IMG/VR virus record: IMGVR_UViG_3300035070_002905
Coordinates: 1 to 64,000 of that record
From: a virus
Strand: one strand, 5' to 3'
Length of the DNA stretch: 64,000 bases
Both the position numbers and the translations under genes were made by a program. This document shows positions 1-64,000 of this stretch, piece by piece. A model generated the notes under the pieces. That model had not been told where the DNA came from, did no database searches, and saw only the letters and a list, made by a program, of their open reading frames with translations. The number at the start of each line of letters is the position of its first letter. Positions within the stretch are counted from its first letter, which is position 1.

Positions 1-174
1 GTTCAGGTTCAGGCCGAGTTCATCCTAGAACAGGTAGGTAGTCTAAAGGACTGTAAAGTCTGGGCCGAAGACTACCAGGTATGCGTTCAGCGTCAAGGCT
101 CTGAACTACCGCTGGTATTCTCAATGACTACCAATCCAAAACTAGTAGTAGATCTACTACTTCCACTTCTTTAG
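1..174 (+). CDS. hypothetical protein, 5'-truncated by window edge
   Basis: Frame 1 open from base 1 to TAG 172-174; phage-like codon usage. Confidence 0.6.
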   Translation, partial: VQVQAEFILEQVGSLKDCKVWAEDYQVCVQRQGSELPLVFSMTTNPKLVVDLLLPLL

Positions 175-182
175 AGGTACTT

Positions 183-512
183 ATGAAAAAATTATTAGGT
201 TTAGCGATCAGCGCATTCGGTCTTATGGCTGCAAAGAAACTTGTAGACTCTGCGTATGTTAAGAAGATTCCTTCGGATTGTGACTATCCGATCGTCCTGG
301 CGCTTGGCGGTCCTGGCAATATCCTCGGTGTACGTGAGCATGGTACCGGCGTACTGTGCTTCGGCCTAAAGAACATCGACGCCATAGAGTACGCATTCCT
401 TACCGAGTGCGGGTTCGGTGACTCTGTAGAATGTCCGAAGGAAGGAACTCTACTTATCAACCATCCGGAAAGCGACAAGGTCGCAGCAGCAATCAACGCA
501 TTATTTGTATAA
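183..512 (+). CDS. hypothetical protein with hydrophobic N-terminus
   Basis: GAGG RBS; tightly packed. Confidence 0.7.
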   Translation: MKKLLGLAISAFGLMAAKKLVDSAYVKKIPSDCDYPIVLALGGPGNILGVREHGTGVLCFGLKNIDAIEYAFLTECGFGDSVECPKEGTLLINHPESDKVAAAINALFV

Positions 513-819
513 GGAAATCATTATGTTCACAGTCGTTCCTAAGAGTCAAGCGGTACGTATTCACCAAGAGCGTAACCGTAACAAGATCCGTAAGCTGATG
601 CTGGTCATCGCTACTAAGCAGCCTACGTTCTTTGAGTTCTATCTGCTAGTCGTTCCTATGGGACTCGACGAGACTCTCTGGCCGGTGTGGGCATTGAAAT
701 CTATCTTCGATCAGGCTCAGGGTCAGGTCGTTAATCCTAGCCAGCTGGACATCGAAGATTACACTGGTACCGTTACCGCCTCGTCTGAGGCACATTATTA
801 TGCAAGGGGATATCTATGA
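505..819 (+). CDS. hypothetical protein (start probably ATG 523)
   Basis: AAGGA RBS before 523. Confidence 0.65.
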   Translation: MYKEIIMFTVVPKSQAVRIHQERNRNKIRKLMLVIATKQPTFFEFYLLVVPMGLDETLWPVWALKSIFDQAQGQVVNPSQLDIEDYTGTVTASSEAHYYARGYL

Positions 820-1181
820 GTCAACTTATGATAGGCAAATGTTACTTCTACTTCAGCGCGTTAATCTGCATTACAGATGTCGATGCTGACTTCGTCCACT
901 ATGTCCATGCAGATACTGCAGGTCAGCCGGACTTTAATCGTCCAGGTCGTGCGTGTATCGTACGCTTCCTGGATAACAGCAAGATCTACCACGTTCCTGG
1001 CGTGAGCTTCTGGCATAAAGCCATGGCTCGCATCCACGAACTTCGTGAAGCTATGGGCTTCTGCGTACATCATTACGAAGATGAACTGGAGAAGCATACA
1101 GAGCTTGCAGGCTTTATTAGTGGCGGTGAGATCCTTCAGCGCTGCGTTCGTTGCAACAAGGTAAACCATGTTAAGTACTGA
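816..1181 (+). CDS. hypothetical protein
   Basis: ATGA overlap with upstream gene. Confidence 0.65.
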   Translation: MSQLMIGKCYFYFSALICITDVDADFVHYVHADTAGQPDFNRPGRACIVRFLDNSKIYHVPGVSFWHKAMARIHELREAMGFCVHHYEDELEKHTELAGFISGGEILQRCVRCNKVNHVKY

Positions 1182-1377
1182 TTGGTATAAACCGGAGGGC
1201 GGCCTAGATGCCGCTCTACTTCAATTCCTACGTAAAGATCATCGGCTAGCAGACCCGTTGATCACTAAGATCATCGTCCACTCGATTCACATCGCTAGGC
1301 CCTCTACCCTCGAAGTAGAATACTGGCGCACTCTAGCAGGCAACACTCAAGTAAACTTCGCTACTATCACTATCTAG
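1168..1377 (+). CDS. hypothetical protein
   Basis: Overlapping packed ORF. Confidence 0.55.
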   Translation: MLSTDWYKPEGGLDAALLQFLRKDHRLADPLITKIIVHSIHIARPSTLEVEYWRTLAGNTQVNFATITI

Positions 1378-1386
1378 GAGATACAC

Positions 1387-2892
1387 ATGTTCAAACCTAA
1401 AGCTGACTTCGATAAATTCCTAATGGAACTACGCTCTAACATCCCTGCCGATCAGCCTATCTTCACTACGGCCGGCGATCACTACGACGTATACCTTGCG
1501 TCTTACCCGCTGCTTGATCGTCAAGAGTACACCTGTAACTGCTGTAAGTCATTCATCCGTAAGTATGCAGGCCTGGTTACAATCGACGAGCAAGGCGCCG
1601 TTACTCCGGTACTATGGCAACTCGGTAAAGACTACGGTTACTTCAACTCGGTAGTCGTAGCGATGAACCATGCAGTACGTCGCTCTGCGGTAAACGGAGT
1701 ATTCCTAACCCGTGATTCGGTACTGGGTACACCTACCGCCGGCGGCTGGTCTCACCTAGCGGTTACTGCTCCTGCAGGCGCTTCAATCGGTGGCTACGAT
1801 CCTGTGAACCAGGTGATCGCCGAGAAGACCGAGAACTACGGTATGGTTAGCCGTGCACTCGATAAGTTCAGCGAAGAGGTAATCCAGCAGGGTTACCAGC
1901 TACTGAATACCGGCTTCCTGCCTCGTTCAGAGATCGGTCTGGGTCCCGTGAAGTTCCTAGCGGATCTTAAAGAGGCCATCAAGTGTGGTAACCGTATGAA
2001 CCTCATCTGGAAGGCGGTAGCGACTGCTCCGAATGGCTTCTGCCATATCAACAGCGGCATGACCGGTTTCCTAATGGAGACGATCGAAGAAGATAGCAAT
2101 GCGGAAGTCGTTAAGCGTAAGTGGTCAGAGAAGGTCGGCGGTCTGGCGTACCAGCGTCCTACTACCGCTCCTGCAGCTCAGAACATTGCGCGCGGCGAGA
2201 AGATCATCGAGCAGGCAGGCTACAAGCCTTCTCTACGTCGTCGTCATGCCACTATGGATGACCTGCGTTTGATCTGGGCGCCTAAGGCAGAAGAGCAATC
2301 TTCCGGCGTATTCGGCCACCTCGTACCGCGCTCTACCAAGCCGGACTTGGATCTAGGTACCCCTGCCGTCGAGATGACATTCTCGAAGTTCGCCCGCACA
2401 ATCCTACCGACTGCCGAGCAGATCCTGGTACACGTACCCGGTAAAGGTCAGTTCTCTGGCTTGACTACTGCGGTAGATCCTACGGCGCCAGGTCTATTCC
2501 AGTGGAATAACCCGGTATGTTGGTACCTGTACAGCGGCGGCTCTACGGCTAACCGTTGGAACCTTACTGCAGCCAGCTGGGTTGAAGTAACCGGTATCAC
2601 TCCGCAGCCTAACATGTGGGAGAACGAGTCGCCTAACACCGGCGAAGCTATCTTCTTCCTATTGAAGGGTTGTTACGATACTCACGATGCCAGCCTCTGT
2701 CTATTCCCTAGCACACTGAAAGGTGATCTGCACGAGATCCGTAAGACGATCGAAGCGTTCTCCAATGCCGGTAAGCTAGAAGGTCGTGGTCCAGGTAATG
2801 CTGCAGGTCTGCGTCTACGCGATAACTCGATCACCGTGAAGGTTATCTGCAAGGGCGTCACTACTAAATACATTCTAGATCGTCTGGAGTAA
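1387..2892 (+). CDS. hypothetical protein, 501 aa, CxCC motif
   Basis: Long ORF; AGGAG RBS; YTCNCCKSFIR motif. Confidence 0.85.
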   Translation: MFKPKADFDKFLMELRSNIPADQPIFTTAGDHYDVYLASYPLLDRQEYTCNCCKSFIRKYAGLVTIDEQGAVTPVLWQLGKDYGYFNSVVVAMNHAVRRSAVNGVFLTRDSVLGTPTAGGWSHLAVTAPAGASIGGYDPVNQVIAEKTENYGMVSRALDKFSEEVIQQGYQLLNTGFLPRSEIGLGPVKFLADLKEAIKCGNRMNLIWKAVATAPNGFCHINSGMTGFLMETIEEDSNAEVVKRKWSEKVGGLAYQRPTTAPAAQNIARGEKIIEQAGYKPSLRRRHATMDDLRLIWAPKAEEQSSGVFGHLVPRSTKPDLDLGTPAVEMTFSKFARTILPTAEQILVHVPGKGQFSGLTTAVDPTAPGLFQWNNPVCWYLYSGGSTANRWNLTAASWVEVTGITPQPNMWENESPNTGEAIFFLLKGCYDTHDASLCLFPSTLKGDLHEIRKTIEAFSNAGKLEGRGPGNAAGLRLRDNSITVKVICKGVTTKYILDRLE

Positions 2893-2894
2893 CA

Positions 2895-3770
2895 ATGAAA
2901 AAACTTCTAGCTCTTTGCCTGTTGCTGACAGGTTGTACAAGCCCTCAGACAGAGAGCTGGAAAGAGGAGGCGGCTTCGGCCGCTTCTTGTCCTGCACCTG
3001 TCACCGTCGAGGTTCCCGTCGAGAAGATCGTCGAGGTCCCTGTTGAAAAAATCGTAAAGGTTCCCGTCGAGAAGATCGTCGAGGTTCCCGTGGAGAAAAT
3101 CGTCTATGTTACCAAAACCGAAACAGCCCAGTGTCCCAGCCCCAAGCCTGCCCCGAGCCCTAGTCCTAAAAAGCCTAAAGCCCCGAAGCCTAAAGCACCG
3201 AGCGAACAGCCATCCATCAAGGCACCAAAGCAGTACAACCACCCGCTAGACGATTCGGATAAGATGGTGTTCATGATGGGCACCGACGACTACGGACGCT
3301 ACCTGTACGGCGAAGGGGCTATCGCTCCTGGAACGTACAAGAAATTCCTTAAGTATGTAGCGTACTATAAAGAGCAGGGTACTCCTGTAAGCCGCTTAAT
3401 GATGAACAGCCCGGGCGGTTCTATGCGAGAGGGTATTCTAATCGGAGAGTACTTACACGAGAACAACTGGACTACCGATAGCGATAAGCATATGAGCTGC
3501 TATTCTTCATGTGGGATTATCTACATGGGGGGCGTTAAGAAACGCATGCAGTCTGGAGCTCAGGTAGGATTCCACCGTCCGTATATGCCGGGACAGGCAG
3601 ATACTCCGGCGTTCATCAAAGATATGTACCATACGTATAAGCCCTATTGGGAGTACGTAAATGGCTCGCCGTTATTGTACGATGAGTTCATGACTAAATA
3701 CGACCGTGATATGATGCTAGTTATCATGGCGGAAACTGCAAGACAATTTATTAATGTTGAGGTATATTAA
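2895..3770 (+). CDS. lipoprotein with VEVPVEKI repeats and C-terminal ClpP/crotonase-like domain
   Basis: Lipobox LTGC; 4x VEVPVEKI; Pro/Lys linker; NSPGG, CYSSC and VGFH motifs. Confidence 0.7.
   Translation: MKKLLALCLLLTGCTSPQTESWKEEAASAASCPAPVTVEVPVEKIVEVPVEKIVKVPVEKIVEVPVEKIVYVTKTETAQCPSPKPAPSPSPKKPKAPKPKAPSEQPSIKAPKQYNHPLDDSDKMVFMMGTDDYGRYLYGEGAIAPGTYKKFLKYVAYYKEQGTPVSRLMMNSPGGSMREGILIGEYLHENNWTTDSDKHMSCYSSCGIIYMGGVKKRMQSGAQVGFHRPYMPGQADTPAFIKDMYHTYKPYWEYVNGSPLLYDEFMTKYDRDMMLVIMAETARQFINVEVY
3006..3104 (+). repeat. four 24-nt tandem repeats encoding VEVPVEKI
   Basis: gtcgaggttcccgtcgagaagatc and variants. Confidence 0.9.
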
Positions 3771-5095
3771 TGCGTAATAAACTTAAAGAATTTCTAGGGA
3801 TTACTCTCCCGGAACATCCAATGATGTGGATCACATTGTTGGTAATGGGTGCTCTAGTAGTATCCTTTAACGTGATGGGGTATGATATCCTATTCGCTGC
3901 AGACCCGTGGTTCGGCATTGCCAGCCCGTTCGGAATCATGCTAGGCACCTGTGAGGTAGCCGTGCTCCTCTGGATGTCCTCGGTGATCAGCGAATGGTAT
4001 AAGTCCAGTCGCATCCTAAAGGTCCTAACCATTCCAGTATTCCTGGCGTTCTCCTTCCTATGCTACTCGGGTATTAACAGCTACCTGACGACTCTGGCTA
4101 CCGCCGAGATTCAGAAGGTAGAAGAAGTTAAGCTGCAGACCGGTCATAACGAAGAGTACATGATCAAGCTTACCGATGAGAACCTAGATCTATCTACTAA
4201 GCTAGACGAGGCTCGTACCGTACGTGATCGTCTAGATGCGTCTATCGCTGCAGCCAACGGTAGCATCAAAGACTTAGACTTCAAGATCAGCGAGCGTATG
4301 CTGAAGGTCGCTAAGTGTGACGCAGTAGCCGACTGTCGACGTGCCGTTAAGGGTTTTGCAGATCAGAAGGTACCGTACCAGAAGAGCGTCTCTAATATGA
4401 ACGCCGATCGAGAGCTAGTGAATACTCGTATCGTTCGCATGGAGAAGCAACTTAACGAGAACGCCGACGAGATCCGTACGCTTACTAAGAAGTCGGTAGT
4501 TCAGCTAAACGATCAGGCCGGCACCGAGTCCAACTTCACGATGAAGAAAGATTCATACGAGAAGATCGTTCTATCGGTTACCGGTCTATTCGGCTGGGTT
4601 CCAGAGAATCCCTTCCAGGTATTCATTGGATTCGTCTCGGCGTTGATCTACCCGATCTACTTCTTCCTGAACCTATTCCTAAGCCTAAACAGCGAAGGTA
4701 ATCAAGAAGTACGTCGTAAGCGTCAGTCCGATAAGGAAGCTCGTCTAGGTCTATTCCAAGAGCTGCGTCTCGACCTGGAACACCATAAGCTTAATCAGTA
4801 CCGTAAGGCCGCTAAGTACTTCCGAGTATGGGCTGCCCGTCGTACTAAGATTAAGTCTGTCGAGAAGCTGGTAGAAGTAGAAGTACCTACAGATACCATC
4901 GTAGAGAAGCGTGTAGAGGTCCCTGTTGAAGTCATTAAGATTCAGAAGGTAACCGAGCAGGTAGTTATTAAAGAGCCTGAGGTGATCATCCACGAACGTC
5001 TGGTACCTGTACCGGAGAATGCATCTGCAGCTGAACTTAAGGAGTTACTGAATGAAGAGCCTCGATCTGACGCAACTCAATCAGAGCAATCGTAA
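3770..5095 (+). CDS. multi-pass membrane protein with long coiled coil and VEVPVE-type C-terminal repeats
   Basis: About 3 N-terminal TM segments, heptad region, further TM, VEVEVP/VEVPVEV motifs. Confidence 0.75.
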   Translation: MRNKLKEFLGITLPEHPMMWITLLVMGALVVSFNVMGYDILFAADPWFGIASPFGIMLGTCEVAVLLWMSSVISEWYKSSRILKVLTIPVFLAFSFLCYSGINSYLTTLATAEIQKVEEVKLQTGHNEEYMIKLTDENLDLSTKLDEARTVRDRLDASIAAANGSIKDLDFKISERMLKVAKCDAVADCRRAVKGFADQKVPYQKSVSNMNADRELVNTRIVRMEKQLNENADEIRTLTKKSVVQLNDQAGTESNFTMKKDSYEKIVLSVTGLFGWVPENPFQVFIGFVSALIYPIYFFLNLFLSLNSEGNQEVRRKRQSDKEARLGLFQELRLDLEHHKLNQYRKAAKYFRVWAARRTKIKSVEKLVEVEVPTDTIVEKRVEVPVEVIKIQKVTEQVVIKEPEVIIHERLVPVPENASAAELKELLNEEPRSDATQSEQS

Positions 5096-5462
5096 GACGG
5101 CACTCGAAAAGGCTTCTGCACGTGATCGTCAGGAGTCTAACCGAGAGGTGCGCCATGACCTCGTCCAGTACAAGGCCCAGCGTGCCACTACAATCGATAA
5201 GGATAAGCGCCTACTGAAGCGTGTACTCCTTACGATTGGCTGTCTGTTTATCGCCGGATGTGCCGCACTAGCACTGCTATACGGATACATCCACATTACC
5301 ACTACGCCGATCATTGAAGAGGTTCCCGTGGAAGTCGTCCCTGAAGAATGCTCTCAGGTACGTCGTAACGGAAAGATCTACATGAACTGCGATGGCGTTA
5401 AGGTCGATGGGGTTACCACCCTCGGCCCTAACGTCGATAACGTCCCGGAACTATTGGAGTAA
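5052..5462 (+). CDS. single-TM membrane protein
   Basis: One TM segment, EEVPVEVVP motif, two Cys. Confidence 0.7.
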   Translation: MKSLDLTQLNQSNRKTALEKASARDRQESNREVRHDLVQYKAQRATTIDKDKRLLKRVLLTIGCLFIAGCAALALLYGYIHITTTPIIEEVPVEVVPEECSQVRRNGKIYMNCDGVKVDGVTTLGPNVDNVPELLE

Positions 5463-5465
5463 TTT

Positions 5466-5897
5466 ATGAAAGGCTTTATGAGAAACTCGTTTAACGATCA
5501 AGGTCGCACCGACCGTTCTTACTACTGGCACATTCAGAGTCAGTTCTTGATAATCGGCATGCTACTACTCATGTCATCCTTCGTAGTGGCTGCCAGCTTC
5601 TACGTCCAGGTTACCGATGTAGTACCGTACATCGAGCAGGCCATGTGGTTCCTACGTGGAGTAGTCGCCCTAGGGATTCTAGGCTGGATCGCTACGGCGC
5701 CCGCCCTGATCACTCTTACAGTTCGACGTGCCCGGGACTCGGGTATTAACATCACCTACGCATACATCCTAGGTATCCTGGATGCCCTTAGTATTCTACT
5801 GGGTCCTGTCTGGCTGATCGTCCTACTGCTCAAACTCTTGACTATGACGCATAAGTCTAAGGTCGAGCCTAAACAACTTCCTATACTAGCGGAGTAA
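5466..5897 (+). CDS. DUF805-like inner membrane protein
   Basis: GRTDRSYYW and LTVRRARDSG motifs; 3-4 TM segments. Confidence 0.7.
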   Translation: MKGFMRNSFNDQGRTDRSYYWHIQSQFLIIGMLLLMSSFVVAASFYVQVTDVVPYIEQAMWFLRGVVALGILGWIATAPALITLTVRRARDSGINITYAYILGILDALSILLGPVWLIVLLLKLLTMTHKSKVEPKQLPILAE

Positions 5898-5900
5898 CTT

Positions 5901-6284
5901 ATGTGGAAATATCTACTTGCACTCGTCCTGAGCTGCGCCTTCGTGACTCATGCAAATGCACACAGTCATTCGCCGACATCTTTCGGTGGTCCTGACAATC
6001 CTCTGGATGCCGTTACGGTAACTGGCGTTCAGACCGTTACGATTACCGTAGGGAACCTCAACTCGTTCCCTCAGTCATACGAGATCTATGTCGACGACGA
6101 ACTAGTAGGTACTACTTCTGAAGTAGCGCCTAACCTGTTCCGTAAGCTGCCAATTCCTGTCAAACTAAGTAAGCCGAATACACCGGAGATTCATAAGGTG
6201 TGTTCTATTAGCGTCGCTAAAGAAGGCGACATGTTCCGTTCTAAGATTTGTACTGAAGCCAAATTATACTGGAGTAAGAAATGA
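5901..6284 (+). CDS. secreted Ig-like beta-sandwich protein (possible pilus chaperone-like)
   Basis: Signal peptide ending ANA; beta-strand pattern; two Cys near C-terminus. Confidence 0.55.
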   Translation: MWKYLLALVLSCAFVTHANAHSHSPTSFGGPDNPLDAVTVTGVQTVTITVGNLNSFPQSYEIYVDDELVGTTSEVAPNLFRKLPIPVKLSKPNTPEIHKVCSISVAKEGDMFRSKICTEAKLYWSKK

Positions 6285-6649
6285 AAAAGATTATCATAGC
6301 AATCCTAGCAGTCTTCACGTTCGCTGCATGTCAACCTGCTGTAGCAGACACAATCCGCACCGCCGATGGCATTAGCTGTTCGTTCGATGCCGACGACTCT
6401 CCTTACGAAGTCGAAACGTATATCGAAAGCGGTAGTGACGATTACAACAATAACTATAACGATGGGTATAGCAATACCGATCGTGATGATCATAAGGTCG
6501 GAGTTAAGCTAACGTACAAGTTCGGCGGCCCTAAGCGTCTGAATTGTGACACGTTATATCAATTAGAGCTCCGTGACAAGAGCGCTAAAGTTAAGCAGCT
6601 AGAAGCAAAGATTAAGATGCTTGAAGCTGCACAAGATATTAAATGGTGA
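6281..6649 (+). CDS. secreted protein with C-terminal coiled coil
   Basis: Signal peptide; two Cys in the mature part (DGISCS, RLNCDTLYQLEL); C-terminal helix. Confidence 0.6.
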   Translation: MKKIIIAILAVFTFAACQPAVADTIRTADGISCSFDADDSPYEVETYIESGSDDYNNNYNDGYSNTDRDDHKVGVKLTYKFGGPKRLNCDTLYQLELRDKSAKVKQLEAKIKMLEAAQDIKW

Positions 6650-6805
6650 TCCTGTGGAATTAGAAACTGTAAAAACCATCTGTGAAATCCTGAACTACGC
6701 TGCAGCATTTGCCGGTCTGGCTCTGTTCGTAGTTCTCATGGGCAAGGCCGATGAAGCCCTGCATAGCAACAACGGTACTATTAATTAAACATCCTACGCA
6801 GAACT

Positions 6806-6823
6806 TGTTATAAGTAATGTGTA
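6806..6823 (+). promoter_or_regulatory. putative promoter motif A (TGTTATAAGTAATRTGTA)
   Basis: One of five near-identical copies, each just upstream of an RBS. Confidence 0.7.
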
Positions 6824-6862
6824 CAGAGGAATACTCCTCACCCTAACGATCTGGAGATCAAC

Positions 6863-7339
6863 ATGAAAAAATCTATCCTAGCTCTACTTGCTGTTTCTGC
6901 ACTTTCTACTTCTGCTTTCGCTGCTGGTATTAACAAAGGTGACTCTGTCTCTGACGACCTGCGCTTCCAGGAAAAGGTAGTTCGTGTTTGCGGTATCAAG
7001 TCAGCAAGCGATGTAGGCACAATCAAGTTCGGTAATGAAAACGGTACTCAAGAAGCTGCCGCTAAGTTCATCGTAGTTGATAATGGTGCTCATAAGTCTG
7101 ATGGCCAGACTGAAATCTCTATCAATACAAAGCGTATGTCAGAGAACTTAGAGCTGGCAGGTGCGACTGTGAAGTACGCAGTGAACAACATCTACGATCC
7201 GCGTGATAGCATTAACCACGCTCCTGTTTCAGTAGGTGTTACGCAAGAAGTATTCGCAACTGTTGACTCTGATAAAACCCTAGTGAATACTGGCGTTGCA
7301 CGAATCAAAGCAGTTGTAGAAGTACATTGCGGTAACTAA
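6863..7339 (+). CDS. secreted fimbrial-subunit-like protein 1
   Basis: Signal peptide; LRFQEKVVRVCGI N-terminal strand; C-terminal VEVHCGN. Confidence 0.6.
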   Translation: MKKSILALLAVSALSTSAFAAGINKGDSVSDDLRFQEKVVRVCGIKSASDVGTIKFGNENGTQEAAAKFIVVDNGAHKSDGQTEISINTKRMSENLELAGATVKYAVNNIYDPRDSINHAPVSVGVTQEVFATVDSDKTLVNTGVARIKAVVEVHCGN

Positions 7340-7404
7340 GAACCTTGCAAGGGGCGTAGAGATGCGCCCAACTTTAACTTAAATTTAATGATCTGGAGAT
7401 CAAT

Positions 7405-7824
7405 ATGAAAAAGACTATCCTAGCTGTAATCCTTGCTGCAACTTCATTCGGTTCTTTCGCTGCTACTTCTGACAATCTTACATTTACTGCTACCGTTCCT
7501 GCGACGTGTGGCATTGCGATTACCGACGGTGCAGGAACTCTACTCTTTAAGGATGATACCGGTCCTACGGATACAGAGTTCACCCTATCAAGTAATGTAG
7601 CCGACGGTAGAATTAATGTAACGCCTTCTATCACCACGAAAGGTGGTATCGATAAAGACGACGTTGCGTTATCCGTAGCAGGAGGTGGAGTTCTAACTGA
7701 TAGCTCTACTGTCCACCTCGGTGCCGGTGAGTATAAAGCTCGAGCTAGCGTAAATACCTCTAAGAGTAGCGTGGCTGCCGGTGTGGTAGAAGCTGTAGTA
7801 ACTCTAGAAGTAAGCTGTAAATAA
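7405..7824 (+). CDS. secreted fimbrial-subunit-like protein 2
   Basis: Signal peptide; LTFTATVPATCGI...GTLLF; C-terminal VTLEVSCK. Confidence 0.65.
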   Translation: MKKTILAVILAATSFGSFAATSDNLTFTATVPATCGIAITDGAGTLLFKDDTGPTDTEFTLSSNVADGRINVTPSITTKGGIDKDDVALSVAGGGVLTDSSTVHLGAGEYKARASVNTSKSSVAAGVVEAVVTLEVSCK

Positions 7825-7831
7825 GTAATAT

Positions 7832-7884
7832 CCCCGTAGAACCCTAACCCGGTTCTACGGGGCCTTCTTTATTCTTTTTCTTTT
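7832..7884 (+). terminator. rho-independent terminator
   Basis: 12-bp stem CCCCGTAGAACC/GGTTCTACGGGG followed by T-rich tract. Confidence 0.7.
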
Positions 7885-7895
7885 CGGAGATCCAA

Positions 7896-8366
7896 ATGAA
7901 AAAACTAATTCTAGCTACAATCCTAGCTGCGACTTCACTCACTTCTGTTGCAGCAACTGACTCTAAGGGCCTATCCTTCAGCCATGTAGTCGACCCTACT
8001 TGCAGTATAGTCATTGAAAATTCTACTGGCTCTATCGAGTTTAACGACTCGGAAGTAAGAGAAGATACCATGGCTTGGGTGAAAGTACGTAGTAATGTAT
8101 CTAGTCACCTTGTTACTGTAAACATGTCAGAGGGGACTGCGTCAAGTAGTCTACAGGGGATGCCGTTCGACTACAAATTTTCCGGATCCTCTCAGGATAT
8201 AGGTAACGGTGTATACGTGGATGCGGGGGAAGATTTACAGGTTCCTATTAATCAGTATACTGGAGAGACTAGCTTGTGGGTAGCAGCATCAGTTAAAGCA
8301 GACTCGGCCTCTCTAGGTTCTGGTACTCACACTATTACCTCGACAATCACTGCAAACTGTAACTAG
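7896..8366 (+). CDS. secreted fimbrial-subunit-like protein 3
   Basis: Signal peptide; LSFSHVVDPTCSI...GSIEF; C-terminal ITANCN. Confidence 0.6.
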   Translation: MKKLILATILAATSLTSVAATDSKGLSFSHVVDPTCSIVIENSTGSIEFNDSEVREDTMAWVKVRSNVSSHLVTVNMSEGTASSSLQGMPFDYKFSGSSQDIGNGVYVDAGEDLQVPINQYTGETSLWVAASVKADSASLGSGTHTITSTITANCN

Positions 8367-8374
8367 GAGTTCAG

Positions 8375-8602
8375 ATGAAAGGTCAAGCAAACGGAAACTG
8401 TAACGTTACCGCCTGTCAGAAGCCAGGTGCAATCTACCACAATAGCGTCATGCGTGCGTACTACTGCGAGAGCTGTGCAGTGGAGATCGAAAGATACGCC
8501 GGTGACTCGGTGCTATTCCCGAATCTAAAAGAGAAACGTCTGAAGGCACGTCAGTGCTGGTCGGACGGTCTCGAACCTACCGTGGAGCTAATCGAATGCT
8601 AA
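8375..8602 (+). CDS. small Cys-rich protein
   Basis: CNVTAC...YYCESC; AGGAG RBS. Confidence 0.65.
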   Translation: MKGQANGNCNVTACQKPGAIYHNSVMRAYYCESCAVEIERYAGDSVLFPNLKEKRLKARQCWSDGLEPTVELIEC

Positions 8603-8796
8603 TTAAGCAAAAGCCCTACGGCTTCGAAAAGAAATACCTAGCTATGAAGCATGAGCGTAACATGTGGGCTACGTTCTTCATCTTCATCTCTCTGTCGTCT
8701 ATCGGCCTTATGTTCATGCAGGGTGATCATATAGCTAATCAGGCTACTGCAATCGTCCAGCTACAGGAGCAACTAGATGAGCAGACAGGACTTTAA
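8596..8796 (+). CDS. small membrane protein (start likely MLIKQ)
   Basis: One TM segment; GGAG upstream. Confidence 0.55.
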   Translation: MLIKQKPYGFEKKYLAMKHERNMWATFFIFISLSSIGLMFMQGDHIANQATAIVQLQEQLDEQTGL

Positions 8797-9085
8797 CGAT
8801 TTCCTAAAGGGACTCACGGCATGCGTACTGATGTTCTCCCTATTCTATGGCTTCGTGTGCCTACTTAGTTACTGGAAGGGCGAAGACCGTAAGGAGGAAT
8901 ACTGTGGTGAGCTGTATGAAGGCCGCCATATCTATGCCCGTGTCACTAAGGAAGTCTTCCTGGAGCACACCGTGGAAGACGGAGATTCACTCGGAGAGAA
9001 GGCTGCTATTAAAGGCTGGAACTCTAAAACATGTGAGCAGTACAACTCTGCTCGCAAAAACTTATCTGTCAAGCTGAGGGATTAA
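8777..9085 (+). CDS. membrane-anchored hypothetical protein
   Basis: N-terminal TM; AGGAG RBS. Confidence 0.6.
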   Translation: MSRQDFNDFLKGLTACVLMFSLFYGFVCLLSYWKGEDRKEEYCGELYEGRHIYARVTKEVFLEHTVEDGDSLGEKAAIKGWNSKTCEQYNSARKNLSVKLRD

Positions 9086-9366
9086 TGGAAAAGCTAACCT
9101 TTGTATCTGTGGAATTCCAATCGCCACTCTCTAATATTATCGATGATGATTCCGCCTTGGATGAACTGTTCGAGTTAGATGGTGGCAGCTTCACTTATTC
9201 TTGTGAAGTAGTAGATGAGATTCACCGCCACTTCATTATGGCTAGCTATGAAGGTGCGCACCAGCGTAACTTCGTAGAGGAACTAGCTAAAATTCTGACG
9301 CTGTTACGTGGATGGTCTGCGTTCGGCGATGTTGTATCTATTCATGTGGAGAAATTAAATGATTAA
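9085..9366 (+). CDS. hypothetical protein
   Basis: TAATG coupling. Confidence 0.6.
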   Translation: MEKLTFVSVEFQSPLSNIIDDDSALDELFELDGGSFTYSCEVVDEIHRHFIMASYEGAHQRNFVEELAKILTLLRGWSAFGDVVSIHVEKLND

Positions 9367-9802
9367 TCTATTCGGTTTCTGGACATCAGTCACCCTGATT
9401 ATAATCCCACCGTTCTTCTTCCTGTCGTTCATCGTGATCGGCATTACTGAGACCTACCTAGAAGATGTATCTAATCGAGTCTATAAGGCTAGGCTGGCAC
9501 CGAAGTTCGAGAGCTTCTGCGGGCGAGTTGAAGATACGCTCGGTGGAGGTCTGACCATGACGCTATTCGCAATCGGCCTACTAGGTGCGCTTATGTGGGC
9601 GATCACCTTCGTAGTAGCCGGCCTGGCGTACTTTATGGATGACATCTCTACGGACTTCGTCGGCATGGTTGCCCTCATGGCAGAAGAGATGGCACCCTTC
9701 ACGGCCTGGGCGGTAATCGTCACGTCGGTACTAATCGCCATCCACCTACTACTGAAGAACTTCTTCAAGATCGTTAAGAAAATAGAGGACGCACTAAAAT
9801 GA
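9359..9802 (+). CDS. membrane protein (paralogue of next gene)
   Basis: MINLFGFW start; three TM segments. Confidence 0.7.
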   Translation: MINLFGFWTSVTLIIIPPFFFLSFIVIGITETYLEDVSNRVYKARLAPKFESFCGRVEDTLGGGLTMTLFAIGLLGALMWAITFVVAGLAYFMDDISTDFVGMVALMAEEMAPFTAWAVIVTSVLIAIHLLLKNFFKIVKKIEDALK

Positions 9803-10329
9803 TTAATCTACTTGGTTTCTGGTTCAACGTATCGCTTCTAACTGTAGTTCCAATGGTGATGCTAGCCATCTACCTAATGGAGCCGGCATGGCATCTACTT
9901 AACAAGGCCAGCGAAGGTCGCTATGACTGCGTTAAGATCCGCGAGTTCTACCGCTGGGTATGGATGACGGATGATTACCGCGGCCGCGGCCAGAGATTCC
10001 CTACGGGGTATGATAATAAGTGGGATGACTACTTCGGTCGCTGTATCACCATCGTCCTGAGTTCTCTTGCGGGTATTCTGATGATAGTAGTATCGGTAGT
10101 ACATAATATCGCATATCTGCAAGGTCATAGTATCATGTGGGGCGTCTACTATAAGAGTGCCTCTGCGATGACGGTCGGCTGGGTATCTACTATTGCAGAA
10201 GCCGCGTCTCCCTTCACTGGCTGGGTGGCATTGGCCTTAATGAGTACCGTAGGTGTGTACGGAGCACTTAAACTAGGATTCCGTATGTATTATTCTGTGG
10301 CCGATAAGCTGGCCGCTCTGGAGAAGTAA
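9799..10329 (+). CDS. membrane protein (paralogue of previous gene)
   Basis: MINLLGFW start; shared PFT(A/G)W motif. Confidence 0.7.
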   Translation: MINLLGFWFNVSLLTVVPMVMLAIYLMEPAWHLLNKASEGRYDCVKIREFYRWVWMTDDYRGRGQRFPTGYDNKWDDYFGRCITIVLSSLAGILMIVVSVVHNIAYLQGHSIMWGVYYKSASAMTVGWVSTIAEAASPFTGWVALALMSTVGVYGALKLGFRMYYSVADKLAALEK

Positions 10330-10725
10330 ATGGAAGGCCTAGCGTATTACCCTAAAGTGGAAGTGCGCTCGGCCCTAGCTAAAGTCGAGAAGCTTAAACT
10401 ACTAGCCGCCGAGTTGGTAGAACGAGCTGAAGATAAGGCTAAGGCCGAGATACAAACCGTAGGATGGATCTTTAAGAACGAGATCTCTCTGTACGACATC
10501 ATGCGCAGCGAACTCGGAGATAGCAATCCGTGTTTCTACAGTCGTATACTATTCGAGAATGGATTGATTACTCAGGACGAGTTCACCATCATCGACTTCG
10601 CGATTAGCGATTGGTTCCGCAGTAATAGCTTCGACCTTAAGCGTGTATTCGCCGATGGCCGTGACTGCTACCTACCGCCTAGTCTATCGAGCTTCATAAC
10701 GTCAGTGGAGAAGTTATGCGATTAG
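10330..10725 (+). CDS. hypothetical protein
   Basis: Packed ORF. Confidence 0.65.
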   Translation: MEGLAYYPKVEVRSALAKVEKLKLLAAELVERAEDKAKAEIQTVGWIFKNEISLYDIMRSELGDSNPCFYSRILFENGLITQDEFTIIDFAISDWFRSNSFDLKRVFADGRDCYLPPSLSSFITSVEKLCD

Positions 10726-10934
10726 TAAAAGTACGTCTGCGCAATAAGGAAGGTCAGCAGATCTTCCAGCACTTCCTAAGCACTTCGACTAGTAGCGATA
10801 AGATAAACCAGAAGGTGACTGAGCATTACGCCGAACGTCATCCTTCCTGGTCTATTCGTGAAGTTTATGAGGTCATTCCAGATCCTGAAGATATAATTGA
10901 AGTTTTTGGCGACGACCTCCAAAAGTTGGAGTAA
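10716..10934 (+). CDS. hypothetical protein
   Basis: GGAG RBS. Confidence 0.6.
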   Translation: MRLVKVRLRNKEGQQIFQHFLSTSTSSDKINQKVTEHYAERHPSWSIREVYEVIPDPEDIIEVFGDDLQKLE

Positions 10935-10949
10935 AATATAATTACCGAA

Positions 10950-11024
10950 GCGTACTTCGTATAGGGGTTATTACCTCTGCCTTCCAAGCAGATGACGCGG
11001 GTTCGATTCCCGCAGTACGCTCCA
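10950..11024 (+). tRNA. tRNA-Gly(TCC)
   Basis: Acceptor GCGTACT/AGTACGC; anticodon arm TCTGC-CTTCCAA-GCAGA; T-loop TTCGATT; CCA. Confidence 0.95.
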
Positions 11025-11025
11025 A

Positions 11026-11101
11026 GGCCCCTTAGCTCAGCGGTAAGAGCGCGCGACTCATAATCGTACGGTCCCCAGTTCAAATCTGGGAGGGGCCACC
11101 A
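11026..11101 (+). tRNA. tRNA-Ile2(CAT), lysidine type
   Basis: CAT anticodon; GGCCCCT/AGGGGCC acceptor and body resembling enterobacterial ileX; CCA. Confidence 0.85.
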
Positions 11102-11113
11102 ATAAGGATCTTT

Positions 11114-11290
11114 ATGAGAATCGTAAAGAAGACGAAAGAGTTTATCGTCACGGTGAATAGCAATGGATGCCATCAACGTATTAAACTTGATGAATTAGAC
11201 GAGTATATTAGAAAGCTCGTTGCATCTAAACGAATTGCTCCCGGTACCGTAGACGGTCGCCGAGGAGAATGTCTATGTTCGAAGCCCTAG
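11114..11290 (+). CDS. small hypothetical protein (58 aa) within tRNA cluster
   Basis: AAGGA RBS; MRIVKKTKEF...CSKP. Confidence 0.5.
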   Translation: MRIVKKTKEFIVTVNSNGCHQRIKLDELDEYIRKLVASKRIAPGTVDGRRGECLCSKP

Positions 11291-11345
11291 CGTTAATCGC
11301 TTTACTCTGGTTGGTATCAGTTACTATAGCCAGTAAGATGTACTA

Positions 11346-11555
11346 ATGAAATACAAGATGCAATTCATGGATGATGAACACGCTGAAAGAGCTTATGACG
11401 AGCTCACTTGTATTAAAGTATTAATGGGATCTGCGATAGCCGTAGACTTCCCGTATAGTTACGGTAACACCGTCAGTGAGATCATCAGTAGACACCGAGG
11501 ATACACCGACCAACTTACCGAACACGATTTAAGCGCCCTTAGCTCAGCTGGATAG
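11346..11555 (+). CDS. hypothetical protein whose 3' end overlaps tRNA-Arg
   Basis: ORF track; stop lies in tRNA D-arm. Confidence 0.5.
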   Translation: MKYKMQFMDDEHAERAYDELTCIKVLMGSAIAVDFPYSYGNTVSEIISRHRGYTDQLTEHDLSALSSAG

Positions 11556-11609
11556 AGCGCATCCCTCCTAAGGATGATGTCGCCAGTTCAACTCTGGCAG
11601 GGTGCACCA
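11533..11609 (+). tRNA. tRNA-Arg(CCT)
   Basis: Arm CATCC-CTCCTAA-GGATG; acceptor GCGCCCT/AGGGTGC; CCA. Confidence 0.92.
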
Positions 11610-11610
11610 A

Positions 11611-11772
11611 ATGGCGAGTGCGTGGTCGATCACAAAGTATGACGAAAGGAACAAAGTAGCGTAGGTCCCTCGGGCAGCGAAAGTAACAAAGTAGACGAAA
11701 CGTATCGAGATTCCGCGGCCTTTGCTGTGAGGAATACCATCTAGATCAATAGACTAGTGATACTTACAGCAC
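11611..11772 (+). ncRNA. candidate structured ncRNA with three ACAAAGTA repeats
   Basis: Spacer between tRNAs with closing stems and repeated octamer. Confidence 0.4.
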
Positions 11773-11776
11773 AAAC

Positions 11777-11851
11777 CGGGGCGTAGCTCAGCGGTAGAGC
11801 AGCTGACTTTTAATCAGTTGGTCGATGGTTCGAATCCATCCGCCCCGACCA
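11777..11851 (+). tRNA. tRNA-Lys(TTT)
   Basis: GCTGA-CTTTTAA-TCAGT; CGGGGCG/CGCCCCG; CCA. Confidence 0.95.
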
Positions 11852-11852
11852 T

Positions 11853-11928
11853 CCGAGATTAGCTGAGTTTGGTATAGCGCACCGTTTGGGACGGTGGGAC
11901 GCACGTTCGAGTCGTGCATCTCGGACCA
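11853..11928 (+). tRNA. tRNA-Pro(TGG)
   Basis: CACCG-TTTGGGA-CGGTG; CCGAGAT/ATCTCGG; CCA. Confidence 0.93.
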
Positions 11929-11934
11929 TTTTCT

Positions 11935-12009
11935 AGGGGATTAGCTCAGTTGGTAGAGCAGCGGATTCCAAATCCGTAGGTCAGGCGTTCGAGTCGTCTA
12001 TCCCCTGCC
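11935..12009 (+). tRNA. tRNA-Trp(CCA); 3' end encodes only CC
   Basis: GCGGA-TTCCAAA-TCCGT; AGGGGAT/ATCCCCT-G-CC, then next tRNA begins. Confidence 0.92.
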
Positions 12010-12085
12010 GCCGTTATAGCTCAGTAGGTAGAGCAGCTCACTTGTAATGAGCAGGTCCCGGGTTCGATTCCTGGTGACGGCACCA
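12010..12085 (+). tRNA. tRNA-Thr(TGT)
   Basis: GCTCA-CTTGTAA-TGAGC; CCA. Confidence 0.95.
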
Positions 12086-12086
12086 T

Positions 12087-12161
12087 ATCCCGTTCGTCTA
12101 GTGGTCAGGACACTACCCTTTCACGGTGGTAACACGAGTTCGAATCTCGTACGGGATACCA
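12087..12161 (+). tRNA. tRNA-Glu(TTC)
   Basis: CTACC-CTTTCAC-GGTGG; ATCCCGT/ACGGGAT; CCA. Confidence 0.93.
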
Positions 12162-12162
12162 T

Positions 12163-12237
12163 AGGGGTATCGCCAAGCGGTAAGGCCTCGGCTTTTGATG
12201 CCGATATTCGGTGGTTCGAATCCACCTACCCCTTCCA
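12163..12237 (+). tRNA. tRNA-Gln(TTG)
   Basis: TCGGC-TTTTGAT-GCCGA; AGGGGTA/TACCCCT; CCA. Confidence 0.93.
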
Positions 12238-12322
<85 letters not shown>

Positions 12323-12325
12323 CTT

Positions 12326-12350
12326 TAAAATATCCTTGAGCAATCAAGGA
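12326..12350 (+). promoter_or_regulatory. putative late promoter TAAAATA plus RBS-sequestering hairpin
   Basis: TAAAATA 12326-12332; TCCTTGA-GCAA-TCAAGGA stem covers the SD. Confidence 0.55.
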
Positions 12351-12357
12351 GATTTAC

Positions 12358-12738
12358 ATGGCAATAATCTACAATCCACCTGAGTGGACAGCAGGAGATA
12401 CGGAAAGTCTACAGTATAGAATTACCGATGAGTTTGGCGCTGCAATCGACATTACCGGATATACTGGTACAATGCAGGTTCGCAGTACGTTCGACGGTGC
12501 ACTAATCGCTACGTCGACAGGAGTACTTAACGTTGACGATTCGACTATCACGTATACATTCCCTCCGTTACAAACCGCTAACTTCCGTTCGACCGGCGCC
12601 GGCAACTATCTATACGATGCCGAAACCGTTTCACCGGATGGAGTTACAACCACAGACGTCCGAGGTACCATTGCAGTAGTAATGGATATCACTCGAGCAG
12701 CTGCAGCACCGGCCGGAACATTCGGAGGTCCTGTATGA
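12358..12738 (+). CDS. virion structural Ig-like protein (BppU N-terminal-like)
   Basis: GDT...IDITGYTGTMQVR...YLYD...G.I.V..DITR pattern typical of baseplate/tail Ig-like modules. Confidence 0.6.
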   Translation: MAIIYNPPEWTAGDTESLQYRITDEFGAAIDITGYTGTMQVRSTFDGALIATSTGVLNVDDSTITYTFPPLQTANFRSTGAGNYLYDAETVSPDGVTTTDVRGTIAVVMDITRAAAAPAGTFGGPV

Positions 12739-12927
12739 TCGTAATCATTCCTCGGGTAAAACAGACAGCAAGTATAATCGTCACGGCTAAACGTCGTGCA
12801 GTAATCATCTCGTGATACATCACTGCGTAACGCGACTTGCCGACTGGGCGGTCAGGAATTCCGAGACCAGATGGGTCTTTTGTGTGGAGCGTAAAACAAG
12901 GCTGATGGAATACCATCGAGAATAACT

Positions 12928-12953
12928 AAAAGGCTACCTTCGGGTAGCCTTTT
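12928..12953 (+). terminator. rho-independent terminator
   Basis: AAAAGGCTACC-TTCG-GGTAGCCTTTT. Confidence 0.9.
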
Positions 12954-12974
12954 CTCGTTCCTGGAGTATAGAAA

Positions 12975-13181
12975 ATGTTATTTGAACAAGCATTAGATAG
13001 AGTAGCAGAGTTATCTGCCGATAAGAAATACCGCGAGTACATGGGAGGCGCTCCTATTGCTCGTGGTTACAACCTAACTGAAGCTGGAGAGATCCTTGCA
13101 GATATCTACGGTTGGGATTCTAAGGAGACTACCGAGGATCTTCAGGCACGTGAAGACAAGCGATTCAAGGAGATGCTATGA
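12975..13181 (+). CDS. hypothetical protein
   Basis: GGAG RBS. Confidence 0.6.
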   Translation: MLFEQALDRVAELSADKKYREYMGGAPIARGYNLTEAGEILADIYGWDSKETTEDLQAREDKRFKEML

Positions 13182-13384
13182 TTCCGTTCATCTTTCGTAT
13201 CTTACTGTGTTGCGTAACATATCCCTTGGGATTGGCACTCTTCGTGTTCGTAATATTCGCCTGTGCCATGGCTGGAGAGTTCGGTCCAGGTATTCTAATG
13301 ATGATCCACCCTCGTGCTCACTATGAGTTCAACAAGGAGTGGACTGGTAATGTGTACAATTGGTTTAAAGAGGAAACAAAATGA
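13178..13384 (+). CDS. small membrane protein
   Basis: AAGGAG RBS; TM segment. Confidence 0.6.
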   Translation: MIPFIFRILLCCVTYPLGLALFVFVIFACAMAGEFGPGILMMIHPRAHYEFNKEWTGNVYNWFKEETK

Positions 13385-13719
13385 AAGTAATTCTTATAGA
13401 AGATTATGATGAGCACAAAGCAGGCGAGATCTTCTGGGATCTGGGTGCCACTCACTTCGGTCGCCTGGCAGCTCCGATGAGTCAAGTTAACAATGCCATC
13501 ATGGAGAATCTTAACGATGTAGATGAGTTCTACTCGATTCCCGCTCGACATATGAAGGCGTTCCTTCACAACATCATCGAGATTGATGGACGTGATATTG
13601 CCGTTACGGAAGAGCGCCTAGCAGAGATCCAGGCTCACTCCTCCAAAGCCCTATCTCACATGGAGTCTCGCGTCGAGTCTCTTAATGAATTTCAAGATAA
13701 GCTACATGGTGCCGTATGA
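13381..13719 (+). CDS. hypothetical protein
   Basis: ATGA coupling; GAGG RBS. Confidence 0.65.
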   Translation: MKVILIEDYDEHKAGEIFWDLGATHFGRLAAPMSQVNNAIMENLNDVDEFYSIPARHMKAFLHNIIEIDGRDIAVTEERLAEIQAHSSKALSHMESRVESLNEFQDKLHGAV

Positions 13720-14126
13720 AACTATTGATTGCTCTACTCATTCCATTCGCAGCTTCTGCCGGTATCAAAGAAACTCTCCTCGATGCTAATCCCGTGGTAA
13801 TCTGTACGCAGGAGCAGTACGAAGATGCTCGTACCTGGCAGGACTTGTGCGGTACTACTAGTAATAGTATCTCTAACAGCTACTGTACTCTAGTGGCCGT
13901 TAACCGTTACTGTGAACCTGCGACTCGTGTAGACGCCGCCGCTAGAGGTAGCCTGGCTCCCTCATTCCGCTCAGGTGGTACGATGAAGAACACCTATCTG
14001 GAAGCCCGTAAAGATTCAAACTGTGGCGCCGACGAGATCGTCGAAGCGTATAGCCAATGTAAAGTAGCCGGTGGTGAAGACTGCCTGGCTGAAGCGAAGA
14101 AAGTCCAACAACTAATCTGCGAGTAA
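13716..14126 (+). CDS. secreted Cys-rich protein
   Basis: Signal peptide ending ASA; eight Cys. Confidence 0.65.
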   Translation: MKLLIALLIPFAASAGIKETLLDANPVVICTQEQYEDARTWQDLCGTTSNSISNSYCTLVAVNRYCEPATRVDAAARGSLAPSFRSGGTMKNTYLEARKDSNCGADEIVEAYSQCKVAGGEDCLAEAKKVQQLICE

Positions 14127-14129
14127 ATT

Positions 14130-15074
14130 ATGTTCGATAAAATTCAAGAAATTAAAGGTTCAGACGATAACGTAATCAAGTATGTCTTCGAGACTACCGG
14201 TGATAGCCCTGCGATCTTCGAAGCGGTACTATACAAGTATCCTACCTACGAAGAGCGTACAGTAATGTGCGTTAGCAGCCAGTCAGGTTGTCCGATGGGT
14301 TGTACCTTCTGTGGTACCGGTAAGTTCTTTAACCGTAACGCTACCGGTGATGAGATCCTAGAGCAGGTCGGCTACATGGCCGCTAAGAATAACATCGCCC
14401 TGCGTGACGTGGAGAAGCTGCAGATCATGGTGATGTCAATGGGTGAACCGGTACTTAACGCCGAGAACCTAGATCATGCCTTCGCTAATATCTACGAAGC
14501 AGTTCCGAATGCACAGCTATTGATCTCTACTGCTGCACCGCGTTCAGATCTCGGCTGGAAGATCATCATGAAGATGTGTGAGCGTATCCCTACGATCGGC
14601 CTACAGTTCAGCGTACACGATTCTACCAATGAAGCCCGTGACCTGATCATGCCGATGCGTGCCAAGTTAACTCTAGAGCAAATCGCCGAGAAGGGTGTAG
14701 AGTTCTACGAGCGTACCGGCCGCCGTCCGTTCTTCAACTACTGTGCACATGCAGGTAATGCTACTGAAGCCGATGCTGCACGATTGGCTACTATGTTCAA
14801 CCCTGAAATCTGGGAGGCCACTATCAGTGTAATCTGTGAAGCCGACGAGACTATGGCCGATGCCGTACAGAACCAGGAAGATATGGTTAACGGATTCTCC
14901 GGCATGCTGGTAGAGCGTGGCTTTAATACCCGTGTATTCAACCCGGCCGGTCAAGATGACATCGGGGGTGGATGTGGGCAACTATGGCAGGTCCAGAAGT
15001 GGGCCGAAGAAAACCCTGAGCTGATGAAGCAGTCGGCTGGTAATAAATGCCTGGAGCGTCGTAATGATTCTTAA
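14130..15074 (+). CDS. RlmN/Cfr-family radical SAM RNA methyltransferase
   Basis: CVSSQSGCPMGCTFC, MSMGEP, SVH, DIGGGCGQL. Confidence 0.85.
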   Translation: MFDKIQEIKGSDDNVIKYVFETTGDSPAIFEAVLYKYPTYEERTVMCVSSQSGCPMGCTFCGTGKFFNRNATGDEILEQVGYMAAKNNIALRDVEKLQIMVMSMGEPVLNAENLDHAFANIYEAVPNAQLLISTAAPRSDLGWKIIMKMCERIPTIGLQFSVHDSTNEARDLIMPMRAKLTLEQIAEKGVEFYERTGRRPFFNYCAHAGNATEADAARLATMFNPEIWEATISVICEADETMADAVQNQEDMVNGFSGMLVERGFNTRVFNPAGQDDIGGGCGQLWQVQKWAEENPELMKQSAGNKCLERRNDS

Positions 15075-15417
15075 GATTGAAAGTAGCTGTGAATGCGAGC
15101 CTCTCTATCAGCAACACGAAGAAGGCTGGTGGTACTCGGTAGATGCAGGCGACTTGGGTCTTCCCGACCGCCTGGTTAACGCGATAGATGATTGGGCTGG
15201 ACAGCGCTGTATGTTCAACTCCTCTCTGCCATTCGTCGGCGAACTCCTAATGACTGAAAGTCAGCAGAAGGAGATCGACCGTCTGAACGGTATAGCTGCA
15301 GGTATCGCCGAGCTAGTCAAAGCCATCTTCCCTGAGTGGGTGGTATTCTTTAACGATTCAGTAGTTATGGAGGCTGAGTATGACGAGTTACAGGCTCTTC
15401 CGCAACGAAAGCGGTAA
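15064..15417 (+). CDS. hypothetical protein
   Basis: Packed ORF; GGAG RBS. Confidence 0.6.
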   Translation: MILKIESSCECEPLYQQHEEGWWYSVDAGDLGLPDRLVNAIDDWAGQRCMFNSSLPFVGELLMTESQQKEIDRLNGIAAGIAELVKAIFPEWVVFFNDSVVMEAEYDELQALPQRKR

Positions 15418-15619
15418 GTTTAACATCCAGTATAAGACCCGCTGGTGGCCTTTCTGGAACTTCCTTCGACTGCTGAAGAAGCATAATCGTAAGGTAGATC
15501 CGATGTTCGGTAGCGATATGGACTCCACTAAAGCCGAGGGTACTCGTGAGGAGATGATGGAGATCATCGATAACCTTACTAAAGTTGGTCCAGAGCAGGA
15601 GGTATTCCATGCAAACTAA
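15380..15619 (+). CDS. hypothetical protein
   Basis: GGAGG RBS; IQYKTRWWPFW motif. Confidence 0.6.
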   Translation: MTSYRLFRNESGKFNIQYKTRWWPFWNFLRLLKKHNRKVDPMFGSDMDSTKAEGTREEMMEIIDNLTKVGPEQEVFHAN

Positions 15620-15793
15620 AACGGTGTGCCAGAAGTGCGTCGACGGGTACGGCGATGAAGAGATGATGCTAGGGATGTGCTGCGGCCTTCCCTTGGTTCA
15701 AGTCCCGTGGACTGAAGAGGATTACGAGAATGAGCGTAAGCGCGAAGTAGCTCGTAAGAACATTCTTGAAGCGGCTAAGAAGATGGGCTGGTA

Positions 15794-16216
15794 ATGGCTA
15801 AGAAGAAACTGAATCCGATCGCTGCGTATATCGCGCACTGTATCGAATGGGCTCGTATCTGTCGTGAGACGGTTTACGGTAAGAAGATCTTGATTAACGG
15901 TGAAGAGGTCCAGCTGTTTAACTTCGACCTCGATAAAGAGTTCGACTACCACTGCCCTACTCGCTCCGACTCTATCAAGATCAAGGGTGAGTATCGTGGC
16001 TCTGGTACATACAAGGCGTACTATCTCCTTGCCTGTGCCGAGCGTTCAGAGCGTGAAGCAGAACTGCTAGAGCATCAAGGGTTCCTAGAGGAGCTCGAGA
16101 TCCTGGCTATTCGCTGTAACTATAAGGACGGATCTGATCTGATCCGGAAGTCAATGCATTATGATGAAAGTGCTCAAGAGCTTCGCGACAAGCTGTTTGC
16201 GTTGTTTATGCTATAA
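15794..16216 (+). CDS. hypothetical protein
   Basis: TAATG coupling. Confidence 0.6.
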   Translation: MAKKKLNPIAAYIAHCIEWARICRETVYGKKILINGEEVQLFNFDLDKEFDYHCPTRSDSIKIKGEYRGSGTYKAYYLLACAERSEREAELLEHQGFLEELEILAIRCNYKDGSDLIRKSMHYDESAQELRDKLFALFML

Positions 16217-16226
16217 GGAAATTCCC

Positions 16227-16460
16227 ATGACACTAGATGAGCTATGGACGGCTCTAGGAAGTCATGACTGGTACTATGATATGTCGGAGGATCCTACCGT
16301 CTATCGTGCCGGTCGTGCAGAAGGAGGTCGCCTGTTCGCGGCCTCTGGACAATCTGAAGAGCATATGCAGATGTATATCGCTTACCAAAAATTCGTATGG
16401 GGCAACGGCCCTGAACCAAAGAGAGAAGACTATGTTTACAGTAACGACTTACTTGCGTGA
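16227..16460 (+). CDS. hypothetical protein (HDWYYDMSED motif)
   Basis: AAGGA RBS before MTLDEL. Confidence 0.6.
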   Translation: MTLDELWTALGSHDWYYDMSEDPTVYRAGRAEGGRLFAASGQSEEHMQMYIAYQKFVWGNGPEPKREDYVYSNDLLA

Positions 16461-17265
16461 TAATACAATCGTTGAAGAAGTAGAAACCTTCACATTCCCT
16501 GGCGGCGAAGTACAAGTGCGCCTTCCTCTACGTCCGTCAGATGAAGATCCTGTCGAGTGCGTGATCTCTGCTCAGATGATGCGTCCGGAAGATGCGTTCA
16601 CTCTGGCCCTAGTTAAAGGTGCAGTAGAAGCCCGCTACCCTGGCGTAGATATTAGCCTGCGTATGGCTTACGTTCCGTACGCTCGTCAGGACCGTGTATG
16701 CGTTGAAGGTGAGGCTCCGGCTGCACGAGTATTCTGTGAGTTCATTAACTCGTTGAATTTCCGTACGGTTAACATCATGGATCCTCATTCAGATGTAGTC
16801 GGCGCGGTACTAGATCGAGTGGTCATTACCGACCGCAACGATGTAATCCCTGGGACTTCTTTCGGTGAGATGATGCTGCACATCGAAGACGCTGTACTGG
16901 TTAGTCCGGATGCCGGCGCTAATAAGAAGACGTTCGAGCTGGCGTACGATTTAACCGTGCCGATGATTCGTGCCGATAAGAAGCGCTGTGTACGTACCGG
17001 CGATATCCTTGAGACGGAAGTCTTCGGTGATGTAGAAGGTAAGGTCTGCTTCATTGCAGATGATATTGCCGATGGCGGTGCTACATTCATGTTCCTTGCG
17101 CGTGCTCTGAAAGAGAAGGGTGCTGCAGAGGTTCACCTATGGGTTACCCACGGTATCTTCAGCAAGGGCGTAGAGTATCTGTTCGCGGATATCGATACGA
17201 TCCACACAACTAACTCATGGCCTCAAGATGAGATCTCTGGCCTACACGTAGAGGAAATCGTATGA
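16432..17265 (+). CDS. prs: ribose-phosphate pyrophosphokinase-like protein (candidate ADPR-PP synthetase)
   Basis: FPGGE, YVPYARQDR, DPHS, SPDAGA, DDIADGGATF, VTHG; start taken at MFTVTT. Confidence 0.9.
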   Translation: MFTVTTYLRDNTIVEEVETFTFPGGEVQVRLPLRPSDEDPVECVISAQMMRPEDAFTLALVKGAVEARYPGVDISLRMAYVPYARQDRVCVEGEAPAARVFCEFINSLNFRTVNIMDPHSDVVGAVLDRVVITDRNDVIPGTSFGEMMLHIEDAVLVSPDAGANKKTFELAYDLTVPMIRADKKRCVRTGDILETEVFGDVEGKVCFIADDIADGGATFMFLARALKEKGAAEVHLWVTHGIFSKGVEYLFADIDTIHTTNSWPQDEISGLHVEEIV

Positions 17266-18041
17266 GCCTAGCTAAACTTAAGGAAGCCTTTGGGAACGAC
17301 GGCGATGCACCTCTTAGTAGCCTACTTCGCCATAAGCGTTACATGGAGATCTACCCTTTCATCTATATCGAGAAGGGGTTGGCTCGTAAGGAGTTAGAGC
17401 TTAACATGGTCCTCTGTAAGTCTAAGGAAGACCTTGAGTACAGCGAAGAGCATGGCCATATGATGTACGTCGGGTCTGGTCGTCATGAATTCAAAGTGAC
17501 TACCTGTACGGCAGATGATCAGGCCGAGTTCGACGAGTTCGTAGAAGGCTGGTACAATACGGCCGACCTTCCTCGACCTGATCCTATGGTTCCAGTCGTC
17601 CAGGATATCATCGATCTACCGGTACTCAGTACTCGTACGATCGGCGAGGTAGCTATGGCCTTCGACGACGATGTACTATTCGACATTCAGTACTCGGCTA
17701 CGCAGTCGATCTACGAAGAGCATCCTGATGTTAAGATCGAAAAGATCATGCAGTACACTACTGAGTACGGTAAGTACGGCCAGGAAGTCTACCGTCTAGC
17801 TTACTTCGGTAAGGTGTTCGGATTCCTTACTAGCTCTGGTAAATACCTAGATACATACACTGCGTATATTCTAGACGAGCACACTTATAAGTGTTTCTGT
17901 ACGATGCTCGAAAATGAATACTGGGAGAAAGACGAGTGGACTGGTACCGCTGAACTTACTCCCGACTCTCCACTAACATTCTTAAGCGACCAACTGCTAG
18001 ATGCTCTAGCGGAAGGCGACTCAATCGATCAAACTCATTAA
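17262..18041 (+). CDS. hypothetical acidic protein between the prs-like and nadV-like genes
   Basis: ATGA coupling. Confidence 0.75.
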   Translation: MSLAKLKEAFGNDGDAPLSSLLRHKRYMEIYPFIYIEKGLARKELELNMVLCKSKEDLEYSEEHGHMMYVGSGRHEFKVTTCTADDQAEFDEFVEGWYNTADLPRPDPMVPVVQDIIDLPVLSTRTIGEVAMAFDDDVLFDIQYSATQSIYEEHPDVKIEKIMQYTTEYGKYGQEVYRLAYFGKVFGFLTSSGKYLDTYTAYILDEHTYKCFCTMLENEYWEKDEWTGTAELTPDSPLTFLSDQLLDALAEGDSIDQTH

Positions 18042-18051
18042 GGAAATCATC

Positions 18052-20058
18052 ATGGAAATTACACTAGAACAGCTACGCGCAAACTACCTAGAAGCAGCAA
18101 TGGTATTCGAAGTACCTGCAGAAGCAATGACTGACTCTTACAAGATCGGTATGTCTATGCTACACGAACTAAGCATCTTCGGTTGCCTGGTAGAGATCGC
18201 TAACTCGTACTCTAACTTCACTCCTCGTAAGAATGCCTACATGGAATTCTGTGAGCTGAGCGATGAGCACATCGTCGTGTACGGTACTCGTGAGAGCTAC
18301 CAGGTGATCGTCGATATGTGGGACCGTACGTTCTTCAAGGTAGACCAGAAGCTGGCTATGAAGCGTCTGCGTCGTCGTACCCGTAACCACTTCGGTTCAA
18401 TTGCAGAGCACAGTAAGTTCCTGCACGATATGAAGTCGCTGCACGACCTAGGCTACCTGCCGCTTGAAGTCCGTGCGATTGACGAAGGTACTAAGTACCC
18501 GATCGGTCTGCCGGTATTCACCGTTAAGGCTACAGTAGACGGCTACGGCTGGTTGGTGAACTTTACCGAGACGTTATCGTCAGGTCTGATCTGGCCGATG
18601 ATCAACACGGCTACTAAGATCGAGCAGTTCTTCCTACAGGCTAAACACTACGGTGAGCTGTCTGCACCTCAGGAAGTAGTTGACATGTGGCTACCTATCT
18701 GTATCCACGAGTTCGGTATGCGCGGCTACCGTGGTCCTCAGGATCAGATCCGTACATCTTCGTGTCATAACCTGTTCTTCCTCGGTTCAGATACGATCGG
18801 TACAATCGACTTCTTCGAGCACTACTACGGCGCCGACTCGGATACCGCTCCGATTGCCGTAAGTGTACGTGCCTCTGAGCATGCAGATATCAGCCGTATG
18901 CTGAGCCTGTTCCGCCATATCGCACAGAAGGCAATTGACGAAGATGCGATTACCCATAAGTGTGTGGCGGTAATGAAGACTGCAGAGGAGCAGGCTAACT
19001 TCAAGATCTCTACTCTAGGAGAAGGAGAGTGCGTTAAGGGTTACCGTGGAGGTTACTTTGAGAATATCGATGAAGATCCTGCAGAGGTCTTCCCGATCCA
19101 TGTCGATCCTCAGGATGTTCTGGATAATACTGAGTTCTACGTGCTGAAATACTTCGTAGATAATTCTACCGGCATCATGTCGTATGTATCTGATACGGAG
19201 AACTACTACCGCCTGCTTAACGAGTACGGTGCGCAACTTAAGGGTGCTATCGAGAACCGTGAAGCTCGTGAAGACGGTCAACCGCCTATCCTCGTGTTCC
19301 GTCCCGATAGCTCTCGCCATACTCCTCTTAACGTAATCTGTGGTTACCAGATCTTCGAGCATATGAGCGATTACTCTAAGGGTGATTACGTTACGTATGA
19401 TAATCGACATGATGATAACATCGTCGTCAAGAATGGTAAAGGCGAGTACTACCTTGCGAAGTTCAGCGGATGGGCTCCGGGCAAGTATCACTACTTGATC
19501 GGTGAACAGATCACTAAAGAAGAAGCGCAGGGTTCACTGGTAAGCCTATGGAATACCTTCGGTGGTGCAGAAGTGGAAACTCCTGCCGGTCTGATGAAGT
19601 TGATTAATCCTGCAGTAGGCTTGATCTACGGCGAGGCTATCAGCCAGAAGCACCAGAAGGAGATCTACGAGCGCATGATCGAGATGGGCTTCTCTGCAGT
19701 TAACGTATTGATGGGCAAGGGTTCTTATGCTTCGCTTGAGAATTCTACACGTGACCTATTCTCTATGTCGTACAAGCAGACGTTCTCTGAAGCGATCATC
19801 GACGGCGAACGCGTTAACCTTGAGCAGCAGAAGACTCCGATGGGAGACATGAGCAAGAAGTCGGCTAAGGGTCTACTATGTGTACCTTACGTAGATCCGC
19901 TACTAGGGTTCGTCTTAGAGCAGGAAGTTAGCGAAGAGCGTGAGCAGGAAGGTTGCTTGACTCTGCTACTGCGCAACGGCGTATTCTACAAGAACCAGAC
20001 GTTGGATGATATCAAAGCCAACTACGCGTCTAACACTTACTACCACCTGGAGAAGTAA
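18052..20058 (+). CDS. nadV: nicotinamide phosphoribosyltransferase-like protein (candidate Namat)
   Basis: TDSYK, NFTPR, HEFGMRG, GSDT, ASEH, VSDT, RPDS, IYG, KKSAKG; contains insertions. Confidence 0.88.
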   Translation: MEITLEQLRANYLEAAMVFEVPAEAMTDSYKIGMSMLHELSIFGCLVEIANSYSNFTPRKNAYMEFCELSDEHIVVYGTRESYQVIVDMWDRTFFKVDQKLAMKRLRRRTRNHFGSIAEHSKFLHDMKSLHDLGYLPLEVRAIDEGTKYPIGLPVFTVKATVDGYGWLVNFTETLSSGLIWPMINTATKIEQFFLQAKHYGELSAPQEVVDMWLPICIHEFGMRGYRGPQDQIRTSSCHNLFFLGSDTIGTIDFFEHYYGADSDTAPIAVSVRASEHADISRMLSLFRHIAQKAIDEDAITHKCVAVMKTAEEQANFKISTLGEGECVKGYRGGYFENIDEDPAEVFPIHVDPQDVLDNTEFYVLKYFVDNSTGIMSYVSDTENYYRLLNEYGAQLKGAIENREAREDGQPPILVFRPDSSRHTPLNVICGYQIFEHMSDYSKGDYVTYDNRHDDNIVVKNGKGEYYLAKFSGWAPGKYHYLIGEQITKEEAQGSLVSLWNTFGGAEVETPAGLMKLINPAVGLIYGEAISQKHQKEIYERMIEMGFSAVNVLMGKGSYASLENSTRDLFSMSYKQTFSEAIIDGERVNLEQQKTPMGDMSKKSAKGLLCVPYVDPLLGFVLEQEVSEEREQEGCLTLLLRNGVFYKNQTLDDIKANYASNTYYHLEK

Positions 20059-20396
20059 TGGAATTCATCGACGTATGCGGTAAGACAAGCGTCGACGCAA
20101 GCACCGGGGAGCGCTCTACACGCCTCCTGGCGCCTGGCGTCATTCTATATCAAGTAAACGTATTATGGCAGACTCCGAGAGTAGATGAGTTAGAAGTAAT
20201 ACACAGCGATGGTCGAGAGGTTATGCTACGTAACACTTCCACACAGGCTGCTAGTCTGGTCAACTGGAAGAAGATCGTGTTTAACGATACGGCTGCCTGC
20301 TACTTTGCCCACAAGAGCGATGCGTTCTTGATGGCTCTTGAACATTACAAAACTGTAACCGCTAAGGTAGGTATAGCCTGCCAAGAATTGGAGTAA
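20058..20396 (+). CDS. hypothetical protein
   Basis: TAATG coupling. Confidence 0.6.
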   Translation: MEFIDVCGKTSVDASTGERSTRLLAPGVILYQVNVLWQTPRVDELEVIHSDGREVMLRNTSTQAASLVNWKKIVFNDTAACYFAHKSDAFLMALEHYKTVTAKVGIACQELE

Positions 20397-20400
20397 CACA

Positions 20401-20868
20401 ATGAGCCTATACACAACTATTAAAGCAGATCTACTGGCGTCACGTAAAAGCGGTGACACTTCTCGTACAAGCGACTTGATCGGCATCATCGACGGTGCAG
20501 ATAAGCGTCTGGATACTCAGAACGAAGTGATCCGTAAGAAGTGCAAGAAGACTGGCACTGACTTCGCTCCGTTGGTAATGACCGACGAGCTGGTGATCGC
20601 CGAGATCAAGAACCAGGTGAAAAACCTTAACGAATCAATCGATCAGGTGAACAACCCGTACGCTGAAGGTTGCATGTCGGTTACGGTAATTCGTCTGGAA
20701 GAGTACCTTCCGAAGCAACTTACCGAAGCAGAGCTGACGGCTAAGATCTACGGACTGGAGTTCAGTAATATCGGTCAGGGTATGCAGGCAATCGTTAAGC
20801 TTGCCGCTGACGAAGACTTTGACTTCGATAAGGGTATGGCTAGCAAGATCATTCGAGGCAGCCTATGA
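20401..20868 (+). CDS. GatB/YqeY-domain protein
   Basis: MSLYTTIKADLLASRKSGD; LEEYLPKQLTEAEL; DKGMASKII. Confidence 0.8.
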   Translation: MSLYTTIKADLLASRKSGDTSRTSDLIGIIDGADKRLDTQNEVIRKKCKKTGTDFAPLVMTDELVIAEIKNQVKNLNESIDQVNNPYAEGCMSVTVIRLEEYLPKQLTEAELTAKIYGLEFSNIGQGMQAIVKLAADEDFDFDKGMASKIIRGSL

Positions 20869-21116
20869 GATCCATTAAGCAGCTAGACAAAGAGCGATCC
20901 GAGCTCCATAAGCTAGTAGACGACGCCTATTGGAATAAGCGTCGTGAGCTTCAAGCAGAGTGCCCTCACGATAACGAAGGGCGCTTCAAAGACGATCGCG
21001 ACATCCATCCCCATAACGGAGATGAGATAGGCGATGCCTATTGGATTTGCAGTAACTGTGATCGACATATTATTCTCACCGACGAGCAGTACAGAAATAA
21101 GGTGAAACCGGTATGA
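20865..21116 (+). CDS. small Zn-finger-like protein
   Basis: CPH...CSNC. Confidence 0.55.
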   Translation: MRSIKQLDKERSELHKLVDDAYWNKRRELQAECPHDNEGRFKDDRDIHPHNGDEIGDAYWICSNCDRHIILTDEQYRNKVKPV

Positions 21117-21184
21117 TTTGGAACTGGGGTGGATTTCCTAACGGCGGCAGCACTAGACCGCCAAAACGTAAGTAAGGATTAACA

Positions 21185-21424
21185 ATGAGCTTTAAAGCAT
21201 ACGCAGTAGATATCTTCAACGTACTCCGCGGAGTGCAGGTTAAATCTGACGTGGAACTTCAGCACGCCTACCGTACCTATACGATCGATTGTAAGAAAAG
21301 CGATTGGCCGGCAATGGGTTACGACGAATGGTATCTTAGCGGATATCGCAAAGCAATGCACGAGGGCAGGGCCTGCTACCGTGTACCTAACACTAACGAC
21401 ATTCTATTCTACGTGGAGGTGTAA
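21185..21424 (+). CDS. hypothetical protein (paralogue of next gene)
   Basis: AMGYDEWYLSGYRK motif. Confidence 0.65.
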   Translation: MSFKAYAVDIFNVLRGVQVKSDVELQHAYRTYTIDCKKSDWPAMGYDEWYLSGYRKAMHEGRACYRVPNTNDILFYVEV

Positions 21425-21658
21425 ATGTCATTCATTAAATGGTTAATTGATTATCTAAGCGAAAAGCCTGTAGATACTTCTCATCACGAAGCCGATCTTC
21501 GTGCCCAGTACGTACTGTACCGTAAAGACTGCGCTGCGGTTAACACGGAAGCAATGAGCTACGATGAGTTCTGGGCGAGCGGCTATCGTCGCTGTACATG
21601 GCGTGGCCGTCTGTGCTATGCTAAACCTGGCACAACTGAAGTACTGATGTATGCTTAG
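21425..21658 (+). CDS. hypothetical protein (paralogue of previous gene)
   Basis: AMSYDEFWASGYRR motif; GGAGG RBS. Confidence 0.65.
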   Translation: MSFIKWLIDYLSEKPVDTSHHEADLRAQYVLYRKDCAAVNTEAMSYDEFWASGYRRCTWRGRLCYAKPGTTEVLMYA

Positions 21659-22121
21659 TAGTGAAGCGCAGGCTGAGTGTCTTGCAGGTGAGCGTCAGGG
21701 TTGTCATTCCAGTCGCCACTGGTACAACGTAAGTCGAGTGGCCGTACTTCTGGCTATGCAAAACGGAGGTGACCCTGCGGTCGCCTCTGCCTTCGGCTGG
21801 TACCATGACTGTCGTCGAGAGAATGATAACGAAGATCCCGACCATGGTAATCGTGGCGCTGTACTGGCGATGAAGCACTGGCAGGCCGGCTGGCTGGACC
21901 TTACTAAGGATCAACTGGACGTACTGCTATTCGCATGTCAATGGCATACTGCAGGGCATCTAGACGATGATCCTACCGTCCAAGCCTGTTGGGATGCCGA
22001 TCGCCTAGACCTACCTCGAGTAGGAAAAATCGTAGACCCGTACTACTTAAATACGGACACTGCCAAAGAAATGGTTAAACTAATTGGTACACAATATATT
22101 GGAGTATGTGACTGTGGCTAA
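21651..22121 (+). CDS. HD-domain phosphohydrolase
   Basis: HSSRHW, YHDCRR, DHG, WDADRLDL. Confidence 0.8.
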   Translation: MLSSEAQAECLAGERQGCHSSRHWYNVSRVAVLLAMQNGGDPAVASAFGWYHDCRRENDNEDPDHGNRGAVLAMKHWQAGWLDLTKDQLDVLLFACQWHTAGHLDDDPTVQACWDADRLDLPRVGKIVDPYYLNTDTAKEMVKLIGTQYIGVCDCG

Positions 22122-22602
22122 AGAAATCGAAAGCAAGTTCCTGATCGACCTCAAGAAGTTCCCTGCTAATGCAGGTCGCGGCGACTTCATCCGTCAGGGT
22201 TACGTGAGCATGGGCACCAACACCGTCCGTGTGCGTACCCTGGGTAACAAGGGGTATTTGACCGTTAAGAGTCGCGGTCTGGTTGTACGCGATGAATACG
22301 AGTACGAGATCCCGTTCAACGATGCATGTGAAATGCTCGAGAACTGCCTCGACTTGGTAATCGAGAAGTGGCGCTTCACTGTACGTGTAGGCGACTACAT
22401 CTGGGAGATCGACCACTTTAAGAAGGAGCACGAAGGTCTGGTAGTAGCAGAAGTCGAGTTCCAGGATATGGATCATCGTACAGAGTTCTACGAAGATGTA
22501 GAGCGCGGTCTATTCGACTGGATCGTAAGCGATGTAACTGAAGTACCGTACTACACAAACGTAGAGTTGGCTCGTGGTAATATGAGCTGGTTAACTGAAT
22601 AA
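22114..22602 (+). CDS. CYTH-domain protein (triphosphatase/adenylate cyclase fold)
   Basis: EIESKF, IRQGY, VRVR, EYEYEI, IEKWR, WEID, VAEVE; GTG start. Confidence 0.88.
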   Translation: MAKEIESKFLIDLKKFPANAGRGDFIRQGYVSMGTNTVRVRTLGNKGYLTVKSRGLVVRDEYEYEIPFNDACEMLENCLDLVIEKWRFTVRVGDYIWEIDHFKKEHEGLVVAEVEFQDMDHRTEFYEDVERGLFDWIVSDVTEVPYYTNVELARGNMSWLTE

Positions 22603-22616
22603 GAAAGGAGACAAGG

Positions 22617-22871
22617 ATGTCTGTACAATATCATTGCTATGATGGCAAACGTGTAATCGCTACTGTAGCGGTAAAAGAATCTCACCGAGAAGCTATTGAA
22701 GAACTAGTAGCTGCAGTCCTACCTAAACTCGGGCAGTACCTCTATGATGAAGAGGAGACTTCCTGGGCGGTACGTGACTTCATGCGACTGTCTCGAGCTC
22801 CCTACAATAAGCAACAGATCTTGGAGTTCTGCACACTGGACTTCAACATTGTAATCCAAAGGACATATTGA
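22617..22871 (+). CDS. hypothetical protein
   Basis: AAGGAG RBS. Confidence 0.6.
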   Translation: MSVQYHCYDGKRVIATVAVKESHREAIEELVAAVLPKLGQYLYDEEETSWAVRDFMRLSRAPYNKQQILEFCTLDFNIVIQRTY

Positions 22872-23098
22872 TGACTACAACTGTACATCACACTGAGCAC
22901 GAACAGGGTTGGGGTAGTAAGGTCGAGACGATTCTCGAGTTTAAATACGCCGACGATGCCGAGGCGCATGTCGAGAAGAAGAACGAAGAGTGGTCTAACG
23001 ACTCCTACGAGTACTTCTGGCGTGCTTCAATCGCTCACTGTAACGGTGTTCGTCACGGCGGCAAACCTAACCCTGACGCGTACACATGTATTAAATAA
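22868..23098 (+). CDS. hypothetical protein
   Basis: EHEQGWGSK motif; AAGGA RBS. Confidence 0.6.
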   Translation: MMTTTVHHTEHEQGWGSKVETILEFKYADDAEAHVEKKNEEWSNDSYEYFWRASIAHCNGVRHGGKPNPDAYTCIK

Positions 23099-23110
23099 AC
23101 AGGGTAAACC

Positions 23111-23120
23111 TGTTATAAGT
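23111..23120 (+). promoter_or_regulatory. putative promoter motif A (core TGTTATAAGT)
   Basis: Upstream of porin gene. Confidence 0.6.
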
Positions 23121-23169
23121 TCTTTGAGGTACAATATGCCTCATTCAATCCTAGAAAAGAGAGAAAAAC

Positions 23170-24057
23170 ATGAAAAAGATCCTAATCGCTTCTGCTATCG
23201 CACTTGCAACTTCTCCGGCTTTCGCTTCAATCCAGGCTCCTGCTGCAGATCAATTTGTAGTATCTGGTGAACTGGCTGCTGGTGGTTACTCTAACGATGG
23301 TAAAGTGATCAACGATGGTGTAACTGGTATCGAGCTGGGCGTTAGCTATATGAACGGTCCGTTGGTAGGTTACGCTGAGATCGATGCTGATCTTGACAAT
23401 GACTTCGGCGTAGACCATACTGGTTCAGATGCAGTTGACTTGGACAAACTATGGTTCGGCTACCAGACAAAAGTTGGTACTCTATCATACGGTGTGGAAA
23501 ATGATACAGCCCTGGATAAGATCGATGGTGCTGGCGACCAGTCTATCGAGTTCGGCCTAAGCGCGGCGGATGCATCTGATGCATTCAACGTGGTGAAATG
23601 GGAGGGCGGCTACGGTCCTGTAGTATACGGCGTGTCTACTTCTGATACAGGTGATGACGCAGGTGATGACTTCACGTTCAACACTTACGCTGGTATCGAA
23701 GACGGCATTCTTAAGATGTACGTAGGTTACGAGCAACGTGACTCTGACTTCGAAGTTCTGACGGTTACTGGTAACGCTACTCTGGGCGATTTCGTCCTAG
23801 GTGCAAACGTATGGCGTGAAGGTGAAGACCTTGACAAAGACGGTTACTACGTATCTGCAGGCTACCAGATTAACGAACTGTACATCGGTGGTGGTGCTGG
23901 TCGTAAGAGCGAAGACGATAATGGCAACATCGAAGACGTGGCTAACATCGGCGTATCGTACGCGTTCACTGATCAGGTAGAAGGTCTATTCGACTACCAA
24001 CGTGAGATCGACGCAGAGAAGGACAACTTCTTCGCGAAAGTAGCTTACAATTTCTAA
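23170..24057 (+). CDS. Gram-negative outer membrane porin
   Basis: Signal peptide ending AFA; amphipathic beta strands; acidic loops; C-terminal AKVAYNF beta-signal. Confidence 0.85.
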   Translation: MKKILIASAIALATSPAFASIQAPAADQFVVSGELAAGGYSNDGKVINDGVTGIELGVSYMNGPLVGYAEIDADLDNDFGVDHTGSDAVDLDKLWFGYQTKVGTLSYGVENDTALDKIDGAGDQSIEFGLSAADASDAFNVVKWEGGYGPVVYGVSTSDTGDDAGDDFTFNTYAGIEDGILKMYVGYEQRDSDFEVLTVTGNATLGDFVLGANVWREGEDLDKDGYYVSAGYQINELYIGGGAGRKSEDDNGNIEDVANIGVSYAFTDQVEGLFDYQREIDAEKDNFFAKVAYNF

Positions 24058-24075
24058 GACTCCCTCGGGGGTCGT

Positions 24076-24099
24076 GAGGGTCTTCTGACCCTCTTTTTT
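24076..24099 (+). terminator. rho-independent terminator
   Basis: GAGGGTC-TTCT-GACCCTC-TTTTTT. Confidence 0.85.
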
Positions 24100-24122
24100 C
24101 TTAGCGGACTATAGGAGAGAGC

Positions 24123-24323
24123 ATGGAATTCTTTCAAATGGCAGCAGTACTAGTGATTCTCACCTGGACGTGGTATCGCTTCACGCAATGTTGTGCATGT
24201 TGTGGAACCAAAATCCAGCATCACGATTATATGGGTAACGGAAAGATTCGTTACCGACTTAAAGGAACCCAGCGCCCCGTGTGTCGGGCTTGTGGAAACA
24301 ATAACCCGGACATGGTGGACTAG
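24123..24323 (+). CDS. small membrane-anchored Cys protein
   Basis: AGGAG RBS; CACC...CRAC. Confidence 0.55.
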   Translation: MEFFQMAAVLVILTWTWYRFTQCCACCGTKIQHHDYMGNGKIRYRLKGTQRPVCRACGNNNPDMVD

Positions 24324-24360
24324 GAGAGCAATAGCCTCCAATCATCCCGGGAGACATGGA

Positions 24361-25116
24361 ATGTCTAGAAGAAGACGTAAAAGCAAGATCGCAAAAGTAA
24401 ACCTACGTAAAGCATACAACCTGAGTGGCTTAAAGTGCCCTTACTCGCGGTTCGTCCGTGAGAAGGTCATCCCCGTTATCGGAGAGTCCGCTCTACACCC
24501 TCTACCTCGCCGGAAGGGATCTCGCGAGAACGAGTGGTGGGTGACTAAGAATAACTTCGCGCGAGTTCTGCGTGAACACGATTACCGTCTACCAGCCAAG
24601 GTCAGTACTGAACAGGTAGATGCAGTGACTCAGTTCGTTGCCCAGCATCCCGATGCAGGTGGTACATTGATTCTTAGTCTTGTTGAAATGCTCCGTGAAC
24701 GCGGCGATGAAGACTCGGCGGTTGCGCTAGTGCAACCCAACGAAAACGAGTTGGTTTACTGTATTCCAATTCACCCGTTCTCCAATAACCATCAGTACGA
24801 GTACACACCTCGGGGTTCTGGAGTTCGATGTACCGATAAGTACAATGAGTGGAAGCGAGATGCAGACGCTTTACTAGCAGCGTTAGTTCAAGATGGTGAC
24901 CGTGAGAAGATCGACTGGACGCAACCGGTCCACGTAGATTACCATTTCCGTCATCTAGCGAGATTCGACACGATGAATTTCATCAAGTCAGCACAGGACG
25001 TGCTTGGTCGAGTATTCGCCTTTGATGACAAAAGAGTTAAATCAAGTAATGTATCCGCAGAGGATGCGTCCGGCTATGACGATGGCCATATCCTGTTTAC
25101 AATAAGGCAGAAATAA
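24361..25116 (+). CDS. RusA-like Holliday junction resolvase with N-terminal extension
   Basis: PFSNN...KYNEWK...FDTMNFIKSAQDVL...FDDKRV; start MSRRRR. Confidence 0.65.
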   Translation: MSRRRRKSKIAKVNLRKAYNLSGLKCPYSRFVREKVIPVIGESALHPLPRRKGSRENEWWVTKNNFARVLREHDYRLPAKVSTEQVDAVTQFVAQHPDAGGTLILSLVEMLRERGDEDSAVALVQPNENELVYCIPIHPFSNNHQYEYTPRGSGVRCTDKYNEWKRDADALLAALVQDGDREKIDWTQPVHVDYHFRHLARFDTMNFIKSAQDVLGRVFAFDDKRVKSSNVSAEDASGYDDGHILFTIRQK

Positions 25117-25439
25117 TGATCCAATACAACCCGAACGTAGCGATTGCTAATCGCCAGAACGTAGCAGCAATGTTAGAGTACCACGGTCCGTCTACCGCTC
25201 CAGAGATCGCAGAGGTTCTCTGTGAGCAATTCCCCGAGATGGTTAGTACTAAGGCCCGTCGCCTACTCTCGCTTGATCCTACCGATGAAGATCGTGAGAT
25301 TGCAGCGGAAGGTGCTATCGCCCAGGTTACCCAGGAAGTCATCCGCTGTATCTACGATGAAGTCCACGGTCGTAACCGTTACAATATCAACCGAGGTTTT
25401 CCTATCAATCAGCGCATGATCGCGTGGATTGAGGGTTAA
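25116..25439 (+). CDS. hypothetical protein, possible wHTH
   Basis: NVAAMLEYHGPSTAPEIAEVL; related to N-terminus of 25698-26534. Confidence 0.6.
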   Translation: MIQYNPNVAIANRQNVAAMLEYHGPSTAPEIAEVLCEQFPEMVSTKARRLLSLDPTDEDREIAAEGAIAQVTQEVIRCIYDEVHGRNRYNINRGFPINQRMIAWIEG

Positions 25440-25444
25440 TCATT

Positions 25445-25472
25445 AGGCGTCCTACGGGGCGCCTCTTTTTTT
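25445..25472 (+). terminator. rho-independent terminator
   Basis: AGGCGTCC-TACG-GGGCGCCT followed by T tract. Confidence 0.85.
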
Positions 25473-25485
25473 GCTTGGAGGGAAC

Positions 25486-25701
25486 ATGAGCAAGATTACT
25501 AAATTGATTGAACTGTTGAATCAGATGGCTAGTTATCCGGATAATAACGTGGCGGCTGATGCAGTAGAACTTCGTATCGAGATAGAGGAGTTACAGGCCC
25601 GCGCCAAGACTACTCATGGATGCAGTTGCCAGGGTTGGGGTTGTTACTCATGTTGTTCATCGGAAGCTGAGCTCCGTCAGAGACAGGGGACATTCTCATG
25701 A
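25486..25701 (+). CDS. small protein with Cys-rich C-terminus
   Basis: GGAGG RBS before MSKITK; CSCQGWGCYSCC. Confidence 0.55.
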   Translation: MSKITKLIELLNQMASYPDNNVAADAVELRIEIEELQARAKTTHGCSCQGWGCYSCCSSEAELRQRQGTFS

Positions 25702-26534
25702 GCATATTCTCAATGGGCACGGTCCGTGTCGAGCAAGAGCATTACCCTGAGTATATCGACAAGCCGCCGATGCATCCAGTTAACATAGCCTCCGTGCTAA
25801 GTCAGATGGGTCCGATTACCTGTACTCATATAGTAGATATCCTGATGAGGGATTTCCCGGATGCCCCTGAAGAGGACCTTCATTTTGATGGTCTTAGACA
25901 GGTACTCGAACAGGGATACTACTCGAGTCTGGAGGGGGACGTTCATTACAATATGAACATACGCAGTATCCAGCCGATAATGGAGGATCATGAACTTACG
26001 CTATACTACCTGTCGTCTTACAGCGAACAGGAAGCAGTGCGATTTGATATACCAGATCTCAACGGGCACTTCTTCCACTCCACTCCCATGGAATACGACG
26101 GTGATCCTACGGGAATTCGAATAGAGGCTCCTACGTCCCCGTTCGTTCTCGGCGGCGAACATCGTATGGATGCATCGGCCTTCGGAGGAATCCGAGTAGA
26201 GCCTAATGACCCTGACCTCCCTAGACTCGTTCCTCGTGGTGTAGTACCTCGCGGACAACGGGCGATAGCCGATGGAGTCGACTCGGTATTCGACGGGGAA
26301 GACTGGGCTCCAGTTGAACCTACCGAGGAGCTGGAAGAGATCGACATGGAAGAAGTTATGCGGCGTGCCCGTGAAATCACTGGGATGGATGACTACACCG
26401 AAACGTACACACGCGAGGCTATAATAGAAGCCACGCAACCATTTGTAGGTCGACCGATGACAGAGGCGACTTTCCTCGAGATGCGAGACACTGTACACAA
26501 TACCGTGCATAGTGTTCTAGAAGGTACACGATAG
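25698..26534 (+). CDS. acidic hypothetical protein
   Basis: ATGA coupling. Confidence 0.65.
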   Translation: MSIFSMGTVRVEQEHYPEYIDKPPMHPVNIASVLSQMGPITCTHIVDILMRDFPDAPEEDLHFDGLRQVLEQGYYSSLEGDVHYNMNIRSIQPIMEDHELTLYYLSSYSEQEAVRFDIPDLNGHFFHSTPMEYDGDPTGIRIEAPTSPFVLGGEHRMDASAFGGIRVEPNDPDLPRLVPRGVVPRGQRAIADGVDSVFDGEDWAPVEPTEELEEIDMEEVMRRAREITGMDDYTETYTREAIIEATQPFVGRPMTEATFLEMRDTVHNTVHSVLEGTR

Positions 26535-26542
26535 GAGTTACC

Positions 26543-27775
26543 ATGAAGATATATCTAGTTGGCGGAGCTGTCCGCGACGAGTTGCTTGGCCTGGAGCCTA
26601 AAGACCAAGACTACGTGGTCGTTGGAGCAACACCAGAAGAAATGCTTAACGCAGGCTACAAACAGGTCGGCGCTGAGTTCCCTGTATTCCTACATCCAGA
26701 TAGTGGAGAAGAGTATGCACTTGCAAGAACTGAAGTTAAGAACGGAAATGGGTACCAAGGGTTCAACTGCGCCTTTGGGCCAGAGGTTACTCTCGAAGAA
26801 GATCTCGCACGTCGTGACCTCACGATCAATGCCATGGCTCGAGATGTTATCTCAGGAGAGCTGTATGACCCGTACGGAGGTCAACAAGATCTAGAGGACA
26901 AAGTGCTAAGGCCTACTACAGAAGCCTTCAGAGAGGATCCTGTGCGCGTTCTACGCGTTGCTCGATTCCTTGCTCGATACGATGGCTTCTCGTACAGCGA
27001 TGAGCTATTCGATACGATCGGCAGTATGATTAACTCCGGAGAGCTAGAGCACCTTAAGCCTGAGCGAGTATGGATCGAGACCGAGAAGGCCCTTATGGAA
27101 CCTAAGCCGTCACGCTACTTCAAGTTCCTACGTGGCATGGGGATATTCCCCGAGATCGATAACCTGCAGAAGGTCGAGCAGAGTGAGCGCTGGCATCCCG
27201 AGGGCGACGCCTTTATCCATACGATGATGGTGATCGACGAGGCTGCCCGCCGTGGCTGTGACCTAGAGACTCGCTTCGGCTGTCTGATGCACGACCTAGG
27301 TAAGTGGCCGACATACCAGGAGCGTGGCAATACGCATGGTCATGAGGGTGATGGTGTCGAGCACATCGAAGCCTTCTGCCGTCGCCTGAAGATTCCTAAC
27401 GATCACCGCGAGTTCGCTAAGCTGGTCAGCCGGTATCATACGCATACTCATAAGGCCTTCGAGTTGAAGCCGGCTACCTTGCACGATATGATCGCTGCAG
27501 TTAGTCGTAAGGACTTCTGGTTCGCGCGCTTCCTAGACGTCTGCGTCTGTGATAAGAACGGCCGAGCCGAGCCGGCATGCGATTGGGATTACTTCCAGCC
27601 TGCCTATGTACACGCCTGCGAACACCGTATGCGTCTTACCGATACTAAGCCGATCACCGATCGTATGGCTCCCGGCCCTGCAGTCGGCGAGGCTATTCGC
27701 TCGGCACGCATCGCGTCGATCCGCGGAGTACACAAAGAGTTCTATCAAAGTAAGAATCTTAAGGGAGAGAACTAA
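26543..27775 (+). CDS. cca: multifunctional CCA-adding tRNA nucleotidyltransferase with HD domain
   Basis: YLVGGAVRD, DQD, EYALARTE, DLARRDLTINAMA, EDPVRVLR, HPEGD, HDLGK. Confidence 0.95.
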   Translation: MKIYLVGGAVRDELLGLEPKDQDYVVVGATPEEMLNAGYKQVGAEFPVFLHPDSGEEYALARTEVKNGNGYQGFNCAFGPEVTLEEDLARRDLTINAMARDVISGELYDPYGGQQDLEDKVLRPTTEAFREDPVRVLRVARFLARYDGFSYSDELFDTIGSMINSGELEHLKPERVWIETEKALMEPKPSRYFKFLRGMGIFPEIDNLQKVEQSERWHPEGDAFIHTMMVIDEAARRGCDLETRFGCLMHDLGKWPTYQERGNTHGHEGDGVEHIEAFCRRLKIPNDHREFAKLVSRYHTHTHKAFELKPATLHDMIAAVSRKDFWFARFLDVCVCDKNGRAEPACDWDYFQPAYVHACEHRMRLTDTKPITDRMAPGPAVGEAIRSARIASIRGVHKEFYQSKNLKGEN

Positions 27776-28260
27776 TGAAAGCGTACACATTTATCAACAG
27801 CTACATCTGCGGGATTCAAGTAGGTATTCAAGCCGGTCACTCTATCGTCGAGTTGATGACTAGGTACCGTCCAGAGCCTTGCGAGTCATACCCAGATCCG
27901 ACCGTACAGGAAAAGGTCGTCATGGATTGGGCTGACCATCATAAGACATTCGTCTGGCTGGACGGCGGAGATGCTAAGGCTATGGATACAGTATACGATG
28001 TAGCGCGTAACTCTCGACTTCCGTTTTCTTTCTTCGAGGAACCTGGACTAGGCGGGTACATGACGGCTGTAACTGTACTACTACCTAGTGATCTGGTGGA
28101 TACTGTGAATCTACTACGTAATAATCGCGATGCAGTATACACTGAAGGTATGGAGGGCGAAATCTTCTGGGAGACCGATATGGTGCTCTCTAACGATTGT
28201 ACTAAAAGAGAGGCTCCTTTACTGGAGCTGATCGCTAACTCTCGGAGTAAAAGTCTATGA
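27775..28260 (+). CDS. peptidyl-tRNA hydrolase 2-like protein
   Basis: GIQAGHS...WADHHKTFVWL...FEEPGLGGYMTAV; coupled to cca. Confidence 0.6.
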   Translation: MKAYTFINSYICGIQVGIQAGHSIVELMTRYRPEPCESYPDPTVQEKVVMDWADHHKTFVWLDGGDAKAMDTVYDVARNSRLPFSFFEEPGLGGYMTAVTVLLPSDLVDTVNLLRNNRDAVYTEGMEGEIFWETDMVLSNDCTKREAPLLELIANSRSKSL

Positions 28261-28505
28261 AGCCTCATGTTGAAGTTGCTAAGGGATATCTATTTTACTT
28301 CTCGGAAGATGCAGTATGCAGTCCAGATACTCCCTTGGAAAACAGTCACTTGCACTGGATGCTCTTAGAGATTATCGGTACTGAGATGTCCGATACTAAG
28401 GCTAATTGCTGGCTCGGTTTCGTTCAGGGTATCATGACGTCTAAGGGTTATCTCGACGTTCAGGATGAGCGTAACCGCACTCGTGAAATCTTCAAGGGGG
28501 CCTGA
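28257..28505 (+). CDS. phage hypothetical protein
   Basis: HLHWML...KANCWLGFVQG. Confidence 0.65.
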   Translation: MKPHVEVAKGYLFYFSEDAVCSPDTPLENSHLHWMLLEIIGTEMSDTKANCWLGFVQGIMTSKGYLDVQDERNRTREIFKGA

Positions 28506-28705
28506 TGTCTACTGAAGCACCTATAGATCGAGTGGCCGCCCGAAGGAAGCGTATAGCCGAGCGTTCGGTTGATCTACTTAACGGCGCCGAGGTTAGTCCC
28601 TCGGATCGATGCCTGTACTGTATGAACTACGGGAATTATATAGTTAACACTGATGTGCGATACTGTCGCGAACATATGGAGAAGCGTCATGAAACAAATA
28701 GTTAA
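28505..28705 (+). CDS. small hypothetical protein
   Basis: CLYC...CREH; TGATG coupling. Confidence 0.5.
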   Translation: MSTEAPIDRVAARRKRIAERSVDLLNGAEVSPSDRCLYCMNYGNYIVNTDVRYCREHMEKRHETNS

Positions 28706-29729
28706 GCATTATGCAGGGAGCCTGGCATATGGAACGAACCTTCCGACAAGTGATGTGGACTTTCGAGGGATCTACTGTGATCCCCCGCAGGGTATCATTA
28801 CGCCCTGGACCAAGCCTCGTACAGAGGTCTGGAAGGATAAGTCCGAAGAAGATACGGAGTTCTACGAGCTCCACAAGTACATGGGCGGATATATCGACGG
28901 GTCACCGAATATCCTAGAGACTCTCTGGGTTGATCGAGAGGACATCGTCCAGTCTCTTCCTGTGTACGACTACCTACGTGCGCACGCCCCCGATCTGCTC
29001 AGCCGTAAACTCCGCTACACCTTCGGCGGATATGCCCTAGGTCAGATGAAGCGAATCAAAGGCCATAACAAGTGGATTAACAATCCTCAGGAAGAGGCTC
29101 CACCGGTTCGTGCCGATTACTTCAAGTTGATCCAGAACTTCCTCCCGCAGCAGATCTTCGCTAAAGACTTCAGCATCCGTGAGTGTAACGGGCACCATAT
29201 CCTAGTGCCTTACGGTAATGATATCTACGGCGTAGTAGCCTGCCACGGCGGACGCGTCCTGAACGACGACGGTTCTATCCACAAGCTGGACTATAAGAAT
29301 CTCCCGGACGAGATGAAGAAGAAACATCCACAGTTCATCGTTAAGCTGAACGAAGATGTCTTCCAGCACGATCTGGCCAACCATAAGAACTACTGGAAAT
29401 GGAAGAGAGAGCGTAATGAATCACGATCAGACCTCGAAGAGAAACACGGGTACGACACCAAACACGCCATGCACATCGTACGACTTCTTAGAATGGGTGA
29501 GGAAGTTCTTCGGGATGGAGTGGTTAACGTCAAACGACCGGACGCCGCCGAACTACTAGCCATTCGTAATGGCGCTTGGACGTACGAGGAGTTACTCGAA
29601 TGGTCTGAGCATCAGGATAACGAGCTGAATAAGCTTATGCTTACCAGCCCACTCCCCGCTAAGCCTGACTACGAGTTGGCTAAGCGAGTACTAATCAAGG
29701 CAGAGGAGATGTGCCATGAAATTTCTTAG
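28689..29729 (+). CDS. Pol-beta superfamily nucleotidyltransferase (RlaP-like)
   Basis: GSLAYGTNLPTSDVDFRGIY, PNILETL, YDTKHAMHIVRLL, LLAIRNG. Confidence 0.8.
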   Translation: MKQIVKHYAGSLAYGTNLPTSDVDFRGIYCDPPQGIITPWTKPRTEVWKDKSEEDTEFYELHKYMGGYIDGSPNILETLWVDREDIVQSLPVYDYLRAHAPDLLSRKLRYTFGGYALGQMKRIKGHNKWINNPQEEAPPVRADYFKLIQNFLPQQIFAKDFSIRECNGHHILVPYGNDIYGVVACHGGRVLNDDGSIHKLDYKNLPDEMKKKHPQFIVKLNEDVFQHDLANHKNYWKWKRERNESRSDLEEKHGYDTKHAMHIVRLLRMGEEVLRDGVVNVKRPDAAELLAIRNGAWTYEELLEWSEHQDNELNKLMLTSPLPAKPDYELAKRVLIKAEEMCHEIS

Positions 29730-29823
29730 ATTTGATACTGACACCGAGCGCTGCGAAGTATGCGGCCGTATGTACGATCCACTAGGCTACTGCTGTAAGA
29801 AGCTATGCCTAAGGGGGTTATAG

Positions 29824-30198
29824 ATGTGGACGATCGAGATAGATTATACTACCGGTAACTCCTTCGGGAGTGAACGTGGTACCGAGGAGATCGGCTGCGT
29901 GTTCGAGCATCTGGATGACGCCAAGACGGCTCTAGGCTACATCAAGGAGCATTACGCGGCTGTACAAGCGGAAGAGTGTAGTACTAACTACTACCACCGC
30001 AGTCGAGGACTTAAATTTGATATCGAAGCGTTCAAGTCCCGCCCATGGTATTCTAAAGACTATTGGACAGGATCTCTATTCGTCCCGATCGGTACTGAAG
30101 AGCAGAAGATCTCTGCCTTCTGGACGGGTTACTTTGAGACCCTCCACGGAGCTAAGATTAGAGCTATTGGAGATTCAGATATGGAGTTCACTTTATGA
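29824..30198 (+). CDS. phage hypothetical protein
   Basis: YTTGNSF...FWTGYFETL. Confidence 0.65.
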   Translation: MWTIEIDYTTGNSFGSERGTEEIGCVFEHLDDAKTALGYIKEHYAAVQAEECSTNYYHRSRGLKFDIEAFKSRPWYSKDYWTGSLFVPIGTEEQKISAFWTGYFETLHGAKIRAIGDSDMEFTL

Positions 30199-30482
30199 TA
30201 ATCCAAATGCCGCAACAGGCTCCTGAGCCGATATTCGATCAGGATGGTAATGAACTGCCGCCGAATATCGCCGAGCAGGAGTTCGTGGAATGGCTGCGAG
30301 GTAAGTTGGATGAATTCATCCCGCACCTCAAAGCTGTCTGCGAGGAAAAGAAGTTATACTTCAAGGAGTTAGGATTCGATCAGATGCAGAATGGTCCAGT
30401 CTTTCAAGTTGAAGATGAAGAGTACGTGATCTACAAAGATGGGTTCACGGTTGGTTGGCGTTATGTAGGGAAAGTAGCATGA
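30195..30482 (+). CDS. hypothetical protein
   Basis: ATGA coupling; GGAG RBS. Confidence 0.6.
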
Positions 30483-31291
30483 AACAGCAAATTTTAGCAG
30501 AAATGAAAGTTAAACCAGAGATCCACGTAGACGAAGAAGTACGTAAGCGCGTGGATTTCCTTAAGTACAATCTAACCGAGACGGGTATGAGAACGTTGGT
30601 ACTGGGTATTAGCGGCGGCGTAGACTCCACGGTCTGCGGCAAGTTATGTCAGATGGCCGTCAACGAGCTCGGCAGCGACTACCGCTTCATTGCAGTACGT
30701 CTGCCACACGGCGTCCAGGCCGATGAAGATGATGCTCAGGATGCTCTGAAGTTCATCAACCCGAGCAAGGTCGTTACCATTGACGTCGAGCCTGGTACTT
30801 CAGGTATTCACTTCGCTACCATGAGCGCTCTATGGGCTGCCGGCGAGGAGGGTGTTACTAAGAAGAACATCGACTTCGTTAAGGGTAATGTAAAGGCCCG
30901 CATGCGCATGATCGCCCAGTACGAGATCGCCGGTCTAACCAACGGGCTTGTAGTAGGTACCGATCATTCAGCTGAAGCGGTAGTAGGCTTCTATACCAAG
31001 CACGGCGATGGTGCCTGCGATCTGGCTCCGCTGTTCGGTCTGAATAAGCGTCAGGTTCGTTCGCTGGGCGAGTATCTAGGTGCTCCCGACTACCTATTCA
31101 ATAAGGAGGCTACCGCAGATCTTGAAGAAGATAAAGAGCAGCTTCCCGATGAACAGGCCCTCGGTCTGGACTACGACGAGATCGATGACTTCCTAGAGGG
31201 TCGCGAGGTCTCCGACTCGGCTGACGATACGATCGTCGGCTGGTATCTAACGACGCAGCATAAGCGTCATCCTGCACGAACTCCGGAGTAG
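30479..31291 (+). CDS. nadE: NH3-dependent NAD+ synthetase
   Basis: [47 protein letters not shown]. Confidence 0.95.
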
Positions 31292-31294
31292 ACT

Positions 31295-31927
31295 ATGTAC
31301 AAGAAGTACCCACGTACCTTACACCATCCGATGTCACTATCGGTATCTTCAGATGATAAGATAATCTCGAGCCTAGACGATATGATCGGTCGTGAGTGCT
31401 TCGCCTCTATTAAGATGGACGGTGAGTGTACTACGATCTATCCTAATGCGTACACGCATGCACGCTCTACGGACTCTAAGTACCATCCAAGCCGTACCCA
31501 CCTGCAGTCCTTCGCGGCGAGTATCGCGTACAAGATCCCCGAGGGCCTTCGGGTCTGCGGGGAGAACTGTTATGCCCAGCACAGCCTAGCGTACACCGAC
31601 CTCCGAGATTACTTCCTCGGGTTCAGCGTATGGGACGACGAGAAGGCGCTCTCGCTGGACGATACCCTAGAGCTCTTCGAAGAGCTTGGGGTTACTCCGG
31701 TAGAGATTGTCTGGCGCGGCATACTGACACAAGAGATCATCGACGAGCTATGGGCCGGCGTAGATCCTGAAGTAACTGAAGGCCTGGTCTTCCGCGTAGT
31801 CGACGAGGTTCCTTACGAGGACTTCGGCCGACTGGCGTTTAAGATCGTCCGTGATAACCACGTTCAGACTAATAAACATTGGTCTCACCAAGAGGTAGTA
31901 CCTAATGAACTTGCGAAATCTCGATGA
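31295..31927 (+). CDS. ATP-dependent RNA ligase-domain protein (Rnl2-like adenylation domain)
   Basis: KYPRTLH, KMDGE, GEN, EGLVFR, K.VR.NHVQT. Confidence 0.8.
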   Translation: MYKKYPRTLHHPMSLSVSSDDKIISSLDDMIGRECFASIKMDGECTTIYPNAYTHARSTDSKYHPSRTHLQSFAASIAYKIPEGLRVCGENCYAQHSLAYTDLRDYFLGFSVWDDEKALSLDDTLELFEELGVTPVEIVWRGILTQEIIDELWAGVDPEVTEGLVFRVVDEVPYEDFGRLAFKIVRDNHVQTNKHWSHQEVVPNELAKSR

Positions 31928-33020
31928 AGTAATTGAGAAGTACCTGCTGCGATATCCACTGCTAAGACGTATGGAGTACACCGAGCAGGATCCAGTATTC
32001 CACGCCGAGGGTAACGTTAAGATCCACACGCAGATGGTTCTAGACGAAGCCTGGAAGATCATCGACTCCGGCATCCTGACTGACCGAGAGGAGAAGCTAC
32101 TGATCTTCTCTGCGATCTTCCACGATTACGCTAAGTCTATCACTACGACTACCGATGTACGCGGCGGTCGTGAATGCGTAGTATCCCCCGGTCATGAGGA
32201 TGTAGGCGCCGCGCATATTCTACTGCTCCAGGCTCCCGATGAGCTTACTCCCGATGAATGGGTCGACGTAGCCCGTCTGGTTAAGTACCATCAGATGTGC
32301 AAGAAGGCCGTCCGTAAGGAATTTACTCGCGGTCAGTACCTGGAGCTGCAGCGTAATGTAGGCGATATGCACCTGCTGTATCTACTGGAGGTCTGTGATT
32401 TCCGCGGGCGTGACTGTGTGGATATCGAGGAGCAGTTCATGTACCTAGAAGAGTTCTGGGCTCAGTGCTCTGCGTTAGACCTTACTCGTCCGGATGGACT
32501 TACTCCTAAGCAGTATGCCCTAGGATGTACGGCTATGGCTGAAGGTAGAATCTACGACTTGGCCGAGGTGACCAGCCTGCCATTTAACTACGAGGATCGT
32601 CCTGAGGTTACAATCATGTGCGGTCTTCCGGGTTCAGGTAAGAGTACCTACGCAAGTAGCTTCACGGGCACTGTAATCAGCCTAGACGAGATTCGACGAG
32701 CTAACCCTAAGATGGGTAACGATGAAGTCCGTCGCACGGCTATGGACCTCCTGCGAGCTTCTCTGCGTAACAATGAGGAGATCCTCTGGGATGCTACCTG
32801 CTATCGTAAGGACTTCCGACTTAAGGTCCGCGACCTGGCCTGGCAGTACGGAGCGTTCGTACGGATAGTCGTCGTGACTACCGATCTATTCACCTGTATT
32901 ACTAACGATGGGAATCGTCAGGAACCGGTAGGAGCAGAGGTGATCAGCAATCAATATGATCGCTTCCAGATGCCTAGTCAGGACGAGGCAGACGAGCTGA
33001 TTTTCTTCAATAATCAGTAG
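31905..33020 (+). CDS. HD phosphohydrolase fused to P-loop polynucleotide kinase
   Basis: HAEGNVKIHT, FHDYAK; GLPGSGKST, SLDEIR, WDAT. Confidence 0.85.
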   Translation: MNLRNLDEVIEKYLLRYPLLRRMEYTEQDPVFHAEGNVKIHTQMVLDEAWKIIDSGILTDREEKLLIFSAIFHDYAKSITTTTDVRGGRECVVSPGHEDVGAAHILLLQAPDELTPDEWVDVARLVKYHQMCKKAVRKEFTRGQYLELQRNVGDMHLLYLLEVCDFRGRDCVDIEEQFMYLEEFWAQCSALDLTRPDGLTPKQYALGCTAMAEGRIYDLAEVTSLPFNYEDRPEVTIMCGLPGSGKSTYASSFTGTVISLDEIRRANPKMGNDEVRRTAMDLLRASLRNNEEILWDATCYRKDFRLKVRDLAWQYGAFVRIVVVTTDLFTCITNDGNRQEPVGAEVISNQYDRFQMPSQDEADELIFFNNQ

Positions 33021-33025
33021 ATTCC

Positions 33026-33047
33026 TGTTATAAATAATATGTAAGGA
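33026..33047 (+). promoter_or_regulatory. putative promoter motif A
   Basis: TGTTATAAATAATATGTAAGGA. Confidence 0.7.
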
Positions 33048-33053
33048 GGATTT

Positions 33054-33212
33054 ATGATTATCCTATTGACATTCATTAGAGCTATCATGACCGATAAAAT
33101 CAACACCCGTACCTTAGGTGATGGCGTTATCTTTGGTATCTGGGTTGCAGGTATGGTCGAGATGGTTATGGAATACACATTACTACTTGGAGTAGCTAGC
33201 CAATGTTCGTAA
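33054..33212 (+). CDS. small membrane protein (52 aa)
   Basis: TAAGGAGG RBS; hydrophobic. Confidence 0.55.
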   Translation: MIILLTFIRAIMTDKINTRTLGDGVIFGIWVAGMVEMVMEYTLLLGVASQCS

Positions 33213-34366
33213 TCGAATATCTAAACAAACACTCTGGTACCGTAGAGGCCCTAGAGAAGCTCAAGGATGAGCTTGGAATTAAGTACTCTATCAACGAGAA
33301 CTATCCCGAGCTTGTAGTGCTCAACTACTGTCAGATAGATTCTCCTAAGCACCATCCGATTACGCTTGAGTGCCGCTCGCTGGTACTCGAGATGCCGATC
33401 TACAGCCATGCAGCTCCGGCTAATTGCTGTAAAGATTGGACGGTGATATCCTCGGCGTTCGACCGCTTCTTTAATCTGCAGGAAATTGACTGCGGATATA
33501 ACATGACGGAACTCCACTCGTACGATAAGGTGGACGGCTCTCTATGCTGTCTGTTCAACTATCACGGCGAGTGGCTCTACCGTACCCGCTCGATGATCAT
33601 GCCTACTGAGTCTATCTTCGGACACGACTACAGCTGGGGTTGGTTCATCGAGACTTGTCTGGGTTGGTCTATGGACTCGCTCAAACTCGATACGGATTAC
33701 ACGTATATCTTCGAGGTCTGCGGACCGGAGAATCGTGTGGTAACTCGTTACACTGAACGTAAGGCCTATCTACTGGCTGCTCGACATGGTAAGCTACGGC
33801 ACTACATGGCGGGTCATAAGGTAGATCAAGTTGCCCGTGAGCATGACTGGCCTCGACCTAAGCGATATACCTTCGAGTCTGTCGCCGAGATTACAGCTGC
33901 TGCACTGGCGCTACGAGACCTCGAAGAAGGTTACGTGATGTACGATCGTCACGAAGAGCCAGTCGTCAAGTGTAAGAACCCTGCCTATGTTGCAGCCCAT
34001 CACCTACGCGGTGAAGGTCCTAAGACGCCTAAGCAGATTATCAATCTGATCATTATCGGAGAAACCGATGAATACCTAGGAATCTTCCCTGAAGATAAAC
34101 CTAGTTTCGATCCTTATCTAGACGGCTGGGAAGTCCTCTGGAATGAAGTAGGCTCTCTCTGGCCTGTCGTTAAGGATATCGAAGATCACAGAGAGTTCGC
34201 TATCTCTATCAAAGATGCGGAGTGTAAGCATATCCTATTCGGAATGCGCAAAGGTCTAACTGGTCGAGAAGCATTCGATCGTTTCCTGGATACAGGTAAA
34301 CGTCGTCTGGTCGAGACATATGCGAGGAATTATGGACAAGCAGAAAGTACTAGAACAACTACGTGA
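33203..34366 (+). CDS. T4 Rnl1-like RNA ligase
   Basis: ECRSLVL, FDRFFN, KVDGS, IFE...NRVV, EGYV, KCKN..Y. Confidence 0.88.
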   Translation: MFVIEYLNKHSGTVEALEKLKDELGIKYSINENYPELVVLNYCQIDSPKHHPITLECRSLVLEMPIYSHAAPANCCKDWTVISSAFDRFFNLQEIDCGYNMTELHSYDKVDGSLCCLFNYHGEWLYRTRSMIMPTESIFGHDYSWGWFIETCLGWSMDSLKLDTDYTYIFEVCGPENRVVTRYTERKAYLLAARHGKLRHYMAGHKVDQVAREHDWPRPKRYTFESVAEITAAALALRDLEEGYVMYDRHEEPVVKCKNPAYVAAHHLRGEGPKTPKQIINLIIIGETDEYLGIFPEDKPSFDPYLDGWEVLWNEVGSLWPVVKDIEDHREFAISIKDAECKHILFGMRKGLTGREAFDRFLDTGKRRLVETYARNYGQAESTRTTT

Positions 34367-34469
34367 TGCCATTCAAGATGCCGAGCAATTCGGCCTTGTA
34401 CGCACCGAAGATGGAACTCCGATCACCGGAGTATTGGATGGTCCAGACGGATTCACCCTGGTAGAATAA
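34332..34469 (+). CDS. small hypothetical protein (45 aa)
   Basis: GAGG RBS; MDKQKVLEQL. Confidence 0.5.
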   Translation: MDKQKVLEQLRDAIQDAEQFGLVRTEDGTPITGVLDGPDGFTLVE

Positions 34470-34486
34470 CTAATAAAGGAGACTCT

Positions 34487-34618
34487 ATGTCTACTCAAGC
34501 AGAACGCAAAGCCGCATACCTTCAAGTATTTTGTTCAGCTCCACAGTTGAACCCGGGCAACTCAGGCAAGAACTATAAGCGTTCTTACAACAAGACTAAG
34601 AGCAACCGCTCAGAGTAA
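34487..34618 (+). CDS. small basic protein (43 aa)
   Basis: AAGGAG RBS; followed by GGGCC-TTCG-GGCCC hairpin. Confidence 0.55.
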   Translation: MSTQAERKAAYLQVFCSAPQLNPGNSGKNYKRSYNKTKSNRSE

Positions 34619-34665
34619 TCTACGGGGCCTTCGGGCCCTATCTTAAATTCCTAAGAGGAAATCAA

Positions 34666-36045
34666 ATGCAGATCAATCCATTAAATCACCTTGGTAAAAT
34701 CGCACTAGGTCTATTTACGGCTATAGTAGTATTCACTGGTATGGGTTACAACGATTCAGGTGTATCGACACGTGTGCAACAGCCAATGTTCGGTTACAAC
34801 TGGATTACTGAAGAAGGTTACTACTTCAAGCTTCCGCTAGTCAGCCGTGACCGTTCGTACGACCAGATCATTACGGTTGCCGTAACGACTAACGAAGACA
34901 TCTGTAATACTGCATCTGTGTGTATTGCTCCAGATCGTGCAGGTATTCCGTTCGCAGATACTTACCGCATGCAGTTAGAATACCAGATGCGTTTCCGCAT
35001 TCCGGTAATCGAGTCTGGTCTTGACGAGCAGGGTATCCTTAAGGCTATCGGTCTTGAAGAGATGCACGGCGACGTTAAGAGCCTAGAGAACCTGCGTGGT
35101 AACACTCTACTACCATTCGCACAGACTCTGGTAAGCGATACTGCTAACCAAATGCTTGCGACTAAAGTGGCACAGGGTGGCCAGAACGCATTCCGTACTC
35201 GTCTAGCAGATCAGGCTAGTAATGGTATGCTGGTAACTACCGTACAGAAAGTTCCAGTTACAGCTGAAATTGCAGACACTTCAAGTGATCGTGATGCATC
35301 TACTACTAAGATGGGCCAGCAGTTCATCACCCAGGTAGTTGTACATGAAGATGATAAAGGCCTTGCTCTACGTAATCCTACATCTATCTCTGCGTACGGT
35401 GTGACTCTAGTTCCTAACTCTATTCAGATCATTAAGGCTACGCCGGTTGGTCGTCTAGTAACTTACATCGATAACAAGCAGAAGAACATTGCCCTGCAGA
35501 TCGAGCAAGAGGAAACTCAGAAGCTACAACGTCAGAAGGCTAAGACTGCACAGCTTAAAGGTGCTACTGACTTAGTTACTCGTACTAACCAGTTGAACAT
35601 CGAAAAGGCTGAAGCTGTAATCGCCGCTGAGAAGCGTAACGAAGAGGCTGCACTACAGGCCGAGAAAGAGTTGATCGAAGCTAATAAAGTTAAAGACCTG
35701 GCGGTAGTTGACAAGGCTCGTGAACTTGAAATCTCTACGGCTAACCTTGGTATCCAAGAAGCTAACTACAAGTCTACTAAGTTTGAAGCTCAGGCTATCA
35801 AAGAGAAGGGTCTTGCAGAGGCACAGGTTGCTAAAGCTAAACTTGGTGCGAAGAATGCCAACAAAGAGATCTACCTTGCAGAGCTAGACGTTGAGAAGAC
35901 TCGACTAATGGCTGACGCTCTACCTAAGATGCAGATCACTGGTCCTAGCGTAGTAATGGGCGCAGGTGGTAACGGTACTGGTATGGTACAAGATCTACTA
36001 TCTACAAGCTTAGCTAAAGGTCTTCTAGACCCTAAATCTAAGTAA
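34666..36045 (+). CDS. SPFH/band-7-like membrane protein with C-terminal coiled coil
   Basis: N-terminal TM; EGYYFK beta domain; A/E/K-rich flotillin-like heptads; strongly biased codons. Confidence 0.75.
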   Translation: MQINPLNHLGKIALGLFTAIVVFTGMGYNDSGVSTRVQQPMFGYNWITEEGYYFKLPLVSRDRSYDQIITVAVTTNEDICNTASVCIAPDRAGIPFADTYRMQLEYQMRFRIPVIESGLDEQGILKAIGLEEMHGDVKSLENLRGNTLLPFAQTLVSDTANQMLATKVAQGGQNAFRTRLADQASNGMLVTTVQKVPVTAEIADTSSDRDASTTKMGQQFITQVVVHEDDKGLALRNPTSISAYGVTLVPNSIQIIKATPVGRLVTYIDNKQKNIALQIEQEETQKLQRQKAKTAQLKGATDLVTRTNQLNIEKAEAVIAAEKRNEEAALQAEKELIEANKVKDLAVVDKARELEISTANLGIQEANYKSTKFEAQAIKEKGLAEAQVAKAKLGAKNANKEIYLAELDVEKTRLMADALPKMQITGPSVVMGAGGNGTGMVQDLLSTSLAKGLLDPKSK

Positions 36046-36051
36046 TCTAAC

Positions 36052-36096
36052 AGGGCCTTCGGGCCCTATTTAAGGGTCCTGCGGGACTCTTTTTTA
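36052..36096 (+). terminator. tandem hairpins / terminator
   Basis: AGGGCC-TTCG-GGCCCT, then GGGTCC-TGCG-GGACTC-TTTTTT. Confidence 0.75.
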
Positions 36097-36109
36097 GCTG
36101 GAGAATATC

Positions 36110-36982
36110 ATGAATTTTTCTATTGTAGTACCTGGAAACTGTAACGCTACGTGCTCATTCTGTGACTCACACTATATGAGACGTGCACCTGATAACTATC
36201 TAGAGCTTCTCCGTGAGGCTGTAGAATATGCTACCGTAGAGCTAGGTATGCGCGAGTGCTCTATTACCGGCGGAGAGCCGACGATCAGTCCTATGCTACC
36301 AGAGATCCTTGAGATTGCTCGTGAGAGCTTCGAGAAAGTCGTACTGACTACTAACGGTACTCGTCTGGCATCTAATATGGAGTTGATCTGTGAGAATGTA
36401 GATCACGTTAATCTCAGTCGTCATGCCGTAGGGTTCCATGCTAATACTCAAGTATTCCGTACTACTGCTATTCCGGATGATTCAGTTGTCCCCTGCATGA
36501 TTACCGAGTTGAATAAGGCCGGTATAGACGTTACTCTGAACTGTGTCTACGAGGATGACATGGAGGATTCAATAGAATTCCTTCGATACGCTAATACTCT
36601 AGGCGCCAATCGCGTATGCTTCCGTAATGATCATCGTCTGGGTATGGACGAGACTACTCTGGAACGTCGCTGGGCGGACTGGACGGTCATCGAGACGGGT
36701 GGATGTCCTACCTGCCGAAGTTCTACGATCCTAGCGTTCGGTAAGGAGGTTACATTTAAAGCCTCGGTCGAAGAGCCTAGTCGTACAATCGGTAGTGTAT
36801 ATGAGTTAATCTTCCAGCCGGAAGGAAAGCTTACTACGGACTGGGCGGGAGAGATAGAGTACAGTATAGTAGATGCGTCGGATTGGAACTATATACCGAG
36901 CGCCCTGTTCCATGAAAGCGTAGCTGCAGTTACTCGTTCGGGTGGCTGTGGTCGTGTTGAATATAACTCGAGAGGTTGCTAA
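36110..36982 (+). CDS. radical SAM protein of unknown function
   Basis: CNATCSFC, ITGGEP, LTTNG, NLSRH. Confidence 0.85.
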   Translation: MNFSIVVPGNCNATCSFCDSHYMRRAPDNYLELLREAVEYATVELGMRECSITGGEPTISPMLPEILEIARESFEKVVLTTNGTRLASNMELICENVDHVNLSRHAVGFHANTQVFRTTAIPDDSVVPCMITELNKAGIDVTLNCVYEDDMEDSIEFLRYANTLGANRVCFRNDHRLGMDETTLERRWADWTVIETGGCPTCRSSTILAFGKEVTFKASVEEPSRTIGSVYELIFQPEGKLTTDWAGEIEYSIVDASDWNYIPSALFHESVAAVTRSGGCGRVEYNSRGC

Positions 36983-37293
36983 TGAACACTATTAAAGTAT
37001 TTGGTTTTGAACACGAGGGAATGCCTAAATGTATCCTTCTATGTGAAGAGTATATAGGTGGTAAGCCTGATATAGGTACCTTCCCGATGGAACTTAAAGA
37101 GGTTCTGTCGGCTACCCTAGTGCGCGGCGGTGCGTATCTAGAGACTAAGGGCTTTAAAGAGTTCTTTGAAGAGCTGCTAGAAGAGCGTTCTCTAGGCGAC
37201 GGCTGGTATACAGACGTTAACGACGATCTCGAGCATAAGGTTCGAGCGGCTATCCAGCTATTAATTAGCGCAGTAGGAGCAGACGTATTATGA
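36976..37293 (+). CDS. hypothetical protein
   Basis: Packed ORF. Confidence 0.6.
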   Translation: MLMNTIKVFGFEHEGMPKCILLCEEYIGGKPDIGTFPMELKEVLSATLVRGGAYLETKGFKEFFEELLEERSLGDGWYTDVNDDLEHKVRAAIQLLISAVGADVL

Positions 37294-37883
37294 TTACATT
37301 AACTAAAACTGGCGGAATAATGGTCGGCCATCCTGCAGGTACTCAAATCGTTCCTGCTAATCCGCTTCCCGGCAGAGAGTACGCTATGGATTGCGGCGAG
37401 AAGGTCTTCACCATCCCTTGCGAGAGTAAGGATCCTAGTGATCCGCAGGCGTACGTGTATCTTAAACCTGAGCACTATACAGTGACCAGTCGCTATACCG
37501 AGCAGGTTGAGCGGTGGTCGGACGGCGGTCATTGGATCGAGAAGGACGGAGAGTATATGGATACTTCCGACTGCTTCAATGAGTTACGAGCTCTGGAAAG
37601 CGGCATGCAGCCGTTAATCCCGGTAGTAGCTATCCACGACAGTGACCGATTCAGCGGTTTGTTCTACAGTAAGACTGCGGCACTGGCGTACTTCAATAGA
37701 GTATTCCAGGCGCAAGGTAAGAGCGACCTAGAGTTCCTATCCAGTAGAGATATGGATTCATCTCACGGATGGGCTGGTCAGGCCACCGAGGCTGCCCAAG
37801 TACGATCTACTCGCGTACTGACCGAAGACTCGCTACGAGAAGAAGAGAACATTACGTTAATCGAACAGGGGTTTACAGCATGA
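37290..37883 (+). CDS. hypothetical protein
   Basis: ATGA coupling; AGGAG RBS. Confidence 0.65.
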   Translation: MITLTKTGGIMVGHPAGTQIVPANPLPGREYAMDCGEKVFTIPCESKDPSDPQAYVYLKPEHYTVTSRYTEQVERWSDGGHWIEKDGEYMDTSDCFNELRALESGMQPLIPVVAIHDSDRFSGLFYSKTAALAYFNRVFQAQGKSDLEFLSSRDMDSSHGWAGQATEAAQVRSTRVLTEDSLREEENITLIEQGFTA

Positions 37884-38767
37884 AAAAACTAGGTATTATT
37901 CTAACGATCGGCATTAGCAACTCAGGTAAGACTACGTTCACGCGTGAGTTCGTTAAAGAGAACCCTATGTACACGGACATCAACCGTGACGATATGCGCG
38001 TGGCATTCTTCTGCGGCGGCGATCAGAGCGAGTATGTCAACTATAAGTTCAGCCAGGGTCGTGAGCAGATGATTACTACGGTAGCTGAGGTACGTGCACG
38101 CTGTGCTATTACTAGCGGCCAGGGCGTGATCATTAGCGATACGAATCTTAACGCTACGACGCGTGATTTCTGGAAGGCATTCGCCGAGGAACATAACGTT
38201 CCTTACGAAGAGAAGATTTTCCCAGTAGATCTGCACGTGGCGCTGGCACGTAACCGCAAGCGTCCTATCACTCTACCGCCTCGCGTAATCCGCCAGCAGT
38301 ACGTAAACTTCCGTAAGTTCATGGGACTTCCGTTCTACGAGCCTAACGAATCTCTACCGGAGGCGGTGATCTGTGATCTAGACGGTACCTTCTGTATCCA
38401 TAATGGACGTACTCCGTTCGAGTATGATAAGGTCTCTACTGATCTACCCGATCAAGACGTCTGGTTCCTACTGGATAGTCTGCGTGATGCCGGTACCGAG
38501 ATCTTATTCTTTACCGGTCGTGAAGATAAAGACGATTGTCGTAAGGATACCTTAGACTGGCTGGCAGAGCGCGGCCATGCTCCTACGGTATTCGAGATGC
38601 GAGAAAGAGGCGACTCTCGACCGGACGTGCAGGTTAAGGAGGAGTTCCTTTGGAAGCATGCAGACGATTATAACATTACGCTGGCGCTGGACGATCGCAA
38701 TCAGGTGGTCGATCTATGGCGTACTCTAGGCATTAAGTGCTGGCAAGTTTCTGAGGGCGATTTCTAA
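37880..38767 (+). CDS. pseT: polynucleotide 5'-kinase/3'-phosphatase (T4 PseT-like)
   Basis: GISNSGKTT, NRDD, SDTN; HAD motifs DLDGT, TGR, DDR; C-terminal GDF. Confidence 0.92.
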   Translation: MKKLGIILTIGISNSGKTTFTREFVKENPMYTDINRDDMRVAFFCGGDQSEYVNYKFSQGREQMITTVAEVRARCAITSGQGVIISDTNLNATTRDFWKAFAEEHNVPYEEKIFPVDLHVALARNRKRPITLPPRVIRQQYVNFRKFMGLPFYEPNESLPEAVICDLDGTFCIHNGRTPFEYDKVSTDLPDQDVWFLLDSLRDAGTEILFFTGREDKDDCRKDTLDWLAERGHAPTVFEMRERGDSRPDVQVKEEFLWKHADDYNITLALDDRNQVVDLWRTLGIKCWQVSEGDF

Positions 38768-38974
38768 ATGAGCGCGATACGCAGAGTTTTAGCAGAGAAG
38801 AAGTTGGCCCAGAAGGATTGCTGGGCTATGGGAGAGGCCCAGGACGGGGTTAACGAGGAGCTGTACGCCCCTCATTGGCATAACGAGACTGAGCCTTCGG
38901 ATTTCGAAAAGGCTCGCGCGTATGAAAAGCTTGTGGAGAAAATGAATGACATACGATTTGGAGATCGCAATTGA
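38768..38974 (+). CDS. hypothetical protein
   Basis: Packed ORF. Confidence 0.55.
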   Translation: MSAIRRVLAEKKLAQKDCWAMGEAQDGVNEELYAPHWHNETEPSDFEKARAYEKLVEKMNDIRFGDRN

Positions 38975-39488
38975 GGAGATAACTCTTCTATGCGAGATTG
39001 AATACGAGCGCCTGAATAAGCTCCCTAGGAAGACTCGATACCGTCCTCGTGGTACTAAGCCGGGAGATATACGCAATGATATCTTAGAGCAGTTCATAGA
39101 GCTTCTCGAGGATCTGTACTTCGAGGAGTTCGAGGACGAGCTCCCTGGGTACAATCGCATCGATAACTTCTCGTCTGTCTGGATGCCCCGCCTATGGGAT
39201 ATCTGCGAGGGTGGATGGGATCAGATGCACCCTAAGTATCTAACACCTGGTATCTGCTGCTGGGTGTTGACCATGAAGGAGAAGGGTAGGTCCTGGTACT
39301 GGATTGTAAATGAAATCTACGAGTGGGAAGCAGAACACCACTGGAACCTTAACGTTACTAAGAGGAAAGAAAATGTCAAGAACATGGCTAATGAGCGACC
39401 CGCACATCGAACATCAACGGATCGGCGTCTTCCGAGATATTCCCGAGGAGTATCTCGAGGCCGCGGACGGGGACGCGGTACTCGCTAA
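38946..39488 (+). CDS. hypothetical protein
   Basis: GGAG RBS; overlaps next gene. Confidence 0.55.
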   Translation: MTYDLEIAIEEITLLCEIEYERLNKLPRKTRYRPRGTKPGDIRNDILEQFIELLEDLYFEEFEDELPGYNRIDNFSSVWMPRLWDICEGGWDQMHPKYLTPGICCWVLTMKEKGRSWYWIVNEIYEWEAEHHWNLNVTKRKENVKNMANERPAHRTSTDRRLPRYSRGVSRGRGRGRGTR

Positions 39489-39945
39489 CACACTACATAT
39501 TCGAGCGGATGTATGCCGCTTCGTTCGTCCACGTGATAAGCTACTTATCCTAGGCGATTCTACCTGGTCCGAGAAGGGGATCCTAGAGATCGCCTCTTGG
39601 CCTGGCGATAAGGAGAACTTCGGCGGTAACCACGATGATCTACACGCCGAGATCTACCTTCAAGCCTTCAGCAATATCCGTGGCTGTAAGAAACTCCGTA
39701 AGGGTCGTGGCTGGGCGAGTCACTTCCCGGTACACGAGCAGGAGCTACGCGGCCACTTCTGTAACCACGGGCATGTACATAGCGCTACCATTCCGGACTG
39801 GCGTTATGTTAACCTGTGCTGTGACAACCTGTATAAGGAGACGGGATTCAACCTGATCTCCCTGGAAGATCTTGACGCCACGCACGCACACCGTCGTGAG
39901 CATAAGGATACTCGAATCATTCTAGCACCGAGGAAGGCGAGTTAA
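39373..39945 (+). CDS. calcineurin-like metallophosphoesterase
   Basis: SDPH, LGD, GNHD, SHFP, HGHVH; start MSRTW. Confidence 0.85.
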   Translation: MSRTWLMSDPHIEHQRIGVFRDIPEEYLEAADGDAVLANTLHIRADVCRFVRPRDKLLILGDSTWSEKGILEIASWPGDKENFGGNHDDLHAEIYLQAFSNIRGCKKLRKGRGWASHFPVHEQELRGHFCNHGHVHSATIPDWRYVNLCCDNLYKETGFNLISLEDLDATHAHRREHKDTRIILAPRKAS

Positions 39946-39955
39946 CCAGCTAGTC

Positions 39956-40237
39956 TGCTACAATTATACAAAATGATACAGGAATGATACAGCCTAAAGC
40001 CTTGATTCTAAAGGGTTTACTGCTATTTGTAGCAATGTAGCAAAATAATCGGTAACTATACACATACTAATAGAGAGAGACATATAAGTTTTGCTAAAGT
40101 CTCTTATTAAATTATTATAAAGTATATACCAATATATTATGCTACAATGCTACATAGGGTGCTCAGGCCAGGTGGGATAAGGGCTGAGGCTGTATCATAC
40201 CCCTGCTACACGTTTGCTACAAATGATACAAGGAATG
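39956..40237. repeat. putative replication origin: 11 TG(C/A)TACA heptamers in dyad symmetry around an AT-rich core
   Basis: Largest ORF-free gap on the + arm; inverted repeats centred at 40091. Confidence 0.65.
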
Positions 40238-40241
40238 TGAC

Positions 40242-40661
40242 ATGAAAGAATTTATACTGGACGGTATAGAAGAGATCCGAGATATTACCAGTGAACTACA
40301 CGCTAAGTACTTGGAGTATATCTCGGGAGAGGATCCTATCTGCGAACGCTTCTACGTCTTCCGCGCTGCTCCAGAAGACTGGAAGGAGCACGGCGGCTAT
40401 CTCCGTACCGGTGATGGAATACCTGGATGGGATCATAGGAATATGGACTGGGAGCGCTATCGTAATATCGACTGGGAGTGGATCATCGAGAATATGGCAG
40501 AGAGTAGCGGCAGTGGAGTAGACTGGGATTCTATTCCAGACGATCTCCAGGATAAAGACTGGCTGTACTCGGCTCTGCAGAGATTCCCAGATAGTTTCTT
40601 TGCGCAGGGCGTCGACGCCGTCCTTCAGAAGAACTTAGGCTCATACAAATACGACTGGTGA
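40242..40661 (+). CDS. hypothetical protein
   Basis: AAGGA RBS. Confidence 0.65.
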   Translation: MKEFILDGIEEIRDITSELHAKYLEYISGEDPICERFYVFRAAPEDWKEHGGYLRTGDGIPGWDHRNMDWERYRNIDWEWIIENMAESSGSGVDWDSIPDDLQDKDWLYSALQRFPDSFFAQGVDAVLQKNLGSYKYDW

Positions 40662-40665
40662 TTTA

Positions 40666-41229
40666 ATGGCAAAGCTACACTACCACTACAGTGCAATGAA
40701 TGCAGGTAAGTCTTCGCACCTACTACAGGCTGCGTTTAACTACCAGGAGCGCGGCATGAAGGTCGCTCTATTTAACTTCCAAGGAGATACTCGTTTCGGA
40801 GAGGGCGTAATCGCCAGCCGTATCGGTCTGCAAATGCCGGCCGTACCGTTTAACGCCGAGACTGAATTCCTCGAGGAGATCTATAAGTTCGAAGACGTAG
40901 ACTGCATCTTCGTCGACGAGGCGCAGTTCCTGACGAAGGTTCAGGTAGAGTCCCTGACGAACCTAGTAGACCGTTACGATATTCCGGTAATGGCATACGG
41001 ACTTCGTACCGACTTCCTACTGGAACCATTCGAAGGCTCTAAGTATCTATTGGCCTGGGCCGATGAGATCAACGAGATTCCGTCTATCTGTACCTGCGGT
41101 CGTAAGGCCCGTGCAGTAGTTCGTATGGATGACGGTCGCGCGGTGACCTCTGGAGATCAGGTGGTCATCGGAGATTCGAACTACGTGAGTCTATGTCGTC
41201 GCTGCTATAAGGAGGCTATCAATGAGTAG
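40666..41229 (+). CDS. tdk: thymidine kinase
   Basis: SAMNAGKS, SRIG, VDEAQFL, YGLRTDF, CTCG, YVSLCRRC. Confidence 0.97.
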   Translation: MAKLHYHYSAMNAGKSSHLLQAAFNYQERGMKVALFNFQGDTRFGEGVIASRIGLQMPAVPFNAETEFLEEIYKFEDVDCIFVDEAQFLTKVQVESLTNLVDRYDIPVMAYGLRTDFLLEPFEGSKYLLAWADEINEIPSICTCGRKARAVVRMDDGRAVTSGDQVVIGDSNYVSLCRRCYKEAINE

Positions 41230-41338
41230 TCACAGACGTCGCCTACGCCTCTCTGCGAGGCGTTAGTACGTCCAGGGAACACTTAGGCGACATATCTTAA
41301 TAACCTCTCACAGGGCTACACAGCTCGTAGGATACAGC

Positions 41339-41701
41339 ATGAACATTACAATAGGTAACAAGGAAGTAGGTGAGGCCATTCGTCGATACATCAAATCGGA
41401 GACCGGCATGGATGCCGAGGGTGATATCGCCTGGGATATCGGCGGAGATCATCCCGGCGAGCCACGTATCATTGGCATCCATTCCGAGATCAGGATCGAC
41501 GTTAATGTGGATATAAAAAAGCCTGCGCCCGACTTGAGTAAACCCACACCTCGTAAAATAAATGATCTAGGGGATATCTTTAGGGATAGAGCCATCGAGC
41601 GAGGTCTACCATACCAAGAGCCACAGCCTCGGTGGCAGCACCCTCACTACCAACCGCACACGATATTATGTAAGGGACAACATGTGGATACCAAGGCATA
41701 G
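41339..41701 (+). CDS. hypothetical protein
   Basis: AGGA RBS. Confidence 0.6.
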   Translation: MNITIGNKEVGEAIRRYIKSETGMDAEGDIAWDIGGDHPGEPRIIGIHSEIRIDVNVDIKKPAPDLSKPTPRKINDLGDIFRDRAIERGLPYQEPQPRWQHPHYQPHTILCKGQHVDTKA

Positions 41702-41930
41702 CTACGCTTTAATTCAGGAAGATCCTCCTAAGCGTATCAGCAACATCATCGAAGCAACTATACACGAAGTTCCCTCTGACGAGGGTACTGTCATTCACGG
41801 CGGCGACACCGACCTAGAGATAGGTCAACGTGTTAAATTTAAACGTCATTTCACTACTACTGATATCGACGGCCAACTACTAATTAACGACAAGGATATA
41901 ATCGCATGCTTAGCGCCTACCAAGTCTTAG
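41682..41930 (+). CDS. GroES-like co-chaperonin (tentative)
   Basis: P...[26 protein letters not shown]; 82 aa. Confidence 0.5.
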
Positions 41931-42274
41931 ATGCACACGAAGAAGATATGATCGGTTCAATCTGGATCGTAGAAGACGGGACAGCGCGATGCGTTGCCGG
42001 TCGTAAGGATATGGAAGGCCTAGTAGTAGAAGAGTCTGATCTTCTATTCCTAGAGAGCCGACCTGTAGAAGTAAAGACCTGCCCTAAAGTAGAAGGCGGT
42101 CAACACCTCAATGTGAACGTACTGGATCGAGAGACGCTGATGGACGCAGCTGAGAATCCCGAGAAGTACCCTCAGTTAACCATCCGAGTCTCTGGATATG
42201 CAGTGCGTTTTAACTCACTGACTAAGGAGCAACAACAGGATGTCATCAACCGGACCTTCACAGAAGCAGTCTAA
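41906..42274 (+). CDS. grcA: autonomous glycyl radical cofactor
   Basis: [42 protein letters not shown]. Confidence 0.92.
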
Positions 42275-42386
42275 TCCGGTAGCTAAGTACGCCCGTGACT
42301 TTAACGTCGCGGCCGTACACCGGGACCGTAAGAAAGATAATCGTAAAGGTTATCGCAAACACAAAGGCTCCTACGGGGGCCTTTAA
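42240..42386 (+). CDS. small basic protein (NPVAK...RDRKK...GYRKHK), ArfA-like candidate
   Basis: AAGGAG RBS; 48 aa; below the ORF-track size cutoff. Confidence 0.5.
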
Positions 42387-42393
42387 TTTTTTT
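42363..42393 (+). terminator. rho-independent terminator
   Basis: AAAGGCTCC-TACG-GGGGCCTTT-AATTTTTTT. Confidence 0.8.
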
Positions 42394-42416
42394 AGCTCAA
42401 CTTAAGTCCTAAAAAT

Positions 42417-42438
42417 TGTTATAAGTAATATGTAAGGA
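42417..42438 (+). promoter_or_regulatory. putative promoter motif A
   Basis: TGTTATAAGTAATATGTAAGGA. Confidence 0.7.
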
Positions 42439-42472
42439 TGTATATTATTTGTCGTAATTAAAGGATATTATT

Positions 42473-43105
42473 ATGAAAAAGCTAATAGCGTTGTTATTTG
42501 TACTTATACTTTCAGGCTGTGCTAATGGAATACCTACTATGAGTTATTCTAGTACTACGCCGGAAGCCCTTGAGAATACTGAAAAACTATTCGTCGGAGT
42601 CCCCGTACTGCTAAGTATGGAAGGTTCTTCTGCACGTCTTAATGAGGACTGGATCGTCACCGTTAAGCACAACTCGCTAATCATGGGTCTACAAGGAGTA
42701 GAATCCTACGAACACCCTACGTGTGATATAGCATTGATTAAATCTAAAGGAGATAACGTAGTACCTACAGGTAAGTTGTATTCAAACGATAAGGTAGTCC
42801 ATGTCGGCTATCCCGTTGGAATGCCCCTGTCTGTGAATGAAGGAGTTTACCTAGGAGATACCTCCGTTCGAGGTTGGGGTGAATGTTCTTACTCTGCTAC
42901 TACCGGAGTCGTAATGAGCGGTATGAGTGGAGGTGGCGTGTATAACGCCGCAGGAGAATTAGTAGGAGTAAACCATGGGTTTGCTACGGGTGAGCTAGTC
43001 TGGCCCGACGGACGCACGGCAGATTCGCCAGCAGTATTCCTATCGCTATTCGCGGTAGAGGATTGGATCGAAGAAGTAACAGGTTTAAAGTTGTATGCTA
43101 ATTAA
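42473..43105 (+). CDS. lipoprotein trypsin-like serine protease
   Basis: Lipobox LSGC; TVKH, DIAL, GMSGGG catalytic triad. Confidence 0.85.
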   Translation: MKKLIALLFVLILSGCANGIPTMSYSSTTPEALENTEKLFVGVPVLLSMEGSSARLNEDWIVTVKHNSLIMGLQGVESYEHPTCDIALIKSKGDNVVPTGKLYSNDKVVHVGYPVGMPLSVNEGVYLGDTSVRGWGECSYSATTGVVMSGMSGGGVYNAAGELVGVNHGFATGELVWPDGRTADSPAVFLSLFAVEDWIEEVTGLKLYAN

Positions 43106-43153
43106 TAACAGAGGGCATTTTCGAGTGTCCTCGATTATTAACTAGGAGATACC

Positions 43154-43579
43154 ATGAGACTACTATTATTATTAATGTCGTTCAGCCTACAGGCGCATCC
43201 ATTAGATGAGCTTGTAGATATATTCGACGAGCTACAGTACGATACCGTAGAGCAGTGCCAGGAGATTATCGATACCAATCCGGTAGCAGTCCCCGAGTCA
43301 CCGCAATGCCAGTACCTAGCAGAGAAGGGTGCGCGAGTCATCGAGGTCATCGCCCTGAGCATGGCCGCCGAGGGGATCCCTGTACATAAAGATAATCGTC
43401 GCGAGCTAATCACTCCGGCGATATTGGAGGTAGGTCTATTCGATGCTACCGTAGTAATAGCTGATGCCATGGACGTCTCGGACGCCTCTGTGTACATCGG
43501 CAAGAATCACCCAGAGATGGTTGAAAAGTATATTCGTCCAGAGATGGTCGACACGTTAACTAAAGCAGGTTTATTATGA
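43154..43579 (+). CDS. secreted hypothetical protein
   Basis: Signal peptide ending LQA; AGGAG RBS. Confidence 0.65.
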   Translation: MRLLLLLMSFSLQAHPLDELVDIFDELQYDTVEQCQEIIDTNPVAVPESPQCQYLAEKGARVIEVIALSMAAEGIPVHKDNRRELITPAILEVGLFDATVVIADAMDVSDASVYIGKNHPEMVEKYIRPEMVDTLTKAGLL

Positions 43580-44229
43580 AACACTATTATGAATTTTTAT
43601 TAGAACTACCCGTACACCTACTGTCAGATTCATACGAGTACATTAAACGCTCGGATGCCGCTCATAACGAGGAGCATATCCGTGCCGTTGTACGTGCTGC
43701 AGATGATCTGGCAGATCGTTCAGAACTACCCCCGTCTATCCGTCCGCATCTAATGGCGGCGGCGTTGATGCACGACCTAGGCTGTGCCATTCGCGGTGGT
43801 CGAGATATCCACGAGACTCTCTCGGCTCAGATCGCCTACGGCTTACTTAAGGATTGCGGCATGTACCTAGAGCCTAACATCGTTCTACCGGCCATCCGTA
43901 AGCACCGTGCAAGTTACACCGGTGAACGTACCGGTAAGATCGAGAAGATCCTCGCAGCGGCAGATCGTTGCGATACCCTAAACCTAGGCCTGCTGTTCTA
44001 CCGTTCGGCTGTATACGCTATGGATGCCTATGATGTCTGTGAGGATGTCGCAATCGCCCATAGCCATGAGCACATCGCTACTAAGTACAAGTCGACCGGC
44101 CGCGGCTGTCTACTGAATAACTGTATGATGATGGAGTTCTACCCAGAAGAATGCCGCGAGATTACTGCGCGCATGGAAACTATCACCGTCGAAGAAGTAC
44201 GTCAACTAGTTATGGAGTTTAAGAAATGA
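43576..44229 (+). CDS. HD-domain phosphohydrolase
   Basis: AHNEEH, LMHDLG, HE, KHRAS, ADR. Confidence 0.82.
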   Translation: MKHYYEFLLELPVHLLSDSYEYIKRSDAAHNEEHIRAVVRAADDLADRSELPPSIRPHLMAAALMHDLGCAIRGGRDIHETLSAQIAYGLLKDCGMYLEPNIVLPAIRKHRASYTGERTGKIEKILAAADRCDTLNLGLLFYRSAVYAMDAYDVCEDVAIAHSHEHIATKYKSTGRGCLLNNCMMMEFYPEECREITARMETITVEEVRQLVMEFKK

Positions 44230-44660
44230 GCTTAGTTACTAATACGCAAAACCTAGCAGTTACTACTAGCCGCAAGATCGCAGATACTTTCGGTAAGCAG
44301 CATAAGCACGTACTTCGCGATATCGAATCGTACCTAGGTATGAAAGATCTTATTCTAAGTCCAGACCTGGACCTAGATTTTTCCGTTAACATTCAAGAAC
44401 TTGAAGGCGGCAATGGACGAGGCAAGGAGTACATCCTATCTGAAAGTGCCTGCACGCTAGTCATTATGTCGTACACCGGACCTCGCGCGATGGACTTTAA
44501 GAAGTCGTACATCCGGGAGTTCAACCGTATGCGCGGCTACTTGACTGCACGAGATTCTGCTCTGGCAGATTATGATGAGGATCGTGAAGATCCTGGAGAT
44601 AAATACGAGTTCGCTCGCATCGATGGTTTCCACGGTGTATTGGAGGACTTAGGGTTATAA
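44226..44660 (+). CDS. Rha-family phage regulatory protein
   Basis: TSRKIADTFGKQHKHVLRDI; YTG..AMDFK..YI.EFNRM. Confidence 0.9.
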   Translation: MSLVTNTQNLAVTTSRKIADTFGKQHKHVLRDIESYLGMKDLILSPDLDLDFSVNIQELEGGNGRGKEYILSESACTLVIMSYTGPRAMDFKKSYIREFNRMRGYLTARDSALADYDEDREDPGDKYEFARIDGFHGVLEDLGL

Positions 44661-44747
44661 TTAAGGAGACATTATGAGACGTTCAACTAAACTACGTCAA
44701 CGTAAGCGCCTATGGGCGTTCTATCAAAACAAAAAGTAAGGTATCTT

Positions 44748-45320
44748 ATGTACAGCAAAGCGTTAACTGAAATGATGAAGGTGGCTACCGAGCACGGTCT
44801 AACGGCCGATACTCTAGTTATGACTGAAGAGATGTCTGGGGATTGGAAGAGTAAGGTAGGAGAGGCCCTTCCAGAGGACTTCGAAGGCCTGTCTCCAGAA
44901 ACCATGGGCATGCTTAAGATTATCATCCACCCTCTACCGGAGAATCATCTAGTTCTCCAGGAAAGTGAGTACGTCAAGGGCCAGGTAATCTGGGATGGCG
45001 AGAAGGCAGCCTACGCAGGTATCCCTAAGAATCCTACAGATCCTGTAGACGTTCTTAATGATATGATCTATGATAAGTTCGTCAGCTGTGCCAAGATGGA
45101 AGACGGCGAGCGAGTCGCCTTGATCGTCATCACTGAAGCCTGTAAGCCGGCCATGATGAAAGTCTGGGATAAGATCTACACTCCTTACGGCGGGTACCAG
45201 CTCCATATCGTACCTACTGAAGGCTACATCATCTCGTTCGCAGGCCAGAGTACCGATACTCTAGCGTTAATGGACATCTTGGATCCTGAAGTAGTGGAGG
45301 AACTATGCAAGCGTATATAG
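44748..45320 (+). CDS. hypothetical protein
   Basis: AAGG RBS before MYSKAL. Confidence 0.65.
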   Translation: MYSKALTEMMKVATEHGLTADTLVMTEEMSGDWKSKVGEALPEDFEGLSPETMGMLKIIIHPLPENHLVLQESEYVKGQVIWDGEKAAYAGIPKNPTDPVDVLNDMIYDKFVSCAKMEDGERVALIVITEACKPAMMKVWDKIYTPYGGYQLHIVPTEGYIISFAGQSTDTLALMDILDPEVVEELCKRI

Positions 45321-45700
45321 ACGGAAGACTAGAACACAGCTGGAGCTGGGTGTATTTCCATGCGGCTCTTAACGATCTGATGGATGAGATACAAGACGCT
45401 CAGTACGCCGCCGGCGAGATTGATCATACCGTTCCGGGAGACCTAGTCTCTGCCGACGTAGATCAGCAGGAGGCTCCCCTCGGAATCTCCCCTGTGAATA
45501 TCCCCAACCCAGATAAAGATGATCCGGGAGAGGAGGAATTCCTTAAAGCCACCCTCTACATGTGGGAGGACGGGAGTACCTCTCGGGGAGTCCAAGGGGA
45601 GTACAACCGACGTCGCGGCTTGATCATTCTAAACGATGACGAGCAGAAACATCACGACTATGCACGTAAGTGTATGGAGGAACGTAAGGGGTCTCTATGA
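45305..45700 (+). CDS. hypothetical protein
   Basis: GGAGG RBS. Confidence 0.65.
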   Translation: MQAYIDGRLEHSWSWVYFHAALNDLMDEIQDAQYAAGEIDHTVPGDLVSADVDQQEAPLGISPVNIPNPDKDDPGEEEFLKATLYMWEDGSTSRGVQGEYNRRRGLIILNDDEQKHHDYARKCMEERKGSL

Positions 45701-45915
45701 GTAAACTAGGCGCTGCTGGACATACATTCGATGTCCTTCAGGCCGGCTATGAAATCCATAAGTACCGAAAGGGTAAAATAGGTAAGAGGGCTCTAGCAGA
45801 GAATCTCTCTATTGTTGGAGCCGGAGTAGTCGGCGGTATATTTGGTGGTGTTATCGGAGGCCTTGCAGCGGGAGCTGCAGCTGGTCGTCTGGTAGACCAC
45901 CTCAAGAAGGCTTAG
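45697..45915 (+). CDS. small glycine-zipper membrane protein
   Basis: GAGVVGGIFGGVIGGLAAGAAAG. Confidence 0.6.
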   Translation: MSKLGAAGHTFDVLQAGYEIHKYRKGKIGKRALAENLSIVGAGVVGGIFGGVIGGLAAGAAAGRLVDHLKKA

Positions 45916-45942
45916 GCCTTCTTTTTCGCTTAAGGAAGAAAC

Positions 45943-46200
45943 ATGAACGAGCCAATCAACTCGTACGAAGGCTGGATGATTAATCCGGCGTACTTAACAC
46001 CAGCGCATATGGGTCAGTTCCGGCCTGCGTATAAGGAGAACAAGATGTCATTGAAAGAGAAGGCTCTACGAATCGCTAAGGGTAACGACGGCGAAGTCGA
46101 GAAGGGTGAAGCTAAGAAATTCCATAAGAATATGAAGGATATGAAAGATGACGGCAAACTTAACCGATCAGCGGAGCTTGCAGCTAAAGCGCGCAAGTGA
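45943..46200 (+). CDS. basic hypothetical protein (internal AAGGAG-ATG at 46045)
   Basis: Two RBS-ATG pairs in one frame. Confidence 0.55.
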   Translation: MNEPINSYEGWMINPAYLTPAHMGQFRPAYKENKMSLKEKALRIAKGNDGEVEKGEAKKFHKNMKDMKDDGKLNRSAELAAKARK

Positions 46201-47038
46201 TGCTCTAGAGAAGCAGGCGATTCTCGGTGCGGTAACTAGTTACTTCGCTCAGAATGCATATGGCGCCAAGCTAGCTCGTTCGGGTAAGTTCAAGAAGGAG
46301 ATTGCTACTTCAGCCGCCCAGGGTATCCTAGGCAAGAAGGCTCCACGGACCCTTAAGACGGTCGGTAAGGATGCCTGGTATGGAGTGGCCGCTCCGGAAG
46401 TTAACTCTATTAAGAACGAGGCCTATACCCAGGCTCAGCTCTTCCGGAGTAAACATGACGTCGGCGGGATGCTCGGTAAGCTTAGTAAGCGAGATCAGGC
46501 GGTAGCCCGTCTAGCCGCTGCAGGTGATATGGAAGGACTTAAGCGTATCGGTCAGCACAATAACCCGATCATTAAGAAGATCCAGGAGCAGAAGTCTAAG
46601 TATAACGTTCCAGATATCCCTAAGAAGACCATGAAGGAAGTCGGCAAGCTACCCGAGGGTTCTCGTGTACCGTCTAGTAATAAGGCTGCCATTGCCGCTA
46701 ACGTAGCGAGTATTCCAGTACTGGGTACCGGTACCGCCGCGCTGAACGCCGCCAAGCTGGCTGCAGGTACAGAGGCTGCCGGTAAGACTAATCTGATGCA
46801 GAAGGCTAAGGACAAGTTCGTAACGAAGCCGTTGAAGGCTAGCTTTAAGGCCGGTGAGGTAGGCAAGGAGTTTAACGCTAAGAAGTACTGGGCGGAGAGT
46901 CTATCGATGAACCCGTTCACTGCAGAGGCTAATAGGCAGGCTCATAAGGCCGGTTCTACTAGTGGCAAGAACGAAATCGTCCAGCGTGCACGTGCCGCCA
47001 AGGCAGAGGCAAAACGCATGCAGAGTATCAATAAATAG
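46148..47038 (+). CDS. Lys/Ala-rich basic protein, possible internal virion protein
   Basis: Composition; LEKQA near N-terminus. Confidence 0.6.
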   Translation: MTANLTDQRSLQLKRASDALEKQAILGAVTSYFAQNAYGAKLARSGKFKKEIATSAAQGILGKKAPRTLKTVGKDAWYGVAAPEVNSIKNEAYTQAQLFRSKHDVGGMLGKLSKRDQAVARLAAAGDMEGLKRIGQHNNPIIKKIQEQKSKYNVPDIPKKTMKEVGKLPEGSRVPSSNKAAIAANVASIPVLGTGTAALNAAKLAAGTEAAGKTNLMQKAKDKFVTKPLKASFKAGEVGKEFNAKKYWAESLSMNPFTAEANRQAHKAGSTSGKNEIVQRARAAKAEAKRMQSINK

Positions 47039-47047
47039 GTCCGAAAT

Positions 47048-47065
47048 TGTTATAAGTAATATAGA
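47048..47065 (+). promoter_or_regulatory. putative promoter motif A
   Basis: TGTTATAAGTAATATAGA. Confidence 0.7.
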
Positions 47066-47076
47066 ATGGAGGACTT

Positions 47077-47175
47077 ATGGATACTCTACAAGCAGCCGTA
47101 ATTGGCTTAAAAGTATTAGTGATAATTGCCGGTGTCTGCTATGCAGTCTACCATCTAGCTAACGGCTCAACCTAA
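47077..47175 (+). CDS. 32-aa single-TM peptide
   Basis: GGAGG RBS; MDTLQAAVIGLKVLVIIAGVCYAVYHL. Confidence 0.5.
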   Translation: MDTLQAAVIGLKVLVIIAGVCYAVYHLANGST

Positions 47176-47204
47176 TGGTTGGGCCTTTTTTACAGGGTAA
47201 GAAA

Positions 47205-47402
47205 ATGATTCAATCTAAGATCGATGGAATGGCTAAGGCCAAAGCAAAGAAAGTTCTACTGGCTAAAGCTATTGAAGCCGGACTGGATCCTGAACTAATG
47301 ACCGAGAACATTGAAGCTAAGCTCGATGATCTCCTACAAGCTGTACTCGACGATGTCGGTTACGCACAACTAGCGGGCATTGCCCTAAGTAAGATGGACT
47401 AA
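47205..47402 (+). CDS. hypothetical protein
   Basis: Start MIQSK. Confidence 0.5.
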   Translation: MIQSKIDGMAKAKAKKVLLAKAIEAGLDPELMTENIEAKLDDLLQAVLDDVGYAQLAGIALSKMD

Positions 47403-47530
47403 ATGTATACTATCTGTCACCGTGAAAACGGGTATATCACCCACTCGTACGTCCTGGCAGATAGTCTGGGCGAAGCCCGAGTGAAAGCCTATGTAAATTA
47501 TTCTACTACAATGAACGTAATGAGGTTCGT

Positions 47531-47737
47531 ATGAAAAAACTATTAGTTATTGCCGTCCTGGTTCTTACAGGTTGCGGCGCACAGCCTAACCCTGAAGCCG
47601 AAGCAACGGCTTTAGCTAATAAATGCTTCTCAGGAGTAACCTCGCCGGTTGATTCCATGGAATGGCACAAGAAGTCTGACGACTGGAAAAACTCTTACTA
47701 CATGCACTTTGACGCAATCAACTGCGAGGAAATCTAA
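47531..47737 (+). CDS. small lipoprotein
   Basis: Lipobox LTGC. Confidence 0.7.
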   Translation: MKKLLVIAVLVLTGCGAQPNPEAEATALANKCFSGVTSPVDSMEWHKKSDDWKNSYYMHFDAINCEEI

Positions 47738-47738
47738 C

Positions 47739-48104
47739 ATGAAATATCTACTTATTATACTAGCGTTATTCTCTCTGGCCGGTTGTGGTAAAACTGAAAC
47801 TGTATGGGGAGCAACTACTGGATTCGATGACTACGGCTTTAAGAGAGCTTCGGTAATCGGAGTCTCTACTGATGGGGATCACTACCTGATGTACTCTTGC
47901 GTAGACCGAGGGGTCGAGCCTACTGTACATACCTTCATCGGGAACAATAAGACTCATAAGGTTATCAAAGGAGTTTCTACTGTAGAGCTGCATGCTGCTA
48001 AATACGGTGGAGATAAATACGCTGAAATAGAATCTATAGAGTTTTCCGTTAGTAATTTCGGTGAGACTATGGATGAAGCCTGGAGCTACTGCAGAGGTAA
48101 GTAA
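47739..48104 (+). CDS. lipoprotein
   Basis: Start MKYLL; lipobox LAGC. Confidence 0.7.
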   Translation: MKYLLIILALFSLAGCGKTETVWGATTGFDDYGFKRASVIGVSTDGDHYLMYSCVDRGVEPTVHTFIGNNKTHKVIKGVSTVELHAAKYGGDKYAEIESIEFSVSNFGETMDEAWSYCRGK

Positions 48105-48325
48105 TGCAAACACATCCTGATCTACGTAAGGTCTTTGAAGACGCGTACAACAATCGTATCCTGACGTTCACCCTGAACGGGATAACTTTCATAGAAGTAT
48201 GGTTTTCCGAAACTAAACATTACGAATACATTCGTGGTACAAACCGAGGCTCGCCGATGAAGTTCTGTGAGTCTGAAGTAAACACTGCACTACTAAACAA
48301 CAAGTTCACCTGGAGAACAAAATGA
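48104..48325 (+). CDS. hypothetical protein
   Basis: TAATG coupling. Confidence 0.55.
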   Translation: MQTHPDLRKVFEDAYNNRILTFTLNGITFIEVWFSETKHYEYIRGTNRGSPMKFCESEVNTALLNNKFTWRTK

Positions 48326-49209
48326 AGAAACTATTAGCACTTGCACTATTCACACCTATGGCTTTCGCTATGCCTACCGACCTTGCAGATATCTGTGAGA
48401 ACCCTGTAGTTCTACCTGCAGTAGTCGAGTACGCCGAGTGGAAGTATGCTCAGCCTGAGAACATCACGCTGGATCTATTGGAGAGCCGTCCTGGTGGAAG
48501 CTGGAAGGAGAAGGGTAAGCAACTCTTCAAGGACGTCCGTACCGAGAACGACAAGATCGCGATGCGCCTAGAAGAGTACCTAGATGTAGCCGACTATGAA
48601 GTAGCCGACCGCGTACTCGTTAAATTCGTCAAGATCAACGGTTCGATCCAGGGAGATAAGGAAGTCGAAGAACTATGTAACGTAGTCTACTCGGCCGAGC
48701 AGTTCCGTACCTACCAGGCCCGTCGTGTCGGACAGCTTAACGATGTAAGCTACAAGATCGATCAACTAGTAGTGAACCAGCCGGTTACCGTACACGAGCA
48801 CGCTCAGGTTAAGCGTGCCGAGATCGCGAAGGCCGAGCAGGAACGTAAGGCTAAGGAAGAGGCGGCTATCCGTGAGGAGGCTAAGCAGGAGGCCCTTCGT
48901 CTAGAGGCGGAGATGGCCAAGAAGGAAGCTGCAGCTCGTGTGGCTGCCGAGAAGGCTAGGGCTAAAGATCTGCTGGAAGAGGAAGCCCTGAAGCTTACTA
49001 TGGAGCTCGAGCAGAACTACATGGTGATCGAGAACTCTGCGATTGAAGTAGAGAAACTTGAGCAGATCCGTGCCGAGCTAGTCGAGAAGCTTGACCTAGT
49101 TAATCAAGGCGTGGAAGGCGCTAAGAATCGTGCCGATCAAGCGAGCATGAATGCAAGTGGAATCAAAGTGGTCCTTAAGGGTCTTAAAGCTAAATTGGAG
49201 AAAATGTAA
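48322..49209 (+). CDS. secreted protein with long coiled coil
   Basis: Signal peptide ending AFA; E/A/K heptads. Confidence 0.7.
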   Translation: MKKLLALALFTPMAFAMPTDLADICENPVVLPAVVEYAEWKYAQPENITLDLLESRPGGSWKEKGKQLFKDVRTENDKIAMRLEEYLDVADYEVADRVLVKFVKINGSIQGDKEVEELCNVVYSAEQFRTYQARRVGQLNDVSYKIDQLVVNQPVTVHEHAQVKRAEIAKAEQERKAKEEAAIREEAKQEALRLEAEMAKKEAAARVAAEKARAKDLLEEEALKLTMELEQNYMVIENSAIEVEKLEQIRAELVEKLDLVNQGVEGAKNRADQASMNASGIKVVLKGLKAKLEKM

Positions 49210-49766
49210 TGAAATATCGTTTACTAGAAGGTGTACTAAATGCAATTTGTGATGCCGGAAATACGCCTTATGTTAAGTGTTCTAACCTGCACCCTAACTA
49301 CCGTGGGCCTGAAGAATACGCTGTGGCTGGCTTTACCATTCACGCTATAGGTGGCAATGATGTCACTCACTTCGGTCTTGACGAGAACGGGATCTGCTTC
49401 CGTGCGTCATACAAAGGTGTAGCTCAAGACGTAACGCTTCCGCTAGATGGAATCTCTGCGCTCTACGCTAAGGAAGATCCTGAGATGGGTCTGCATTTCG
49501 ATGTAGCCGATGAGTTCCGAGATGTATTCTCAGAGCAGCAGATGGCAGCTGAACAGCAGGCGGTTACCATGTACGCTCACATCCTACAGCTACGCGATAA
49601 GCATGAGTTCTTCATGGAATCCGTAGAGACTCAGGGCGAGCAGCTACACGAGAAGCTGAAGGAGATCGTACGCTCGGCTCCTGCTCCGGCTCCTGCTCCG
49701 GCTCCTGACGAGTCTACCGGTTTCCGTAAGGAAGCTCATGTAGGCTGGAAGCCGCAAGTAGTATAA
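49209..49766 (+). CDS. sspB: SspB-like ClpXP adaptor
   Basis: TPYV...ICFRASYKG...VTLPLDGISALYAKE...GLHF; Pro-Ala linker; tail KPQVV. Confidence 0.65.
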   Translation: MKYRLLEGVLNAICDAGNTPYVKCSNLHPNYRGPEEYAVAGFTIHAIGGNDVTHFGLDENGICFRASYKGVAQDVTLPLDGISALYAKEDPEMGLHFDVADEFRDVFSEQQMAAEQQAVTMYAHILQLRDKHEFFMESVETQGEQLHEKLKEIVRSAPAPAPAPAPDESTGFRKEAHVGWKPQVV

Positions 49767-49771
49767 AGCAA

Positions 49772-49797
49772 GAAGGGCACCCGTCTGGGTGCCCTTC
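49772..49797. terminator. terminator at strand convergence
   Basis: GAAGGGCACCC-GTCT-GGGTGCCCTTC between convergent genes. Confidence 0.8.
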
Positions 49798-49817
49798 GCT
49801 TACTGCTTCTTTTTTCG

Positions 49818-50348
49818 CTAATGTATACCAATCGACACCGACTTGAATATCACATCGGTTATCGACTGACCGTCGTTCTGTACTATGGCAAAGCGAATCT
49901 TATCGCTCGTGTTAAGTTCCAGCGAGAACTCTACCGACTGAGTGGAATCCCGGTTATTACGCGAGTGTTCGAACATGGTAGGCAGTCCGGCGATACGCCA
50001 GGTTGCTCCACCGTCTCTACTTACGAATGGCGTAATTGCCATCTCTCGGTTGGCCTGGGCTAGGTTAACGATAAACCTGCCGATTATGACGAATGGATTC
50101 ACGGAGAATCCACCTTGATATGTAACAGTGCCGTCTGTGGGATCTACAGTAAACTGATTCCCTTGGACTAGCGTGAACTCTGCAGGGTTGGCTACTTCAA
50201 TCTTAGAGTATAGACTGTAGGTATTCACCGATCCGCCCGAGGTAATCAGGTCGGTTATAGGTGTGGTTACTGCTGTATTCTCCCCGGTCAGCCCGAGGAT
50301 AGTTCGCATGTGTGGACTGGGTGCTCCGATGACCGTTGATAGAATCAT
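49818..50348 (-). CDS. putative structural protein (beta-rich, C1q/TNF-like pattern)
   Basis: TAATG coupling; SVEFSLELNTSDKIRFAI. Confidence 0.6.
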   Translation of the reverse strand: MILSTVIGAPSPHMRTILGLTGENTAVTTPITDLITSGGSVNTYSLYSKIEVANPAEFTLVQGNQFTVDPTDGTVTYQGGFSVNPFVIIGRFIVNLAQANREMAITPFVSRDGGATWRIAGLPTMFEHSRNNRDSTQSVEFSLELNTSDKIRFAIVQNDGQSITDVIFKSVSIGIH

Positions 50349-50653
50349 TACACCCCCGAATGAGTGGCCTTTAGGAATATAGGAGCTGCACCATCGTAAT
50401 CCGTTACGGTAACGAATAGCGGGCTCTTGAATCCTAGGACTACTTCAACTGAAAAATCTGTGGTATGTGTACCGCCGACAGGAAGTGTAGTCACAGGAGA
50501 TTTCTCTCCGTTTACTTCCAACTGCGTCTGCAGCTCTACTCGAGTGGTTGTACCCCAATCTCCTAGACAGGTCACGATCTCACGACCGGTAATCGAACTG
50601 TCCAACAACATGAATTCTGATACATCCCCTTCTATTTTTAGCTCTCTTGCCAT
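50348..50653 (-). CDS. putative structural protein (true start MARELK)
   Basis: GGAG RBS upstream of ATG 50653. Confidence 0.65.
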   Translation of the reverse strand: MARELKIEGDVSEFMLLDSSITGREIVTCLGDWGTTTRVELQTQLEVNGEKSPVTTLPVGGTHTTDFSVEVVLGFKSPLFVTVTDYDGAAPIFLKATHSGV

Positions 50654-50666
50654 ATGCTTTCTCCAT

Positions 50667-50747
50667 AAAAGAAAAGGCACCCGAAGGTGCCTCGATGAGT
50701 GGCCAGCCCGAGGTAAAGGAGGAAATCCCCGAACCGGCGCCATACTC
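50667..50747 (-). ncRNA. candidate sRNA: hairpin with anti-SD loop followed by terminator
   Basis: TAAAATA at 50755-50749; long stem with loop AUUUCCUCCUUUA; AGGCACC-UUCG-GGUGCCU-U tract. Confidence 0.55.
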
Positions 50748-50760
50748 TTATTTTACTACA

Positions 50761-53025
50761 CTATAAGGGGTATGCAGTAGGTGTACCGTCGGAAGCTACT
50801 CCTAATCGGTACCTGCTCCCGTTAGGTGCAAGCATATCTACTCCATCATACGCGAATATCTCTCGGAATCTATTAGTGACAGAGCCTAGATCGTATGCAT
50901 TATTAGAAGTAGGAGTTACGCTAGTAGTTTCTAGGTTAAGATTCCCGAATCTGCGGCCTGGGCTATAGTCTTGACTTGGGACGTCTGTAAATTTCACACC
51001 CCCTATGGCATTTGCGAATCCAGATACTCTAGCATTATTCTCCGAGTTGTACACTGTAATGAACACTGATGTGTTGGCCCGGAACTGTGCTATGGATACT
51101 TCCTGAGATACAACCTCGTCGGTGTGTAGATTGAATACCGTATCGAAACACTGATCTCTGGTTAGTGACTGAGTTACTAAATGGTTGACGGATCCGATTT
51201 GCTTAATATCAAATGTACACCTATAGGTAGCGAAGCCTTGGTCTGGACTAGATCCGTCATCTTTCCACGAGGTATTGTTATAGAGTGCACTTACCGTAGT
51301 CCCACCCGTCTGATGTTCATAAGTACCCTGGAAGCTTACATTAGTGCATATCCCTTGGATAAAGGAATTGATAGCTACTGTATTGGCATTGTATACATGA
51401 ACGTTAGAGATTACTGCGTTCGCACCTCGGTCGAAACGGATAGGCTGCCTGATGTTGTTGCCTGATACATTAGATATGGTACATGATTGAGAGTCGGCAG
51501 AGTGGGGGTACCCTGCTCCATTACCGAATATAGCTATTAGTTTCTCGCAGTCTGCGCCAACTACGTTAGATACTACTACGTTATTCTTTCTAGATCCGGT
51601 ATACCCATTAATAGCGAATACTGTATCGACCAGCGTACAGTACAATCCGTCTATGATAATATTGGCAGGTGCACCGGTATTACCCTCTACTATAACACCC
51701 CTACCTCCTCCACGTACAGCATCCCAGGATGCGTTGCGTACTACAGTATTATAGACACGTATTTCTGAAGTGTTATCACGAATGATAAACCCTGAGTTGG
51801 CTGCGAAATTACCACAGTCAATATCTAGATCGTGCACGTCGATATTCGTTGCATCCCACGCCATGAATACTGACTCGTATCCCGTAAGAATACCGGTAGC
51901 AATGAATGTACCTCTATTATAAAACTTAGTGTTACTACGGAACTCAAGTGCAGCCGATACATTATAAGTGCCTTCTGGAACAAATATATGTCCTGCCAGA
52001 TCTAGAGCAGCTTGAATAGCAGCTGTATCATCCGCTACACCATCACCTACCGCACCGAAGTCCTTGACGTTCACTACATCGGCAAAACGATCGCCTAGAG
52101 TACGGCTTACTGTAGCGCCGGTAGATGTAACTTCAGCTTCCGTAACGATGTTACTAATGATCTCTACGCGACGATTATACGTCAGAGTAGCTGCGGCACC
52201 GGCAGAGTCTACGGCACTAACCGTCAGAGTATCTCCGACTACATTCCAGCTCTGTACCGTGTAGGTATCAGTCCAGTTATTACCGTACTCCCAGAGGACT
52301 CCTGCAGTCTCTAGGATAGAGTGATTGCCAGTAGTACTTTCGACCATTACACCGTCGGCAAGCGTCCAGCGGTTCAGACGAAGTCCGTTAGCCAGCACCT
52401 GACGCTGACGTCCGGTAGCTTGAATCCAGTAAGCGTAGCTCTCTTGGGTATCACGGAAGCGATCGGATAGAGACTTAGTAGAAGTCCCATCGTTCACTAC
52501 CATCGAGTTCGGATCGACCCATGCCAGACGACCGCCCTGAACGCCCTCTAGGGTGGTTCCAGCCGGGAAGGTATGAGTTAGTCGGATAGACGTCGCAGAG
52601 ATCACTGAGTAGTCTACAGGAGTCTCTAGACGGCCTCGATCGACTAGTGGACCGGAAACGTATACTTCCAGACCGTCGGTCTCGATAGACGTGAAGACTA
52701 TATCAGTCTGTCCGTCGGTTAGCGTATGGCTTTCGCCCTGCGCCTTGTTGAATGGGATCTCGTTCGCCAGTGCACGGCCTACTAGAAGAAGCTCATCGCC
52801 TGCCGTAAGGGCAGTCGTTAGAGTAATCGTCGAGCCTGCAGCATCACGAGTATAATCCTGTGTCGCACCGAATAGTAGGCGGGCACCGTTTAGATAGACC
52901 TCTTCCGCCCCGTCGATGAACGTCAGGTCGAATACAGTCTCGCCGCCTACAGCTACAAACTGCTGGCGGTCGATGATAGAACCGGCGCTAGTATAGTCAC
53001 CGGTAATGTTACTTAGTCTTGCCAT
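50761..53025 (-). CDS. tailspike/depolymerase (beta-helix) with N-terminal virion-attachment modules
   Basis: VYLNG modules; VNVKDFGAVGDGVADDTAAIQAA; beta-helix repeats. Confidence 0.85.
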   Translation of the reverse strand: MARLSNITGDYTSAGSIIDRQQFVAVGGETVFDLTFIDGAEEVYLNGARLLFGATQDYTRDAAGSTITLTTALTAGDELLLVGRALANEIPFNKAQGESHTLTDGQTDIVFTSIETDGLEVYVSGPLVDRGRLETPVDYSVISATSIRLTHTFPAGTTLEGVQGGRLAWVDPNSMVVNDGTSTKSLSDRFRDTQESYAYWIQATGRQRQVLANGLRLNRWTLADGVMVESTTGNHSILETAGVLWEYGNNWTDTYTVQSWNVVGDTLTVSAVDSAGAAATLTYNRRVEIISNIVTEAEVTSTGATVSRTLGDRFADVVNVKDFGAVGDGVADDTAAIQAALDLAGHIFVPEGTYNVSAALEFRSNTKFYNRGTFIATGILTGYESVFMAWDATNIDVHDLDIDCGNFAANSGFIIRDNTSEIRVYNTVVRNASWDAVRGGGRGVIVEGNTGAPANIIIDGLYCTLVDTVFAINGYTGSRKNNVVVSNVVGADCEKLIAIFGNGAGYPHSADSQSCTISNVSGNNIRQPIRFDRGANAVISNVHVYNANTVAINSFIQGICTNVSFQGTYEHQTGGTTVSALYNNTSWKDDGSSPDQGFATYRCTFDIKQIGSVNHLVTQSLTRDQCFDTVFNLHTDEVVSQEVSIAQFRANTSVFITVYNSENNARVSGFANAIGGVKFTDVPSQDYSPGRRFGNLNLETTSVTPTSNNAYDLGSVTNRFREIFAYDGVDMLAPNGSRYRLGVASDGTPTAYPL

Positions 53026-53067
53026 TTAGGAATTCCTTATGTTATGAGGTCGCGATCCTCGTATACA

Positions 53068-53108
53068 TATTTTAGCAGAAAGCCCTCGCGAGGAGGGCTT
53101 TGGGTTTA
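53068..53108 (-). promoter_or_regulatory. terminator (AAAGCCCTC stem) followed by TAAAATA promoter
   Basis: Hairpin 53079-53101; TAAAATA 53074-53068. Confidence 0.65.
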
Positions 53109-54569
53109 TATACCGAGATGCTCTTTGATACTTGCTATATCTTTAGCTTGACGTTGGATTATCTCCCCTTGAATACCGATGAATTCCTGGTACCCTATAG
53201 TATATACGTCTTCGCCGCCGTTAACTGAGTGATGTTGTAGTCCTGCAAAGTCCACGTTGTGTCGTAGCATGGCCTCCTCTACTTGCTGAGCTATAGCTCC
53301 TATATGGTACCTAGAACCCGACCTAGAGCCGTCTTTATCTACTGCGGTTACAGTGCCATCGGCATCCGTATCCGCGTATGACTCTCGATAATCCATACGG
53401 TATTGTCTCCATTCTATATCCATGAAGAATGCTATATGATCGTCTGTTAAAGACTTAATATCAATCTTATCGCGCCTATCAGAACGATCTTGAACTGCAC
53501 CATACGCGTATGTCGTAGTACCAGTAGTACCTAGTTGTATTTGATCATTACCAGTTACAGTAGAAGCCTGACCTATAGCCGTAGTTCTCGAAAACGCATG
53601 ATTCCTATTAGCCAGGTATCCTAGAGAAGAATTATACGTTCCAGTCAGACCCTCACACGCCTGTCGACCGAAGCCGGTATTGCCCGTCCCTACTCCTACT
53701 CCATATCCTGCACGATATCCCATCAAAGTAAGGTTGCTAGAGTCTATGGCAGAAGAGTCCCCTCTATATGCCGCCTGGTATCCTACTGCCGTATTATTAA
53801 TAGCGTTACTGTTTTCCAAGACTCTAGAGCCTATTGCAACGTTGAAATCAGAAGCAGTCGTGGCATTTCCGAGGGAGTAATCCCCTACCGCAACTTGAGA
53901 GTCTCCGTCAGATCCCAGACCTGCATGATATCCTACGGCAGTCTGGTTAGCGCCGTTACTCTGGTATCCAGATTGCTTACCTATAGATACTTTATTATTA
54001 CCGGTGGCCTGTTCACCTGCCCTCCACCCAATACCTACAGATTCCTCAGAGGTCGTAGTGTTGCCTGAATAGGATCCTACCCAAACACCTCTACCTCCGT
54101 TAAGATGGTTCCCCGTCTCTGCACCTATGGCAACAGTAGAAGATGCTCCCGTAGAGTCGTGCAGAGCTAGTCTGCCTACTCCAACTGAGTAACCAGAGTC
54201 AAAAGTACTAGAGGATATATCTGCATCTTGACCTGCCTGAATACCAACGAACACCCCATTCTCCCCAGTGGATCGATATCCTGCACGATATCCCACTGCA
54301 GTCTTCTGATCCCCTGAAGTTCTATCGGATACTCCGAATAGTCCGTTGTTTACTTGCCCACCATCGGTAGCGCTATATGCCACTGGAGTAGGGTATTCAG
54401 TCGGGTCGATGTACACATAATTCCCATATAAAGCATGTCCCGGCACGCTGTTTCTATAGAGAGTCCCGGGGTTTACAGTGGAATCTACTGTTACTACTCC
54501 ACCCCAAGTTATTCCGAATGAGGAGTCCCCTTCGTCAATCATTCGGTTATTTACTTTTGTTAAAGCCAT
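53106..54569 (-). CDS. tail fibre with Gly-rich AVG/AIG repeats and C-terminal intramolecular chaperone (peptidase S74)
   Basis: TAVGYRAG-type repeats; SDRRDK...HIGAIAQQV...YQEFI. Confidence 0.88.
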   Translation of the reverse strand: MALTKVNNRMIDEGDSSFGITWGGVVTVDSTVNPGTLYRNSVPGHALYGNYVYIDPTEYPTPVAYSATDGGQVNNGLFGVSDRTSGDQKTAVGYRAGYRSTGENGVFVGIQAGQDADISSSTFDSGYSVGVGRLALHDSTGASSTVAIGAETGNHLNGGRGVWVGSYSGNTTTSEESVGIGWRAGEQATGNNKVSIGKQSGYQSNGANQTAVGYHAGLGSDGDSQVAVGDYSLGNATTASDFNVAIGSRVLENSNAINNTAVGYQAAYRGDSSAIDSSNLTLMGYRAGYGVGVGTGNTGFGRQACEGLTGTYNSSLGYLANRNHAFSRTTAIGQASTVTGNDQIQLGTTGTTTYAYGAVQDRSDRRDKIDIKSLTDDHIAFFMDIEWRQYRMDYRESYADTDADGTVTAVDKDGSRSGSRYHIGAIAQQVEEAMLRHNVDFAGLQHHSVNGGEDVYTIGYQEFIGIQGEIIQRQAKDIASIKEHLGI

Positions 54570-54579
54570 TTGTTACTCC

Positions 54580-56775
54580 TTAATCTACTATCTTACCTAC
54601 ACCGAGTATACGCCACACACCCAGGTCGTTATACAGAGTGGCAGATGAATGTGCCCCTGCCTGATTACCTACGGTAAGACCTGTAGATCCAAAATCTTGG
54701 GTAGGAGTATCAGGTAGGCTTACTTGCCAGCTATATCCTATTAAATGTACTATGCGACCGTACTCAACTCCGTCTACGTCTATTTCACATCCAGTCTTAG
54801 CACTAGATCCACCCGTCAATCGATACCTATCGATACCTTGAGTTAGGGATACTACCTGATCATTACTAGTCAGCGATAGAGTGGAATCGTGGAATACTGG
54901 AGGTATTCCACCAGACCCACGTATCGTGTTAGTACCACCATCATATTGGATAGTAGAGGTGTCGTAGAGTCTTACTGGCTCGGTATCTGCAGTAGTAGCC
55001 TGACAATTTGTAACTCTTAACGTAGAACCGCCGCGCAGATATATGATCCTACTGAAAGTAGAGTTATTCATATATAGAGTAGAGCCTTCATTAACTTCTG
55101 CAGGTTCTAAGTCGATATCAAACCAAGTCATAGTCATAGTACCGCCACTAGATACTTCTATACCGTCATTTATCTGTGAACGTACCGTCGAACTTAATCC
55201 GGCACATCTAACCGTCCCTCCTGCACCTACAAATACTCCTAAGCTGCCTGCGCCTGACGAGAACACGTGATTTAACTGAGTTGCGTCAGTCTGTACCATT
55301 TGGATCAACCCGTATAGGCACTGTACGTTTCTGATTAAAGCGCCGCGCAAAGTTGAGTTAGATATAGTAATTACATCACCGTCTGTTAGAGTAACGATAT
55401 TATAATCACAGTTACGTATCTTAGAGTCCTTGGTGATCTCAAGTTGGCCGTTTGACTCAGTGTAGGCTCCGTATGTCGCGAACCCACGCCCATCGATGAT
55501 TGTCTTAAATACGTGAACGTAAGTATCAGTACGATGTGCAACCAGTAATCCAGAAGACTTATTTACTCCGTTACTCTGTATGGTTATACCGTTTATACCG
55601 ATGTTACCCTTCTGAATATATACACCGTATTTGTAATCGGAAGTAGTCTCTATGATTACATTTTCAGGGTTAGTCAGATTGCCACGTATAGTTATTGCAC
55701 CGTCTAACTCATCTCCGTTACTAGATGACCTGTATGCTGTAACCTTACCATATCCATATAGAATGGCAGCCCTAGCTTGACTTGATGCAGGCTCTACGCT
55801 TTCATTGTATAGACCATCGGCTAGTTGAATAGTCTGAGGATGATATATGATTTCAGGGATAGAGTTCCACGCCATTTGAACGGTCTTAAAGGGGTTGGCC
55901 TGAGATCCATCCCCTGCAGTATCGCTACCTGTAGGAGATACATACCAAGTCACTTCTTCAGTAGTCCTTCCTGCCTTTTGAGTAATATCGTATGTCCAAT
56001 TCTCCATGGTACGAGGAGCTATAGACCCTGCAGCTACTGCCAGAGCCTCCGAAACGTCGGTACCCGGTAGCTCGCCTGGAGACACTGGACGGTAGAACGT
56101 TACGCTTACCTGCGCGCCTGCAGGAGGAGCCTCGGTGAACGAGATCTGTCCCGGAGCGGTAGTATAGCTGTCTACTGGAATCTGCACGACGCCGTCTACC
56201 GTTACCAGGAAGCTGGTCGCCGGAGATGAGTCTGCATGCGGTGCGTCGAATGTCGTCTTCGTGCCATCACCTAGTTGTACCGGTTGAAGTACTGGAAGCT
56301 GCTGCTCGGGTACATCTTGGCTAAGACCGGCGAAGCGGCTGTACGGACGGTAGGTTAGTGCACCTGAACCATCTCGTACCTGTACGTCTAGACGATCTCC
56401 TACCGGAGTACCGATTGATACTACCGTGAACGACTCGGTCGCCTCATCGTCCGGCCACCACAGTTGACCGAGGTGGAAGAATGTCGAGGTCTTGCCTGCC
56501 AGATCTACCTGCCAGACACCGGTAGCGTCCTTAGAGAATGGAGCGATTGTGGCACCTACTACGCCGACGGTAGATTTACGCCCGGTCAACGCCTCTTGAT
56601 CGTCCATCTTAGGAACGAATACGTTGCCCGATGGAAGCGGGAAGCCTTCGCTTAGGAAGTCTCCTGTAGCATCGACTACTACGCCGTCGATCAGGGCTGG
56701 GTCCAGAACTCGCACTGGAGTCCCGGTAAGAATACTCGCCAGCTGCAGCTGCGCAAGTGTATTGAATACCTTCAT
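54580..56775 (-). CDS. tailspike/depolymerase (beta-helix)
   Basis: GDGTKTTF module; YVSPTGSD...PFKTVQ; beta-helix. Confidence 0.82.
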   Translation of the reverse strand: MKVFNTLAQLQLASILTGTPVRVLDPALIDGVVVDATGDFLSEGFPLPSGNVFVPKMDDQEALTGRKSTVGVVGATIAPFSKDATGVWQVDLAGKTSTFFHLGQLWWPDDEATESFTVVSIGTPVGDRLDVQVRDGSGALTYRPYSRFAGLSQDVPEQQLPVLQPVQLGDGTKTTFDAPHADSSPATSFLVTVDGVVQIPVDSYTTAPGQISFTEAPPAGAQVSVTFYRPVSPGELPGTDVSEALAVAAGSIAPRTMENWTYDITQKAGRTTEEVTWYVSPTGSDTAGDGSQANPFKTVQMAWNSIPEIIYHPQTIQLADGLYNESVEPASSQARAAILYGYGKVTAYRSSSNGDELDGAITIRGNLTNPENVIIETTSDYKYGVYIQKGNIGINGITIQSNGVNKSSGLLVAHRTDTYVHVFKTIIDGRGFATYGAYTESNGQLEITKDSKIRNCDYNIVTLTDGDVITISNSTLRGALIRNVQCLYGLIQMVQTDATQLNHVFSSGAGSLGVFVGAGGTVRCAGLSSTVRSQINDGIEVSSGGTMTMTWFDIDLEPAEVNEGSTLYMNNSTFSRIIYLRGGSTLRVTNCQATTADTEPVRLYDTSTIQYDGGTNTIRGSGGIPPVFHDSTLSLTSNDQVVSLTQGIDRYRLTGGSSAKTGCEIDVDGVEYGRIVHLIGYSWQVSLPDTPTQDFGSTGLTVGNQAGAHSSATLYNDLGVWRILGVGKIVD

Positions 56776-56810
56776 GATATCTCCTTGTTAAGCCGGATGC
56801 CTCCGGTTTG

Positions 56811-56823
56811 TATTTATATTTTA
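56811..56823 (-). promoter_or_regulatory. putative late promoter TAAAATATAAATA
   Basis: TAAAATA overlapping a T4-type TATAAATA. Confidence 0.6.
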
Positions 56824-56844
56824 GAGGCACCAGGATATTTGCAA

Positions 56845-58428
56845 TTAGGCGGCTATAGGACCGAAACCTTTCCACGTACCAGGAGTACCTGCGGTAACGC
56901 ATACCCAACCTTCATACCCACCAGCAGTGACTACTGAAGGGTCTGCATATACCTTATCCCCTACTTTCCACGTTGCCGCAGATCCTGGATTACCTACATC
57001 TGGCGGGTTAAAGTAGAAACCATTGACTATCTGTGCTATGGTCGAGGATCCGTAGTAGGCGAACTGCATATCCTGAGGCAGAGCGTTAGTATCTACTACT
57101 ACTCGCTGCCCGAACTGCTCCCCTTCTGCACTTATAAAAGCTCTACACGCAGTAGAGTTAAACACGGTATTACCTGATATAATACCGAATGAGTTAGCTG
57201 GTAGTGCAGGAGCTCCTGATGCGGTCTGAATGATATGGTTAGTACCACTCCCTAGACCGCATCTCTCGAATGTGTTATTAGAAACATTAAAACTTATAGC
57301 ATTCATGCGTATACCTGCACCTTCTATATTAGATAAAAGATTACCGGATATACTCAGGGTCTTTTGCGTCAGAGATCTGTTGTATAGGATCCCCGCACTA
57401 GATCCTGCATTAGAGTTGATAATAATGTTATCATCAATATTAACGTACTCTCCGCTCGATACTGCTATACCATAGCCGTCATATCCCTCTACAGTGTTAC
57501 CTACAACCTTACAGAATCCTACGTCTTCCATCAGGCATTCTATGCCGTACACACCCGACCCTTTGACCATATTACCTTCTATCAAGTAATCTCGCATATC
57601 CTTAACCCAGATGCCTGATCCGGCAGTAGTCTCTATGAAGTTATTTCGGATTATATGATTGCCATTGGCGTTTAATACCGGAGCGTTACCTGCGTCGAAT
57701 CGTATCCCTCTAGAGCTTGCAGGATTGACTGCATCACCTACTACATTGGTAATATGATTACCTTCTACATGAATCCTCTCAAAGATGTGTCCTACACCTT
57801 CGATGTTAATTCCGCCAGTACCCCAGATATTTACTATAGTATTATCCTGTACCCATATATCCGTGCCTGCAGATATAGCCACTCCATTACCGAAGTTGCC
57901 TATGGGATCGCTAGAGTCACCTATATTATAAATAGTGTTTCCTCGTATACGTACATCTGAAGGTGCCACCCCTACTGTCCCATATCCACAGTAGATACCA
58001 ACTCGATATGCGTCGTGGACTATGTTGTTCTCTATTAATATACGCTTAGATCCAGTGGTCACGTGTATAGGGAATGGGTCTCCTGATGTATAGGAGTACG
58101 CGTCTTTGTTTCCGTCAAACTCCAGCATAGTTATAGTTACGTCTGAAACTGTATCCATACGAAACTGGGCTCTAGATGTAGTAGCCCGTAAGATAGCACC
58201 TTTACCGTATAGACAAGTTAGGCTGGGTACAGCTATCGGATCTGAGTACATGTATACTCCAGGGGGAAATTTTACATGCCCACCGCTACTCACCGCCGCC
58301 TGAATAGCCGCAGTATCATCCGTTACGCCATCTCCTACGGCGCCAAAGTCTTTCACAGAGACGATTCCAGTTGACTCCGGTGTCAGTGCCTGGTAGCCTC
58401 TATCTGCTAGATCACGTGATCTTGTCAT
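56845..58428 (-). CDS. tailspike/depolymerase (pectate-lyase-like beta-helix)
   Basis: MTRSRDLA N-terminus; SVKDFGAVGDGVTDDTAAIQAA; C-terminal GWVC...GTPGTW. Confidence 0.88.
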   Translation of the reverse strand: MTRSRDLADRGYQALTPESTGIVSVKDFGAVGDGVTDDTAAIQAAVSSGGHVKFPPGVYMYSDPIAVPSLTCLYGKGAILRATTSRAQFRMDTVSDVTITMLEFDGNKDAYSYTSGDPFPIHVTTGSKRILIENNIVHDAYRVGIYCGYGTVGVAPSDVRIRGNTIYNIGDSSDPIGNFGNGVAISAGTDIWVQDNTIVNIWGTGGINIEGVGHIFERIHVEGNHITNVVGDAVNPASSRGIRFDAGNAPVLNANGNHIIRNNFIETTAGSGIWVKDMRDYLIEGNMVKGSGVYGIECLMEDVGFCKVVGNTVEGYDGYGIAVSSGEYVNIDDNIIINSNAGSSAGILYNRSLTQKTLSISGNLLSNIEGAGIRMNAISFNVSNNTFERCGLGSGTNHIIQTASGAPALPANSFGIISGNTVFNSTACRAFISAEGEQFGQRVVVDTNALPQDMQFAYYGSSTIAQIVNGFYFNPPDVGNPGSAATWKVGDKVYADPSVVTAGGYEGWVCVTAGTPGTWKGFGPIAA

Positions 58429-58456
58429 TTTGTTTCTCCTTATGTTCAGTATACCT

Positions 58457-58494
58457 TATTTTACGAAAAAGCCCTCACGAGGAGGGCTTGGGGT
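58457..58494 (-). promoter_or_regulatory. terminator (near copy of the 53079 hairpin) followed by TAAAATA promoter
   Basis: AAGCCCTC-CTCGT-GAGGGCTTTTT; TAAAATA 58463-58457. Confidence 0.65.
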
Positions 58495-58545
58495 TTAGTC
58501 GACGGACGCGCCGTCAATCATTCTGTTATTTCCTTTTGTTAACAT
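58495..58545 (-). pseudogene. 16-aa remnant of a tail-fibre gene (MLTKGNNRMIDGASVD)
   Basis: AAGGAG RBS; matches N-terminus MALTKVNNRMID of 53106-54569. Confidence 0.7.
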
Positions 58546-58555
58546 TTATTGCTCC

Positions 58556-60715
58556 TTAATCAACTCTGCCGGCAATACGTTTAATCTTAAAAACTGAACC
58601 AGCCTTTAAAACACAATTCGTACTTTGGGTGACGACTTCTAGTCGAACAGTGTTATTCGGGTTGATCTGCCTACGTGTTGATAGCGTAATACTCTGATAG
58701 TCGGCATCAGCCGGGTTTGCGTAAGTACGAGTTAAGTTAGAGTTTACCGATCCAATCTTTAACTCCGCCCATCGTAGGCCGTCACCTAGGAATGAACCAT
58801 TAAACTCCACTTCGTACGTACTAACCATATCTCCATTATCCATGCCTTGAGTGTTGCCCCAAGGAGAGTTGGTTTCTACGGTATTGAACGTTATGATATT
58901 AGCTCCACTCGCTAGTGGAATATCTGTATTACCTACGTAACAAACAGCGTATGGTTCATTAAAAGAGTCGAAGTTAATGTTGGCGAATCCATCGGAATCA
59001 ATACGGTCTGGTATCAGAGGTTGACCAGATGAGACGTATGCATTACGGAAGTCTACTTTAGCGAAGCCCGTGATACTGAAGTATACGCTAGAGTTATCAC
59101 CTCCTGGCAAGGAACAACCTTCGAACGATACATAAGTTCCATCAATATCGTACAATTTCTGATTTGAACTGTTGTCGTAACCAAACAACTTCAGGTTCAT
59201 ACCATTAACTTCCATTGTCTCAGTACCTCTAGCATAAAACAATTTTGCAACAACAACTGATGCGTCAGTAAATAAACTGTTCTCTGCTCCACACGATGTA
59301 AGTGTTGTACCTAAGCAAGTGTTGAAACTGTAAGCATATGGAGTGTCACCTGAAGTCACGCCCCAACCCCAATCATCTACTGTAGCATTTGTAAATGCTG
59401 AGTAAGATAGTCCGAAGAAGCTCCAACCATTTAACACACGAGACGCACCACAGTTGTTAACTGTCAAGCTTGTACCTGAAGCAGTCTTTGTACCGATAGT
59501 GGCGTGGTTGATAATGTGATGAGCATTACGGAAGTCTATTGACTCTAATAGTGTTCTGTAGATATCGTTTGTATGAATACCCGCATTAACATATTGGAAC
59601 TCAATATCACTCAGGTGTGAATGAGCGAAAGATGGCCCATAGATACCGCTAATAGTGTAGTCATCAAACAACGTATCTGGTGTATGACCCTTAACACGGA
59701 AGTCTCGGAATGTCAAACCCCATTGAGCAGTGGCATTAGCTAAGCCTCGGCCTTCATCTAAATCGGCACCATCAGTGGCACTTGCTAGTCGACGAGAAGC
59801 AGCGATCATAAAGATACAGTCTTCATTGTAAGTGTAGCCACGAGTACCTGCTCCGTTTAACGCAGAGAATGTAGCATTAAGCTGTAGGCTGTAGTTATCC
59901 GCGCCTTGGAAGATTGTTGCGTACTTACCAGCACCCTGTATAACGATACCATCACATTCGTACATCTGAATAGCATTAGAGACGATATAGATTCCGGCGG
60001 GGAAGAAAAGCGTGTTACCGTAAGTGATGTTCCCTTTAGTTGTAATGAAATCCACTGCCGCCTGAATAGCCGCAGTATCATCCGTTACGCCATCACCTAC
60101 TGCACCGAAGTCCTTGACGTTCACTACGTCTGCCGCTCGGTCTGCTAGAGTACGTGCAGTAGTTCCTCCGGTCGCCGTCGCATAGCCTAGACTAACGTCT
60201 GTACCTTCAGCTACATCGGTAGTTACCGGTTTGAAGTACGTTACGTCGATCTCGGCTGCAGCTGCAGGAGCTGTAGTAAAGATGATCTGTCCGGGCGCCG
60301 TAGTATAATCAGTACCCGCACGCGAGACTAGCCCGTCGACTACCACGAAGAACGCCTGTGGAAGTTCGGCTGAAGTCCCCGGAGCATCGAAGGTAGTGGT
60401 CGTACCGTCACCGGTCTGACGCGGCTGGATTAGCGGTGTAGCAGTAGCTGCAGTGATCTCACGTGCCCATAGGCCATTACCTAGCTGATAGTCTGCTACA
60501 GCCGTCTGGATTAAATAATCGCTAAGCGGTGAGATTACTTTAACGTAATCCCCTAGTCCTAGCGCCGTGCTGCCTACCATCGCGGCAACATTGTCGAATA
60601 CATTTGTGATTTGACGTTTAGAAGACGTCCACTTTATGCCGTCGTAGGCGTAAGTGAATTGTCCTTCAGTGTACGTCTGTCCAACCACTGGGTTGGACGG
60701 AAACGTTAGTGCCAT
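58556..60715 (-). CDS. tailspike/depolymerase (beta-helix)
   Basis: FPSNP...YDGIKW module; GDGTTTTF module; VNVKDFGAVGDG. Confidence 0.87.
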   Translation of the reverse strand: MALTFPSNPVVGQTYTEGQFTYAYDGIKWTSSKRQITNVFDNVAAMVGSTALGLGDYVKVISPLSDYLIQTAVADYQLGNGLWAREITAATATPLIQPRQTGDGTTTTFDAPGTSAELPQAFFVVVDGLVSRAGTDYTTAPGQIIFTTAPAAAAEIDVTYFKPVTTDVAEGTDVSLGYATATGGTTARTLADRAADVVNVKDFGAVGDGVTDDTAAIQAAVDFITTKGNITYGNTLFFPAGIYIVSNAIQMYECDGIVIQGAGKYATIFQGADNYSLQLNATFSALNGAGTRGYTYNEDCIFMIAASRRLASATDGADLDEGRGLANATAQWGLTFRDFRVKGHTPDTLFDDYTISGIYGPSFAHSHLSDIEFQYVNAGIHTNDIYRTLLESIDFRNAHHIINHATIGTKTASGTSLTVNNCGASRVLNGWSFFGLSYSAFTNATVDDWGWGVTSGDTPYAYSFNTCLGTTLTSCGAENSLFTDASVVVAKLFYARGTETMEVNGMNLKLFGYDNSSNQKLYDIDGTYVSFEGCSLPGGDNSSVYFSITGFAKVDFRNAYVSSGQPLIPDRIDSDGFANINFDSFNEPYAVCYVGNTDIPLASGANIITFNTVETNSPWGNTQGMDNGDMVSTYEVEFNGSFLGDGLRWAELKIGSVNSNLTRTYANPADADYQSITLSTRRQINPNNTVRLEVVTQSTNCVLKAGSVFKIKRIAGRVD

Positions 60716-60743
60716 TTGTTACTCCTTTGGTTAAGTTCTCTGT

Positions 60744-62633
60744 TTATCTAGCCCTATAGGAAAAAGAGCCGCCAATTATCACGGTCGGTGATGCAGGTAT
60801 ATCTGCATCACTTAGAAGTGTCTGACCGTCAGGTTTGTATAATGTAATTACAGCGCCCCCGCCAGTTAAAGACATAACTCCACTCGTACTCGCAACGCCA
60901 CCAGTAAAGTTTTGATATCTAACTGAGGCATGCGCGTCCTCATCCACATTAATAGGGAATGGCAATCCCTGTATAGTACAAGATCCGGTCTGGGATCCAA
61001 CTGCGTTAACGTACATAGAAAAGTTAACTGTAACCATGTCATCAATTCTACTCCATGTTCCGCTTTGCTTAACATAAGCAATTCCAGAACTAGATCCCCC
61101 AATAAACAACTCAGGGGTCCATTCACCTTGTTGTATCGTTGTTATTAGGTTATCACGTCGATAGTCATGTAATTCAGGGATGATTTCAGTATAGAGGCCA
61201 TTCGGGCCATCATAGGTGTACTTAGACGTACTTGGCTTTGTTACATACATTGACGGAAATCTAAAATAGGTCGGCGGGTTAGTCCAATGAATTTTTGCAT
61301 CATCCTTTAATATCACGGATTCTTTAAAATAATCCACTGGAGATACCAATGGTAAGGGCCTATCCATCTCGCCACTGATAAATGTTATATCATCACCAGC
61401 CATTGCACTAACCATATACACGGGGTGCGTTGGAGTCTGTCTGTTTAAGTCTTGCCACTTGAAAAATGATCTGTGATTTACTACGGTTACTTTGTTATTT
61501 CCCTCGAAGTTGAAATAAATACCCTTCTCGACTGGATAGTTTGCATCAAGAGGGGTTAGCGTAAATCCTTCATTCCCACAGGATACCAGTGTTAAACACG
61601 TTGCATTTCTAAATGTAAAAGCCGCCTTATATGGGATATCACATCCGCAACCAACTATCTCAGAATATGTATGACCGAATATGTATCCGCCTAGGCCACA
61701 CCAAAGGGCCTCACATCCTTTGAAGTTTGTTGTTGTACCGCTCTGTGTCTCTATCGTTCCATACCCCTGAAAGCTTGTAACCTCAGATAACCATGGCTGC
61801 TTCATAAATAGCATCGTGCCTGTATTGTGGCAGCATACGTCCCTAATAAAAACGCTGTCTCCAGTTGAATAGTAAACGCCGTACGTATTCTGTTGCGAGT
61901 CTAATCCACCACCGCTTATATTTGGGTACCCAGTAGATATGTTCCCTCTGAGTGCGATATTTTCTAGTCTTTGATTTCCCGAGTGATATCTAGTTAAATC
62001 AGAAGGGTAATCAGGATGACGCTGATTATTGTGCATTTGAATTATCGAGTCGTTACCAGCTTCATCAAGGTTATTGGTACTTTTCCATATCGTACAAACC
62101 CACTCAGTTGCATCAATAGTTGGAGTCTGGCTACCAATTAGTGATTTATAAGGAGGAAGAATGATCGGATCGTGAATTTCGTAAAGACCCTCTGGAACAA
62201 AGGTAACAGCATGATTCGAGATGCAAGCTCTAAACGCAGGTTCCCAATTATCCCCCACCCTCGAATTCTCATAATCTAAAACATTTCCGATATCTGAAAA
62301 TCTATCGTAAAGTGTTCTAGGCGTATTACTACCTGCCGCCGTCACTAGGATCTCGTTACCTACTGCGTCGACCAGACCCTGAGGAGCATCTTCGACCCAT
62401 TGGCCTTGAGAAGTCCCTTCGTTCACGTGCCAGATATACGTCAGGCCGTTAGAATCGTCAAACCACTGGAGTCCCGGCTCGGGTGCTGCCGGTGGAGTAG
62501 CGCTCTGGATTTTAACGGCAGAGCTACCGTATTTAATAACTGATGTCCACTTAGTACCGTCCCACGTGTAACGGTAGTCTCCATACTCGTAGACCTGCCC
62601 TACGATCGGGGCGGTTGGGAAGCTAATAGCCAT
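60744..62633 (-). CDS. tailspike / receptor-binding protein
   Basis: FPTAP...WDGTKW module; NVLDY...FVPEGLY; C-terminal GEWTP domain. Confidence 0.82.
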   Translation of the reverse strand: MAISFPTAPIVGQVYEYGDYRYTWDGTKWTSVIKYGSSAVKIQSATPPAAPEPGLQWFDDSNGLTYIWHVNEGTSQGQWVEDAPQGLVDAVGNEILVTAAGSNTPRTLYDRFSDIGNVLDYENSRVGDNWEPAFRACISNHAVTFVPEGLYEIHDPIILPPYKSLIGSQTPTIDATEWVCTIWKSTNNLDEAGNDSIIQMHNNQRHPDYPSDLTRYHSGNQRLENIALRGNISTGYPNISGGGLDSQQNTYGVYYSTGDSVFIRDVCCHNTGTMLFMKQPWLSEVTSFQGYGTIETQSGTTTNFKGCEALWCGLGGYIFGHTYSEIVGCGCDIPYKAAFTFRNATCLTLVSCGNEGFTLTPLDANYPVEKGIYFNFEGNNKVTVVNHRSFFKWQDLNRQTPTHPVYMVSAMAGDDITFISGEMDRPLPLVSPVDYFKESVILKDDAKIHWTNPPTYFRFPSMYVTKPSTSKYTYDGPNGLYTEIIPELHDYRRDNLITTIQQGEWTPELFIGGSSSGIAYVKQSGTWSRIDDMVTVNFSMYVNAVGSQTGSCTIQGLPFPINVDEDAHASVRYQNFTGGVASTSGVMSLTGGGAVITLYKPDGQTLLSDADIPASPTVIIGGSFSYRAR

Positions 62634-62685
62634 ATATGACTCTCCTTATGTTATGATTGCCGGGTGATCAATCCGGGTGTACTAC

Positions 62686-62721
62686 TATTTTAGGCAAAAA
62701 GAAAGCCGCCCGAAGGTGGCC
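62686..62721 (-). promoter_or_regulatory. terminator followed by TAAAATA promoter
   Basis: GGCCACC-TTCG-GGCGGCT plus T tract; TAAAATA 62692-62686. Confidence 0.65.
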
Positions 62722-62727
62722 TTGTTG

Positions 62728-64000
62728 TTAGATTAGTTTCCAGTCTGAGGATCCGGATCCTATAGAGTTAACTACCATGTATGCATTGTTGGCTGTTACA
62801 TCTACGTATACCTGTCCGTAGTAAGTGCCGCTAAACGCAGGAGGAACTGATCCTATCTGAGCAAACGGGCCTAGATTGACGAAGGATGTTACTGTGGCAT
62901 CCTGTCTAATAGAGGTTTGACGGATACCCTTCAGTACCATATCGTTCGTACCCTCTACTAACTCTACCACGGTACCAGCTACTACTATAGATCTAATAGC
63001 TTCTACTCTATCAGAGACTACCTTATTATCAGATATATTTGCAGTCGAGGCATCTTGAACCCATATACCTGCCCTCGAGCTAGTAGGAGAGGTGACGGAG
63101 CAGTATTCGTCTACAATGTTATTTTTAACATCTATACTAGTAGAAGAGGAGTCTCCTCGAACTGATATAGGAGTAACTGAAGTGTTCCGTATGATATTAT
63201 CGGAAACCACTGCATTACCCGTCACCCATGCGTATATACCGTTCTTATCTATAGTAGATTGGAATCTACCGTCGATTATATTATTAGTGATATACGCGTT
63301 GACAGCAGACTGGTTAGACACGGATACTCCACAACCTAGGAAGGTGTTAGATACTATCGATATGTCACTTACAGGAGATCCTGAATCGATCTGTACCAGT
63401 AAGGCTCCTGCCATGGCACTAGCCCCTGCACCTCCATCGAAAGTATTTCCGCTGACAACAATGGAAGTATCCGCAACAGAACCTCGGTTCCTGAGGACTA
63501 CAAGATCCTGCTCTACGTTACCTACAAATCCATTAGCAGTTACTTGATTATCAGTTATACGCAAGACTCCCTTTCGATAAGTATTGGCGTCCCAGTCAGT
63601 GGAGTTACCTCCGGCATCTATAAAAGTACCTCTACCTACCTCTGCATAGAAGCACTGTACGATATTCCCAGATATCGTATGCTCCATACTTATAGGTTCA
63701 GTAATCTTAATAGCTGATGCACCTACCGAGTTACGGATGGTATTATCTATATAAGATATGCGGTGACCGCCTAGAGTACATCCTCCATCGATATAGTTAC
63801 CCTGGAACGTAATGTTCTCTCCATTACCATGAGTATCTACAGCTCCTACTGAAGTAGTACAGATAGAAGTACAGTTCGTAACTTGGCTGTTACGTACTAC
63901 TATAGACCCGTTAGATCCACCTCCTCCATGAGCTATTCCGTGTCGAATAGACTTAAAGAAGCTGTTAGTTAACGTCAGGTCCTGACAGTTACTTACACTA
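62728..64000 (-). CDS. tailspike/depolymerase, 5'-truncated by window edge
   Basis: Frame stays open from the window edge to 62728; I/V-S-G/N-N beta-helix repeats. Confidence 0.82.
   Translation of the reverse strand, partial: SVSNCQDLTLTNSFFKSIRHGIAHGGGGSNGSIVVRNSQVTNCTSICTTSVGAVDTHGNGENITFQGNYIDGGCTLGGHRISYIDNTIRNSVGASAIKITEPISMEHTISGNIVQCFYAEVGRGTFIDAGGNSTDWDANTYRKGVLRITDNQVTANGFVGNVEQDLVVLRNRGSVADTSIVVSGNTFDGGAGASAMAGALLVQIDSGSPVSDISIVSNTFLGCGVSVSNQSAVNAYITNNIIDGRFQSTIDKNGIYAWVTGNAVVSDNIIRNTSVTPISVRGDSSSTSIDVKNNIVDEYCSVTSPTSSRAGIWVQDASTANISDNKVVSDRVEAIRSIVVAGTVVELVEGTNDMVLKGIRQTSIRQDATVTSFVNLGPFAQIGSVPPAFSGTYYGQVYVDVTANNAYMVVNSIGSGSSDWKLI

Follow-up and report, generated by a model that had tools for sequence, protein, structure and literature searches.

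The closest described systems to the proteins considered here are chaperone-usher (CU) pili, whose subunits (FimA/FimG of type 1 pili, PapA/E/H of P pili, CfaB/CooA of class 5, and the archaic CsuA/B) are Sec-exported proteins of ~14 kDa. Classical Pap/Fim chaperones recognize a penultimate Tyr in these subunits, as part of a C-terminal motif composed of a Gly at position -14, alternating hydrophobic residues, and the penultimate Tyr. Strand-complemented polymers can also be made with neither chaperone nor usher, as exemplified by the archaeal cannulae formed by CanA (bioRxiv 10.1101/2024.12.30.630787) and by TasA fibers, which are donor-strand polymers (bioRxiv 10.1101/2022.03.14.484220). Here, we describe five genes of an uncultured phage (genome of 172 kb, ~95% complete) that represent, in this phage, an exported module of three components that is widespread and undescribed. 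The genes lie in a 64,000-nt stretch of the genome (positions 1 to 64,000 of IMG/VR record IMGVR_UViG_3300035070_002905, hereafter the window), and we refer to the three components as A, B, and C, the last of which is present in three copies. The features of the locus are as follows.

5901..6284, + strand: component A, ORF of 127 aa, leader 1-20, mature start HSHSP
6281..6649, + strand: component B, ORF of 122 aa, leader 1-22
6654..6788, + strand: possible small membrane-protein ORF between B and C1, 44 aa from GTG 6654, uncertain
6805..6819, + strand: promoter-like box TTGTTATAAGTAATG, with T4-late-like TATAAGTA, 54 nt upstream of the C1 start
6863..7339, + strand: C1, pilin-fold paralogue, ORF of 158 aa, leader 1-20, first gene past the promoter box
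7405..7824, + strand: C2, pilin-fold paralogue, ORF of 139 aa, leader 1-19, the copy chosen for AF2
7832..7884, + strand: strong intrinsic-terminator-like hairpin (12-bp stem, 8 GC) and T-rich tail, in the C2/C3 gap
7896..8366, + strand: C3, pilin-fold paralogue, ORF of 156 aa, leader 1-19, downstream of the terminator

All five ORFs between 5901 and 8366 are open as first described, and the stop codon of A overlaps the start codon of B in an ATGA. By inspection, each of the five proteins begins with a Sec-type leader (a basic start, a hydrophobic core, and a site of the A-x-A type), which is kept in every one of their relatives. The small ORF between B and C1 was also listed in a longer version, 55 aa starting from TTG 6621; no such ORF is present at the equivalent position in phage D479, where the gap between B and C is 3 nt only. 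A megablast search with the cassette region against deposited phages returned no match. The sequence-only reading of this DNA had seen no usher in the window, and this is borne out on a larger scale, since neither the usher family (PF00577) nor PapD_N (PF00345) was detected anywhere in the 172-kb phage genome.

As for the expression signals, the duplicated leaders previously reported upstream of the C genes are genuine. There are exactly two copies of the 23-nt leader GATCTGGAGATCAAYATGAAAAA, at 6848 and 7390, against an expected 0, and a third, degenerate one is found at 7884. The promoter motif reported ahead of the same genes is equally real. The box GTTATAAGTAAT, located at 6807 and containing the T4-late-promoter-like TATAAGTA, recurs five times with at most one mismatch (0.3 expected), and the TATAA[AG]TA sites in the window are all intergenic (8/8), some of them lying also ahead of tail-spike-like genes. 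This late-type promoter box belongs to the C genes themselves. The bias of C1 toward T-ending codons weakly exceeds the window mean and, because the genes are small, the codon bias of C1 and C2 is merely suggestive.

C1, C2, and C3 are paralogues (BLASTP 2e-12, 2e-8, and 2e-4), with mature proteins of 120-138 aa, and they have both the Sec signal and the ~13-17 kDa size of pilins. All three exhibit an N-terminal L-x-F-x-x-x-V-x-x-x-C-x-I segment, a G-[TS]-[IL]-x-F motif, and a Cys in the penultimate region. These motifs, which together with the Sec signals had been singled out in the sequence-only reading, are near-invariant across 39 members of the C family, which was gathered by exhaustive profile search (a word-indexed homology search with C2 finds itself alone). 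Conservation is complete for F/W8 (39/39) and very high for V/I12 (97%), C16 (36/39), G25 (37/39), F29 (38/39), and C(-2) (36/39). Positions 6, 8, and 12 are occupied by a large hydrophobic residue in 90-100% of the members, within a segment that precedes the core in the register seen in FimG. In the last strand, a Gly occupies position -14 (37/39), hydrophobic residues alternate, and the penultimate residue is conserved, being Cys in the 36 members mentioned above and not Tyr. In most cases, both Cys are retained or both are lost, the pair being present in 38/52 sequences and both missing in at least seven, including Endozoicomonas. Long forms of C with additional N-terminal domains also exist. 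None of the 39 family members matches Pfam fimbrial, SCPU, or CS1-type models at E ≤ 0.01, Pfam and PHROG scans gave nothing for C1-C3, and a PDB sequence search with profiles of C and A produced nothing meaningful. Spackle and Cor matches appeared in the Pfam and PHROG scans, and these were discarded as weak and confined to the signal peptides.

The AF2 model of C2 (pLDDT 95.7, pTM 0.82) resembles CU pilins, as the sequence-only reading had anticipated. When this model was searched with Foldseek, the first 11 rows were all CU pilins, the best being CfaB at 4e-3, with FimI, PapH, CS17, and FimG also among the top matches. In VIA-align, run on 48,161 chains, CfaE/CfaB (Z 6.8), CS17, SafA, FimA, the pilin domain of FimH, and CsuE lead with Z of 6.3-6.8, values that lie in the range under 8 where, according to the guidance for this program, similarity may mean merely a common arrangement. 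Residues 13-144 of donor-strand-truncated FimG (FimGt) align to residues 13-120 of the C2 model (Z 7.0, 103 aa, rmsd 3.2), and residues 1-12 of C2 therefore fall at the position of the FimG donor strand. Residues 1-15 are conserved, yet form no strand in the monomer model, and because pLDDT is high in the monomer, the N-terminal segment may pack on its own domain. At the other end of the protein, the final strand of C2 aligns to pilin strand F. Taken together, these values are moderate, since Z does not exceed 7.0, TM lies at 0.45-0.58, and Foldseek gives no E ≤ 1e-3. Almost equal scores are obtained with the N-domains of CU chaperones, whose Ig folds are complete (Z 6.0-6.5 over 88 aa), CanA reaches Z 6.3-6.4, and bundling-pilus and thread subunits are also among the structural matches. 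We conclude that C, which is triplicated here, is predicted to adopt the fold of CU pilus subunits, with moderate similarity. Of the pilin-like character first ascribed to C1-C3, the predicted fold, the N-terminal segment, and the C-terminal strand stand, while membership of the CU family is not established because the similarity is moderate and there is no match to Pfam fimbrial families. A putative Cys16-Cys(-2) staple would link both strands flanking the presumed groove, and it might either hinder or help strand insertion.

Mature A, which is 51% identical to D479_0229, is a one-domain protein of 107 aa with two conserved Cys at its C terminus. Its AF2 model (pLDDT 79, pTM 0.67) is poorly ordered over the N-terminal ~20 aa. 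The structural matches of A are generic Ig/FnIII domains, with unrelated Ig-like domains scoring Z 5.3-6.8, among which CU chaperones are present (FaeE, Z 5.7; SafB, 5.6; FimC, 5.5; YadV and CfaA, within 5.3-5.7). Foldseek returned Caf1M and DraB at ~5e-2, and the Atlas neighbors include PapD_N (TM 0.68). PF00345 has no match in A at E ≤ 1, and the protein does not have the two domains and ~200-230 aa of a chaperone. Judging from its model, A is a generic exported one-domain Ig-like β-sandwich. This agrees with the Ig-like character that had been attributed to the 5901 protein, while the chaperone-like label, together with the PapD-like fold expected of its model, is not specifically supported because a single Ig domain is generic and chaperone N-domains are unremarkable among the matches. 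Mature A begins with His in the phage copies, and one of its Atlas neighbors is PCuAC-like. We considered a copper chaperone with an N-terminal His, of the CopC/PCuAC type, and rejected it as a general function since Endozoicomonas and Nitratireductor have Gln instead.

Within the trio, conservation is highest for B, which has relatives that are 66-79% identical, with 36 invariant columns, and which matches phrog_37374 (E 1.7e-6). It is a small secreted β plus coiled-coil protein, in which an exported β-strand region is followed by a loop rich in Asp, Asn, and Tyr and by a C-terminal coiled coil, and it contains two invariant Cys. Its Atlas monomer model is poor (pTM 0.34). The possibility that B is a lipoprotein was rejected because the Cys of its FAAC sequence is not conserved, the relatives being cleaved between A-x-A and D[ST]IRT.

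The proposal that the five genes form a module is confirmed by their conservation, with both partner types, in other phages and in bacteria. A search of gene neighborhoods in phages and Vibrio, which had been suggested as a check, found the trio in Vibrio phages D479 and 2.275.O (host, V. cyclitrophicus), and B in 36 of the 301 Vibrionaceae genomes sampled (~12%). The A, B, and C genes are adjacent and co-oriented in the window, in D479, in 2.275.O, and in the bacterial loci, and the cassette occupies a different accessory region in each phage. All six Vibrionaceae loci inspected have the arrangement A-B-C(-x-C), and Aliivibrio operons (WP_122032324-WP_122032328) carry the trio as well. In V. 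ishigakensis, A and B are followed by five C genes, one of them a two-domain long form, in a locus that adjoins the atp operon. The order is A-C-B in Endozoicomonas and Salinisphaera, and Nitratireductor has tandem C-A-B triplets amid metabolic genes. In IMG/VR, at least 482 phage contigs or loci encode relatives of B, and there a distant form of the trio makes up the core of a six-gene exported block. The B profile matches all 80 viral loci tested, A is homologous to viral gene g4 (hhalign 94.4%, E 9e-8), and C is linked to g3 through Nitratireductor intermediates (96.2% and 98.8%; controls, 3-4%), on which this last link depends, as direct hhalign of C versus g3 gave 21.8%, which is not significant. 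An L011 ORF was considered as a possible GH19 endolysin, for which Pfam gave no confirmation. The A, B, and C types travel together in phages and chromosomes, without an usher or a two-domain chaperone. No usher was found above the Pfam cut-off in the trio-bearing genomes of V. ishigakensis and Salinisphaera, which makes the reliance on a host usher envisaged in the sequence-only reading unlikely; in two further trio-bearing genomes, the sole usher is ~330 kb away or on a separate contig. The trio members are all still annotated as hypothetical proteins, and we found no description of the A/B/C module in the literature.

How might these proteins work together? Our best reading, to which we give slightly less than an even chance, is a usher-independent assembly by strand complementation in the envelope. 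After Sec export, C subunits would be joined or capped by β-strand complementation, in which the conserved L-x-F-x-x-x-V segment at the N terminus and the groove flanking the C-terminal strand would take part, with each subunit stapled by the putative Cys16-Cys(-2) disulfide. A may be a binding partner or holdase for C, while B, probably as an oligomer, would be a platform or anchor standing in for the usher. What results might be a short fiber, a sheet, or a complex that the infected cell acquires at a late stage, either within the periplasm or on the outer membrane, with C1 and C2 as its abundant subunits and C3 as a minor one.

The same proteins could instead be accessories of envelope remodeling or lysis, which we regard as unlikely. 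A, C, and the coiled-coil B would then form a periplasm-spanning or outer-membrane-acting complex aiding the late breach or reorganization of the outer membrane, and the pilin-like fold would be a convenient β-sandwich. This would be consistent with the distant marine-phage block, where B is followed in 79/80 loci by g6, a membrane-anchored coiled-coil protein that recalls the architecture of i-spanins, with the peptidoglycan hydrolases that make up 5 of the 55 flanking genes sampled, with the late-type promoter box preceding C1, and with the poor monomer model of B, as expected of an oligomeric coiled-coil protein. However, chromosomal trios are found outside any phage or lysis context (in V. 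ishigakensis, in Nitratireductor, and in 12% of Vibrionaceae), the window cassette has neither a g6 homologue nor an adjoining lysis gene, and the genes flanking the viral loci are mostly unrelated accessory genes. It seems to us quite improbable that the C proteins do not polymerize and are exported binders acting on a surface receptor or a periplasmic target, which they would mask or modify, in superinfection exclusion or defense versus other phages, with A and B as helpers and the triplication reflecting a diversified binding specificity. Conservation in C is highest in the terminal strands apt for complementation and not in a surface patch, a simple decoy would not need strict co-occurrence with A and B, and the bacterial operons with four to six C genes, including a two-domain long form, resemble sets of subunits. 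Against this must be set the divergence of the C copies, which are 23-30% identical while A and B are 51-79% identical between phages, as expected for a diversifying binding surface, the moron-like placement of the cassette in an accessory region that varies by phage, and the extra N-terminal domains on long C forms.

The resemblance of C to CU pilins in fold and terminal motifs is the sole argument for phage subunits that are fed into, or poison, the CU pilus machine of the host. We see very little chance of this in view of the two trio genomes with no usher above the Pfam cut-off and the two others in which it is remote from the trio, the absence of sequence similarity to fimbrial families, and the Cys that occupies the penultimate position where a Tyr would be recognized. 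Finally, phage particles commonly bear Ig-like domains, and the five proteins might be decoration or fiber components of the virion whose leaders are not signal peptides; this is scarcely credible for proteins that all have canonical Sec-type leaders, kept in every relative, and that have homologous operons in bacterial chromosomes outside prophages.

Returning to usher-independent strand complementation, a more general version of it, which we offer as tentative and somewhat doubtful, is that A, B, and C make up the minimal set of an unrecognized Gram-negative/phage envelope assembly pathway. Pilin-fold C would be polymerized by strand complementation, a one-domain Ig partner and a coiled-coil oligomer of ~100 aa would replace the two-domain chaperone and the 800-aa usher, and phages would deploy the system late, assembling a structure within the envelope of the dying cell or on its surface. 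Since the trio is found without an usher in hundreds of marine phages and in approximately one-eighth of Vibrio-family genomes, it may be a new way of envelope building. If the usher-less assembly is true, it would represent a novel and highly compact means of producing structures of the envelope or the surface, and lytic phages would be investing late expression in an exported structure, for which a lysis aid, exclusion, aggregation, and adhesion of lysing cells are candidate roles. The system is experimentally tractable since 2.275.O, D479, and the Aliivibrio operons share the trio.

When set against CU systems, C has much in common with the pilus subunits. Like them, it is Sec-exported, and they are the best match of the Ig-like fold predicted for C2 (Z 6.3-7.0, still under 8). 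The two also share a hydrophobic N-terminal segment in the register of the FimG donor strand, a last strand with Gly -14 and alternating hydrophobics, paralogous subunit genes arranged in tandem, and two-domain long forms, which for C are in bacterial operons. Unlike CU pilins, C does not match any fimbrial Pfam family, and its putative disulfide ties the first strand of the core to the penultimate position, which is a Tyr in pilins of the Fim/Pap type. Moreover, in contrast to CU systems, the phage encodes neither an usher nor a two-domain chaperone, the bacterial copies have neither of them alongside, and polymerization of C is a proposal. A is comparable to domain 1 of PapD, FimC, and Caf1M in being an exported Ig-like sandwich encoded beside pilin-like genes. 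It differs from these chaperones in having one domain of 107 aa where they have two (~200 aa), in its lack of a PF00345 match, in matching unrelated Ig, FnIII, CARDB, and MSP domains equally well, and in two conserved features that are absent from the chaperones, a Cys-Cys hairpin at the C terminus and an N-terminal tail that is poorly ordered.

CanA, TasA, archaeal threads, and bundling pili, which are usher-free strand-complemented fibers, provide a precedent for what we propose for C. These systems nevertheless have no sequence relation to C and no partners of the A or B type, and they belong to archaea or Gram-positive bacteria, where there is no outer membrane to be crossed. A further close system is the exported cassette of six late genes in marine T4-like phages (phrog_37374 and neighbors), whose g3-g4-g5 core is homologous to C-A-B. 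As in the window, all its members are exported, an usher is absent, and a late-promoter box is present. By comparison, the window cassette is without g1, g2, and g6, has the order A-B-C rather than C-A-B, and carries a triplicated C. Unlike the marine six-gene block, it belongs to a sub-branch common to Vibrio phages and to Vibrionaceae/Endozoicomonas chromosomes.

The cassette comprises five ORFs, which lie in the same orientation in the window ORF listing.

Genes of the cassette
5901-6284, + strand: A, ORF of 127 aa
6281-6649, + strand: B, ORF of 122 aa
6863-7339, + strand: C1, ORF of 158 aa
7405-7824, + strand: C2, ORF of 139 aa
7896-8366, + strand: C3, ORF of 156 aa

By inspection, 5/5 products show a basic N terminus leading into a hydrophobic core and a cleavage site of the A-x-A type, and the ORFs, Sec-type leaders and C motifs described in a sequence-only reading are all present. 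C1-C3 are indeed paralogues, as that reading proposed (BLASTP 2e-12, 2e-8 and 2e-4). Since A lies 4 nt after a DUF805 membrane-protein gene and its stop overlaps the start of B (ATGA), A and B close a tightly packed run of envelope genes, and are probably the tail end of a longer envelope operon. Four close-packed membrane/envelope genes (2895-5897; 291, 441, 136 and 143 aa) lead directly into A, the 143-aa protein being the DUF805 protein (E 2.8e-7). Between B and the promoter-like box ahead of C1 lies a small ORF (6621-6788; 44-55 aa, one hydrophobic helix) with a GTG start at 6654 and GGTGA just before it, for which Vibrio phage D479 has no room.

The reported leader duplication is real, with the 23-nt leader found exactly twice in the window (none expected) and a degenerate third copy preceding C3. 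The promoter motif noted upstream of the pilin-like genes, GTTATAAGTAAT, lies 54 nt before C1; the window contains five copies, where 0.3 would be expected. The related TATAA[AG]TA sites are as follows.

TATAA[AG]TA boxes in the window
6809, 33029, 42420, 47051 and 57927, + strand: intergenic
63694, 56818 and 42508, - strand: intergenic

All eight are intergenic. Six precede an ORF by 7-179 nt, and these ORFs include tail-spike-like genes on the other strand. The + strand boxes have a common extended form, TGTTATAA[AG]TAAT. From the recurrence of GTTATAAGTAAT and its intergenic placement ahead of ORFs, we infer that it acts like a T4-type late promoter; the TATAA[AG]TA boxes look like late promoters of this phage. 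C2 is followed by a terminator-like hairpin, its 12-bp stem GC-rich and its tail T-rich.

A, B and C form an exported trio that is kept together in phages and bacteria, as a gene-neighborhood search revealed for two Vibrio phages, Vibrionaceae operons and other genomes.

Other loci with the trio
Vibrio phage D479 (258 kb): A-B-C, directly after rIIA/rIIB
Vibrio phage 2.275.O (349 kb): A-B-C (NVP2275O_139-141), neighborhood unrelated
Endozoicomonas and Salinisphaera sp. G21_0: A-C-B, with other residues at both Cys sites of C
Vibrio ishigakensis: A-B and five C-family genes (among them a two-domain form of 307 aa), adjoining the atp operon
Nitratireductor chromosomes (L092, L093, L095, L096): two or three C-A-B triplets in tandem

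Identity between the window and D479 is 51% for A, 66% for B and ~31% for C. Among 50,697 deposited phage genomes, just D479 and 2.275.O carry B. A sample of 301 Vibrionaceae genomes includes 36 with B; the six Vibrionaceae B loci inspected are all A-B-C(-x-C) operons. The Aliivibrio proteins are annotated only as hypothetical. In operons of this type, a conserved 136-139-aa exported protein lies between two C genes (L102:483-893, L101:437-856); none of the profiles tried on it, for A, B, C and g1-g6, gave a match. The A ORF of V. ishigakensis (L090:7545-7778) is only 77 aa long, with a near-identical 147-aa form elsewhere (P0017), and may be a frameshift or pseudogene.

Distant B relatives occur on at least 482 IMG/VR contigs. 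In the 80 of these loci that were fetched, B takes fifth place in a conserved marine-phage block of genes for exported proteins, g1 to g6 (g1-g4 and g6 in 67-79 of the 80). B and g5 match by HMM in 80/80 loci, and A matches g4 (hhalign 94.4%, E 9e-8, 112 columns), a Cys-Cys hairpin being common to both. Compared directly, C and g3 show no significant match (hhalign 21.8%); Nitratireductor C-like proteins match both C (96.2%, E 2e-9, 138 columns) and g3 (98.8%, E 6e-17, 158 columns), with controls at 3-4%, and are sequence intermediates linking the Vibrio-type C family to marine phage g3. These homologies make the window cassette a three-gene version of the block core, with C triplicated. Absent from the window are g1, g2 (L008:2597-3127, 3060-3905) and g6 (L008:5240-5698); these three extra proteins of the block are an exported, Cys-rich one of ~180 aa (phrog_20531), another exported one of ~290 aa without family, and a membrane-anchored coiled-coil protein.

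C1-C3 match no Pfam or PHROG family. An exhaustive profile search yielded 43 relatives, mostly of 140-165 aa, some with a long N-terminal helical extension. Across 39 members, the pre-core segment displays a large hydrophobic residue at position 6 (90%), F/W at position 8 (39/39) and V/I at position 12 (97%), followed by conserved Cys16-Gly17 and G25-x-I-x-F29. The last strand has alternating hydrophobics, Gly at -14 (37/39) and, as its penultimate residue, Cys (36/39). In most cases both Cys are kept or both are missing, as expected if a disulfide links the first core strand to the C terminus; in Endozoicomonas and Salinisphaera (L002:9539-9991, L089:7401-7991), Tyr and His stand in their place. 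Long forms of 264-547 aa (P0025, P0028, P0034, P0038, P0045, L090:8906-9829) have a helical N-terminal domain before the pilin-like domain.

None of the 39 members matches any Pfam model, fimbrial families among those scanned. The predicted fold of C is pilin-like, and its terminal strands are conserved. The model of mature C2, built with the C family as alignment, is confident (pLDDT 95.7, pTM 0.82), and chaperone-usher pilins (CfaB, FimI, PapH, CS17) fill rows 1-11 of the Foldseek search against the PDB (best E 4e-3, TM 0.45-0.58). VIA-align, an independent comparison with 48,161 chains, ranks CfaE/CfaB, CS17, SafA, FimA, the FimH pilin domain and CsuE on top (Z 6.3-6.8). In a second look, donor-strand-truncated FimG (residues 13-144) aligned with residues 13-120 of the model (Z 7.0, 103 aa, rmsd 3.2), whose first 12 residues fall at the FimG donor-strand site. 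All these scores are moderate: according to the tool a Z under 8 may mean merely a common arrangement, and in the second look the N-domains of chaperones, although complete Ig folds, scored Z 6.0-6.5 over 88 residues.

A is modeled, with 32 relatives as alignment, as a one-domain β-sandwich (pLDDT 79, pTM 0.67) whose N-terminal ~20 residues are conserved, yet poorly ordered. Structural searches match it to generic Ig, FnIII, CARDB and MSP domains (Z 5.3-6.8), from which the N-domains of chaperone-usher chaperones (FaeE 5.7, SafB 5.6, FimC 5.5) do not stand out. PapD_N clusters are among its ESM Atlas neighbors (TM 0.68). The proposal that A is chaperone-like is therefore possible, but lacks specific support. 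B, which matches phrog_37374, has 36 invariant alignment columns and two invariant Cys; it contains a loop rich in Asp, Asn and Tyr, and its C-terminal part is a coiled coil. Its Atlas monomer model is poor (pTM 0.34), which would fit an obligate oligomer. We rejected B as a lipoprotein, the Cys being absent from relatives, which are cleaved before D-[ST]-I-R-T.

How might such proteins be assembled? As first reported for the window, there is no usher: neither PF00577 (usher) nor PF00345 (PapD_N) has a match in the phage genome (172 kb, ~95% complete). The suggestion that assembly relies on the host fared poorly, since no usher passes the Pfam cut-off in the V. ishigakensis and Salinisphaera genomes and the sole Nitratireductor usher is distant from the trio (at ~330 kb, or on a different contig). 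Reliance on a classical usher, the phage's or the host's, is thus unlikely, and we consider hijacking of host ushers very improbable. Overall, the evidence gives moderate support to a pilin-like, usher-less module.

Tentatively, we favor a scheme in which C subunits would be joined or capped through strand complementation, with A as binding partner and B as oligomeric platform or anchor; at a late stage of infection this would yield an envelope fibre or complex. That the trio instead forms a complex for lysis or envelope remodeling seems rather unlikely; genes flanking the marine-phage block are heterogeneous, and peptidoglycan hydrolases are 5 of 55 sampled. We give still less weight to exported binding proteins serving exclusion, and least of all to virion components.

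Literature searches returned no description of this module. We would group it with pilus-like systems built by strand complementation, and it could plausibly represent a new assembly pathway. Strand-complemented assembly of C would have parallels in archaeal cannulae (10.1101/2024.12.30.630787) and TasA (10.1101/2022.03.14.484220), donor-strand polymers formed without chaperone or usher. The cannula protein CanA is among the structural matches of the C2 model. The long C forms recall two-domain tip adhesins; their added domain, however, is helical. Likewise, the last strand of C, with its Gly(-14) and alternating hydrophobics, is reminiscent of the C-terminal motif of classical Pap/Fim pilins, in which the penultimate residue is Tyr, whereas in the C family it is Cys.

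Follow-up and report, generated by a model that had tools for sequence, protein, structure and literature searches.

What is the function of a short non-coding stretch, just past a tailspike gene of an uncultured phage, in which a hairpin holds the complement of the Shine-Dalgarno (SD) sequence open in its loop? The DNA analysed here, called the window, spans the opening 64 kb of an IMG/VR phage record of 172,110 bp that is ~95% complete. The phage genome carries 10 tRNA genes and a phage-type RNA polymerase beta'-like gene; among named phages, its closest relatives are in Vibrio phages D69, D148 and D181 (65% amino acid identity) and in Salmonella phage Arash (56%). Arash is an 'orphan' myovirus whose virions contain its RNA polymerase subunits together with a sigma-like factor (PMC10585845). 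On the minus strand of our phage, positions 50761-66606 hold a series of pectate-lyase-type tailspike or fibre genes, and the element lies just downstream of the last of these, a 754-aa ORF with a pectate-lyase fold (50761-53025, stop codon 50763-50761). A sequence-only reading had proposed that a late small RNA is encoded at this spot and could block strong ribosome-binding sites (RBSs) in trans, perhaps for host shut-off, or serve as a nuclease decoy.

A strand-specific hairpin between a promoter-like motif and a terminator

All parts of the element are read on the minus strand, beginning 6 nt past the tailspike stop codon with the heptamer TAAAATA (50749-50755). Orientation and composite counts show that this heptamer is a genuine directional promoter-like motif of the phage family. 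The genome has 36 copies, each intergenic one of which faces a gene starting 27-60 nt away, many of them immediately after a terminator, and counts of the composite TAAAATA-(10-40 nt)-SD-ATG are 15 for this phage, 4 for Arash and 11 for D69, against 0 for reversed-pattern controls. The computed chance of finding the heptamer in the ~20 nt available at this locus is p ~0.002. The genes that follow the motif are mostly structural, in keeping with the proposed 'late' timing, but a ribonucleotide reductase gene also follows it, so late expression, as read from the genes that the motif precedes, is likely rather than proven. At other sites, too, the motif tends to be followed after 4-5 nt by a TA dinucleotide, seen here as GTAT; from this semi-conserved TA, transcription probably starts ~5-7 nt downstream of the motif, near A50743. 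A flank PWM was uninformative for the promoter because the information sits in the 7-mer core and the variably spaced TA.

The hairpin follows at 50702-50738 (5' arm 50738-50727, loop 50726-50714, 3' arm 50713-50702). In RNAfold its stem is a continuous 12 bp that includes four G.U/U.G pairs; the hairpin with G-U pairs had been described correctly, and its stem, given earlier as 11 bp that 'extends further', is 12 bp long. The 13-nt loop, AUUUCCUCCUUUA, contains the anti-SD heptamer CCUCCUU, and each base of its CCUCC is unpaired with a probability of at least 0.99 in the ensemble. The folding energy is -33.7 kcal/mol for the ~79-nt unit (z = -3.98), a stability that 0 of 200 shuffles match, and -19.4 kcal/mol for the hairpin by itself (z = -2.0). 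Only the minus-strand RNA forms this regular helix, the plus-strand fold being irregular, and the specificity conferred by the four G.U pairs favours an element that works at the RNA level over one that works at the DNA level. The hairpin is single-copy in the 172-kb genome, where TTCCTCCTTT also has a single occurrence on the minus strand. From base composition, CCUCC would fall in a 13-nt loop by chance in ~0.8% of hairpins, which is unremarkable among ~50 hairpins, and CCUCCUU in ~0.04% of hairpins, or ~0.02-0.03 genome-wide. A joint chance origin of a G.U-rich, strand-specific helix and a 7-mer anti-SD sequence in a fully open loop is unlikely. The element is a real, well-delimited and strand-specific RNA element.

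Two other identities were considered for the hairpin and rejected. Reading the plus strand, with an SD sequence in the loop, fails on the absence of a following start codon and on the irregular fold, and a tRNA-like or tmRNA origin fails because ARAGORN finds nothing at the element. Nearly the same loop, UUUCCUCCUUU, occurs in an unrelated terminator-like hairpin with a 12-bp stem and a U7 tail in a Spirochaetales MAG contig (CAZUAE010000073.1, locus L033, 941-985), where an anti-SD loop on a terminator is probably a coincidence.

A 7-nt linker joins the hairpin to an intrinsic terminator (50667-50693). Its GC-rich stem-loop (50693-50674; 8 bp, UUCG loop) lies 62 nt past the promoter motif and stands directly before a U tract that reaches ~50667, with UUUUCUUUU as the tail. 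The next gene, a 101-aa ORF (50348-50653) without a Pfam or PHROG match, has its real start at 50653 and not at 50743: the region 50651-50664 holds the SD, GGAG (50664-50661), and the ATG (50653-50651), and homologues begin MAREL.../MAARG... at the equivalent ATG. The order proposed earlier, TAAAATA, hairpin and UUCG terminator ahead of the next gene's true start, therefore holds on the minus strand as a stand-alone unit of ~79 nt. Its layout is unique in the genome: among 36 terminator-like hairpins, only the one at 50693 has a TAAAATA within 130 nt upstream, and elsewhere the usual order is a terminator and then a promoter. Because the promoter comes first here, transcripts from TAAAATA would meet a strong terminator after ~79 nt, and the terminator's position means that the 101-aa ORF and a 176-aa ORF would be reached only by read-through. 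By its motifs, this non-coding unit appears to be delimited by a promoter and a terminator of its own.

The arrangement resembles that of lambda PR'-tR', in which a promoter yields a short terminated transcript, the 6S RNA, and downstream genes are expressed by read-through only. The lambda 6S transcript is a by-product of Q antitermination, which controls a whole late operon, whereas the phage unit has just two small genes downstream and no known antiterminator or qut-like element. Nor is there an antiterminator fold within the unit. When the 5' arm of the hairpin was barred from pairing, the best fold was 10.5 kcal/mol worse and kept the terminator, and we rejected an attenuator or riboswitch leader for lack of mutually exclusive antiterminator and terminator folds.

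Identity in one relative and absence from distant loci

A word-index search of 5.8 billion clustered proteins gave a single close homologue of the 101-aa protein (77% amino acid identity), encoded on a 52.6-kb Logan contig, L008. The 64 nt from AGTAAAATA through the entire hairpin to the linker are 100% identical in L008, the TAAAATA core included, and the element overlaps the upstream stop codon there. The adjacent terminator differs from that of the window at ~8 positions in 25 nt, having another stem with compensatory changes (A>G with U>C), another loop and a U6 tail. Beyond it, 16 nt around the SD sequence are identical and the downstream coding DNA is ~78-80% identical. The loop of the sequence-only reading is open and is identical in L008, the sole relative with the unit, although loop conservation here means two copies, one relative and a 64-nt tract in which the stem is as identical as the loop.

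This identity can be read in two ways. No exact match within ±3 kb is longer than these 64 nt, but over the 20 kb compared the match ranks 11th, with ten longer ones, and further regulatory cassettes show conservation between the two genomes at the 40-50-nt level. The match fits purifying selection, and, since the pair is mosaic, it could also reflect a recent exchange. The upstream gene in L008 keeps the tailspike N-terminal part and has a different, shorter receptor-binding part. When L008 8931-9903 is set against window 53044-50761, the relative's 317-aa gene resembles that of the 754-aa tailspike at both ends: the N-terminal anchor region is shared, with several exact matches of 50-89 nt, and the last ~20 residues are similar. 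The beta-helix body is missing from the 317-aa gene, an example of receptor-binding-domain replacement.

Further afield, an exhaustive HMMER profile search returned 10 more distant homologues of the 101-aa protein, and the hairpin was absent from all seven of the loci inspected. Two of these loci (L023 and L028) have a stop codon, a terminator and an RBS before the 101-aa homologue, without the promoter or the hairpin; in a third (L025), TAAAATA stands directly upstream of the homologue, without a hairpin or terminator; and in the rest the upstream gene abuts the homologue. These layouts mark the terminator as ancestral, and the promoter and hairpin as a young, lineage-specific insertion placed between it and the stop codon. 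Searches for the hairpin elsewhere gave the same picture. Blastn of the hairpin against 50,697 phage records matched the generic terminator part only, and neither BLAST nor a promoter-plus-CCUCC pattern found it in Arash or D69. Exact and degenerate loop-plus-stem patterns had 0 matches in viral contigs and, in metagenome and prokaryote-genome contigs, 4 and 6 matches, respectively, all unrelated and mostly the reverse strand of ordinary RBSs. Scans of IMG/VR with the 101-aa protein and with an alignment gave no match. Missing from the distant homologous loci, from Arash and from D69, the unit does not serve a core function.

The 101-aa protein belongs to a small family (homologues P0003-P0011, ~104-115 aa) with conserved S-x-TGRE and VELQTQ motifs. 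Its genes typically follow directly on the terminator of a very large tail-fibre or tailspike gene, a position that suggests a low-copy tail accessory or assembly factor.

A candidate small RNA with an anti-SD loop

The element probably makes a small RNA or a leader, and the validity of the promoter motif, the unique layout and the identity in L008 together make a discrete ~79-nt RNA plausible. Our preferred, though tentative, reading is that of a separate small transcription unit whose ~79-nt product would act through its anti-SD loop on SD regions. The TAAAATA promoter would fire ~5-7 nt downstream, near A50743, and RNA polymerase would transcribe the 5'-terminal 12-bp hairpin and halt at the intrinsic terminator, giving an RNA that begins with a 5' stem-loop and ends, past a short linker, in the terminator hairpin and its U tail. 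The tailspike mRNA would end at this terminator too, and some polymerases would read through it and allow expression of the 101-aa and 176-aa ORFs. The single-stranded 13-nt loop, UUCCUCCUUU, would then pair loop-to-linear with purine-rich SD regions, AAAGGAGGAAA being its ideal partner, and such pairing would occlude ribosome binding, as it does for CyaR, the C-rich loops of RNAIII and the Cuckoo RNAs.

Sharing a terminator with the tailspike mRNA, the unit matches the layout of 3'-UTR-type small RNAs that have their own promoter. DapZ and MicL are of this kind, each with a promoter at or close to the upstream ORF's end and an intrinsic terminator shared with the mRNA. Both are Hfq-dependent host RNAs with mapped ends and targets, whereas the phage unit is known from sequence motifs, and read-through would make its RNA the 5' leader of the next gene as well.

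Which messages could such a loop recognize? We computed the pairing energy of the loop over 217 phage start regions and compared it with that of the generic 16S 3' tail. Loop pairing energy tracks SD strength (r = 0.69), the best match among the start regions is a plain 9-nt AAGGAGGAA, and none of the 217 has complementarity beyond a plain SD sequence or pairs better with the loop than with the 16S tail. The two strong RBSs named as possible targets, at 33042 and 41208, show no preference either, with loop energies of -12.7 and -10.5 kcal/mol against -12.1 and -14.7 kcal/mol for the 16S tail. Loop pairing is slightly stronger for minus-strand genes, which are mostly structural, than for plus-strand genes, and a selective block of early genes is accordingly not indicated. 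A specific anti-SD mechanism in cis was rejected, because the SD of the unit's own downstream gene pairs with the loop over 4 bp at -6.4 kcal/mol, equal to its pairing with the 16S tail. These computed energies single out no target among the phage start regions, and anti-SD action in trans on RBSs, plausible by analogy, is weakly supported.

The proposed mode of action has precedents. Hairpin loops that singly display an anti-SD sequence form an established seed type of small RNAs, described for CyaR and RNAIII (PMC2837412) and for Cuckoo/CcsR (PMC8034643). CyaR (RyeE) of enterobacteria base-pairs with the SD sequences of certain mRNAs through a conserved anti-SD sequence in a hairpin loop (PMC2837412, which cites Papenfort 2008 and De Lay 2009). 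CyaR and the phage unit are alike in being short and of roughly similar size, with an anti-SD hairpin loop and an intrinsic terminator at the end; unlike the chromosomal, CRP-dependent and Hfq-dependent CyaR, the candidate is phage-borne and lies behind a phage promoter motif. A cmscan of positions 49500-52000 against Rfam at E <= 10, with the CyaR model included, gave no match over the element.

In Staphylococcus aureus, RNAIII and the Rsa RNAs block initiation at SD sequences with unpaired C-rich (UCCC) loops on stable stems (PMC2837412). RNAIII is a 514-nt, multi-hairpin RNA of a Gram-positive host and gains specificity from additional contacts, whereas the phage unit has one loop, for which no extended complementarity was found among the phage start regions. 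The Cuckoo/CcsR (ar14) RNAs of Alphaproteobacteria also carry hairpin loops with an anti-SD sequence, CCUCCUCCC, and are made from a UTR, 3' or 5', of a small gene next to them (PMC8034643, PMC4615179). They have two hairpins with CCUCCUCCC loops and usually occur as tandem copies; the phage unit has one hairpin with a UUCCUCCUUU loop, is single-copy and has no Rfam match. Judged by these features, it is not a member of the CyaR, RNAIII/Rsa or Cuckoo/CcsR families.

Should the RNA exist and work by way of its loop, a phage-encoded riboregulator transcribed from a phage-specific promoter would join the few small RNAs known from lytic phages, in a family (relatives of Arash, D69, D148 and D181) that has received little study and packages its own RNA polymerase. 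Its minimal design of one loop, one stem and one terminator makes it easily tested and potentially useful as a compact translational repressor. At present, it stands as a plausible candidate in two metagenomic phages only and not as a demonstrated system.

Other explanations and neighbouring observations

The strongest competitor, which we regard as somewhat doubtful, is a leader acting in cis: TAAAATA would drive the 101-aa and 176-aa genes, the 5' hairpin would block 5'-end-dependent decay, the terminator would attenuate and the loop would be incidental. Other TAAAATA promoters, in this phage and in related ones, do have a short GC-rich 5'-UTR hairpin after them, one such hairpin being conserved as far as Vibrio phage D69, so the hairpin of the element may be a large 5' stabilizer. 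The predicted transcription start would place it within ~5 nt of the 5' end, and the L025 locus shows that a homologue of the 101-aa gene can have a promoter of its own. However, the hairpin has twice the length of the other 5'-UTR hairpins and a much larger loop, and between it and the SD sequence stands a strong terminator (8-bp GC-rich stem, U tail) that has been kept by compensatory changes in L008. At all other sites in the genome, moreover, the promoter stands downstream of the terminator, and barring the 5' arm from pairing reveals no alternative antiterminator fold.

An alternative that looks unlikely to us places the element in the 3' UTR of the tailspike mRNA, where hairpin and terminator would shield the message from 3' exonucleases and TAAAATA would be weak or fortuitous. 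If the terminator also ends the tailspike mRNA, the hairpin does sit in its 3' UTR; the element starts 6 nt past the stop codon (and overlaps it in L008), ahead of the tailspike operon terminator, which the homologous loci show to be ancestral at this position. Yet a terminator hairpin alone normally gives 3' protection, and no such extra hairpin is present at the 3' ends of the cluster's five other tailspike genes. The low chance probability of TAAAATA at the locus, together with its conservation in L008, further argues against a fortuitous motif.

A neutral remnant seems similarly improbable. Here, a promoter-stem-loop cassette would have been recently inserted or exchanged at the boundary of a receptor-binding module, with identity reflecting recency and the loop reflecting chance. 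The two genomes are mosaics that share many long exact matches, the element lies exactly where homology resumes between the differing receptor-binding genes, it is absent from all more distant relatives, and near-identical terminator-promoter cassettes stand at receptor-binding-protein gene boundaries at 53098, 58487 and 87721. Against this, the identical tract is flanked by divergence on both sides, including that of the adjacent terminator, where one would not expect a recently exchanged tract to end, and the strand-specific helix and open 7-mer are unlikely to have arisen together by chance. The hairpin itself is also single-copy. PeSL-like mobile promoter-stem-loop cassettes are present in several near-identical copies per genome, at the boundaries of modules, and we rejected membership of that class on the same single-copy ground, even though other terminator-promoter cassettes repeat in this phage.

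Less probable still is an abundant mimic of the 16S rRNA 3' tail, with GGAU-NN-CCUCCUU-(U)A in its loop, that this lineage of RNA-polymerase-carrying phages would make from a strong late promoter and that acts globally as an SD sponge or decoy; we consider it very unlikely. As a sponge, such a mimic would re-weight translation late in infection between strong-SD and weak-SD messages, and as a decoy it would be bait for a factor or defence nuclease that recognizes the anti-SD tail of the ribosome. Leaderless translation, in which transcripts from A50743 would begin with AUG and yield an N-extended 131-aa form or a short peptide, draws on ATG 50743 lying at the predicted start site and in frame with ATG 50653 in the window, but it is largely refuted and barely credible, because a 2-nt indel in the L008 terminator puts the upstream ATG out of frame and so marks the promoter-hairpin-terminator region as not coding, every homologue has its start codon at the MAR(E/G)L position, and the ORF would contain the terminator and a 12-bp GC-rich hairpin from codon 2. 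An explanation outside those weighed takes a small remainder.

Several features near other TAAAATA copies are of separate interest. The 5' UTR that follows the motif at window 53023-53074 (minus strand) is nearly identical to Vibrio phage D69 (OZ195729.1) 47911-47961, including a small hairpin, GAGGATCGC[G/A]ACCTC, and the stretch ATAACATAAGGA. For phages whose RNA polymerases share 65% amino acid identity, this is far more conservation than a UTR would be expected to show, and the 5' UTR may be a regulatory site. Directly past the tRNA array, at 12326-12360 on the plus strand, TAAAATA is followed by a 7-bp hairpin (UCCUUGA / UCAAGGA) whose 3' arm overlaps the SD of the next gene, AAGGAG, a possible SD-sequestering 5' UTR. 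At L008 2315-2330, compared with window ~58445, a 13-nt insertion creates a CCGGA/TCCGG hairpin right after TAAAATA; the window is without this insertion, indicating that 5'-UTR hairpins are gained and lost between close relatives. Finally, near-identical terminator-promoter cassettes (AAGCCCTCCTCG[C/T]GAGGGCTT...TAAAATA) at window 53068-53101 and 58457-58490 and at genome 87687-87721 (minus strand) recur at receptor-binding-protein gene boundaries, the 58.4-kb copy being identical in L008, and could be recombination linkers for tailspike module swaps.
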